Shown here piece by piece: positions 1 to 34,726 of a stretch of 34,726 nt of DNA; positions within the stretch are counted from its first letter, which is position 1, and the number at the start of each line of letters is the position of its first letter. Where the stretch lies: positions 1 through 34,726 of the IMG/VR virus record IMGVR_UViG_3300040985_001649. One strand, 5' to 3'. This stretch comes from a virus. Taxonomy: Duplodnaviria > Caudoviricetes. The position numbers and the translations under genes were made by a program. The notes below the pieces were generated by a model. That model had not been told where the DNA came from. It did no database searches and worked only from the letters and a program-made list of their open reading frames with translations.

Positions 1-58
1 AGCCGGCATACGAGATAGGAGTCCGTCTCGTGGGCTCGGAGATGTGTATAAGAGACAG
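1..58 (+). other. Illumina Nextera adapter (sequencing artefact)
   Basis: CGGCATACGAGAT (P7 tail, 4-16) + index AGGAGTCC (17-24) + GTCTCGTGGGCTCGG (25-39) + Tn5 mosaic end AGATGTGTATAAGAGACAG (40-58). Confidence 0.99.
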
Positions 59-182
59 ACCCCATGGGGGGGGAGGGGGGCAACAAGCGCGCATGCTGCC
101 CTGTGCTGCTGCGCCCTGTCCCACGTGTGAACCGGTAGGGGCCTGCCTCTCAGCCCAGCCAGGGAGGCCACCAGGACGCCCC

Positions 183-222
183 CTACTACTAGTGATTGAT
201 GCCTTGTCTAGTCTAGTAGTAG
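183..222. repeat. Perfect 10-bp inverted repeat with AT-richer 20-bp spacer
   Basis: CTACTACTAG (183-192) ... CTAGTAGTAG (213-222). Confidence 0.85.
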
Positions 223-230
223 AGGCCCCT

Positions 231-273
231 TGATCCACCCTGAACCACCTGTGATCCACCTGTGATCCACCTC
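231..273 (+). repeat. Four tandem 10-11 bp iteron-like repeats
   Basis: TGATCCACCC, TGAACCACCTG, TGATCCACCTG, TGATCCACCTC back to back. Confidence 0.85.
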
Positions 274-364
274 GGTACCAGTCCACAATGCCCACCACTA
301 CTGCACCCTGCCCCTCTACCCCTGTCCTGAACCACTACACCGGAGCCCTACACGGAACCACCCT

Positions 365-421
365 CACACACCAGTGGGACATTCTGCCCCACATGTGGGC
401 CATATGACCCACGGGTGTGTG
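365..421. repeat. 57-bp imperfect palindrome/hairpin
   Basis: Arm CACACACCAGTGGGACAT (365-382) matches the reverse complement of 404-421 at 16/18; perfect inner palindrome CCCACATGTGGG (388-399). Confidence 0.85.
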
Positions 422-555
422 TGTGGAGATTCTACCTATGGGGCACCGGTTCACCTCTACCGGTTCACGTCGCCCGACTCCCGGCACCTGCTGCCCCACA
501 ACGCAGGAACGGCGGGCCTTATCAGCCCGCCGCGTCTTGACGTGTCACCGGTTCC

Positions 556-599
556 GAGGTGGTGCAGAGGTGGTGTACCGGTGGTACCGGGTGGTTCCA
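556..599 (-). repeat. Four ~11-bp GGTGG repeats, inverted relative to the 231-273 array
   Basis: GAGGTGGTGCA, GAGGTGGTGTA, CCGGTGGTACC, GGGTGGTTCCA; the reverse complement of TGATCCACCTC is GAGGTGGATCA. Confidence 0.7.
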
Positions 600-770
600 C
601 TCGCTCGCCGTCTTTGCCGCCCACCACTACGTTATCGCGCCGCGCACCGGCTGGCAAGCACCAGCGCCCCACACCACCCCCTCAGGCCGTGCGGGGCGCC
701 CCCCTCAGGGATGGGCTGGCGGCCTCTTGCGTGAGCGCCGGCCCATGGTGATGCCGCGTGGTGCAGCAGG

Positions 771-1025
771 TCAGGTCGGGCCGCTTATCGGCCCGATGCC
801 GTACCTGTGCGGGTTCAGCCCCCGCGGCCCCACGCGCTTGCCTGGCGCCAGCTTGACCACCAGCCCGTCGGCCACCATCGAGGCCACTGCGTTGCGCATC
901 GTGGTCTCCCCCCACGGAAGGTCAGAGCAAAGGCGAGGCAAGGTCTGCGGCCCGTGGTGCTTGATCCGGCGCAGGATTGCGCCAGCAGCGACCTGCACGG
1001 CCGTGCGCTTCGGCTTGTCGCTCAA
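771..1025 (-). CDS. Small winged-helix DNA-binding protein (putative)
   Basis: AILRRIKHHGPQTLPRLCSDLPWGETTMRNAVASMVADGLVVK...HRYGI fits a wHTH pattern. TTG start at 1025 overlaps the upstream stop; the ORF track extends it to 1127. Confidence 0.6.
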   Translation of the reverse strand: MSDKPKRTAVQVAAGAILRRIKHHGPQTLPRLCSDLPWGETTMRNAVASMVADGLVVKLAPGKRVGPRGLNPHRYGIGPISGPT

Positions 1026-1114
1026 GGCCCTGTCATGCACAGCACGACCAGCACGCCGAAGACGGCCCCAACCAAGGTGAGCAGCACCCACTCTGCCTCC
1101 AGGTGAGCAGGCAT
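1022..1114 (-). CDS. 30-aa single-pass membrane peptide
   Basis: MPAHLEAEWVLLTLVGAVFGVLVVLCMTGP; ATG overlaps the upstream stop (TGATG) and its stop overlaps the next start. Confidence 0.5.
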   Translation of the reverse strand: MPAHLEAEWVLLTLVGAVFGVLVVLCMTGP

Positions 1115-1470
1115 CAGCCCCCCTCATGGGGCGCCGGAATCACACCTGGCATCACCTGCAGCCCATCAACCGCCACCCTGACTGCGGGGTCTGCCATCAG
1201 CAGGTCGGCGTCGCGCGTCCAGTCGATGCCGGCGAGGCTCAGTAGCGCCCCCGTCGCCTCGCTGAATGCACCAGCCCAGCACAGCGCGAACCCTGAGGCC
1301 CGGTGTGTGACGGTCCACCACGTGCCGATGGTATCGCGGTTGACCGCAAGCCCTGGCACTGCGGCGGCCTCGACTCCTGCGGCCGTTATTTCGGCCGGGT
1401 TGTCGGTGTCGCCTGACAGGACGGTGAGCAGGACGGGCAGCCATTCGGCGGTATCAACATACAGGGACAT
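1114..1470 (-). CDS. Hypothetical phage protein
   Basis: MSLYVDTAEWL... start with a GGAG RBS upstream; contains WTVTHRASG; protein-like composition. Confidence 0.65.
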   Translation of the reverse strand: MSLYVDTAEWLPVLLTVLSGDTDNPAEITAAGVEAAAVPGLAVNRDTIGTWWTVTHRASGFALCWAGAFSEATGALLSLAGIDWTRDADLLMADPAVRVAVDGLQVMPGVIPAPHEGG

Positions 1471-1579
1471 GCGGACTCCATGCAGAGGGGTGCCCCTGGG
1501 ATGCACTGACCGGGTGAGGCAGATGCGAACCCAGCCACCAGGGGCAGAAGGTACAGAACGCGGGTGCAACGCCGCTATG

Positions 1580-1614
1580 GTTACTGCGTAACAGTATGGC
1601 GCAGTTCATGTCAA
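1580..1614 (-). promoter_or_regulatory. Putative promoter with palindromic operator
   Basis: Consensus TTGACA on minus (1609-1614); dyad GTTAC-TGC-GTAAC (1580-1592) lies over the expected -10/start region; -10 element is unclear. Confidence 0.45.
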
Positions 1615-3689
1615 GTGCCCGCGCCCACCTCGTCCGTCAGTAGGACGATCATGCGCATGCGGCGGCCCCGCTTGAGCGCCGGCTGCCCGTCGGTTGGGCG
1701 GGGCACCAGGATACGGTGCCTGCCCTTCTCGGTCTTAATCCACCCGCGCTGTGCCCATTCTCGGATGATCGAGTCTGGAGTGCCGAAGCCGCGGGCGGTC
1801 AACTCGGCGAACAGCAATTCGGGAATGAATGCGATCTCCCCGTCCTTCTCCCACACGCCGAGCCAGCTCTGGCTCGGGCCGCGCGCTGACCTGCCGACGA
1901 ATCGGTGCGCCTGCGCCCATGCCCACGATTCGGCATACTCAGCCGCCCGCCTGGCCCGGTCATCGGCGCCGCCAACGAGCTGGATCTGCTGCCAGAGCCA
2001 TGCTGGCACGTCGCACTTCGGCTCTTTGACCTCACAGAATCCGTGCACGATCTGGGCGGCGGTGTCGATTACGGCCATGTAGTCGGCAAGGGACCTCACC
2101 ACGCTGTTGCCGAGGCCCTTCCACAGCTCGGCCCGGCGTGCCCGGTACCAGTCGCGCAGCTCCAGCCGCCGCTCGTCCGTCATGTCCACCAGGGCCTGCA
2201 CAGCCCGCGGGTACAGGTGCCCATAGTGCTCAGAGAGCACGGCGCGGATGTTGGTGGAGTCCTCAGCGGTGCGGACGCCAACGTGGCGCAGTTCGAGGAT
2301 GCGGCGGCGCACCCCGTCGTGCGGGCTCCACGCCGTGATCCCCTCCTCAGAGGTGGACAGCAGCACGGTTCGCCAGGAGTCCACGTGCGACATGCCCAGC
2401 CGGCCCAGGGCGCCCTTTGCCCTGCCTGCCCCGCTGATGATGGCGTAGAGCAGCGCGCCTGCCTCCTGGTGGCGGCTGGGCGCTACCAGTTGCCCCTCGT
2501 CCAGACACGTCACCATGTCGCACCGGACGCCCACGCCCGATTCGGTGCCAGCAAGCGAGCCATCCCAGCCAGCCATCACGGCGCCCTTTGCCGGCTTGCC
2601 CAGCGTCGAGGCGGCCAGCTCGAGCACGGTGCTCTTGCCTGATCCGCTCTGGCCTGCGAAGTCGATCCCGAAGTTGGGTGCGCCGAGGATGCGCAGCAGC
2701 GGTGCGGCGACGGCGGCGTAGATGGCCACCCACGGCGCCGGCTGGTCGCTGATGATGTCCAGGGCCACCTGCCACCCCTCCCACGTGCCCTCAGGCCGCA
2801 CAGCGTCGGCAAACTGATCGGCGCCCGCGCTCTGCGTCGCAAAGCTGACCCGGTGAGCCGGCTCCTCGCCCTCATAGATGCAGGTCTTGCCCAGCAGGTA
2901 GAAGCGGGCGGTCTCACCCACCCACCCACAGCGGGCCGCGCTCCAATCCGAGGGCATGCCCGGCTGCTGGTCGAGGCAGGTCAGCCACTCGACCACCCTC
3001 CGCGACGTCGCCGAGCTCACCGGCAGGCCCTGGTCGGCCAGGCGGACGAGGGCGCGGGAGTCCAGGGCGGTGGAGCGCGGCACGATGGCCGTCTGCCACC
3101 TGCGGCCGTTCCACCACGCCAACTCCACGGAATAGGTCTCGTCGTCGGCGTCGCGCAACTTGCGGGTGATGAGCACGGGCAGGCCCACGGCTTCGCTGGC
3201 GGTGCCCTGCGGTGTGTTCTTGGTCCGCGACAGTTGGGTGGGCCCGAGGTGCCACGGCGCGGGCACCACGACCCCTGCCGGGTACTCTGGCCAGTCCACG
3301 GCGGCGCGCACTTCGAGCTCTTCGCCCTCACCGACCAGCCGAAGCGCCTTTTTGACGTCATCGCGCCGGGCCTGCGCCAACCGGGTGCGCAGTTGGTCGC
3401 TCATCCTAGTGGTGAGCACGCCAGCCAACCGCATCAGCTCGGCCTCGATCTCTGCCCCCCGGTCGATGCTGGACAGCATCACGGCACGGAACCGCGGCGG
3501 GTCTTGGTAGAGGTCTACCAGGGGCTTGGTGCGCTGGGCGCTGGGGGCGTCCTCCTCGATGGTGGCGATGGCGTCAACCACGGCGGCGAGTGTTCGCACC
3601 CCATCGGGCCTGCTCACCACTTCGCCTAGGTCGGACAGGGCGTCAGCCCCGTACAGCTTCATCACTTCGTCTGCATCACGGACGGCCAT
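1611..3689 (-). CDS. DUF927-domain replicative helicase (primase-associated AAA+ ATPase)
   Basis: DUF927-like LADQGLPV...CGWV segment, Walker A GQSGSGKST, Walker B CLDE, GxGR and LLSTSE motifs. ATG at 3689 overlaps the primase stop (TGATG); the track start is 3716. Confidence 0.85.
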   Translation of the reverse strand: MAVRDADEVMKLYGADALSDLGEVVSRPDGVRTLAAVVDAIATIEEDAPSAQRTKPLVDLYQDPPRFRAVMLSSIDRGAEIEAELMRLAGVLTTRMSDQLRTRLAQARRDDVKKALRLVGEGEELEVRAAVDWPEYPAGVVVPAPWHLGPTQLSRTKNTPQGTASEAVGLPVLITRKLRDADDETYSVELAWWNGRRWQTAIVPRSTALDSRALVRLADQGLPVSSATSRRVVEWLTCLDQQPGMPSDWSAARCGWVGETARFYLLGKTCIYEGEEPAHRVSFATQSAGADQFADAVRPEGTWEGWQVALDIISDQPAPWVAIYAAVAAPLLRILGAPNFGIDFAGQSGSGKSTVLELAASTLGKPAKGAVMAGWDGSLAGTESGVGVRCDMVTCLDEGQLVAPSRHQEAGALLYAIISGAGRAKGALGRLGMSHVDSWRTVLLSTSEEGITAWSPHDGVRRRILELRHVGVRTAEDSTNIRAVLSEHYGHLYPRAVQALVDMTDERRLELRDWYRARRAELWKGLGNSVVRSLADYMAVIDTAAQIVHGFCEVKEPKCDVPAWLWQQIQLVGGADDRARRAAEYAESWAWAQAHRFVGRSARGPSQSWLGVWEKDGEIAFIPELLFAELTARGFGTPDSIIREWAQRGWIKTEKGRHRILVPRPTDGQPALKRGRRMRMIVLLTDEVGAGT

Positions 3690-4636
3690 CAGGCTCTCCA
3701 GCGGGAAATTGTGCATCTGTCGTCGAGCGTCCTGGCCACCTGCTCAGCGTACCGCTCGCCTGCCTTGTCGGCGTCTGTGGCGAGCACGACCCGGGCCCCG
3801 TCAGGCACCCGGTCGGCGTGTTGTGGCGTCCACCATCCCGACCCGATCCCAATGACCGCGGCGCCCGGCTTGGCGGCGCTCCATGCCAGGAAGGCCGGCT
3901 CGCCCTCGGTGATGATGACCACTCTCGGGCGCTGCTTGCCCTGCAGCATCAGCACGGCGTCGCGGTTGGCCAGGACGAGGCCCGCGCCGGCGCAGCCAGT
4001 GGGGCCCACAGCCTTGGGCCCATCGCCGGGTCGGATGCGCCGAGCTCGCCACCCGCGGTGATGGCCCATCGCATCCCACGTCGGAAAGAGAGCGCGCAGG
4101 CCCTGGTCGTACCAGCCCCGGCCGCGGAGCCGCATCCAGCCGAAGCGGGCCGAGGGGCACAGCGCGCGCACCAGGCCGACAGCTCGCGGCGACGGGTCAG
4201 GGCCCAGCCGGTCAGCGAGCCAGAGCATCACGGCGCGGTCTCGATGGGCGGGCATCGTCCTGGCCACGCTGTCGTCGATCTCGTTGCGCGGCACCATCAG
4301 CAGCGGCGGGGCTTCGGGCATGGCGGCAGCGCTGGCGGTGGTGTTGCCCCATCCGTTCCACTCGCGGACCACCTTCTGGCCGTTGTAGCGGTCGCCAGCG
4401 AGGCAGAACGCGACGGCGTCGATTGCGTCGCCCCACTCTTCGCACGACCAGCACCGCCACCGGCCCGACCTTGTGACGGTTGCGGGCAGCCGCTTGTCGC
4501 CATCACCACGTCGCTGGGCCTTGCACGCTGGGCAGACCAGAGAGGTGCGGCGCCCCATTCGGACAGCCAATCCCAGAGCGGCGGCCACCTGGTGGATGGG
4601 TGTCTGGCGGGCCTCTTCGAGCCATGAGGTGGTCAC
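3689..4636 (-). CDS. DNA primase (N-terminal zinc finger + TOPRIM)
   Basis: CPAC...WRCWSC...GDAID zinc-binding domain; TOPRIM IITEGE and LATDADKAG motifs; directly upstream of the DUF927 helicase. Confidence 0.85.
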
Positions 4637-6492
4637 GAAGCACCGCCAAAGAGGTCGGCCTGCTCACCGCCGATCAGGGCCTTGTCGCGCATCGCGTCGA
4701 TCTTGATCGCCCTCTCGCACACAAGCCGGGCTCGGGCGTCGGGCTCAAAGTTGCACGTTACCCACTCGCTCTGCTGCTTGCTAAACGTGCGCTTTTGGCC
4801 CACCCGCATCGCCGTAATCTCGACCGCGTGCCAGCCGTCCGCCATCAGTTCGGGGATGGGCTCGGCCTCGGACACCATGCACCGGGCGCCAGCGTCGGAC
4901 CATCGGCGGATAGTCGCGACCTGCTCATTCCGTGCGAAGACGTTGGCATATCCGGTGGTGTTTTCGTAGGGGCCATCCATGTAGACGAGCACATCGCGCA
5001 GGTTTACGTGGCCCCCACCGTATGGTATGGTGGCACTACAACAAAGGAGCCCCCCATGGAATGGCGAACCATCGCAGAAGCCCCCGAGTACCGCGTCAGC
5101 AGCGCCGGAGAGATCCGGTCCACCTACACGAATCGGCCATTGACTGGAGGGCGAGACAAAGACGGATACCGGAGGCTCGTTCTCTGCACAGCCGGCGGCC
5201 GAATCCACCGACGATTCAGCGCCCTTGTCTGCGCGGCGTTCCACGGAGCCCGGCCCGTCGGGGCAGTTGTGCGCCATCTTGACGGCACCAGAGACAATGA
5301 CAGGGCCGACAACCTCGCATGGGGCACCCAAGCCGAGAACATCGCAGACAAGGCCCTGCACGGCACCGACCAGAGGGGAGAGCGCCATCCGCGCGCGAAG
5401 GTCACCGAGGACGACGTGCGGGCCATCCGCGCCAGCATTGAGCCCCTTCGTGTTCTCGCTGACCGGTACGGGGTGGCGCCTTGCAGTATCAGCGCAATCC
5501 GGCACCGGCGCAACTGGGCTCACGTCGAGTAGCCCCAACACGCCCCACGGGTCGAGCGTGCGGGCGTCGTCGTGGATGGTGGAGGGGAGGCCGCGCGGGT
5601 CGCGCTCCGTGGCCGTGGCCGTGGCCGTGGCCGTGGTGTCTTGTCTGCGCTCGCCCGGCCCGACAAAACCGGTGCGCACGTTGCCTTGTTCATACGACCA
5701 GACCGCGCGCTGAATCCACCGCCCAACCTCCCGCGCATCCACCGGCGGGCACACCGCGGGCCCCTCCGCCCGCAACCGTTCCCACAACGCCCGCGGGTCT
5801 TCGTCTGCCCAGGACCGGATGATGGCCGCCGCCTCTCTGGCCAACTTCGCATCCCGGTAGGCGTGCAACAGCAGGCGCGCCCCATCGTCCGGCTCGCAAA
5901 AAATGTACCGCTCTGCCTTGTCGCCCGGCTGGAGCCCAGCCAGCGCCAGAATCACGTCAGCGTAGCCGGATTTGCTGCCCATCCGTGAGACGGGCGGTCG
6001 TGCTTTGGCCCGCTCAAGTCGCAAAGACAGGGCAGCGGTGCCGGCGCACAGTTCGACCAGGAGCGGGATGGCGCACTGGCGGGGCGGTGGTGTCGTGGTG
6101 AGTAGGTCGGGCATGGTTTCGCTATCCGGATGTATTGGTGGACACGCCCATCGATCGCGCATTGTGTCGTCCCCAACGAGAACGCGAGAGATCCCGCGGG
6201 GGCTGGCGTTACACTTGCTACTGATCCCCTTTGGGGCAGGCATGAACCGATCAGCGGCGGGGCCTTTATTGCCTGCCACAAACAGCCACCGCGCCACCTC
6301 TCGCGCATCGACACCCATCGCCATCTCCTCGAATGCGTCGGCCAGTTTGCCGATCGGTGTGCAGAACTCAGCCCCGCCGAATGTGGAGCCGCCCGCGCCC
6401 GTGTTGCGCCATGTCCGCGAGTCCAGGCTAATCAGCCGGTTGGCGGTCACGATGCGCGCCCATCTGGCCACTTCTCGCGGGCCGACCCTCAT
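4633..6492 (-). CDS. Dam/D12-like N6-adenine DNA methyltransferase with extra TRD-like segments and a ~180-aa antisense-HNH-derived insert
   Basis: [10 protein letters not shown] (SAM-binding motif I), [14 protein letters not shown] (motif X-like), IFCEPD (motif II), VLVYMDGPY (DPPY-like motif IV), MVSE, EWVTCNF C-terminal motif; ATGA overlaps with both neighbours. Confidence 0.8.
5003..5049 (+). promoter_or_regulatory. Sigma70-like promoter and RBS of the nested HNH gene
   Basis: TTTACG (5003-5008), 17 bp spacer, TATGGT (5026-5031) with extended -10 TG; AAAGGAG ahead of the ATG at 5056. Confidence 0.7.
5056..5532 (+). CDS. NUMOD4-HNH homing endonuclease with C-terminal HTH
   Basis: MEWRTI...[11 protein letters not shown]...GYRRLVL (NUMOD4); [23 protein letters not shown] (HNH); [18 protein letters not shown]...LADRYGV..SISAIR..NW (HTH); strong RBS. 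Confidence 0.92.
5607..5636. repeat. (CCGTGG)5 in-frame hexamer tandem repeat
   Basis: Five perfect copies; encodes the TATATATAT stretch of the methyltransferase. Confidence 0.95.
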
Positions 6493-8057
6493 GCCGTCTT
6501 CTTCTTGAGGCGGTCAATGCGCCGGCCCAGCTTGTGCACAGACTTGCACGCAGCTTCACCGGGCACGTCGCCGCCCACCCGAAGCGCGCCAGGGTCCCAC
6601 TGCAGGCGCCACGGCTCGGACTGGCCCAACCGTCCAGCCTCGACTCGGGCCCACCTCGACCCGCCGTAGAGCACGTCGAGCAGGTCTGCCACCTGGCCAC
6701 GGGTCAGCACCCACGGCACCTTCGATAGGGCCTTGATTGGGTCGCGGCACTCGCCCGGTATGTGCCGGGTCAGCTTCGACGCGCCCTTGACCGCTGCGAC
6801 TTGTTTGGCAGAGACCGGCGCGAGTTGCCAGCCACCAGGGGCCACCGTCCGCGGTGGGCAGATCCCGGCCCGCTCCAGCTCAGCCCGGGCGCGGCGCAGG
6901 TACGCCAGCAGCACGTCGAGTGCCAGCGCTTCGTCCTCGCGCGGCTCCGTCGGCCCACGTGCGGCGGTGGGCTCTGCGGCCTCGGCCTCGGCAGCCTCCT
7001 CCATGGCCTGCCCGATGGCTTCCGGTGTCGTCCACCCAAACCGGCCCAGGAGCAGGTGAGGGTCGAGCACCACCCCGTCGGTCTTCGTTCCCCATTGCGG
7101 GTCAGGTTCACGGTCGACCCGCAGCACCCGGCCGACTTCCTGAAGGAAGCGCACAGACGCCTGCACATTTCGCCTCAGGCAGAGCCACCGGAGCCAGGGC
7201 AGGTCGACACCCTCAGAGAGCAGAGCCACGTGCACGATGGCGCGCAGTTGGCCGGTGCGTAGCCTCTCCAGCCGTGCGTCCTGCTCGGTCGTCGTCAGCC
7301 TGCTGTGGACGGCCTCAGCGGGCCAACCGTTGGCGGTGAGCCATTCGGCGTGCTCTTCGGCGTCGTCGATGCTGGTGGCGGACGTGATGCCGGGCCCGTC
7401 GGCGTGTTCGTTCATCATTGCCAGGCACGCCTCGTCAATCGGCACGCCGTCGCTGCCCTGCCAGCGCTCGACTCTGGGCGGCACCAGCACGCGGTCGCGC
7501 ACGGCGTCCTCGATGCCATACCGGTAGTGAACGCAGTCGAAGAGACTCACCGTCTGCGTGGGCACCGACCGAAAGGGCGTCGCGGTGAACCCGACCAGGG
7601 CGGCGGGCTTCAACTCGGGCACCGTGTCCCGCACGCTGGCGGCCTCAGACCGGTGGGCCTCGTCCACGATGAGCAGGGCCACCCGCTTGCCCAGGCTGGC
7701 AAGTTCCACGTGGAGCGTGGGCAGGGAGTTGTTGCAGCAGACGATGACGGGCCGCACTTGCTTCTTCTTGCCGTACCACCGGCCCACGCGACCCCGGCCC
7801 AGCCGCCCGGCCATCGTGTCGGCGAGCTGGTCGACCAGCCGCTGCCGGGGTGCGCAGACGATGATTACTCGGTCGCCCAGGTTGGCGTGGGCCATGCGTA
7901 CCAGTTCGGCCTGGAGTATGGACTTTCCGGCGCCCATCACCGCGCAGACGATGCCGCGGCGCTTCTTGCGCACGTTGCCGATGATGATGGGCAGGGCCTT
8001 GGCTTGCCAGTCGCGAGGGGGCCACTCTGCGCCCTGCCAGGGGATGATCTCAGCCAT
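6489..8057 (-). CDS. Superfamily 2 DEAH/ResIII-like helicase
   Basis: PRDWQ (Q motif), MGAGKS, IVDEAH, GFTATP, LSEGVDLP, QEVGRVLR. Confidence 0.93.
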   Translation of the reverse strand: MAEIIPWQGAEWPPRDWQAKALPIIIGNVRKKRRGIVCAVMGAGKSILQAELVRMAHANLGDRVIIVCAPRQRLVDQLADTMAGRLGRGRVGRWYGKKKQVRPVIVCCNNSLPTLHVELASLGKRVALLIVDEAHRSEAASVRDTVPELKPAALVGFTATPFRSVPTQTVSLFDCVHYRYGIEDAVRDRVLVPPRVERWQGSDGVPIDEACLAMMNEHADGPGITSATSIDDAEEHAEWLTANGWPAEAVHSRLTTTEQDARLERLRTGQLRAIVHVALLSEGVDLPWLRWLCLRRNVQASVRFLQEVGRVLRVDREPDPQWGTKTDGVVLDPHLLLGRFGWTTPEAIGQAMEEAAEAEAAEPTAARGPTEPREDEALALDVLLAYLRRARAELERAGICPPRTVAPGGWQLAPVSAKQVAAVKGASKLTRHIPGECRDPIKALSKVPWVLTRGQVADLLDVLYGGSRWARVEAGRLGQSEPWRLQWDPGALRVGGDVPGEAACKSVHKLGRRIDRLKKKTA

Positions 8058-8433
8058 TGTCTGCGGCCTCGCCCATCGCCATCGTCACCAGGCCCAGCAG
8101 CGCGTCGACGCCCGGGTCTGCGGTGATGGCCCGCGCCTCAGCCAGCGCGAACCGGCCCATAGCGAGCACCACCGGATCACGATTGTCGGCGGCCGTGCGC
8201 GCGTCCACCTGGGCACGCAACGCCGCCGCGCCGACCGTGATGGCCTCGATGAGGCTGACGGGGCGAGACGGCCACAGCTTGCCGCGGATGGTGTTCCACG
8301 AATCGAGCCACGCCTGCTCAGCCTCGCGTGACGCCTCGAGCTTTGCGGCCAACTCGCGGACCTTCCCCTGTTCTGCGTCGCGTTCCATTGCCAGTCGTCG
8401 CAGTGCGGTCTGCTCTTTCATGTCGGCGGCCAT
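8050..8433 (-). CDS. Hypothetical protein (coiled-coil N-terminus)
   Basis: Helical composition; GAGG RBS; 8-bp overlap with the helicase start. Confidence 0.65.
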   Translation of the reverse strand: MAADMKEQTALRRLAMERDAEQGKVRELAAKLEASREAEQAWLDSWNTIRGKLWPSRPVSLIEAITVGAAALRAQVDARTAADNRDPVVLAMGRFALAEARAITADPGVDALLGLVTMAMGEAADNG

Positions 8434-8475
8434 CGGGTCCTCGATTGTGTAGGGGGTGGGCTCGAAGTCGAGCGG

Positions 8476-8739
8476 CTATGCGGTGGCGTCCATCTCGACG
8501 CCCAGCCAGTCGGCCAGGTCTTTGCTTGGCACGCCCAGCTCACGCGCGACCTGCACAACCTTGACGGGGGCGGGCGTCCACGCTGTCGGGCCTCGTGAGC
8601 CATCGCCAGGGCGACGGCCCGACAGGCGGTCGTAAAGCAGGCGCCGACCGCAGCCGAGCCGCCCAGCCAGCCATGCGACAGTACGGCCCTGCTCGACGAG
8701 AAGGGCACGCAGCGGGTGAGGCTCAGAAGGGGCAGGCAT
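8476..8739 (-). CDS. Cro/XRE-like HTH DNA-binding protein
   Basis: LRALLVEQGRTVAWLAGRLGCGRRLLYDRLSG...VARELGV pattern. Confidence 0.7.
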   Translation of the reverse strand: MPAPSEPHPLRALLVEQGRTVAWLAGRLGCGRRLLYDRLSGRRPGDGSRGPTAWTPAPVKVVQVARELGVPSKDLADWLGVEMDATA

Positions 8740-9301
8740 CAGAGTCCTCGTCTGTGGGCATGGGGGGCTCTTCGGCGGGCGGGGCGCCCTGTGCTGGCTC
8801 GCTGGTGGCCTCTTCGGGCTCGTCGACTGCAGCCATGCCCCAATCAGTCGCCGCCAGCGCGTCGCGGTAGATCGTCGCCGAAGCCAGGCCTCCCCGCCAT
8901 GTTTGGACGTTCTGGCCTGCGCTCGGGTGGCGGCTGTCGCCCTCGCGGATGGTGTTGATGTCGGCGACGAGCATGTGCCTCTCCATCTCCGCGCACTCGG
9001 CCTTGATCTCGCCGGGCGTTGGCCTCGGCGCCTCGGGCTCGACGGGTCCAGGGCGTGTCACCATCACCACCGTGTGGCCGTTGGGCTCTTCGGCGGCCTC
9101 TTCGGCGGCCTTAGCCTTGCCAGCCATTGCGGCGGCCAGCACGTCGCGGGCCTGCCCGATGAGGGCCAGCGCGTCGACCGTCGCAAGGGTGACCACGTCG
9201 CGGTCGCTCGAATCGCCGTGGATGCGGCAGGCGGGGCACTGGATGGCGTCGTAGACAACGAGGGTTTCGGGGTGCACGTCGGTATCGGCGCAGGTCTGCA
9301 T
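8723..9301 (-). CDS. Hypothetical protein (CxxC near N-terminus, acidic tail)
   Basis: TTG start with GGAGG RBS; CPAC; acidic C-terminus ending in CPF. Confidence 0.6.
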   Translation of the reverse strand: MQTCADTDVHPETLVVYDAIQCPACRIHGDSSDRDVVTLATVDALALIGQARDVLAAAMAGKAKAAEEAAEEPNGHTVVMVTRPGPVEPEAPRPTPGEIKAECAEMERHMLVADINTIREGDSRHPSAGQNVQTWRGGLASATIYRDALAATDWGMAAVDEPEEATSEPAQGAPPAEEPPMPTDEDSDACPF

Positions 9302-9327
9302 TGGGTCCTCCAGATGGGTGGGTTGGC

Positions 9328-11487
9328 TCAGCCGAGCCGGTGGATAGTGACGCCGGCCCGCTGCAGGTCGGCCAGTTCGAGGGCGCCGGCCTCCTCGTCA
9401 GCCGTGATCGCGCAGGTCACGATGACGTTGTCGACCAGCCCGGCAGCGTGAGCTCTGGACAGGGCGGCGAGCAGCGGGCCACGGTGGTCGGACTGCACCA
9501 CCTCGAGCCCGTCGATGAGCACCAGGCGGCATGGCTGGCGCGAGACAACAGCGAGGGCGTAGACCAGGGCGGCGGCGGTGATACGGCGCTCAGACTCGGA
9601 TAGCGCCTCGTACTGCACCCGCTCACCATTGACGATGGCCCCGTAGTCGCCAGGGCCAGCGAGGTACGGCTGCGGCGCGCCCTCCCAGGCATCAGCCAGT
9701 AGGGCCCGCGCTGCGTCCTCGACCGGCCCGTAGCAGGCGGCGGCTTGTTCTAGGCGGACGGCGCGCACGGCTTCGACCAGGGCGGCGGTGGCCTTGCGTT
9801 GTGTCTCTGCGTCGGCGGCAGCCTGCGCGGCCTCCTGCGCTCGACGCTCGGAACGTTGCCAGTCCCGATAGGCGTCGGCCAGGGCCTGCAGGCGGTCTGC
9901 CTCGTTGTTGGCGCGGGCCACCTTGGCGGGGTCGAGGCTTGCGACGTCGGCGGCCTGCAGGTCAGCGAGCCGGGCGCTAGCGGCCTTCCACTCTTGGCGG
10001 GTCTCCTGCAGGTTGCGGTCGCGGCGGGCGGTGGCGTCAGCGTGGCGCTGCGTGGCCTGCGCATCTTCGCGCTCCACCTGGGCCAGCACGCCCTCGGCAC
10101 GGTTCACGGCGTCGGCACGGTCGGCCTGGATGCGGTCGGCCCGGCGCTTGCCGTCCTCGATGGCGCTACGTGCGGCACCCTCGGCGCGGGCCAGGGCATC
10201 GTTGGCGCTGGTCAGCGCTGCGGCGGCGGCGCCTCGGGCGGCGTTGGTAGTCCCCACGCGCTTGCCTGCGACGTCGGCGGCCGCCCATAGCGCGCCGACG
10301 TCCGCCGCTGGTCCATCAGCCTGCGCGGCATCGAGCAGCACGCCCAGCGGGTCGGCCTCTCCGCAGTGCCGGCAGGGGAGCGCCGCCTGCGCCCTAAGCC
10401 CTGCCATGGCCTGCTCGGCTGCCTCGTGTGCGCGCTCTGCCGCCTGCGCCTCGCGCAGCTTGTCGTCGACCTCACGGTGGGCGATGCGCGCGGCCTCAAA
10501 TGCGTCATCAGCGGCGCCGTCAGCCTCTGCCGCTGCCTGCGCTGCGTCGTACAGGCCCTGCGGCACTGGCGACGGCGTGGGCGGAGGGGGCACCGGCTTG
10601 GCGGCCTCTGCCTTGGCGGCGTCGAGCGCGGCGCGGGCATCCGGCACGGCCAGGGTGCCCCGTAGTGCCGGGCTCGCCTGCTCCCGCAACGCCTTGCCCC
10701 GCGCCTTGATCTCGACCAGCCGCTGCTCGGCCCGCTCGATGCGGCCATCATGCCCGGCCCGCTCCTCCCCCGCAGACTGCATGCGCGCCAGGTTGGCCCG
10801 TGCCGCCCGCAGTCCGTCGCTCAAGTCCTCGCCCGGTTTGTTGGTCCGCTCATCTTTGGCGGCGGCCAGGATGGACTCGGCGGTGCGCAGCTCGGCCCGC
10901 GCTGTGGTGGCGGCGTCGTTGGCCCACCCCTCGGCGACCTGCAGCCAGAGGCCACCATCCCCGGCGCGTGGGTGGGTCGAGACCAGGGCCCTGCCAAGCA
11001 TCTGGCTGCCCTCCACCCCTTCCATACGCTGCTCGAGCCGGCTCTGCGCATCCAGGTAGGTCCACGCCTCGACTGCTCCACCAGCTCGGGCGATGCGGTC
11101 CAGTAGCTTGCGTCGGTCGCCATCGGTCCCGCCTGACCAGTCCGACAGATCCCACGACACGATGGGCTCGCCGACGATGCGGTGGGCGTCGGCGGTGGCA
11201 TTCTTGTGGGCCCTGGCGTTCGGGTTGGTGATGCTCAGGTCACGCCGCCAACTGCCGCCCGTCGTCATCACCTCGGCCTGCGCGCCCTCCTCGATGGCGC
11301 CCAGGTATGGCCGCGTCCGGTCGGTCGTGGTCTGCGCCAGGCCGTTGATGGCTCCCAACAGGGCCAGGATGCGGGTGGTCTTGCCGGCGCCGTTGGGCCC
11401 GGCGTAGACGTCCACGCCGCCCAGGGTGTCGCGAAACGTGCGGCCCTTGAGGTGGCCTGTGATGCTCAGGTCTGTGATTGTGGCCAT
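9328..11487 (-). CDS. Rad50/SbcC/SMC-like ABC ATPase with zinc hook
   Basis: Walker A GPNGAGKT, long Ala-rich coiled coil with central CRHC, signature LSESE, Walker B LVLIDGLE. Confidence 0.85.
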   Translation of the reverse strand: MATITDLSITGHLKGRTFRDTLGGVDVYAGPNGAGKTTRILALLGAINGLAQTTTDRTRPYLGAIEEGAQAEVMTTGGSWRRDLSITNPNARAHKNATADAHRIVGEPIVSWDLSDWSGGTDGDRRKLLDRIARAGGAVEAWTYLDAQSRLEQRMEGVEGSQMLGRALVSTHPRAGDGGLWLQVAEGWANDAATTARAELRTAESILAAAKDERTNKPGEDLSDGLRAARANLARMQSAGEERAGHDGRIERAEQRLVEIKARGKALREQASPALRGTLAVPDARAALDAAKAEAAKPVPPPPTPSPVPQGLYDAAQAAAEADGAADDAFEAARIAHREVDDKLREAQAAERAHEAAEQAMAGLRAQAALPCRHCGEADPLGVLLDAAQADGPAADVGALWAAADVAGKRVGTTNAARGAAAAALTSANDALARAEGAARSAIEDGKRRADRIQADRADAVNRAEGVLAQVEREDAQATQRHADATARRDRNLQETRQEWKAASARLADLQAADVASLDPAKVARANNEADRLQALADAYRDWQRSERRAQEAAQAAADAETQRKATAALVEAVRAVRLEQAAACYGPVEDAARALLADAWEGAPQPYLAGPGDYGAIVNGERVQYEALSESERRITAAALVYALAVVSRQPCRLVLIDGLEVVQSDHRGPLLAALSRAHAAGLVDNVIVTCAITADEEAGALELADLQRAGVTIHRLG

Positions 11488-11490
11488 CGT

Positions 11491-12105
11491 TCAGTCCTCC
11501 CCGGCTTGGCGGGGTGAATGGTCGGTGCCGGCGATGTCGCGAAGTGCGGCAGCACCAGAGGGCCCGGCCAGGAATGCGGCCACCTTGTCGCGGCCGTCCT
11601 GGTCCAGGGTGGAGATTGGCGGCTTGTCCTTTGTGGCGGCCCAGGCGTCGGCCTGCTCCATCGTGGCACCCACCCCTGCCAGCAACTGCCCGATGGTGAG
11701 CGCGGGCGTGGCCACCTTGAGCGGGCGAACCGTCCAGCGCTTGCGGGACTTGTCCGACGCCGCCAGAGAGTGCGTCTGCGGCTTGTCGATGCAACTGATG
11801 GCCCGGAGCCGGATCCCGCCCACGGCGTCGCCGCCCCATGTCACCTTGTCATCACGGTACAGCTCGACCGTGAGGCCCACCCACTCAGCCGTGTCAGCGC
11901 TGCCGATGACTCGCACCAACAGGCGGCGCATTGTCAGGCAGGGCAGCCAGGGCTTGTAGTCGCCGGACAGTCGCACAGCGACGGGCTGGTCGCTCTTGCC
12001 GGTTAGCTTGGCGTCAACGATCTGCACCACGATGGACCCTGCCAGCAGGTCTTCGGCGTTGAGCTGGTTGGTGTTCGGGGTGAGTGTTTCGGTGATGTCG
12101 GGCAT
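11491..12105 (-). CDS. Conserved phage recombination-module protein, putative ssDNA-binding/annealing
   Basis: QLNAEDL...PCLTMRRLL...G..VELYRD..V.WGG..VGGIR resembles a family often found next to phage exonucleases; function inferred from context. Confidence 0.55.
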   Translation of the reverse strand: MPDITETLTPNTNQLNAEDLLAGSIVVQIVDAKLTGKSDQPVAVRLSGDYKPWLPCLTMRRLLVRVIGSADTAEWVGLTVELYRDDKVTWGGDAVGGIRLRAISCIDKPQTHSLAASDKSRKRWTVRPLKVATPALTIGQLLAGVGATMEQADAWAATKDKPPISTLDQDGRDKVAAFLAGPSGAAALRDIAGTDHSPRQAGED

Positions 12106-12900
12106 TTATTCGGCCTCTCTGCTGTCGGTGAATGTGGGCTCGACCCAGTGCGGGGCGTCGAGCATCACGGGGTCAGGGTGGCGGCCGGGCCAGATGCCCG
12201 CCCGGGTGCACTCGGCCACGCGGTCGATGAGCCGGCGGCGCAGGGCCTCCCCGGCTTCGAGCAGCGCGCGGCTCATCCAGAACACGGTCAGGTCGTGCGG
12301 CTCTTTGTCCTCGACACAGACGAGGCCGAAGGCGTCGAAGCTGCCGCCCGCCATGTAGTGGGCCGCCTGCCCGTGCCAGCCCATCCGCCATGCCATCTTG
12401 GTGATCTCAGCCTCGGAACAGTCGCCGACGGTCTTCAGGTCGAGCCCGATGCGCCGGCCGCCAGGGGTCACGATGCGGTCAGCGCGACCGCGGCACAGCA
12501 GGCCGGTCTCGTCGTCGGCCCACTCCAGCATCACCTCGGACTCTCCGCCCGGCCCGATGAGCAGCGGCCCGGCCACCGGGTGGGCGTGGACGCGCTGGGC
12601 GATGCGGCTGGCGGTGTCCCACGCTTTCCGGCTCAGGCCCTCGACGCCAGGGTGCGACAGTTGCCAGCGGTCCCATGCATTGCCCCGCCGCGCGCCGTCG
12701 AAGGCTGCGTAGTCGGTCGCCCAACGCTCAGGCTCCAACACGGCACAGTGGATGGCCCGCAGCGCTTGCCGGCTGGGCGTGTCGCCGCTGGTCGGGTTGT
12801 CGGCGGCGTGCCTGTAGTGCAGCGGTGAGCCCTTCCACATGTGGCGCAGGAGGGACCAGCGGACACCCGGCCGGGTGAAGTAGTCGTCAGGGGCGGTCAT
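12106..12900 (-). CDS. RecE/ExoVIII-like PD-(D/E)XK exonuclease (DUF3799-like)
   Basis: SPLHY...AIHCAVLEP, ESEV..CRGRADRI, DLKT, GWHGQAAHY, VEDKEPH. ATG at 12900 overlaps the upstream stop. Confidence 0.85.
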   Translation of the reverse strand: MTAPDDYFTRPGVRWSLLRHMWKGSPLHYRHAADNPTSGDTPSRQALRAIHCAVLEPERWATDYAAFDGARRGNAWDRWQLSHPGVEGLSRKAWDTASRIAQRVHAHPVAGPLLIGPGGESEVMLEWADDETGLLCRGRADRIVTPGGRRIGLDLKTVGDCSEAEITKMAWRMGWHGQAAHYMAGGSFDAFGLVCVEDKEPHDLTVFWMSRALLEAGEALRRRLIDRVAECTRAGIWPGRHPDPVMLDAPHWVEPTFTDSREAE

Positions 12901-13109
12901 CAGTCCGCCTGCACTTCGGTCGCGTCGGTGTCGGCGCACCACAGGCTGTAGTCGCCGTCGTACTCGCTCGTGAGGAGCGCAAGGTCAGCGGCCGAGACAA
13001 GCCAATCGCTCTGGGTGCCTTCGTCGTGGTAGCGGTACTCGCCGCTGTCGGTCAGGGTGGCGTTTGTTTGGGCGATAGCGGCGGCGATGTGGGTGGCAGT
13101 ATTCGGCAT
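12900..13109 (-). CDS. Hypothetical 69-aa acidic protein, first gene of the early operon
   Basis: GGAG RBS; stop overlaps the exonuclease start. Confidence 0.7.
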   Translation of the reverse strand: MPNTATHIAAAIAQTNATLTDSGEYRYHDEGTQSDWLVSAADLALLTSEYDGDYSLWCADTDATEVQAD

Positions 13110-13155
13110 GTTGGGCTCCGGGTCTCATTGACTGCGGGTTCCTTCCCGCCCCACA

Positions 13156-13184
13156 ACAGTACCGTAGCGCCCACGTAACTGCAA
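13156..13184 (-). promoter_or_regulatory. Sigma70-like leftward early promoter
   Basis: TTGCAG, 17 bp spacer, TACTGT on minus, in an AT-richer divergent intergenic region. Confidence 0.6.
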
Positions 13185-13300
13185 CACACTTTGACGCGGT
13201 TAAGTTTTGGACCAGCCGAGAATGCCCGCCAGCACGGCCGCAGTCATTGCCGAATAAACTACAGCTTGCCAACGGGCCGCCATCCCGATAGCGCCCAGCT

Positions 13301-13543
13301 ATGGACCCGAGACCCACATTTTCCGAATGGCTGCAGGCTGCGCTCGCCGTCGCCAGCACCACCGCGCCCGAGCTCGCCGAAGCCGTCAAGGTCACCCCTG
13401 CCGCCGTTTACGGGTGGCTCAGGGGTGAACGGCTGGCGGGCACCTCGGTGGTCCGCGTGCTGCATGCGCTCGGGCTGTCGAATGACCCGCGCTCTGATGA
13501 TGCTTGGCGGGCGTACCATGAGACGATGAGGGGGAGGGGATGA
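13301..13543 (+). CDS. XRE/Cro-CI family HTH regulator
   Basis: FSEWLQAAL...TAPELAEAVKVTPAAVYGWLRGER; divergent from the early operon. Confidence 0.85.
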   Translation: MDPRPTFSEWLQAALAVASTTAPELAEAVKVTPAAVYGWLRGERLAGTSVVRVLHALGLSNDPRSDDAWRAYHETMRGRG

Positions 13544-14049
13544 CCGCAGCATCCGCCCGCGCTTCCCAGGCCCGTGGCGCCGCTTGGGAGAAGGCCATCC
13601 GCGGCGACCTGACCCTCTGGACTTCCGAGGGCATCCTGCGCGACTGGCAGCAGCAGGGGACGCTCTACCAGCGCATCGGGGCAGGCGGTCGGCGTGTCGT
13701 GCCGGTCGAAGCCGACGGCCCGCTGGACTTCGCGATGTGGACCGCTGACACCGCGTGGGCCTTCGAGGCCAAGGCCACCGGGGCGCCGCGCTGGTCGTTC
13801 GCCAACATCGAGCCGCACCAGGCCCGCCGCATGTCGTCCTGGCACATGCCCAGCCGTGGCCGGGTCGCTGGCGTGGCCCTGCGCTTCGACGACGATGGCC
13901 TGGCCGCCTGGCTGCCCTGGGACCTCCTGGCGCCTCTCTGGTCGCGCTGGGCAGTGGGTGACGCAGCACGCGGTGAGGCGTCGCTGACGGTCGAGCAGGC
14001 CGCCAGGATTGGCACTCCTTGGGGCGAGCAATGGGCCGCCCCCCTGTAG
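13540..14049 (+). CDS. recU: RecU-like Holliday junction resolvase
   Basis: RGAAWEKAI, LDF, AFEAKAT, NIEPHQ match RecU motifs; ATGA coupling with the HTH gene. Confidence 0.8.
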   Translation: MTAASARASQARGAAWEKAIRGDLTLWTSEGILRDWQQQGTLYQRIGAGGRRVVPVEADGPLDFAMWTADTAWAFEAKATGAPRWSFANIEPHQARRMSSWHMPSRGRVAGVALRFDDDGLAAWLPWDLLAPLWSRWAVGDAARGEASLTVEQAARIGTPWGEQWAAPL

Positions 14050-14065
14050 TCTTCCCCCGGCGGGA

Positions 14066-14452
14066 TTACGGGGCGACGGGCTCCGGGCATCCGGCCAGCG
14101 CCTCGATCATAGCCGCGGCCACCGCTGAGCATTCCGGGCGATTGGCTGAGCTTTGGCCGTACTGAAGGCACGTCGCCCACTGACATGCCGGCGACATCGG
14201 ATCGCCGCCTGCGCCCGTGCGGCATTGCACCGGGACCTCAGCCAGCGTCGATCTCAGCTCGGCGTCAATCACGACCGGACGCCCCGCGGCCTCTGCCACG
14301 CTGGCGATAGCCTCGCCCTGTGCCTCGATTGTGGCGGCGACTTCCTCGATCGCGTCTGCCGTATCCGGGACCGGTCGAAGGCCCCAGCCTGCGCCGAAGC
14401 CTGCCGCGGCGATCACGATAGCAGCCGCGGCGACTAGTGCAGTGATTGACAT
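14066..14452 (-). CDS. Membrane-anchored lysis accessory protein (spanin-like, putative)
   Basis: N-terminal TM (ITALVAAAAIVIAAAGFGAGW), helical segment, Cys-rich C-terminus; last gene of the lysis cassette. Start is 14452 or 14464. Confidence 0.5.
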   Translation of the reverse strand: MSITALVAAAAIVIAAAGFGAGWGLRPVPDTADAIEEVAATIEAQGEAIASVAEAAGRPVVIDAELRSTLAEVPVQCRTGAGGDPMSPACQWATCLQYGQSSANRPECSAVAAAMIEALAGCPEPVAP

Positions 14453-14466
14453 CTCGGCCCCCATTG

Positions 14467-14709
14467 TCAGCGCTCGGTGGCGCGTGCGTGCATCTCTGCG
14501 GACGTCGGCGCCCGGTTGGGTAGCGGCAGATTCCGCGAGCCATAGACGCCAAGCGCAGCGGCCACCGTGCCCAGGAGCCACTCGGCGAGCTCCGCGAACG
14601 TGTCGAGCGTGGCCTGCGGCACCTCGAGGTAGGCGAGCCCCAAGAACACACCCACCAGCGCGCCCCCCATTGCGGCGAGGTGGTAGGCCCCCGACAGCGT
14701 CCGAGACAT
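14467..14709 (-). CDS. Putative holin (2 TM)
   Basis: 80 aa, two hydrophobic segments and a polar C-terminus; lies in the lysis cassette. Confidence 0.6.
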   Translation of the reverse strand: MSRTLSGAYHLAAMGGALVGVFLGLAYLEVPQATLDTFAELAEWLLGTVAAALGVYGSRNLPLPNRAPTSAEMHARATER

Positions 14710-15044
14710 CACGGCGCGCCGTCCATGTCGCCCGGAGCCCGGATCGGCCTGTCTGGGCATGGCATGACGGGCAGTAGAGGCGAGTCAGTGTAGATCGGCT
14801 CGTCTGGTAGGCCGTCGGTGGCCTCGGCGATGGTCTCGCCCTCGGCGTCGGGCAGCGTCTCCAGGTGGTCAGCGTGGATCCTGTAGAGCTGGACCGGGCC
14901 CGAGTCGTCGAGCCAGCACACCCGGATCGGCGTCATCTCGCGCAGCATGTCCGCCACGTCGTCCCAGCCGCTATCGATCGCTCTGCGGGGCTCAGGATCG
15001 GCGGCCATGACCGCAGCGACCAGCACGAGCCCGAGCGGTGTCAT
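14709..15044 (-). CDS. Hypothetical protein with signal-peptide-like N-terminus
   Basis: MTPLGLVLVAAVMAA|DPEP; start and stop overlap both neighbours. Confidence 0.6.
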   Translation of the reverse strand: MTPLGLVLVAAVMAADPEPRRAIDSGWDDVADMLREMTPIRVCWLDDSGPVQLYRIHADHLETLPDAEGETIAEATDGLPDEPIYTDSPLLPVMPCPDRPIRAPGDMDGAP

Positions 15045-15265
15045 GGGCAGCCCATCCGGTCCATTTGGTGGACCTCCCGGATCAGGCACTCGACCTCTCG
15101 CGGCGCCTCACGGACTGCGACGGCGAGCGCGTCGACGCTGACCTCGAGCGCGGCTACCCGGTCCTCCGTCTGATCGAGCCTGTAGGCCATCACGGCATAT
15201 GTGCCACCAGCACCGCCGATCGAGGCAATCAGGCCGACGACTCCCGCGAGGATTTTGGTGTCCAT
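15041..15265 (-). CDS. Small TM + coiled-coil lysis-region protein (holin/antiholin-like)
   Basis: MDTKILAGVVGLIASIGGAGGTYAVMAYRLDQTEDRVAALE...; TAATG overlap with the endolysin stop. Confidence 0.6.
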   Translation of the reverse strand: MDTKILAGVVGLIASIGGAGGTYAVMAYRLDQTEDRVAALEVSVDALAVAVREAPREVECLIREVHQMDRMGCP

Positions 15266-16026
15266 TAGACCGCCTGTGCGATTGCGGCACACCCGCGGGC
15301 GATAGCCTGTCCGATGCGGCGGTGCCCAGCCTCGGACCACAGCGCCCGGTGGCTCGCTGCGTCAAGGAACCCCGGCTCGAGGATGAGCCCCGCGTGACCG
15401 TTGGGCCCGGAGTAGGCGCCGCCCACGACGCCGAGCGAGCGGTAGAGCCACGGGCGGGCCTCGCCGCGGTCGTCGTAGAAGATGGTCCTGGTGACCTTCG
15501 ACAACTCGGGGAGGGCCTCGAACGCCTGCGCCATGCGCTCCTGGTAGCCCTGCCCTCGCCCGCTGCGCTTGTCGGCCCCCACCATGCCGTAGGTGCCGCC
15601 GCCTGCGTTGCAGTGGCAGCACAGGACGATCGAGATGCCTCCGGTCTCCGCTGCCCAGGTCTCCGCCCACCGGTTGATGTGGACGTGGGCCGTCTTGTAC
15701 CCGGGCGGCCATGTGCCATCGGACTCACGCACGTCGGCGGGGACCGGCCCGAGCCCGTAGCGGACGACCGCCAGGCCAGAGCCCAGCCACGCCGCCCGCA
15801 GGTGGTCGATGGTCGAGGCGTCAACGCCAGCCGCCAACGCAGCTGCGCCGTGGTCTCGGATGAGCGCAAGCCATCCCTGTGCGGCGTAGCCAAGCACCTG
15901 GTGCGCCTCCTGCTCCCAGGTCTCGCGGACGCCGTCGGCGTCGATGTCGGCATGGGCGCCGGGGTCCCACGAGGGCTTCAAGTTGCCATGGTCGGCGCGG
16001 ATGATGACGAGGAGGGGCCGGTTCAC
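15265..16026 (-). CDS. Endolysin, N-acetylmuramoyl-L-alanine amidase (Amidase_3-like)
   Basis: Zn ligands in ADHG, E, and HCNAG; catalytic ILEPGFLD; C-terminal IGQAIARG helix. Confidence 0.8.
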   Translation of the reverse strand: MNRPLLVIIRADHGNLKPSWDPGAHADIDADGVRETWEQEAHQVLGYAAQGWLALIRDHGAAALAAGVDASTIDHLRAAWLGSGLAVVRYGLGPVPADVRESDGTWPPGYKTAHVHINRWAETWAAETGGISIVLCCHCNAGGGTYGMVGADKRSGRGQGYQERMAQAFEALPELSKVTRTIFYDDRGEARPWLYRSLGVVGGAYSGPNGHAGLILEPGFLDAASHRALWSEAGHRRIGQAIARGCAAIAQAV

Positions 16027-16066
16027 GGGTTCTCGCCCACATCGTGAACGCTGGAGTGGATACCCA

Positions 16067-16300
16067 TCAGCTTGCGGCCCCGAAATCGGCAGCGACCAGC
16101 GCGTCGACGACCGGGGCAGCCATCTCGCGCGCCTCGCCGGATAGCAGGCCGAGCGGTGAGCGCTCGCGACTGTGCGCAGCCAGCCGGTCAGCGTCAGCGA
16201 CAGTAAGCCGGACGACCAGCTCTACCATGGGCTCGGGCATCATGTCGGCATCCTCGCCAGTGTACCTGTGCGGGGGTGTGGCTGTGATTGGTGTCGCCAT
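16067..16300 (-). CDS. Hypothetical 77-aa protein
   Basis: TAATG overlap with the upstream gene; protein-like composition. Confidence 0.6.
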   Translation of the reverse strand: MATPITATPPHRYTGEDADMMPEPMVELVVRLTVADADRLAAHSRERSPLGLLSGEAREMAAPVVDALVAADFGAAS

Positions 16301-17121
16301 TAGTCGAGCCTCTGGATCCGTAGTTTTTTGAGCCGCGAGGTTGTGGTCCCGCCGTAGATCTGGTGGTCCATCAGTAGGTAGGCCGACGCGCCCGCGAACC
16401 GGTAGCCGTCCTCTATGTCTATGGTGCTGCTACCGGATTTTGACCGCCACAGAGCCGCGCCGATGGTCGGCACGGGCACCCCTGACAGGTAGGCGGTGCC
16501 CTCGTCCCAATATAGATCGAGCAGGTCGCCGCCAGAATGGACAATCATCCGACAGGCGATCGACGTGGGCGCGCTGGTGCCGGTCTGTTGCTCTGCGCCG
16601 ACGCTGGATGCGCCATTGCTCCGGCGTCTGGCCGACTGGCGGTAGCTGGTCGCGCTGACTCTTTGGAGTCTCGAAACCATGTTAAATCCGCTATTAATCC
16701 CTCCGACATTGTTGCCGAGGCCGGTCAGGACGAACGTCGTGTTAGCGCCGAGAGCGAGGGTATCAAGCAGGAAATCGACCGCGTACCGGTGCCCGTCGTC
16801 CCAATCGATCCCCGTGGCTGCCTCGTCGAGCTTGACGTAGGCAAACTGCGCCTTGCCGCTGCCCCCCGTCGTGGTCAGGAGCATCCCACCGGCTGCCGCT
16901 GTGATGGCCAGCGAACCACCGCCGCCCGCGGTCCGGTTGGCAAATCCGACCGTAGCTTTGACTGTCGATCCGTCGGCTTCGTAGAGCGTGACATCGCCGG
17001 CACCCTTGACCACTGACAGGTCGGTAACGTCGGTCGTGAAATCGACCTCGTGAACCGTCGTCCAGGTCGCGCCCGCCACGCCGCCCGGTGCCGCTGCTGG
17101 GGATGCCTTATATCGGCCCAT
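16300..17121 (-). CDS. Putative receptor-binding/tail-associated beta-sandwich protein
   Basis: MGRYKASP start with AAGGA RBS; G/T/S-rich, beta-like; visibly lower GC than the flanks; follows the tail genes. Confidence 0.55.
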   Translation of the reverse strand: MGRYKASPAAAPGGVAGATWTTVHEVDFTTDVTDLSVVKGAGDVTLYEADGSTVKATVGFANRTAGGGGSLAITAAAGGMLLTTTGGSGKAQFAYVKLDEAATGIDWDDGHRYAVDFLLDTLALGANTTFVLTGLGNNVGGINSGFNMVSRLQRVSATSYRQSARRRSNGASSVGAEQQTGTSAPTSIACRMIVHSGGDLLDLYWDEGTAYLSGVPVPTIGAALWRSKSGSSTIDIEDGYRFAGASAYLLMDHQIYGGTTTSRLKKLRIQRLD

Positions 17122-17209
17122 TAGTCTTTCCTTGCGCCAGCACAACGGCGTCGGTGATGGTGAGGCGGGCGAGGGTGGCCCCGATGCCAAAGGCTCGGTA
17201 GAAGCCCAT
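17108..17209 (-). CDS. 33-aa mini-ORF, possible remnant of a receptor-binding gene
   Basis: MGFYRAFGIGATLARLTITDAVVLAQGKTNGPI fills the gap between two genes; N-terminus resembles MGRYKA of the next gene. Confidence 0.35.
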   Translation of the reverse strand: MGFYRAFGIGATLARLTITDAVVLAQGKTNGPI

Positions 17210-17214
17210 AGCCC

Positions 17215-17562
17215 CTACTTGTGCAGCATAAAGTGAACGTACCCGCTGCTAGCGGTGCACGAAAAGTAGAGGATGGGGGCCGCTGTTGGATAGTTGCCCG
17301 GCCGCATGATTGGGATCTCATAGTCCCCACCCGACTGCACGTCGTAAGCGTCGGCGTGCTGCGCGTTGCCGTCGGTCCCGCTGGTGTAGACAGCGCCGCC
17401 CGCGTCCGTCACGTCGTCTCCCTCCTTGTAGTAGTGCGAGAAGCGCCGCACCCACGCCGGAAGGGTCACCTTGGTTACATTGCCTCCGGTCGCGTGCATG
17501 GCTACCCGCGCCAGGGCGAAGTCGCCGATCTGTGGGGCGGTGGTTGATAGGTCTACAGCCAT
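17215..17562 (-). CDS. Hypothetical virion-associated protein
   Basis: GGAG RBS; beta-rich 115 aa. Confidence 0.7.
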   Translation of the reverse strand: MAVDLSTTAPQIGDFALARVAMHATGGNVTKVTLPAWVRRFSHYYKEGDDVTDAGGAVYTSGTDGNAQHADAYDVQSGGDYEIPIMRPGNYPTAAPILYFSCTASSGYVHFMLHK

Positions 17563-17589
17563 GGGGATCTCCGGTGGGCTTCTGCTATC

Positions 17590-17620
17590 AGGCTACCAGC
17601 GAGGGAGCACAGATACGCAA
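17590..17620 (-). promoter_or_regulatory. Putative promoter for the receptor-binding/lysis block
   Basis: Extended -10 TGgTAGCCT, same GGTAGCCT as the capsid promoter; TTGCGT at 19-bp spacing. Confidence 0.4.
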
Positions 17621-17712
17621 ACTGATGTGGGGGGGCCCTGTTGGCCCTGGGATGCGGCAACGGGACCGGCGACAGCGCGGGCGGGGCGTGGTGTGGGTGC
17701 TGGCAGAGTGAT

Positions 17713-19215
17713 TCATCGGCCACGCGGCCGGGCCAGCGCGTAGTCCCACACGCCACCGCTCAGCGTCCGGCGCTGGACGAGGGCGTAGCGCTTCTCGCTG
17801 GCCAGATAGACCCACGTGCCTGCCTGGTCTCGTCCCCACTCGGCTGGCACTTGCCACGCCGACACCTCCCAGCCCATCGCGCCTATGCGGGCCGCCCACG
17901 ACGCTTGCCGCCAGGCCGTCGAAGCGGTCCAGCTCCACGACGCCTGCGTCGCGGCCTCGTTCTGCCCCGCCAGGTGCCGCACCCAAGCATGGGGCAGCGA
18001 TGCGTCGCGAGCATCCGACGCGCCTACCCGAACGTCGCCCGAGTCCGAAGCCACCTCGACGCGCCCTACCCGGGCCTCGCCGGCCCCCGTCCACGCCGAC
18101 ACCCTACGGAACGGGCCGCCGTCGTCCCACGTCGCGGTCGCCACCTTGTCGGCCAGGTAGGGGTCGAGGATTACGGGGGCCCAGCCATCGCGGGCCCGGC
18201 GCATCGTCACGGGTAGGCCCGTGAGCAGGTCGCGCGCCACCTCCCACGCCCTCGATTCCGGGTCATCAATAAGCCCGCCCACGTCCAGGTCGAGCAGGCC
18301 CGCCAGCGCCAACCATTCCGGCAGGTCGATGGCAGCGCCGCCGACAGCCAGCAGGTAGGCGGCCAGCGACATCGGGTCATAGCGGCCGAGCGGGGCCAGC
18401 GCGGGGCCAGCCGTCCAGGCGGTCGTGTACGTGGTGCCGTCGGTGTCGTCGAGCGACGACCCGGCAATGTCCACGATTGCCACAGTTTGGCCGAGCCCAT
18501 CCTGGATGTAGGTGATGTCGATCACCGCAGAACCGCCCACGCTGTCGAGCACGGTCACCGCTGAGGCCCGGCACCATCCGACCGAGACCGCTGCGGCGTT
18601 GTTGGTCGGTGGGGCCGCCGCGATCTGGTTGATGACCGGTGCCGGCGGCCCGTCCACCTCGCCGCCAGGTGCCGGCCTGCCCAGAACGAGCGGGTACCGG
18701 GCGCCGAGCTCGGGCGAGTCGGGCCACGTGTCCGCAGAGACCGCCCAGGCCCATCGAGCTACGGGCCGCTCCGTCCGGTAGGGCGAGTCCTCGATGGTGC
18801 ACGCGATGTAGCCGGCGGGCTGCTCGGGGTCGCTGTGCATGGCCTCGGTGGCGAACCCTTTGGCCCGGACCTCGCGGGCGCTCCATTCGTGCACCAGCAC
18901 CGCGTCGCGGTGCCAAACCCAGGCCACCTCGAGGTCGATGTCGTGCGCGTCGAAGCCGGCCGCGATGTAGGCCGCCACGTCCACTGCCGGCAGCACAAAT
19001 GCCACCGGCACCGATACGCCGACATCGCCGCCAGGCTCCAGGCTGATCTCGTCCGACAGGTCGGGGGCCTCGACCAGCCCGGGGTCTGCGCCCCACTTCG
19101 TCCCGGTCAGGGCCCGCGCAGCCAGCCGCCACGTGCGGCCCGCCCAGGTCACCGACAGCACAACGGCCACCTGGGCGTCGCGGTAGTCGGTGCGTCCTGT
19201 GGTCGGGCCAATCAT
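17713..19215 (-). CDS. Tail tip/baseplate hub-like protein
   Basis: 500 aa directly downstream of the large tail protein; YPLVLG motif; position in the tail module. Confidence 0.6.
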   Translation of the reverse strand: MIGPTTGRTDYRDAQVAVVLSVTWAGRTWRLAARALTGTKWGADPGLVEAPDLSDEISLEPGGDVGVSVPVAFVLPAVDVAAYIAAGFDAHDIDLEVAWVWHRDAVLVHEWSAREVRAKGFATEAMHSDPEQPAGYIACTIEDSPYRTERPVARWAWAVSADTWPDSPELGARYPLVLGRPAPGGEVDGPPAPVINQIAAAPPTNNAAAVSVGWCRASAVTVLDSVGGSAVIDITYIQDGLGQTVAIVDIAGSSLDDTDGTTYTTAWTAGPALAPLGRYDPMSLAAYLLAVGGAAIDLPEWLALAGLLDLDVGGLIDDPESRAWEVARDLLTGLPVTMRRARDGWAPVILDPYLADKVATATWDDGGPFRRVSAWTGAGEARVGRVEVASDSGDVRVGASDARDASLPHAWVRHLAGQNEAATQASWSWTASTAWRQASWAARIGAMGWEVSAWQVPAEWGRDQAGTWVYLASEKRYALVQRRTLSGGVWDYALARPRGR

Positions 19216-19216
19216 T

Positions 19217-22200
19217 CTACCGCTCCTCCCGCAGGGTCATCGTAGCCACCCGCACTACCTCGGTCTCGCCCGCATCGCCCAGCACCACCTCGAGGTCCGG
19301 GGCTGACTCGACGGTGCCCCATAGCTGCTCGTTGCGCCTGCGCAGTTGGACCGCGCCCGCGGCCACCTGGTCCCACACGCACCACCCGACCGGCCGCCCG
19401 TCCTGCCGCTCGAGCATGCGCACCAGGGACCGCGGGATCTCGCCCAACGATGCCGCAGGCTCAGAGCCCGAGCTGTACGGGGTCACGTATCGGACCTCGG
19501 CGGTGCCGCTGATGTCGGACTCGTCGACCCCCTCGTCCCAGGCCATGCGGAGCTCACGCGATGCCGGGGAGCGCGAGACCCGCACCCCCACGTCGCCTTC
19601 GAGGGCGACCCGTTCGTGGCCAGGAATGGCGGTGTAGCCTCGGCCCCAACTCGGCGGCTGGGCGATGACGTGGGCGTCACACCATGCGATCTTGGTCCGC
19701 AGGTCGCCGTCAGCGGTGGTCTGCGCGGGGATGCGCAGCCGCCATGCCGTCGCGGTCTGGCCAGGAACCAGGATCGTGACCTCTGGCGACCACAGCGACA
19801 GCGTGCCCCCAGTGGTCGGGTCGCCCGCCAGGGTGCTGTCCAGTGTCAGTCGCGCCCTGGGCTCGCTGGTGCTGCTCGACCACCGGCCCGGCCCGTTGCC
19901 TGCCGGGTGGCGGTGCCGGGTCGTTCCTGCGCCGTTGTCCCACTCGGCCGTCCAGTCGCCGTCCACCTCATCGCGGTGCAGGTAGACCGTCGAAGCGGTG
20001 CCGCTGGCCCGGATGGTCTTCCCTGTCCGCACAAAACTGGCGCCCTGCAGTACCGCGCTGTCGATGGCGGCGGCCTGCGTCCAAGCACCACCCTGCGGTA
20101 GGTACTCCAGAAACGCCGTGCGCCAGTTGCACCAGAGCCGCAACGCCAGCAGCGGCTCGTGCTCTGCATCTTCGACGTTTGGCCGGGCGGCGTCCACCGC
20201 CCAGGGGATGATGACCTGCGCCGAGTCGTCCACGCTGCGGTGGTGGATTCGACGGCTTGGCGCGTCGAGGCTCAGCGCGCGCGCCACCTCGTAGTCGCCG
20301 GATACCGGGGTGGTCCAACTGTCGCCGATGCGGGCCGGGCCACGTCGAGCAGAGAGCAGCAGTCCATCCAGGCACCAGTCCTGCGCGGTTCCCACGGGTC
20401 GCCCGGCCAGCACGTCGGGGTTGTCGCCGCCGGCCTGGTTGAGGCCCGGCCACAGGGCGTGCGAGCCCGGCGACAGACCACCGGCCGAGTAGGGAAACGC
20501 CCAGGAGACGGCGAACCACGTGCTTTGGTTCTGCGTGGTGCCGCCGCTGCTGATGAGGTGGCCCCAATCCATGTGAGGCACCACCCCGCCTGCGCCGCTG
20601 TCATCGGTGAGGGTGTAGGCCCCGATCCTGGTCCACTGGCGGCGGTTGGCCGTGCTGCCATCATTCAGCCGGTACCAGACCTGCAGCGCGCGCCCGGCTC
20701 CGGTTTCGGCGTGCATCTGCAGGCCCCACCGCACCACGTAGCGGGCGCCAGAGGTCAGGCCGGTGATGTGGGCCAACTCAGTGCCTGCCACCACGTCGCG
20801 GATGGCGATCGAGGTGGCCGTGCGCACGCATGCGAATTCGACGCCGTGGGTGGTTGATGCCAGCCGCATCGCAAACCCGATATCAAGCGTGGTGCCGATG
20901 CCCTGAGTCTGAGCCACCGCGCAGTCCACTTCACCATCACCCACTTGGGTGATGCCGTTGTCGACGCCGACGTGGCGATAGTTGTTTGTGCCTGCGGTGC
21001 CTGCGCCGTCGCCGGTCGTGATGGCGTGGGCGCCCGCGGTGAGCGCTGAGGTGAACGTGAGCGCCGTAGACGCCGTGTAGAGTTGATTCTCCGGCAACTC
21101 CCACGGCATCCACGTGCGGAGCCACCCCTGGCGGTGCCCGATGCGGACGCCGTGGCGCTCGTAGGGCAGCACCAGGTCGGTCCAACCACCCATCTGCACC
21201 ATGGCCAGGCCGCCGGACCCCTTTGTGGTGCCCTCGGAGCCAACCGCCAGATTGACGGCGCCGCGCCACCACGTCGCGCCGATGGCTGCGGGCCGGTTGC
21301 CCTGCGCTGCCCCTGCCAGGTCTTCGGGATAGAACCAGTACCCACTGATGTCGTTGGTGCTCGGGATTGTGGCGTGGCCCGCTGTCCATTTCTCGCCGCC
21401 ATCACCGCTGTAGTAGGCGTATTGGACGCCTGAGCCCACGCCGCCAGCGCTGGCCCCCGTGCACGTGTAGCACCAGAGCGAGCCGGCAGGGTCATAGGCC
21501 AGAGCGTTCTCGCCCACGTCGTCGTCATCGAGCACTTCGGCCGTGCCAGCGCCTGCGGTGCTGAATCCGCCATCCGCGTCGATGTTGTGCGCCGCCTTGA
21601 TGCTGAACGCCTGCGCCGTGCTCAGCGGCTGCCATGCCGACCCGATGGTGGCCACCTGTGGGGCGCCCTTCCCGTTCTGCAACCAGGAGACGGCAAACCC
21701 GGTTGGCGTCGCCACCACGTCGGGCAGCGCTCGGCCTTGCCGGCCAACGGTGTGCAGCGCGGGCGGGTAGGTCTCGACCACTTCGAGCCGTTCAGCCAGG
21801 GACGCGCCCGCGAATTGCCTGATGACGTCCTGGTCATTGTCGAGCCGGTGGCCCTTGAGGTGGGCCCACACGCTCACCTCGCCGTCATTGTAGGCCGCAC
21901 GGATCCGCCCGCACGCAAAGAGGCTGCCAGCGCCGCCGGCCGGGTCAGTCGCCACCACGACATCATCGAAGACGTCTTCATCGAGCGTGGAGTAGTCCTG
22001 CGCCAGCGCCCAGGTCAGGCCAGCATCAGCGGACACCCACGTGGAAATAAACGTGTTGGGCTTCGAGCCGCCGCTGGCCGGGTCGTATGCGACGCCCTGC
22101 CGCCATGCCAGCAGGTAGACATCGTCTTCGACCACGACGAGGCACGGGTAGGATACCGACGTATTGGGCGCGCCAGGCACGCTGGTGGCGGTGCCGATGT

Positions 22201-22666
22201 TGGTCCACGAGGTATCGCCGGGTGCCTTGATGTAGACCCGGCCAGCTGCGCCAGCCTCGACAACGGTGATCAGCGTGCCGTTGGGATGGGCCACGATGTC
22301 CGGCCGGATGCCGGTGATGGCGGAGTCGATGACGTCGTAGGCCGAAAGCACCCCGGGCTGCTCGTGGCCCGTGTACAACGCTTCACCCGTCCGGCGAACG
22401 GCGGCCGTCATCCCGTGGTCAACCTGTCCGGGCAAGCCCCCGTGCTGGGTCCGCACTTCGTAGTCGGCCGTGCCGGTGATGTCGCCGTCAGCCAGCAGGC
22501 GCGCATGCGTGGCAGCATCGGCCACCGGGATGCCAGGGCGCGGCCCCTGCTCGGTGTAGGCCCGGCCCGACGTGGCATCGTCCGCCGTCCACACCTCGAT
22601 CGGGCGAGACAGGAGCAGCGCCTGCAGGCGGCCACTCAGCGGGGGGATGTTCGCGATGTCTGCCAT
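19217..22666 (-). CDS. Large tail protein with Asp-box/BNR beta-propeller region
   Basis: SADAGLTW and SGDGGEKW Asp-boxes; follows the tape measure. Likely ATG at 22666 (track start 22747). Confidence 0.7.
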   Translation of the reverse strand: MADIANIPPLSGRLQALLLSRPIEVWTADDATSGRAYTEQGPRPGIPVADAATHARLLADGDITGTADYEVRTQHGGLPGQVDHGMTAAVRRTGEALYTGHEQPGVLSAYDVIDSAITGIRPDIVAHPNGTLITVVEAGAAGRVYIKAPGDTSWTNIGTATSVPGAPNTSVSYPCLVVVEDDVYLLAWRQGVAYDPASGGSKPNTFISTWVSADAGLTWALAQDYSTLDEDVFDDVVVATDPAGGAGSLFACGRIRAAYNDGEVSVWAHLKGHRLDNDQDVIRQFAGASLAERLEVVETYPPALHTVGRQGRALPDVVATPTGFAVSWLQNGKGAPQVATIGSAWQPLSTAQAFSIKAAHNIDADGGFSTAGAGTAEVLDDDDVGENALAYDPAGSLWCYTCTGASAGGVGSGVQYAYYSGDGGEKWTAGHATIPSTNDISGYWFYPEDLAGAAQGNRPAAIGATWWRGAVNLAVGSEGTTKGSGGLAMVQMGGWTDLVLPYERHGVRIGHRQGWLRTWMPWELPENQLYTASTALTFTSALTAGAHAITTGDGAGTAGTNNYRHVGVDNGITQVGDGEVDCAVAQTQGIGTTLDIGFAMRLASTTHGVEFACVRTATSIAIRDVVAGTELAHITGLTSGARYVVRWGLQMHAETGAGRALQVWYRLNDGSTANRRQWTRIGAYTLTDDSGAGGVVPHMDWGHLISSGGTTQNQSTWFAVSWAFPYSAGGLSPGSHALWPGLNQAGGDNPDVLAGRPVGTAQDWCLDGLLLSARRGPARIGDSWTTPVSGDYEVARALSLDAPSRRIHHRSVDDSAQVIIPWAVDAARPNVEDAEHEPLLALRLWCNWRTAFLEYLPQGGAWTQAAAIDSAVLQGASFVRTGKTIRASGTASTVYLHRDEVDGDWTAEWDNGAGTTRHRHPAGNGPGRWSSSTSEPRARLTLDSTLAGDPTTGGTLSLWSPEVTILVPGQTATAWRLRIPAQTTADGDLRTKIAWCDAHVIAQPPSWGRGYTAIPGHERVALEGDVGVRVSRSPASRELRMAWDEGVDESDISGTAEVRYVTPYSSGSEPAASLGEIPRSLVRMLERQDGRPVGWCVWDQVAAGAVQLRRRNEQLWGTVESAPDLEVVLGDAGETEVVRVATMTLREER

Positions 22667-22667
22667 A

Positions 22668-24518
22668 TCAGCGCCTGCCAGGGATTCGGCCAGCACGACG
22701 GCGCACTGGTTGGTAGCGGTCGGGCGACCGCATCGGGTCTCGACCATAGCGGCCGTGGTGCCGGTCGGCGTCGCGGATCAAGACCTGGGAGCCACCGCCA
22801 CCGCCGATGCCTGCCCGCTGCATCTGCCGCACCAGGTCTCCCTCGTCCCGGCCAGCCACCACCAGGTCGCGCGGTGCGAATTTGGCCGTCATCCCCTGCG
22901 GGCCTGCGCGCTGGATGCCGGGCGTGTCGGCAAAGGTTGGCTGCTGTGAGGCGATGACGGCCACCTGAATGGCAGCCTGCGCGGTCACAGCGGCGGCTAT
23001 CCCGATGGATGCCGGATACGGATAGTCGGCGAACGCCCGCGCGGCGCCCGCAGCGCCCGAGATGACGGCCTGAACGATAGATATCGCCTTGTAGGCGTTG
23101 AATGCCTGCTGAGCCGCCTCCCTGTTTCCGTCGGCGATCTGGTTGGCGTAGCCGAGCAGCGCGCCCGCCGATGTGGTCGCCAGTCCGTTGACTGCGCCGT
23201 AGAATGCCTGTTGGGCCCGCTCTCGCTCGCGGAGCCTTTGGACTTCGGCGTCGCGCACCTTTTTGCTTAGGGCCTCCTGCTCGGCCGCTTCCGTCCGGGC
23301 CCGGTCGCGCCGCATCTCCCACAGCTCGACTTCGCGCTGCTCACGCACGGCGGCGCGGGCGGCGTCGGCGGCCTCACGGTCGCCGCTGGCCTGCTGTAGG
23401 TCAGAGATGGCCAGCATCTGCCGCTTGTACTCCTCATTCAGCCGGGCCTCGCCGCTCAGGATGGTGAGCTGCGACGCCTGCTGGATGGCGCCAAGGTCGG
23501 CCGACGCTCGGGCGCGTTCTCGGGTTGCCATGGCCGCCTCGCGCTCGGCAGCAGCCCCGCCAGCGCCGGATGGTCCGCCGCCCTTAGCAGCGGCTGCGGC
23601 GACCTTGGCGGCCTCGCGAGCGGCTGCCACTTGGTTGTACGTCTCGTTGACGTTCTCGATCTTCGCTGCGGTCTCAGCCTTGAGCGCGTCCAGGTTGGCC
23701 TTGGCTGCTGGCAGCTCCTTGCGCAGCGCGTCCAGCCGTAGGCGCGCCCCGATCGTGTCCTTGGATGACAGGTCGCCGGACTGGGTGGCCGCCTGCAGTT
23801 CTTGCCGCTGGACCTCAAGACGGGCCCACCTCGCGCCCGCCTCGAGCAGGATAGCCCGCGCGCTTTCCCTTGCCGTGGTGATGGCCCTCATCTGCTGGAT
23901 GTCGAGCGCGGTCAGGTCGCCGGTCTCGAGGAGCAGGAGCTGGCGGGTGTTGGCGATCAGCGTGTTGAGCTTGCGCCGTGCCGCTGCAGCCGCCTCGATG
24001 ACCTCTGGCCGCATGGCTGAGTTGACGTCTTGTATGGCGTCACGGGTGGCCTTCAGCTCGCTCTGCGCCTCGTGGTAGGCGTTGGCGAAGATTGACACGG
24101 CGGCCACGCCAGCGGCCAATGCGAGCCCCACCGGGCCCGACATCATCCCCGCCATCGCGCGACCGGCCTTCGTTACTAGGTCCATATTGACCTGGACAAC
24201 CTGGAGGCCCTGCTGGACGAACACCTGAGCGGCTGGGGTGCCTGCTGCCAACTGGCTGGCGACGTCTGGCAGTTGGACAGCGACCGATTGGCTAGCGCGT
24301 GCCAGCCGGTTCGATGACTTCGCCGCGCCCGATATCGCGCCGCCGTAGCCGCCGGCCGACTTGGCGGCCCGGTTCTGCGCCCGCTCTACAGCCTTCATCG
24401 ACTTGTTGAGGTCCCCGGCCATCTTCTTGGCTTCGGCGCGGGTGATGTCGGTGATGCTTGCGAGCTTTAGCCGTAGGTCCTTTAGCTCGGCTTTGTAGCT
24501 GACTGTCGCGGTGGCCAT
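22668..24518 (-). CDS. Tape measure protein
   Basis: 616-aa Ala-rich helical protein with lambda-type QLPDVASQLAAG..VFVQQGLQV motif. Confidence 0.88.
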   Translation of the reverse strand: MATATVSYKAELKDLRLKLASITDITRAEAKKMAGDLNKSMKAVERAQNRAAKSAGGYGGAISGAAKSSNRLARASQSVAVQLPDVASQLAAGTPAAQVFVQQGLQVVQVNMDLVTKAGRAMAGMMSGPVGLALAAGVAAVSIFANAYHEAQSELKATRDAIQDVNSAMRPEVIEAAAAARRKLNTLIANTRQLLLLETGDLTALDIQQMRAITTARESARAILLEAGARWARLEVQRQELQAATQSGDLSSKDTIGARLRLDALRKELPAAKANLDALKAETAAKIENVNETYNQVAAAREAAKVAAAAAKGGGPSGAGGAAAEREAAMATRERARASADLGAIQQASQLTILSGEARLNEEYKRQMLAISDLQQASGDREAADAARAAVREQREVELWEMRRDRARTEAAEQEALSKKVRDAEVQRLRERERAQQAFYGAVNGLATTSAGALLGYANQIADGNREAAQQAFNAYKAISIVQAVISGAAGAARAFADYPYPASIGIAAAVTAQAAIQVAVIASQQPTFADTPGIQRAGPQGMTAKFAPRDLVVAGRDEGDLVRQMQRAGIGGGGGSQVLIRDADRHHGRYGRDPMRSPDRYQPVRRRAGRIPGRR

Positions 24519-24519
24519 T

Positions 24520-25221
24520 CTACCCCTCTGCCAGTTGGTCGAGCGCGTCGCGGGCGTCCTCGATCAGTGCGGCCTCTCGCTTGCGCAACGGCGTGCGCAC
24601 GCGGTGGGACCATACATGCTTGCCGGCCACCGCTTCGGATGGGGCGCCCTGCCCGTGCCGGTCGAAGAGACTGCGCTTGTGGGCGCGGCGCATCGTGTCC
24701 TCGCCCACCTCGTTGCCCTTTGGCCACCAACCCTTCCACACTCCGCGCGTAGCCTCTTCGGCGAAGTGATTGGCCACCCGACGGCGGGCGCCTCCCCTGC
24801 CCGCATATGGCCCCTTCAGGCTTCGATCGGACGGGTTGACCCGGTCCACCTTGGCGGCCATCCGCGCCCACGACTGCGCCCCAAACTGGCGGGCCTCGCG
24901 GTCGATGATGTCGGAGGTCACCACGGAAAACCGCAACTTGAACGTATACGGCACCGGGTTGAGCGCCACCACCTCGAGCACCGTCGGGCTGATGCGGTCG
25001 ACGACGTGGGTGGCGTCTTGGCTCTTCCCCGTCCGGCGCGGCCACAGCATCGAGTTGCCGCGGGCGTCTTTGACTACCGGGTCCATCTGTTTGTGTGCCG
25101 CGCGCATGAAAGTGTGCACGGCGCCGTCGGTGATGCGGTTGGCCAGGGCGATAACCTCGCGCTGGTCGATCTCGATGGTGGCGGCGCCTTGCCGGGCCAC
25201 GATTCGGTCTCCGCGTGCCAT
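24520..25221 (-). CDS. HK97 gp10-like tail/neck protein (putative)
   Basis: WPRRTGKS...ALNPVPY resembles the PxxTGxLxxS...NxxxY pattern; basic protein. Confidence 0.55.
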   Translation of the reverse strand: MARGDRIVARQGAATIEIDQREVIALANRITDGAVHTFMRAAHKQMDPVVKDARGNSMLWPRRTGKSQDATHVVDRISPTVLEVVALNPVPYTFKLRFSVVTSDIIDREARQFGAQSWARMAAKVDRVNPSDRSLKGPYAGRGGARRRVANHFAEEATRGVWKGWWPKGNEVGEDTMRRAHKRSLFDRHGQGAPSEAVAGKHVWSHRVRTPLRKREAALIEDARDALDQLAEG

Positions 25222-25225
25222 GCCG

Positions 25226-25803
25226 TTACCTCCGCCGGTTCGCTGCCTCTATTGCTCGGTTCGTCTTGCGCGCATCGTCTCCACGTAGATGCAGGTCGGC
25301 CATCAGCATCACCCGCTCCTCGCGGGTTAGGCCGTCCCACCATCGGGGGGGCTGCCCGTGCTCCCGGCAGAGGAGGAGGGCGTCCCTGTAGGCTCCTCCT
25401 CGTCGGCCAAAAAACGTTTAGCCTCGTCGAGCTCGGCCTGCGTCATGCCCGACCGGTAGGCCCACGCCTCTGCCTCGTGGCAAGCGCCGTTCAGGTCGTA
25501 GACCGACACTTCGCCCTTGGTGGCCTGGCGTAGATTCTCATAGACCACCCCGCCATACCGCAGGACGTCAACCCCCGGATACCACGCCTTTGGGCGAGGC
25601 TTGGCGGCCCATGTGACCTTCTCAGGCCAGCACATAAACAGGGCAGCCGCGCCGTAGGCAAGCACAGCGGCGGGGTCGACCTCGCCGTCGGGCCCGCGCT
25701 TGTACCCGGTCATCGTGAAAAGCGCAGGCGGCTCGACCAGGGTGGCGGACGACGTGCCCAGCGTCACGGTGGGCGCGGGCGGTGGAGTGCTCGGGTCAGG
25801 CAT
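25226..25803 (-). CDS. Tail assembly chaperone: short form 25327-25803 plus -1 frameshift long form ending at 25226
   Basis: Slippery T TTT TTG at 25408-25414; -1 frame reads ...DALLLCREHGQPPRWWDGLTREERVMLMADL...ANRRR* and stops 4 nt before the next ATG. Confidence 0.8.
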
Positions 25804-25826
25804 GGCGCCCTCGTTGGGTGGGTGGG

Positions 25827-26315
25827 TTAGCGGCCGGCGACCAGGATTACGCCGTCAGCGACGACCTTGGCAATGCATGTCAGTTCGATCGACACCTCGG
25901 CTGACTGTCCGGCGCTCTGGGTGTACTCCATCGAGCCGCGCACGTCGTCGAAGGTCCACACGCGCGAGTCGGTGCTGTAGCTCTCGTCGCACTGCAGGTC
26001 GCAGTGCGGGTCGTCGCCGATATCCAGGGCGGTGCTGACGTAGCCGGCGATGGTGCCCATAATGATCTGATAGGCGTCCTCGTCGAAGCGTGCGACGTGG
26101 CCACTGATGCTGATGGTCACCAGCGCGCGCTCACCCTTCCGGGCTCCAATCACGGCGCCCTGGGCCTGTGTGATGACCGACTCCCGCCCGCCCGGCTGAA
26201 TGTTGGAGACCGACATAGAGCCGGTGAACTTCTGCAGGGCGGCGCTGTTGGCGCCGTCGTCGCTGAAAGTCAAGGTGCCGTCGTCGAAGTTGCGAACGGT
26301 GGTAGCTGCAGACAT
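25827..26315 (-). CDS. Major tail tube protein (putative)
   Basis: 162-aa beta-rich acidic protein immediately upstream of the frameshifting chaperone; AGGAG RBS. Confidence 0.65.
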   Translation of the reverse strand: MSAATTVRNFDDGTLTFSDDGANSAALQKFTGSMSVSNIQPGGRESVITQAQGAVIGARKGERALVTISISGHVARFDEDAYQIIMGTIAGYVSTALDIGDDPHCDLQCDESYSTDSRVWTFDDVRGSMEYTQSAGQSAEVSIELTCIAKVVADGVILVAGR

Positions 26316-26323
26316 GCGGGCTC

Positions 26324-26842
26324 CTACTCGGCGACGCCGAAGATGATTGATCCGGTCGCCGGGGCGCTACCGGTCTCGATGAGGTCGAGCTTGCTGTTTG
26401 TGGTGACGTCCAAGCCGTCGGGCCCGAAGTCCATCCCGATGCAGCGCAGGCCGCCGATGGAGTTCAGGTTGAGCACGTCGGAGGCGTCGGAGAAGATGGC
26501 CAGGAAGTTGGCAGCGGGCGCGGCCAGTTGAAACTCGCCGGTGTCGCACTGGATCACCATTACCTTGAGCTCGTCGGCGTCGATGGCCACGCCGTCCGGG
26601 GTGGTTAGCGAGCCGGCGGCCAACAGGTCGTACGACTTCGTCTGGCCGGAAGTGAAGGCCAGCACGGCCTTGTACCACTTGCCGATCTTGCCCGAGCCGG
26701 TGCCATTCGAGAAGCGCCGCCCGCCCGTCGCGTTGACGACGGAGCCGCGCATGGCGCCGCTTGCGCCGTCGCCTGCAGTTGCGTCCAGCGTTTCCTCGGC
26801 GGTGCACTCGATGACGATGAGGGCGCTGTAGCTGTTGGCCAT
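26324..26842 (-). CDS. Virion structural protein (hypothetical)
   Basis: G/A/S/T-rich ORF in the head-tail operon. Confidence 0.65.
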   Translation of the reverse strand: MANSYSALIVIECTAEETLDATAGDGASGAMRGSVVNATGGRRFSNGTGSGKIGKWYKAVLAFTSGQTKSYDLLAAGSLTTPDGVAIDADELKVMVIQCDTGEFQLAAPAANFLAIFSDASDVLNLNSIGGLRCIGMDFGPDGLDVTTNSKLDLIETGSAPATGSIIFGVAE

Positions 26843-26848
26843 TGGAGA

Positions 26849-27292
26849 CTACCGGGGGACGTGGAGAGAGAATCGAACAACGCACTCGACGTAGCCCGAC
26901 GGAAGGGGGCCAGCGATCTGCACGCTGGTGATGCTGGTGGCCCGACAATCGTAGGGCAGTGGGGCGCGCAGCACGCACTCGCAGGCGTCGCGCATAGCGG
27001 CGTGCATCCGGGCCTGACTGGTGCTGTCGTCGTCGGCGCTGTACCGCAGGCCAAACGCCACTGAGCTGTCGTGCACGTAGGCGTCGCGGGTCACCTGGCC
27101 CACGCTGCCGAGGTCTACCCAGCACTCGAGGTGCTTGGTCCACAGCGTGGTATCGCGGCTCTGCGTCCACCCGTCGGAAGGGGCCCAGGCGTAGCCGCTG
27201 GCGTCGCGGGTCTCGAAGGCGTCGTAGAACGCTTCGAGCAGCTGCTGCCAGTACCCTTCGGTCACGGCCATGCCGATGGCGCGCATTACCAC
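26849..27292 (-). CDS. Tail terminator/head-tail joining protein (putative)
   Basis: Size, position and alternating beta/helix pattern; start may be a few codons downstream. Confidence 0.55.
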   Translation of the reverse strand: MVMRAIGMAVTEGYWQQLLEAFYDAFETRDASGYAWAPSDGWTQSRDTTLWTKHLECWVDLGSVGQVTRDAYVHDSSVAFGLRYSADDDSTSQARMHAAMRDACECVLRAPLPYDCRATSITSVQIAGPLPSGYVECVVRFSLHVPR

Positions 27293-28074
27293 CTGGGCCG
27301 CCCTACCGGAGAGGTGTAGATCGGCCCGTCACCCGGCCGGCGGATGCTGGCCTCTTCGGTGTCGTACTGCAGCCGCAGCCCATCCTCGGCGCGCTGCAGC
27401 CGGTGGTAAGCGTCCTTCCGGTACACCGCCCAAGGTGACCCTTCCGGCGCGGTGATGGCGTGGGTGGCGTTGTAGAGCGCCTGAGCCAGCAACCAAGACC
27501 AGTACCCGGTCGGTTCGCGGGACTTCCAGATCGGCCGCCCGTCCGCCAACATTCGCCGAATAAACTCGAAGTATGCAGCGTCGATCTGCGGGCCCCATCC
27601 GGTGCCGTCGCCGCCGCTTGCTACTGCCTTCTGCGCCTGCGGCACCTTATAGCGCAGCTCGGCGATCCCGCTCCCGCCATACAGGTCGGCCGCGGTGATG
27701 ATGTTGTAGGGCACGTATTCGCACAAAATGGCGGGGTGCCGGATGGTGTAGATCTCGCCGTCGATGACCAGCGACCAGGTGACGGTCCAGCCGTCGCCCA
27801 GCGAGTAGGTGGCCGCCGGTTCGCCAGCGGCCCACGTGTAGGCCGCCACCCCGCCCGTCACGACGACAGCGGCAGCGGTGACCACTGCGGCGGCGCTCGG
27901 CCCGGTGATGGTGACGGAAGAGCCGGCTTGAGTGACATCGACCAGGGCGCCGTCGCTGGTGCGCCTGATCGGTGCCTCGATGACCTGGCCCGTGGAGCCA
28001 ACCGACGTGTACGCCCTCTCCAGCAGGTACGGGACCGGCCTGGAGAGGGCGTGCGTATCGGCGCGTACCGCCAC
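27286..28074 (-). CDS. Head-tail adaptor (putative, with N-terminal beta domain)
   Basis: Beta-rich N-terminal half, helical C-terminal half; position after the capsid genes. Confidence 0.5.
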   Translation of the reverse strand: MAVRADTHALSRPVPYLLERAYTSVGSTGQVIEAPIRRTSDGALVDVTQAGSSVTITGPSAAAVVTAAAVVVTGGVAAYTWAAGEPAATYSLGDGWTVTWSLVIDGEIYTIRHPAILCEYVPYNIITAADLYGGSGIAELRYKVPQAQKAVASGGDGTGWGPQIDAAYFEFIRRMLADGRPIWKSREPTGYWSWLLAQALYNATHAITAPEGSPWAVYRKDAYHRLQRAEDGLRLQYDTEEASIRRPGDGPIYTSPVGRPRW

Positions 28075-28076
28075 GG

Positions 28077-28808
28077 CTAGTAGTCGCCCAGGTTCACGTA
28101 CGTGATCTTAACCGTGCCGGTCGCGATGAGGTTGCACGGCGTCGAGGTCACGTCGTGGTCAGCGTCATCGACCAGGAAGTTAAGGTAGACGTCCTTGGCA
28201 GTCGCGGTGCCGTCGAAGTAGGCGGGGCACTCGGTCCCGGTGCTTTGCCCGAATGCGTTGGCCGCGCCGGCTACGGCTTGCGGGGTGGCCGTGCTCGGGA
28301 TGATATCGGCCTCAGTGGCCGACAGCGTGGCGTTGTTGGACGCCGTCGCGGTGCCCAGCGCAAAGTCGCCATCCCAGGTGTCGATCACGCCGGCCGAGCT
28401 CTTGGTTAGCGCGATGCTGGCGACGGCGCCCAGGATGCTGATGGCGCCCTCTGGCATGTCGGCGATTTTAAGCCCGGAGTAGGCAACCACTCCAGCCTCG
28501 TCCACCATGGCGAAGGCCACAGCGGTCAGCGTCAACGTCAGTGTCTTGACGCTCAGCGCCTCGGACGTTGCGACCACTCCAGTGCCGGATGCGGCCACAG
28601 CAGCGCTGGCGGCCTCGGACAGCACGCTCCACGTCGCGCCGCTGTCGATGGTGCCGTAGACGACCGTGGCCGCGTCGCTGGCGTCCTCTCGGTATGCCAG
28701 GCCGCGGGTGGTGCCGATGGCTGCGCCGGGCTTGCCCCCGCTGCCGATGATGACCGTGAAGTCGTCGCCGACGGTGTTGTAGATCGTGCGGGTAGTCGCC
28801 CAAGCCAT
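28077..28808 (-). CDS. Virion structural/decoration protein (hypothetical)
   Basis: AGGAG RBS; A/T/G/S-rich; ends ITYVNLGDY. Confidence 0.65.
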   Translation of the reverse strand: MAWATTRTIYNTVGDDFTVIIGSGGKPGAAIGTTRGLAYREDASDAATVVYGTIDSGATWSVLSEAASAAVAASGTGVVATSEALSVKTLTLTLTAVAFAMVDEAGVVAYSGLKIADMPEGAISILGAVASIALTKSSAGVIDTWDGDFALGTATASNNATLSATEADIIPSTATPQAVAGAANAFGQSTGTECPAYFDGTATAKDVYLNFLVDDADHDVTSTPCNLIATGTVKITYVNLGDY

Positions 28809-28817
28809 GCGAGGCTC

Positions 28818-29564
28818 CTAGTCGGATTCGGGGAGGTCAGGAAGGTCAATATCCAGCCGCTTGAGGCTGTCATGCACTTCGTCGGTAAAGAGGGCGCGCG
28901 GCAGGTGGAGCGCGATCTGGCGTACGAGCTTCCGGGCGGCCGGGCTTTCCCTGCTCGACTCGGCCTTGATGCGCTCGATCATGGGGCGCGCGGCCATTCG
29001 CAATTGCAGGTCCGACAGCGGCTGCCCGCCGTTGGCCACCTCGATGAGGATCTGCGCCTTAAATGCGGCGCGGCCGGGCTCGTCGTGCTCCCAGATCACC
29101 TGGTGCCCAAACTGGACAGGGCGCATCCAGGCGTCGGTCCACCGCTCTACACTGTTGCCGCCGATGTCCTGGCCTACCCACTTCTCCAGGTAGACCGAAT
29201 CGGCGGCACCGTCTCGGGCCTTGCCGAATGCGGTAACGCCCGGCAGGTTGTGGGGAACGGCCTTGTAGCCGCTCCGGGTCAGGTCGTTGATCTGGCCGCC
29301 GCCGCCATCACCGCGAACGTTGGCCCCTATGCCAGCCTCATGCAGCGCCTGCACTGGCAGCGCTACCACCTGGCCATTGAGGCAGCCCACGCGGGCGGCG
29401 CTGATGCAAAGCGTCCAGGGCCCCCGCCCTGGCGTGAGGACCAGCGGGACAGACCCGAGCGAGGGGCCCGAAGCTCCACGCGCCAGAGAAGGGGCAGACA
29501 TAGCCCGCGATGGCCCGGAAGCCTCGCCGGGCTGTGGGGTGGGCTTGGGTGCTCGGGTCGCCAT
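28818..29564 (-). CDS. Hypothetical protein downstream of the capsid gene
   Basis: GAGG RBS; 248-aa ORF in operon context. Confidence 0.7.
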   Translation of the reverse strand: MATRAPKPTPQPGEASGPSRAMSAPSLARGASGPSLGSVPLVLTPGRGPWTLCISAARVGCLNGQVVALPVQALHEAGIGANVRGDGGGGQINDLTRSGYKAVPHNLPGVTAFGKARDGAADSVYLEKWVGQDIGGNSVERWTDAWMRPVQFGHQVIWEHDEPGRAAFKAQILIEVANGGQPLSDLQLRMAARPMIERIKAESSRESPAARKLVRQIALHLPRALFTDEVHDSLKRLDIDLPDLPESD

Positions 29565-29616
29565 AGTGTGGCCTCTATTGGTGGGGATGGTCAGATGGCG
29601 GCGAGCGGCCCGCGGC

Positions 29617-30576
29617 TCAGCTGACGCCGTAGCGCAGCATCGAACCGCGGCCGTTCTCCTTGATCTGGGCCGCCAAGTGCATCACGGTCGAGAAGGTGGT
29701 GACGCCACCCGCTGCCCGCAGCGCCTCGATGGTGTAGAATCCAGCGTTTGCCACTTCGTCGGCTTCGGCTGGGAGCGGGACCATCTGATGCTTGGTCTGG
29801 ATGCAGCCGGCGCCGAAGATGGCGCCGGAGACGTCGGTAGCGTCGTCGGTCAGTTCAGAGGACAGGTAGAAGTCCACCTCGAAGAACCGGCCGAGCCGGG
29901 CGCCGGCCTGCACGTTCTGGATGGCCTGCTGCGCCTGCGGTGCCCACTGGACAGCCCCGCCGAGCGACAAGGTGTCGTCCATCAGGTCCTTGGCTCCCAC
30001 AGCGTCGATCACACCGATGGCGGGGCCCATGTTGCCGCGGTCCTTGTAGTCGATGATTCCGCGGTTCACTGCGGTCCAGCTCAGGTCGACCCCAGTAAGG
30101 CCGATTTCGTTGGACAGGCTGGCAAACAACGGGGTGACCTTGCCGATCACAGTGTTTACCCACACCTCGTAGCTCTCCAGAACGACCATGGCGTACTGGT
30201 CGGGGGAGAGCTCGCCGCGGAGGAGCCCGGCCTGCATCGAGGTGGCGAAGTCGCCAACCGTGCGGGCGAACTCATGCCGGGCAGGCGTGATGGTCGTCGA
30301 GTTGGTCAGGCTGTAGTTGGTCGCGGTGGCGCCAGTGCCCTCAGCCGTGGCGATCGCTACGCCGGTGCCGTGGGTGAGAAGCCCGAAGCTAACGCCGAGC
30401 TCCCCCATCAACTGGCCCATACCTTGGTCGGCGGCGAGCATGGATTGCATCACAGGGTGACCGATGAGGGCCCCATTTTTCGCGGCGGCCTTAAGGGCGA
30501 CGCCAACGGTGCGTCGGGCCACTGCGATATTTGAATCGCCAAGACCTGCGGACGTGAGCCAAGAACCAGCAGCCAT
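29617..30576 (-). CDS. Major capsid protein
   Basis: 319 aa following portal and scaffold; own promoter and GAGG RBS; HK97-like C-terminal GRFFEVDFYLS...GAIFG pattern. Confidence 0.75.
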   Translation of the reverse strand: MAAGSWLTSAGLGDSNIAVARRTVGVALKAAAKNGALIGHPVMQSMLAADQGMGQLMGELGVSFGLLTHGTGVAIATAEGTGATATNYSLTNSTTITPARHEFARTVGDFATSMQAGLLRGELSPDQYAMVVLESYEVWVNTVIGKVTPLFASLSNEIGLTGVDLSWTAVNRGIIDYKDRGNMGPAIGVIDAVGAKDLMDDTLSLGGAVQWAPQAQQAIQNVQAGARLGRFFEVDFYLSSELTDDATDVSGAIFGAGCIQTKHQMVPLPAEADEVANAGFYTIEALRAAGGVTTFSTVMHLAAQIKENGRGSMLRYGVS

Positions 30577-30658
30577 TGTGTACCTCGATGGGGTGAGTCG
30601 TTTGGCCGTTCAGGGGTACACGCTTTTACGCCTTGGGGGGCGGACGGCTGACGTTCTG

Positions 30659-30687
30659 AGGCTACCTTGTGACGCGCGGGCCGTCAA
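30659..30687 (-). promoter_or_regulatory. Sigma70-like capsid promoter
   Basis: TTGACG, 17 bp spacer, TAGCCT on minus, directly after the scaffold stop. Confidence 0.65.
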
Positions 30688-30688
30688 A

Positions 30689-31357
30689 TCAACCCATCTT
30701 GCGCAGTCCAGCCAGGTACTCGCCCAGGTCGTCGTCGGGCAGGCTGTCGAGCGTTGTCTGCTCGCGCTTCGTCGAGCTGCGCGGGTTGCGGGTCTCGATC
30801 TTGCCGCCTGTGCCCTTTCCTCCTGCGTCAACCTGCGGCAGGTACCCGGCCAACGTGCGCGGCAGCTTCGGTGGCTGGGCTAACTCCGGGTCGGCGGCGT
30901 GGGCCTTGTGCGCGTCGAGTTGGCCTTGCCACCAATCGGCTGGAGTCTTGCCGCGCGAGTCCTTGGGCAGGTCGTCCCACTCGTTCCGCAACGCCCGCCG
31001 GCCAGACGAATCGGTCAAGCCAGCATCGATCAGCGCGATGTCCTCCTGGTGACGCTGCCCGATGCCTCGCAGGTTGGCGGCGGTCTCCTCCCGCACTCGC
31101 CCTAGCGTGGCCTTGTAGCCGTCCGACAGCGTGCCGAGGGATGCCTGGAGATCTACCAGGTCACCCTTCAGGGCCTTGTTGGCGTCGAGGGCGCGCTGCA
31201 GTCGGTCATAGGGAACCATCTGCGGGGGGCGCCCGTAGCCGCCGCCATCACCATCGCCGCCGCCACCATCGCCGCCGCTACTCAGGCCCAGCCTCTTCGC
31301 CACTCGCGTCGCCAGACTCTCGCTCAGTGCGTCCACGTCGATCGGTTCGTCCGCCAT
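30689..31357 (-). CDS. Capsid scaffolding protein (putative)
   Basis: MVPYDRL followed by coiled coil; AGGAG RBS; between portal and capsid. Confidence 0.7.
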   Translation of the reverse strand: MADEPIDVDALSESLATRVAKRLGLSSGGDGGGGDGDGGGYGRPPQMVPYDRLQRALDANKALKGDLVDLQASLGTLSDGYKATLGRVREETAANLRGIGQRHQEDIALIDAGLTDSSGRRALRNEWDDLPKDSRGKTPADWWQGQLDAHKAHAADPELAQPPKLPRTLAGYLPQVDAGGKGTGGKIETRNPRSSTKREQTTLDSLPDDDLGEYLAGLRKMG

Positions 31358-32666
31358 CTCGTTCTCCTGCTCGGGTCTCCACGGCGAGCAGAGCTGCGTC
31401 TACCTCGCCACGGTAGAGGAGGCCGAAGGGCCCCTCTGGGATGGTACTGCCTGCCACTTCTGGGATCCGGTTGGCCGTCGCCGCGCACCTGCGCAGCAGC
31501 TCGGCGTCGAATCGCCTGCACTCGGTCAAGGTGGCCAGGATGGCCTCCTCCTGCGCCTCTTGCTCTCTCTTCGTCGGTTCGCCGCCTGTCCCGTCCATCA
31601 GCATCGGCAAGTCGATGGCCGACAGCGTGAGCGATTCGTAAAGGGCGACGGCTTTGGCGGTGCTCAGCGGCTCGAAGGCCGGCGCATCCTGCCAGTGCTC
31701 GGGGGTGAGCTCGTCGGTAGTGGGTACCCACCGTTTGATGACCTCTGGGCCGTCCGCCATACCCGTCGCGCCTGTCGCGGTGTCTGATGCCATGCCAACT
31801 AGCTTCATTCCCATCACGTTGCGGCCGGGGTGGCTCGCGAGGTCGGTACCGCTACCCCACGCCGTCCAGCGGATAGGGACGACCAGAGACGCCTCGACCT
31901 GCTGCAGCCGCCTGTAGGTGTCGTCGGGGTGGCCCCGCACGACGATTCGATGGAACGGCCGCCCTTCCGGGTAGCGCTTGTCGGCAGCAGCGCGCCAAAT
32001 GTAGTCAGCGCCCTCGTAGGTCTGGTCGTGCACGGCCTGGGTGATATCGTCGTCGCCGGCCATCACCCGGTACGACGGGGCGCGAAGGTCCGTCAGGTCG
32101 TAGACGTCCACGGCCTCGACCGCATCACCGTCGACGGTGTAGCAGGTGCTATACCGCACCACCGTAGGCTCGCTCGGGTCTTCGGATGCGTAGTCGGCCT
32201 GCAGGTCGTCGGGCGTGATGACCGATAGGGTGATGCGCGCCGTCCTCTCTGACCAGGAGATCAGGACGCCCGCATAGCCGCCGGTCTCCTGGTACCGCTG
32301 GGCCTTGCCGGACGCCTGGGCCACCGCTGTCGGCAGCGGGCGGCCATCGGCGACGGCGTAGCGCTCGACCAGCGTGGTGGCGCTGTGGTCGCCCAGGACG
32401 GCCACCAGGGCGTCGGTGATGCCCGAAGCCATCGGCGGGCGGACGTAGGCCCTGCAGACCCGCGCGCACCACGACATGAGCACGTTTCGGGTCAGGTCGG
32501 CGGGGCCCATTCGCGCGGCGCGCTCGCCCAGGTAGGCATCCATGCGCTCGATGACGTCGCGGCCGTGCAGGTTGCCCAGGATGCGGACCACCAGAGCCAG
32601 ATACTGCTTTGGCGTCAGGCGGGTCGTGCCCTTGTTCCATCCGCGCATTCGTCCACGTGTAGCCAT
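31278..32666 (-). CDS. Portal protein
   Basis: 462 aa directly after the large terminase; TRNVL..WCARVCRAY..PP and G..GVLI..W pattern resembling SPP1-like portals. Confidence 0.75.
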   Translation of the reverse strand: MATRGRMRGWNKGTTRLTPKQYLALVVRILGNLHGRDVIERMDAYLGERAARMGPADLTRNVLMSWCARVCRAYVRPPMASGITDALVAVLGDHSATTLVERYAVADGRPLPTAVAQASGKAQRYQETGGYAGVLISWSERTARITLSVITPDDLQADYASEDPSEPTVVRYSTCYTVDGDAVEAVDVYDLTDLRAPSYRVMAGDDDITQAVHDQTYEGADYIWRAAADKRYPEGRPFHRIVVRGHPDDTYRRLQQVEASLVVPIRWTAWGSGTDLASHPGRNVMGMKLVGMASDTATGATGMADGPEVIKRWVPTTDELTPEHWQDAPAFEPLSTAKAVALYESLTLSAIDLPMLMDGTGGEPTKREQEAQEEAILATLTECRRFDAELLRRCAATANRIPEVAGSTIPEGPFGLLYRGEVDAALLAVETRAGERDGGRTDRRGRTERESGDASGEEAGPE

Positions 32667-32683
32667 GCGCTCATCCTACGCCA

Positions 32684-34222
32684 TCATCCAACCGGACGCC
32701 AGCGGCCAGAGTCCACCTCAATGATGGGGTACCGCACTGCGTCCAGCCTATCCCGCAGCGGGTCGAGCAGCGCGCCCGCCCACCGCTCGAAGGCCGCGGC
32801 CATCGGGTCGCACTCTGCTCTGACCGATATCGTCAGCCGTCGCGAGGGCAGCAGGCGCCGCAGGTTCTCCATGCCGTCCCACATCGACCGGTGGCGCTTG
32901 CGGGGCTGCCGAATCTTCTGCAGCGGCATCGGCAGGGCCTCCCGCCACCGGTACGCCTCCAGCCGGTCCACGTCGTAGCCGAGGGCGTAGGCGATGGCGC
33001 GTTGCATGTCCCCATTGGACTTGGCGCCCAGGCCGCCGCGGTACCCGCCGTGGGACCGGTCGCCCATCCACAGGTCTACGTCGCTGAGGTCCAAGAACGG
33101 GCTTTCCGGCGTGCCCAGGAGCGGTAGCACCTCGGGCCGCAGCATCCGGCGCTCGGCTGCGCTCGGGATGCGCCGATGCGCCAGGCCGTTGCGCCGCAGC
33201 ATGGCGATGATGCCCACGGCGTCTTCGGCCATCTCGGTGCGGCCAGTGCTCATATACATGTCAGCGACGTGGTAGTGCGTCTGAATGCCGCGGCCCTCTG
33301 CGAAGATGAGCGAGCTCACCTGCGCCTGCGCCTTCGATCCGTGGTCCGTCCCCACTAGGACGCGCGTGCCCGATGGCGGCACGTGGTCCACACGGCACCG
33401 GGTCGGATCCCACGCGCCGTCAAAGTAGGTGCAGTCGAGCCGTGGGTGCCTACTGAGGCCCATCCGCATGTCGGCCTCGATGGGCGACACGCCATCGCGT
33501 AGTCGGTCGATCTCGACCTGCCGCACGAACGGCACCTCGAGCAGCCCACCCCGCGGGGTGCAGTTGGCCACCGTCATCGGAACCCTGACCTCGCCCGCCC
33601 ATGGAATCTTGGCGTCATCAACCAGGGCCCACAGGTAGTCAATGTCGCCAGCGGTGCCGAGTGTCGGCGTAAACGTCACATACATCCTGCCATTCCGGCT
33701 CAGAAGGCGCGGCCATAGCTCGCCGTGCACATCTCTCGGTAATGGCTCGTCCGAGACAATTACGTCATATCGAGGGCCTGCAAGGTTGCGCGCCCGGAAG
33801 ATGCCACACCGGAGCTCACCGCCTGCGCCCGGCCCGCCGATGACGTCGAAGGCCATCATGCGCTGACCCTTGATCGTGCCGCCCTCGTATCGGATGCCGT
33901 CTCTGAACTCGCCGGGCTCGATGCCGTCGAAGAGGTACCGCAGCGTCGAGCCGAGCTGCGCCCACGTGTTGCCGACCACCAGGACCGAGTAGGGCTGCCC
34001 AGGCGTCTGCCAGTGCAACTGTCCCCGGATGGCCCGGCGCGCGATCTCGGCCAGCACCATCGACTTGCCGCCCGAGTTGCATCCCCAGAACACCGGCAGG
34101 TGCAGGTCGGACTCGATGAATTCGCGCTGTGGGTCAGTCCACCGGGTCGGCACCGGCTTGCGTTTGCCCCCGAAGAGGTCAGCCCAGGTCACCTCTTCGA
34201 CTTCGGGCGCCCTGGCCACCAC
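32684..34222 (-). CDS. terL: Terminase large subunit
   Basis: Q motif (DPQ), Walker A GCNSGGKS, Walker B VIVSDEP, TFTP coupling motif, nuclease VGTDHG and C-terminal DRLDAVRY. Confidence 0.92.
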   Translation of the reverse strand: MVARAPEVEEVTWADLFGGKRKPVPTRWTDPQREFIESDLHLPVFWGCNSGGKSMVLAEIARRAIRGQLHWQTPGQPYSVLVVGNTWAQLGSTLRYLFDGIEPGEFRDGIRYEGGTIKGQRMMAFDVIGGPGAGGELRCGIFRARNLAGPRYDVIVSDEPLPRDVHGELWPRLLSRNGRMYVTFTPTLGTAGDIDYLWALVDDAKIPWAGEVRVPMTVANCTPRGGLLEVPFVRQVEIDRLRDGVSPIEADMRMGLSRHPRLDCTYFDGAWDPTRCRVDHVPPSGTRVLVGTDHGSKAQAQVSSLIFAEGRGIQTHYHVADMYMSTGRTEMAEDAVGIIAMLRRNGLAHRRIPSAAERRMLRPEVLPLLGTPESPFLDLSDVDLWMGDRSHGGYRGGLGAKSNGDMQRAIAYALGYDVDRLEAYRWREALPMPLQKIRQPRKRHRSMWDGMENLRRLLPSRRLTISVRAECDPMAAAFERWAGALLDPLRDRLDAVRYPIIEVDSGRWRPVG

Positions 34223-34713
34223 TATGACACCACCCGCAGCGTGGCGCCCTTCTCGCCCAGCGGGGCGACGTGCATCGTGCCAGAATCATCGACCCACATT
34301 CGGTACCGGCGGCGGCGTAGCCACTCCTCCAGCACTGCGTCCAGCTCGTCCTCGCTGGCGCCGACGATGAGCGCCGACAGTGCAGCCGCCCGCTCTGCAT
34401 CGGTCAGCACACGCCCTGCCTGCCTCTCCGTCTCAGCGAGCACCACAAGCTCGAGCCGGGTGTCGTCCATCTCTTTGCGCAGGCGGCGCTCCTCAGCCAG
34501 GCACGCGGTCACGGCGGTGGGCACCGCGCGCCATTTCTGCGCCTTCTCTGGGTCCTTCGGGGGCGTCGAGAAGCGCACGCGGTTGCGCCGGACGTCGCGC
34601 AGTTGCGTATCGAGCCAGCGGGCGCGGGCCTTGACCACCCCGAAGGCGGTCTCTGGTGTCTTCGGCATGCTCGGGCCTGTGATGTAGTGGTGGTCCATAT
34701 TCTCGCGGACCAT
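34222..34713 (-). CDS. Putative terminase small subunit
   Basis: Helical ~150-160 aa ORF whose stop abuts the terL start; assignment by position; start uncertain. Confidence 0.5.
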   Translation of the reverse strand: MVRENMDHHYITGPSMPKTPETAFGVVKARARWLDTQLRDVRRNRVRFSTPPKDPEKAQKWRAVPTAVTACLAEERRLRKEMDDTRLELVVLAETERQAGRVLTDAERAAALSALIVGASEDELDAVLEEWLRRRRYRMWVDDSGTMHVAPLGEKGATLRVVS

Positions 34714-34726
34714 GGGGGGGTCGTTA

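Follow-up and report, generated by a model that had tools for sequence, protein, structure and literature searches.

Genomic Context of the Locus

The window, that is, the whole analyzed stretch of DNA, is a complete virus record of 34.7 kb (approximately 68% GC), with exonuclease, helicase, primase and tape-measure-like genes on its minus strand. On the same strand, the start of a methylase open reading frame (ORF) at 6492 overlaps the stop of the helicase gene, and its end overlaps a primase-like gene (Table 1). An HNH endonuclease gene lies on the opposite strand within this ORF, its codons being in exact mirror register with the stop-free minus-strand frame 4633–6492; the remaining two minus-strand frames contain two and four stops across the HNH gene, and the TAG that ends this gene reads CTA (Leu) on the methylase side. 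An earlier reading, made from the sequence only, had placed the nuclease between a ten-residue segment ending the target-recognition domain (TRD) and catalytic motif IV, with no stop in the methylase frame. Both the placement, with the N-side segment ending at 5548, and the uninterrupted mirror frame were confirmed.

Table 1. Features of the methylase–HNH locus and of the second HNH lineage (window coordinates unless a locus is named).
Feature	Position	Strand	Comment
GTGA overlap	4633..4636	-	Methylase stop with GTG start of primase-like gene (3689-4636)
Dam-fold DNA adenine methyltransferase-like ORF	4633..6492	-	619 aa; stop-free through the antisense HNH gene
Inferred mobile cassette	4960..5547	.	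Borders: 5547 (left), within 4909–4960 (right)
Motif IV, DGPY variant	4966..4977	-	From sequence
Putative HNH promoter	5003..5033	+	From sequence; function inferred
Shine-Dalgarno-like AAAGGAG	5043..5049	+	6 nt before HNH ATG; from sequence
NUMOD4-HNH endonuclease gene, I-HmuI-like	5056..5532	+	158 aa
Variable module, opening with REVGRW	5548..5733	-	Between N-terminal core and cassette
Motif I-like ELCAG	6040..6054	-	Conserved in family alignment
N-terminal extension	6105..6492	-	Contains two more REVARW-type module starts, N-terminal to motif I
ATGA overlap	6489-6492	-	Helicase stop with upstream end of methylase ORF
Second-lineage HNH	L223 2498-3046, L224 2498-3046	-	Cys pairs at both ends

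The HNH Gene and Its Expression Signals

The HNH ORF matches the NUMOD4 (E 5.4e-6) and HNH_3 (E 3.4e-10) domains, which bears out the intact NUMOD4-HNH gene described from the sequence. The profile of its clade matches PDB 1u3e, the nearest solved structure, which we take to be I-HmuI, with E 1e-20 over residues 2–121. Uncorrected pN/pS of 0.24–0.53 among seven relatives indicates purifying selection on the nuclease, and the ORF is thus both intact and conserved, as in homing endonucleases. Close HNH proteins number at least 22 (P0123-P0144, 59–70% identical). No cultured phage with a close HNH was found, the best HNH among the matches listed being 38–41% identical.

The AAAGGAG ribosome-binding site stands as claimed, while the claim of an own –35/–10 promoter stands in part. 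By consensus the candidate is weak: the predicted –35-like TTTACG (5003–5008) and –10 TATGGT (5026–5031), separated by a 17-nt gap, score 8/12, and a consensus promoter scan lists no site at the HNH gene, the candidate falling below the threshold. Support for the putative promoter comes instead from conservation, as the extended –10 (in the window TG-G-TATGGT, 5023–5031) is kept as TG-n-TATKGT in six of the seven HNH loci. The methylase frame reads TIPYG across the same positions. A phage-wide promoter was rejected, the motif having a single exact copy in the window.

The Host Methylase Family

The window ORF has a weak PHROG match to DNA methyltransferases (E 2.5e-4) and no Pfam match over its 619 residues; the family itself misses the Pfam MethyltransfD12 cut-off (E 0.18, 11.9 bits vs 22). 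We modeled an insert-free homologue (59 sequences, pLDDT 83.7), and its best Foldseek matches are EcoDam and DpnM (E 1e-6 to 2e-5, TM 0.41–0.47), so that a class I SAM fold with a DPPY-type motif IV is found in the insert-free form. Sequence identity to EcoDam and DpnM is only 15–18%, and the family differs from them by tandem variable modules. ELCAG is presumably the SAM-binding motif I; in the window it precedes RMGxK (5950–6054, minus strand), the reverse of the Dam motif order, and a local permutation is possible.

Among 626 homologues of the methylase N-half with at least 322 residues, the best 120 were examined. Most of those listed pass straight from DARxxDP to LPxGxVxYxDPPY, and one to six REVA-like starts lie between motifs I and IV (counted in 113 of the 120 proteins). 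The variable modules are arranged in tandem, are bounded by DPREVARW and LPATIxxDAR, and are visible as DNA repeats. The position of the modules in the Dam fold points to target recognition, and on these grounds they would be target-recognition modules, the module at 5548..5733 in the window being TRD-like by position. Extra modules are added by the family right after DARxxDP, that is, at the very site of the HNH cassette. N-terminal extensions resembling that of the window are present in P0006, P0019, P0029, and P0035.

Several further observations concern the family as such. A single ORF carries its one to six tandem modules, some of the proteins having modules N-terminal to motif I as well, and identical modules are reused between distant members; possibly this is a Dam-fold enzyme that shuffles its modules or has several specificities. 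At 5607–5642 of the window a six-base repeat encodes a TATATATAT run in the variable module, its length varying among homologues. The DGPY variant of motif IV was considered as a sign of decay and rejected, since 11 of the 120 listed homologues have DGPY too. A tblastn search of the family against 50,697 GenBank phages gave no match, and neither a cultured phage with the family nor a characterized member was found. A literature search, judged from titles and abstract openings and mostly outside subscription journals, yielded no paper on it.

Filled and Empty Alleles

The sequence-only reading had called for insert-free alleles that would define the junctions. Such alleles exist in near-identical phages. 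A seawater contig joins position 4908 to position 5547 of the window, with 104 other letters replacing 638, a net difference of 534 nt or 178 codons (junction depth 4, with 46 letters on the short side). The borders also follow from two filled/empty pairs, L131/L116-L260 and L222/L010. The cassette so delimited comprises a module-start remnant, the antisense HNH gene, the promoter, its own strand preceding motif IV, and motif IV itself; it begins at the repeat that opens the variable modules of the family and carries its own recoded DPPY segment.

Downstream, filled L131 and empty L260 share 99% identity along 2.7 kb, and 54 codons from TTGY on are without change. Around DPPY, by contrast, the pair differs at 9.5 of 9.7 synonymous and at 6.5 of 26.3 non-synonymous sites of 12 codons, D, P, P, and Y being kept; as the synonymous sites differ and few non-synonymous ones do, the motif IV of the cassette is conserved as protein and not as DNA. 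Compared with 33 empty alleles, six carriers have a lower GC3 around DPPY (p 2.7e-4), a difference that may partly reflect the adjacent promoter. Between L222 and empty L010 identity stops exactly after the DPREVA codons and resumes at about ARRW. The two agree only outside that stretch, so the cassette has replaced the last module and motif IV of L010. Filled and empty alleles with co-converted flanks, as known for homing endonucleases, are thus present.

The carriers are scattered over six places of the host tree (57 rows, 103 columns, many forks open), on which the six carriers need six changes, at least five of them forced by supported branches. The branch of the window N-core is 0.14 long, compared to 0–0.03 in its tree neighbors. 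No convincing direct repeat that would represent a target-site duplication was found in 4900–6520.

Misassembly as the source of the arrangement is unlikely, as five other independently assembled loci have the same layout. An identical 403-aa part of the window protein is found on another 5.8-kb contig, possibly from the same sample. The HNH gene is not covered by any of the six sequencing runs listed (share of words 0.05–0.09), and no RNA data set was among those listed.

Relatives Sampled Irrespective of Frame

With a DNA pattern built for this HNH clade, three viral, five metagenome and no genome stretches were retrieved, representing six distinct loci. In five of these (L130, L131, L217, L221, L222) the HNH gene is antisense at the same methylase site, and the mirror frame is open in all six. 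The methylase-borne HNHs are in frame with the C-half in 5/5 cases and with the N-half in all four readable ones, L131 being cut by the contig end. Upstream of the insert, L220 (an assembly 98.9% identical to L130) shows an N-rich frame shift, which we treat as assembly noise.

A frame-blind pattern for the methylase C-terminus yielded 53 viral stretches, one of them too short to read. Four of the 53 have an internal HNH and are open on the readable side or sides (L263 is cut by the contig end), and none of the 52 readable stretches is broken before GQKRTF. Seven genome stretches with this pattern comprise five family members, insert-free where readable, and two unrelated ones. All insertions found in the methylase family are therefore antisense and in frame, the frame-blind scans giving no out-of-frame, sense-oriented or stop-containing case. 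This is the count of frames and orientations that had been proposed as a check.

At the protein level, a mirror-peptide profile searched against 1.84 billion representatives gave nine matches with E <1e-30, namely seven methylase read-throughs, four of them new (P0250-P0253), and also P0254 and P0255; such matches are biased to open frames and were left out of the statistics. Among the 150 matches listed, the proteins with the N-core all have the C-core as well. P0255 has a different N-terminus, which looks to us like the start of a beta-type methylase, followed by the mirror peptide, and ends 15 residues past the promoter codons without a catalytic motif (protein only); it is possibly a broken or truncated case. 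A mirror-peptide search among longer proteins recovered nothing but the protein of the window itself; as P0035 was missed, this search is uninformative. Three terminase large subunits (P0277, P0324, P0388) also match the mirror profile weakly (E 5e-8 to 2.5e-4), and weak intein matches in two of them suggest antisense HNH genes inside TerL inteins.

A second HNH of 182 aa, unrelated to the first (29% identity over 45 aa), is present in L223, L224, and P0095. It follows DPPY-S directly, in antisense orientation and in frame, and the TGA that ends it coincides with that Ser codon; a promoter-like motif and GGAG are present upstream. Motif IV is thus flanked in the same manner by two HNH lineages.

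Chance and the Open Mirror Frame

The sequence-only reading had cautioned that codon bias makes an open mirror frame likely by chance, and rightly so, as the signal at the single locus is near the chance level. The mirror frame is open in 163 of 494 windows of 159 codons (33%) from 23 genes of the window, as well as in 6 of the 13 HNH genes that served as controls at GC3 ≥0.70 (mostly distant HNHs from HNH-seeded locus searches of viral contigs); at one locus alone it is not significant. These frequencies are what one would expect if the open frame were a by-product, GC-rich HNHs often lacking TTA, CTA, and TCA, the methylase being dispensable and recombination giving in-frame junctions. Junctions arising from homology would indeed be in frame by construction, and such methylases can be dispensable according to section 4.1 of PMC11855218.

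Comparison between loci argues against the by-product explanation. The mirror frame is open in all seven class A and both class B HNH genes. TTA, CTA, and TCA are absent in 7/7 clade genes compared to 6/13 GC-matched controls (Fisher p 0.044, unchanged with the window gene left out), and at the codon level the ratio is 0/87 in the clade to 11/184 in the controls (p 0.019); other A-ending four-fold codons are used alike (69/513 vs 129/933, p 0.87). With a wider and less fair control (GC3 of at least 0.60), 7 of 27 genes are open (p 0.0006). The pS values among the seven clade genes are 0.58–0.68, so that with synonymous sites near saturation these genes are not near-copies, and the lack of stop-mirroring codons has been kept at that divergence.

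The spacing of the 5′ region points the same way. The distance from the –10 box to the conserved HNH Trp codon is 30, 30, 15, 24, 33, 30, and 27 nt in the seven loci, that is, five lengths, each a multiple of three, in DNA that is non-coding on the HNH strand. At least three length changes are needed among the methylase carriers, and their preserving the frame by chance would have a probability of about 1 in 27 (the –10 anchor is the second of two tandem hexamers, set by eye in four loci). Other junction distances also differ by whole codons, which homologous recombination could yield. Samples are small and p-values modest, so the evidence for a frame kept open is consistent and modest in size, and we consider it improbable that the open frame is merely a by-product.

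Removal, Splitting or Read-Through of the Insert

No intron was matched in Rfam at E up to 5 in 3500–7500 of the window, or at E up to 1 in five related loci, and the insert extends beyond the HNH ORF by no more than about 15 nt at one end and 50–80 nt at the other. A group I or II intron was rejected, as there is no Rfam match and the flanks are too short for a ribozyme core. An intein was rejected as well, since the 619-aa ORF has no Pfam match, the termini are not conserved and the mirror peptide has pN/pS of at least 1.0; the range of 1.0–1.9 indicates no amino-acid constraint on this peptide. The absence of splicing signals claimed earlier is thereby borne out.

The insert could still be removed or skipped by an unrecognized route, such as RNA processing or ribosomal bypass, or a C-half made from an internal start could complement in trans. 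Homing genes that split host genes have precedents, as in split nrdA or T4 gene 60 (discussed in PMC2988022), and in-frame GTG codons are present in the mirror frame. The lack of intron matches, the short flanks and the lack of conserved intein-like termini speak against such routes, as do an N-half that is not ended by a stop and junction RNA that folds no better than shuffled sequences (z –1.37). We regard removal or splitting as having little chance of being correct.

Two further checks suggested from the sequence agree with translation through the insert. The methylase halves of the carriers have profile scores within the range of empty alleles, and so by this measure show no pseudogene decay. 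In structure prediction the insert blocks are modeled as disordered, with pLDDT of about 23–34 in a poor model (12 sequences, mean pLDDT 46 for the window protein).

Proposed Mechanism and the Operon-Coupling Alternative

We consider it rather probable, judging from comparative data, that the insert is a splicing-free antisense HNH homing cassette, with the methylase translated through it as a disordered linker of about 180 residues. The homing element without splicing proposed by the sequence-only reading is in this sense supported by the empty alleles, the frames, the state of the methylase halves, the predicted disorder and the missing intron. The simple looped-out insert of that reading stands only as to the linker, which is predicted to be read through; the cassette does not merely interrupt the enzyme, as it replaces a variable module and motif IV.

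The nuclease would be made from its own antisense transcript, starting at the predicted promoter, and would nick empty alleles within the motif IV codons or close to them. The module-start repeat at one end and the conserved C-terminal half at the other would then serve in repair, and the last variable module together with motif IV would give way to the recoded and presumably immune version carried by the cassette. Ribosomes translating the methylase mRNA would pass through the HNH region to give full-length methylase with a disordered linker, which may be tolerated since this site of the family already accommodates additional modules. Counting against the homing cassette are the base rate of open mirror frames, P0255 and the longer branch of the window N-core; convergent transcription would also oppose the operon.

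The strongest rival accepts homing, and holds that the mirror frame is open mainly for translational coupling of the helicase–methylase–primase operon: an open frame would avoid polarity, and the insert-bearing methylase may be weak or dead. The four-base overlaps that join the window ORF to its two neighbors agree with coupling. So does L218, where an HNH of the same clade (175–775, minus strand) lies outside any methylase and its mirror ORF is nevertheless stop-free, bridging two genes by GTGA overlaps: its GTG start overlaps the upstream TGA, and its TGA end overlaps the next GTG. P0254 is a non-methylase ORF resembling that of L218, with a similar ending. As these frames are open outside a methylase, an open frame can be explained without methylase function. 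On the other hand, the cassette-borne motif IV is kept at the protein level under saturated synonymous change, and in L131, L222, and L223 the methylase stop has no overlapping start codon. On balance, operon coupling as the main cause seems unlikely to us.

A more speculative reading appears doubtful to us. The nuclease would pose as an interchangeable specificity module and spread by module shuffling, with the stop-free mirror frame serving as a ribosome bridge in coupled operons. It would have entered between the module-start and module-end repeats, the promoter arising from the antisense of module-end codons (PATI to ATIPYG), and as a neutral bridge it could then settle in any phage operon with translational coupling, as in L218. 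If so, antisense read-through would be a general third harmless route, besides introns and inteins.

Relation to Known Homing Systems

An HNH hidden within a methylase is real here, and as a concept it has already been published for the same strand. In ShiLan, an HNH lies in another frame inside mycobacteriophage DNA methylases whose host frame is stop-free (PMC11855218); no intron or intein is involved, the insert is predicted to loop out, and in the absence of an RBS leaderless initiation was proposed (section 4.3 of the same paper). The spread of the ShiLan insertion over the host tree is described as patchy in PMC9957025. ShiLan and the window thus share an HNH in a phage methylase in a frame other than that of the host gene, a stop-free host frame, the lack of intron or intein features, a predicted looped-out peptide and a patchy distribution on the host-gene tree, the activity being putative in both. 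They differ in that the ShiLan HNH is on the same strand, on the host transcript and without an RBS, whereas the window HNH occupies the opposite strand and has its own RBS and predicted promoter. Compared by description, the modular Dam-fold host and the replaced module and motif IV are further distinctions of the window. The lack of tblastn matches of the host family in the GenBank phage set argues against homology to the ShiLan methylase. The main text of PMC11855218 contains the words “antisense,” “reverse,” and “promoter” zero times, and its supplements might list opposite-strand cases. From the sequence features, the window cassette is best described as a putative self-promoted, opposite-strand variant of the published ShiLan hidden HNH.

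I-HmuI (PDB 1u3e) and its kin have the NUMOD4-HNH architecture in common with the window HNH. As summarized in PMC2988022, enzymes of this type ride in group I introns of Bacillus phages and nick one strand; they are intron-borne, and the window HNH has no intron. Intronless homing is described in the same source for the T4-like free-standing homing endonucleases, such as mobE in Aeh1 nrdA and mobA in T4 gene 60. These and the window cassette are mobile without intron or intein and are sited in functionally critical parts of host genes. According to that account, the T4-like enzymes split the host gene and cut far away, whereas the window ORF is continuous and its target is presumed adjacent. 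A search of titles and abstract openings, mostly outside subscription journals, gave no paper on an antisense, self-promoted HNH that is read through by its host gene.

Homing genes have been thought to be harmless in host genes through splicing out or gene splitting. The ShiLan paper (2025) proposed plain read-through and left nuclease expression open; an opposite-strand HNH with a predicted promoter and an RBS would answer the expression question for this variant. Exact borders can be read from the natural filled/empty pairs, which also point to the motif IV codons as a candidate target, so that homing and the tolerance of the enzyme can be tested directly. Such elements are probably undercounted, as antisense nucleases are invisible to annotation: the protein collection contains the 619-aa read-through product and not the window HNH sequence.

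Other Observations

Positions 1–58 of the window, at the start of the record, look like sequencing-adapter sequence, presumably left untrimmed. In L044 a distant free-standing HNH (1761–2153, minus strand) lies directly upstream of a methylase of the same family, on the same strand, an arrangement like the Sashimi/Tiff81 case described in PMC11855218.

Follow-up and report, generated by a model that had tools for sequence, protein, structure and literature searches.

Phages carry a family of DNA methylases whose predicted recognition part comes as a cassette that moves between slots of the protein and changes in copy number, with one to five internal and none to two N-terminal copies across the relatives parsed. 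We read this, with a probability of roughly 0.55, as one orphan enzyme that uses its cassettes as alternative specificities, docked one at a time on a single core. One polypeptide would in this way methylate several target sequences. The DNA analysed, called the window throughout, is the whole 34.7-kb virus record IMGVR_UViG_3300040985_001649, with a completeness of about 55% and a gene content that includes a helicase, a primase, an exonuclease VIII-like protein, a RecU-like resolvase and a tape-measure gene. The methylase ORF (Table 1) opens with an ATG that overlaps the stop codon of the helicase gene (ATGA, read directly), and its N-terminal cassettes are in frame and would be coupled to that stop, as the original prediction had it. 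Its last four bases overlap the start of the primase ORF. A search for sigma-70 promoters found no match within 4600-6700. Five sequencing runs contain only 5-6% of the window's words; none covers the genome well, and no RNA data set is listed with it.

Table 1. The methylase gene, its parts and its neighbours, in positions of the window
Feature	Positions	Strand	Basis or remark
Toprim primase	3689..4636	-	downstream; overlaps methylase stop
Methylase ORF, 619 aa	4633..6492	-	predicted orphan Dam/DpnM-fold (alpha-class) amino-methyltransferase; three cassettes and in-frame insert; fold from family and own model
Constant C-half	4633..5001	-	carries motif IV
Motif IV, YMDGPY	4966-4983	-	DPPY in most relatives
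In-frame insert, about 180 codons	5002..5547	-	between tail and motif IV; antisense of HNH gene plus leader; predicted unstructured
AAGGAG ahead of HNH gene	5044-5049	+	
NUMOD4 + HNH_3 endonuclease gene, 158 aa	5056..5532	+	Pfam, PHROGs; antisense inside methylase
Cassette 3, internal slot, aa 251-315	5548..5742	-	predicted anchor helix, variable hairpin region, helix, tail strand beta3
Tail strand beta3 of cassette 3 (predicted)	5548-5589	-	
Anchor 3, aa 251-259	5716-5742	-	sequence
Constant N-half	5743..6114	-	Met127, motif I, motif II, predicted constant recognition-domain helices
Motif II strand	5887-5901	-	
Motif I, ELCAGT	6037-6054	-	
Cassette 2, N-terminal, aa 61-126	6115..6312	-	GAGGAG and in-frame ATGs precede
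Anchor 2, aa 61-69	6286-6312	-	sequence
Cassette 1, N-terminal, aa 3-60	6313..6486	-	common 'TANRL...GGxTFGG' family; without beta3 tail
Anchor 1, GPREVARW, aa 4-11	6460-6483	-	sequence
Superfamily-2 helicase	6489..8057	-	upstream; its stop overlaps methylase ATG (ATGA)

What first set this gene apart was the proposal that three REV(A/G)RW anchors each open a different cassette. The anchors are real, and they mark a cassette system that runs through the whole family. REV[AG]RW occurs three times in the six-frame translation of the entire window, every time inside the methylase ORF, with about 1e-4 occurrences expected per 619 aa; a chance origin is thereby ruled out, and a repeat finder groups all three anchors as one repeat family. 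The 23/27 nucleotides that anchors 2 and 3 were said to share could be reproduced (anchors 1 and 2 share 20, anchors 1 and 3 share 16). The position first given for anchor 1 stands; those for the second and third were off by one base. Of the statement that the cassettes end alike, the part that holds concerns cassette 3, which has the family tail LPSTIHDDA, whereas cassette 2 retains only the remnant IHPD and cassette 1 has no tail. The third cassette does lie in the Dam-type position of the target-recognition domain (TRD), for ELCAGT (aa 147-152) comes before it and YMDGPY (aa 504-509) after it. The DGPY variant of motif IV is found in the window and several relatives. In a model of the window protein the catalytic core is confident and intact and cassette 3 reaches a pLDDT of 87-97; cassettes 1 and 2 stay at 30-54 and aa 323-485 at under 50. 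The signals ahead of cassette 2 suggest that it could have its own start, and the retained Met127 is a possible internal start: a Met stands within 30 aa of motif I in 13/15 proteins with N-terminal cassettes vs 106/349 control segments. No second copy of cassette 1 was found elsewhere in the window, and a viral scan with the N-terminal 140 aa as query gave no matches. A single-sequence PDB search with the N-half returned chance antibody matches only.

The protein is a member of a family of phage proteins for which a Dam/DpnM fold is predicted. Pfam gave no match for the window protein and PHROGs one weak methyltransferase match; among 97 single-cassette relatives, 40 match D12 (PF02086) at E up to 0.5, with a best value of 9e-5, and the relative P0264 scores 12.3 bits against a curated cut-off of 22. 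Atlas neighbours carry PF02086 at 0.93-0.94 and are 82-100% viral. A profile of the 97 single-cassette members matches DpnM (E 0.004) and sets the anchor on its QRAARILY helix, the variable part on the next hairpin stretch and the tail on the strand before DPPY. P0264, itself a single-cassette relative, could be modelled at a pLDDT of 90.7. Foldseek ranks DpnM first for this model (E 1e-8), then M.CbeI and EcoDam, with T4Dam also matching; VIA puts M.CbeI at the top, with Z scores of 13-16 and an rmsd of about 3 A over about 200 residues for the Dam-type folds and 8.8 for the next fold. From the DpnM profile alignment and these fold matches we predict that the cassette comprises the second, likely base-reading half of the recognition domain together with strand beta3. 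By Dam topology, beta3 would be an edge strand that bears motif III. The structural alignment of the P0264 model starts at residue 26 against Dam residues 1-3, and the model suggests that motif I here precedes a motif-X-like segment.

The alpha class of amino-methyltransferases is defined, in the section of PMC7544214 that deals with it, by the motif order I - TRD - IV. That order is found here, as are a DPPY-type motif IV in the family and, in the predicted P0264 model, a seven-stranded catalytic domain with an inserted helical TRD. The DNA-binding domain of E. coli Dam is described in PMC10073500 as a bundle of five helices in which residues 118-139 form a hairpin, and the cassette would cover its region of helix and hairpin. 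The family thus shares motif order and predicted fold with E. coli Dam, T4 Dam, DpnM and M.CbeI, yet each of these has one fixed TRD, and their identity to the family is only 10-16%. Because M.CbeI, an enzyme of the predicted fold, is an N4-cytosine methylase (PMC3425538), the methylated base could be m6A or m4C.

An insert of about 545 nt separates cassette 3 from motif IV; the HNH ORF, which runs on the opposite strand, takes up 477 of these nucleotides, and the methylase frame is open throughout. The HNH gene had been described as adjacent and as able to promote exchange of cassettes. It is instead nested antisense within the methylase ORF, and a role in exchange is unsupported: the gene seems to be a passenger in a loop that tolerates it, probably the one used by spare cassettes. 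There it likely survives because spare cassettes normally loop out at this place. This HNH family is present in only two of the genes examined at the DNA level, those of the window and of L036, and in both the insert begins right at the tail-anchor junction. Seven proteins (P0001, P0039, P0095, P0132, P0170, P0181 and P0222) have the insert at the same site, in frame and stop-free, and a second HNH_3 family is inserted just after DPPY, again open and in frame, in L026/P0086, P0145 and P0167. A seawater relative is without the insert (joint 4908-5547). By chance, an antisense frame placed as this one is would run through 180 codons without a stop about 25% of the time, and protein searches detect open inserts only; all three DNA-level cases (the window, L036 and L026) are open and in frame. 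A group I intron or an intein around the HNH gene is ruled out by the lack of any Rfam match (E up to 1) in 4500-6700, by the size of the insert and by the opposite strand. Antisense nesting gives a homing endonuclease a place within a gene that requires neither intron nor intein. With DGPY in place of DPPY and an insert of 180 residues, the window's copy of the methylase may be weak or dead.

Homologue searches with residues 140-312 as query collected 666 proteins of 340-1084 aa, 404 shorter ones and 345 cluster representatives. We took the best-listed 378 proteins for parsing and parsed 192; a further 57 of the 378 have both motifs and no recognisable first anchor, and the remainder lack a motif by the patterns used. 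Cultured phages gave only three matches, weak and partial and all from Arthrobacter phages; the loci come from viral and metagenome contigs, with only six from genome assemblies, all of them short MAG contigs. Between two and five cassettes are present in 115 of the 192 parsed relatives. By architecture, 77 proteins have one internal cassette, 62 have two, 30 three, five have four and four have five, and the other 14 of the 192 carry one or two N-terminal cassettes; the searches, with their length windows and lists of best hits, bias these proportions. The 368 cassettes fall into at least 113 families (55% identity, single linkage), 62 of which are singletons, and a Chao1 estimate puts the number at about 240. 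A single fixed architecture, on which the original prediction would have foundered, is not what the homologues show, since cassette number and slot both vary. The same cassettes also turn up in other slots, as had been foreseen: both N-terminal types of the window are found internally, the cassette-1 family in 47 of its 58 members and the cassette-2 family in two of three (P0090 and P0120). The cassette-3 family has 69 members, a size inflated because cassette 3 was part of the query.

Cores and cassettes have separate histories. Among 187 proteins there are 209 pairs in which both core halves are at least 90% identical, and only eight of these have the same list of internal cassettes while 155 have no family in common, a contrast inflated by the clustering of the protein collection at 90% identity, which drops pairs of the same architecture. 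P0009 and P0013 have identical cores with three and two cassettes, respectively. Sharing of a cassette (at least 80% identity) falls with core distance, from 42/214 pairs with cores at least 95% identical to 1/3153 at 60-70% and 0/440 below, and in 79 of the 191 cassette-sharing pairs the cassette sits in different slots; pairs and cassettes share descent, so these counts are not independent. On a core tree of 194 rows the state changes between multiple and single cassettes about 50 times, and the N-terminal state changes 12 times, at least four of them forced by well-supported branches. Only one pair of near-duplicate cassettes occurs within the 115 multi-cassette proteins, so arrays gather different cassettes and do not arise by tandem duplication. 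The joints can be seen at the level of DNA: a seawater contig identical to the window at 168/174 nt (six differences, 6289-6462) diverges at 6289, after the Arg codon of the second anchor, and several related contigs depart from the window at 5716, at the end of the third anchor. Because these contigs derive from related phages, they are uninformative about switching within a clone.

Exchange of cassettes by recombination at their conserved flanks is, to our minds, highly probable. Across 94 distinct genes available as DNA, the four-fold sites of anchors and tails show an identity of 61% from gene to gene and of 75-77% within one gene; for motifs I and IV the figures are 35% and 48%. Direct exact repeats of 9-60 nt link the cassettes of 40 multi-cassette genes. 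The flanks also have a strong synonymous skew, with G at 410/560 sites of the first anchor (233 expected) and C at 582/722 sites of the tail (276 expected), and these G-rich and C-rich third positions are present even in single-cassette genes. Taken together, G-rich anchors and C-rich tails resemble an imperfect inverted repeat. Similar runs of third-position skew occur in other genes of the window, so the skew alone is not unique to cassette flanks. Pairing between the flanks is stronger than in controls recoded at synonymous sites (-17.6 vs -14.5 kcal/mol). A hairpin specific to each gene is unsupported, for pairing gains nothing when anchor and tail come from one gene and are not permuted (148/200 permutations were as good, and 42/200 for a tail with the next anchor), and cassette 3 folds no better than its shuffles (z +1.27). 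A chi-like sequence, GGTGGCG, was set aside: its 39 matches exceed the 19 of dinucleotide shuffles but not the 35 of a higher-order model, and 321 kb of flanks hold no excess. At 22 loci, 75 of 82 roughly called neighbours were scanned; most are genes of replication and recombination, and none is an integrase, an invertase, a reverse transcriptase or a restriction gene. Neither an hsd nor a restriction gene turned up among those 75 or in the scanned proteins of the window. The simplest route would be homologous recombination at the flanks. Cassettes would be gained, lost and replaced where the DNA of anchors and tails is conserved, for the most part between closely related phages, through their general recombination proteins.

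How might such an enzyme work? By Dam topology, any one cassette could complete the catalytic sheet through its edge strand beta3 with the remaining ones looped out. The window's default module would be cassette 3, and its tethered alternatives would be cassettes 1 and 2, which cannot replace the whole unit because the beta3 tail is absent from the first and a remnant in the second. Since the core keeps its own Met, cassettes 1 and 2 are perhaps present in longer isoforms only. M.phiBssHII reportedly has an N-terminal TRD and two isoforms. The purpose would be protection from host restriction enzymes, and we count the scarcity of palindromes in the window (AGGCCT occurs twice with 34 expected, CTAG 32 times with 112 expected) in favour of this explanation.

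Whether the extra cassettes are used at all was approached through selection, fusion and docking. Values of pN/pS are 0.16 in the first slot (two pairs), 0.27 in the middle (six), 0.16 in the last (three), 0.26 where there is a single cassette (seven) and 0.40 in N-terminal slots (from only two pairs), and an alternative run with an amino-acid filter gave 0.15-0.41; identity filters push the values low in both runs, and the signal may date from a time when a cassette sat in another slot. The middle slot of L017 and L018 differs at 11.5 synonymous and 2.5 non-synonymous positions, and from such sequence comparisons purifying selection is acting on middle-slot cassettes. Of the 58 members of the cassette-1 family, 34 sit in middle or N-terminal slots and three are sole cassettes, and in three-cassette arrays the family takes the middle in 18 of 20 cases; it is nevertheless well conserved, and the columns conserved in N-terminal copies follow those of internal ones (Spearman 0.65). 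Upstream cassettes are fused in frame in eight of ten DNA-level cases. In L109 the upstream cassette is out of frame with the core, apparently by a 1-nt shift, in L053 it is a separate ORF, and L075 and L127 have internal stops. Cassettes also occur without a core, in five of 18,215 ORFs taken from the window together with 204 loci that are partly redundant. In L088 and L108 a free-standing cassette lies directly behind the methylase with stop and start codons overlapping, and that of L108 retains both flank motifs. P0379 and P0383 are cassette-only proteins of 62-65 aa, of the cassette-1 type (two of five matches). Docked on the two core halves of the window, cassette 1 scores 0.55 vs 0.00 for the best control (contact agreement between runs at least 79%, partner pLDDT at least 53), which lends weak support: the mark is reached by 116/157 solved and 2/215 mismatched pairs, and at 0.60 or below by 18 solved pairs and both mismatches, while the docked pieces come from one gene and may pass through likeness to solved Dam folds. 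Against docking of alternatives we count the low pLDDT of cassettes 1 and 2 and their incomplete tails, the Met that the core keeps, the pN/pS of N-terminal slots, the frameshift in L109 and the stops in L075 and L127.

These observations have to be weighed against other ways of explaining an array. Only one slot might be active and the other cassettes stored, to be moved in or deleted by recombination at the anchor and tail repeats, much as in phase variation. The direct repeats that join cassettes in 40 genes would serve such a store well, as would flanks that resemble an imperfect inverted repeat, and P0009 and P0013 do look like the loss of one cassette; the N-terminal cassettes are unplaced in the model of the window protein, and the free cassette of L108 has both flank motifs. 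We nevertheless consider a store unlikely. Purifying selection on middle-slot cassettes speaks against it, the commonest family is mostly found in middle or N-terminal positions, storage needs neither in-frame fusion nor coupled start codons, and no dedicated recombinase or reverse transcriptase is present in 75 neighbours of 22 loci. The N-terminal cassettes might, on the other hand, be relics, former small genes or by-products of recombination fused to a core that starts at Met127, with the HNH gene perhaps crippling this copy and internal arrays perhaps functional. Their tails are decayed or lost and their pLDDT is low, the upstream cassette of L109 is frameshifted, and an antisense frame of 180 codons would be open by chance about one time in four. 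The Met kept before motif I fits relics and alternative isoforms alike. That N-terminal cassettes recur across several core lineages, that the column conservation of N-terminal cassette-1 copies tracks that of internal ones, that slot N2 has itself been exchanged, and that the insert is open in seven proteins of one HNH family as well as in L026, P0145 and P0167 (searches finding open ones only) make this quite improbable.

The idea that extra cassettes tune the enzyme and add no targets, by gripping DNA non-specifically, relaxing specificity or competing, with the cassette-1 family as the helper, draws on that family's rarity as a sole cassette (Fisher p 7e-4, on data that are not independent), its preference for the middle slot, its often degenerate tail and its existence as a free protein of 62-65 aa. 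It seems very unlikely to us, as a cassette of this type is the only internal one in P0137, P0233, P0372, L081 and L084, and the other 112 families are too diverse for one generic role. The reading that we prefer, of one core and alternative specificities, can be carried further, and here we are tentative and rather doubtful. It would be a plug-in system in which an interchangeable half-domain docks out of the internal array, while tethered at the N terminus, or in trans, as a separate protein of 60-70 residues encoded next to the enzyme; a pool of well over 100 parts would circulate among aquatic phages via G- and C-rich flanks, and antisense HNH genes would hijack the socket.

Several known systems come close. 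In Bacillus phage C5 enzymes tandem TRDs confer several specificities, according to the relevant parts of PMC8936443 and PMC12707154, and M.phiBssHII has TRDs at separated locations (cited in PMC8936443). These enzymes (SPR, phi3T, rho11, H2 and M.phiBssHII) are, like ours, orphan phage enzymes with several recognition modules on one core, and different modules in tandem or at the N terminus recur here in 115 of 192 parsed relatives, 14 of them with N-terminal ones. By analogy the family would work like the C5 multispecific methylases, but it is no member of them: it lacks the C5 Pro-Cys motif IV and has D(P/G)PY, its best folds are amino-methyltransferases, and its fold and motif are predicted to be of the alpha class. 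Its unit also appears to include a strand of the catalytic sheet, comes in at least 113 sampled families and exists as free-standing genes. Movement of domains between slots is described for Helicobacter pylori DoMo, where recognition domains of Type I and IIG systems, flanked by repeats x and y, shift slots and change in number by recombination (PMC3077401, in its account of DoMo). The same domain in different slots, and a copy number that changes between flanking repeats, are seen here too. The TRDs of DoMo, however, are whole domains of a separate S subunit that act together on a bipartite site, whereas the unit here would be half a domain within a monomeric-type phage methylase without a restriction partner. 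Shufflons, the tvr locus and DGRs have a linked, dedicated recombinase or reverse transcriptase; among the 75 neighbours of 22 loci scanned here, and with a window that is about 55% complete, none turned up.

Arrayed recognition modules are thus known for C5 methylases, while a search of the open-licence PMC and bioRxiv literature found no description of this family and none of such arrays for Dam-fold amino-methylases. With one constant core and at least 113 natural cassette families, how a Dam-type hairpin encodes its target becomes testable at scale. If our reading is true, exchange of cassettes would let phages keep up quickly with host restriction, and the family could yield a programmable writer of m6A or m4C.

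Cassettes, the recognition units of some 60 residues, also occur in relatives as separate genes of 60 to 70 aa adjoining the methylase (loci L088, L108 and L053; proteins P0379 and P0383). These free genes have either a stop/start codon overlap or a strong ribosome site, and at L088 the cassette is followed by a duplicate of the methylase's last 25 codons. Another relative, P0382, consists of cassette-1, the commonest family, followed at once by the C-terminal 25 residues of the methylase, an arrangement like that of a deletion product. P0262 has a further long insert, beginning immediately past an anchor. Within cassette 3, the internal one, a 6-nt repeat (window 5608-5637) encodes a Thr-Ala run whose length differs between relatives; L108 has a longer run, in another cassette.

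Nested antisense HNH genes, across which the methylase reading frame stays open, occupy two sites, each with its own family: the tail-anchor junction in seven proteins and directly past DPPY, the usual motif IV, in three. At L095, HNH_3 sits within an apparent upstream copy of the methylase gene that is cut short.

Coordinates of cassette, endonuclease and second methylase genes
Feature	Location	Strand
Free-standing cassette gene	L088:1774-1989	+
Free-standing cassette genes	L108 about 808-1014 and 1004-1127	+
Free-standing cassette gene	L053:3989-4189	+
Nested antisense HNH gene	window 5056-5532	+
Nested antisense HNH gene	L036:1818-2294	-
Nested antisense HNH gene	L026:4991-5539	-
HNH_3 in apparent truncated methylase copy	L095:317-883	-
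Second methylase	L065:2104-2820
Second methylase	L114:66-635
Second methylase	L137:2639-3760

The cassette boundaries are also skewed at synonymous sites, both in the window (5743-5790 and 5560-5600) and at the corresponding positions of 94 genes. These sites are G-rich ahead of and within the anchor, whereas those of the tail are C-rich, and the two flanks resemble an imperfect inverted repeat; within genes, anchor and tail flanks showed no covariation across the 94. In the core (window 5980-6060, minus strand), motif I appears to precede a motif-X-like SRMGxK segment, whereas Dam has the opposite order; structural alignment of the model of relative P0264 with Dam begins only at model residue 26.

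Window 1-60 translates to what we take to be Nextera adapter read-through, so assembly probably introduced the left end of the contig as an artefact. Several loci encode an additional, unrelated methylase (N6_N4_Mtase or Dam PF05869) no more than two genes away. Palindromes are strongly avoided both in the window and in 321 kb of flanking sequence from the loci, which points to restriction pressure: the window holds 2 AGGCCT against 34 expected, 16 CCCGGG against 41, 32 GTCGAC against 61, 32 CTAG against 112 and 228 GATC against 358. Such avoidance might help in mapping the cassettes' targets.
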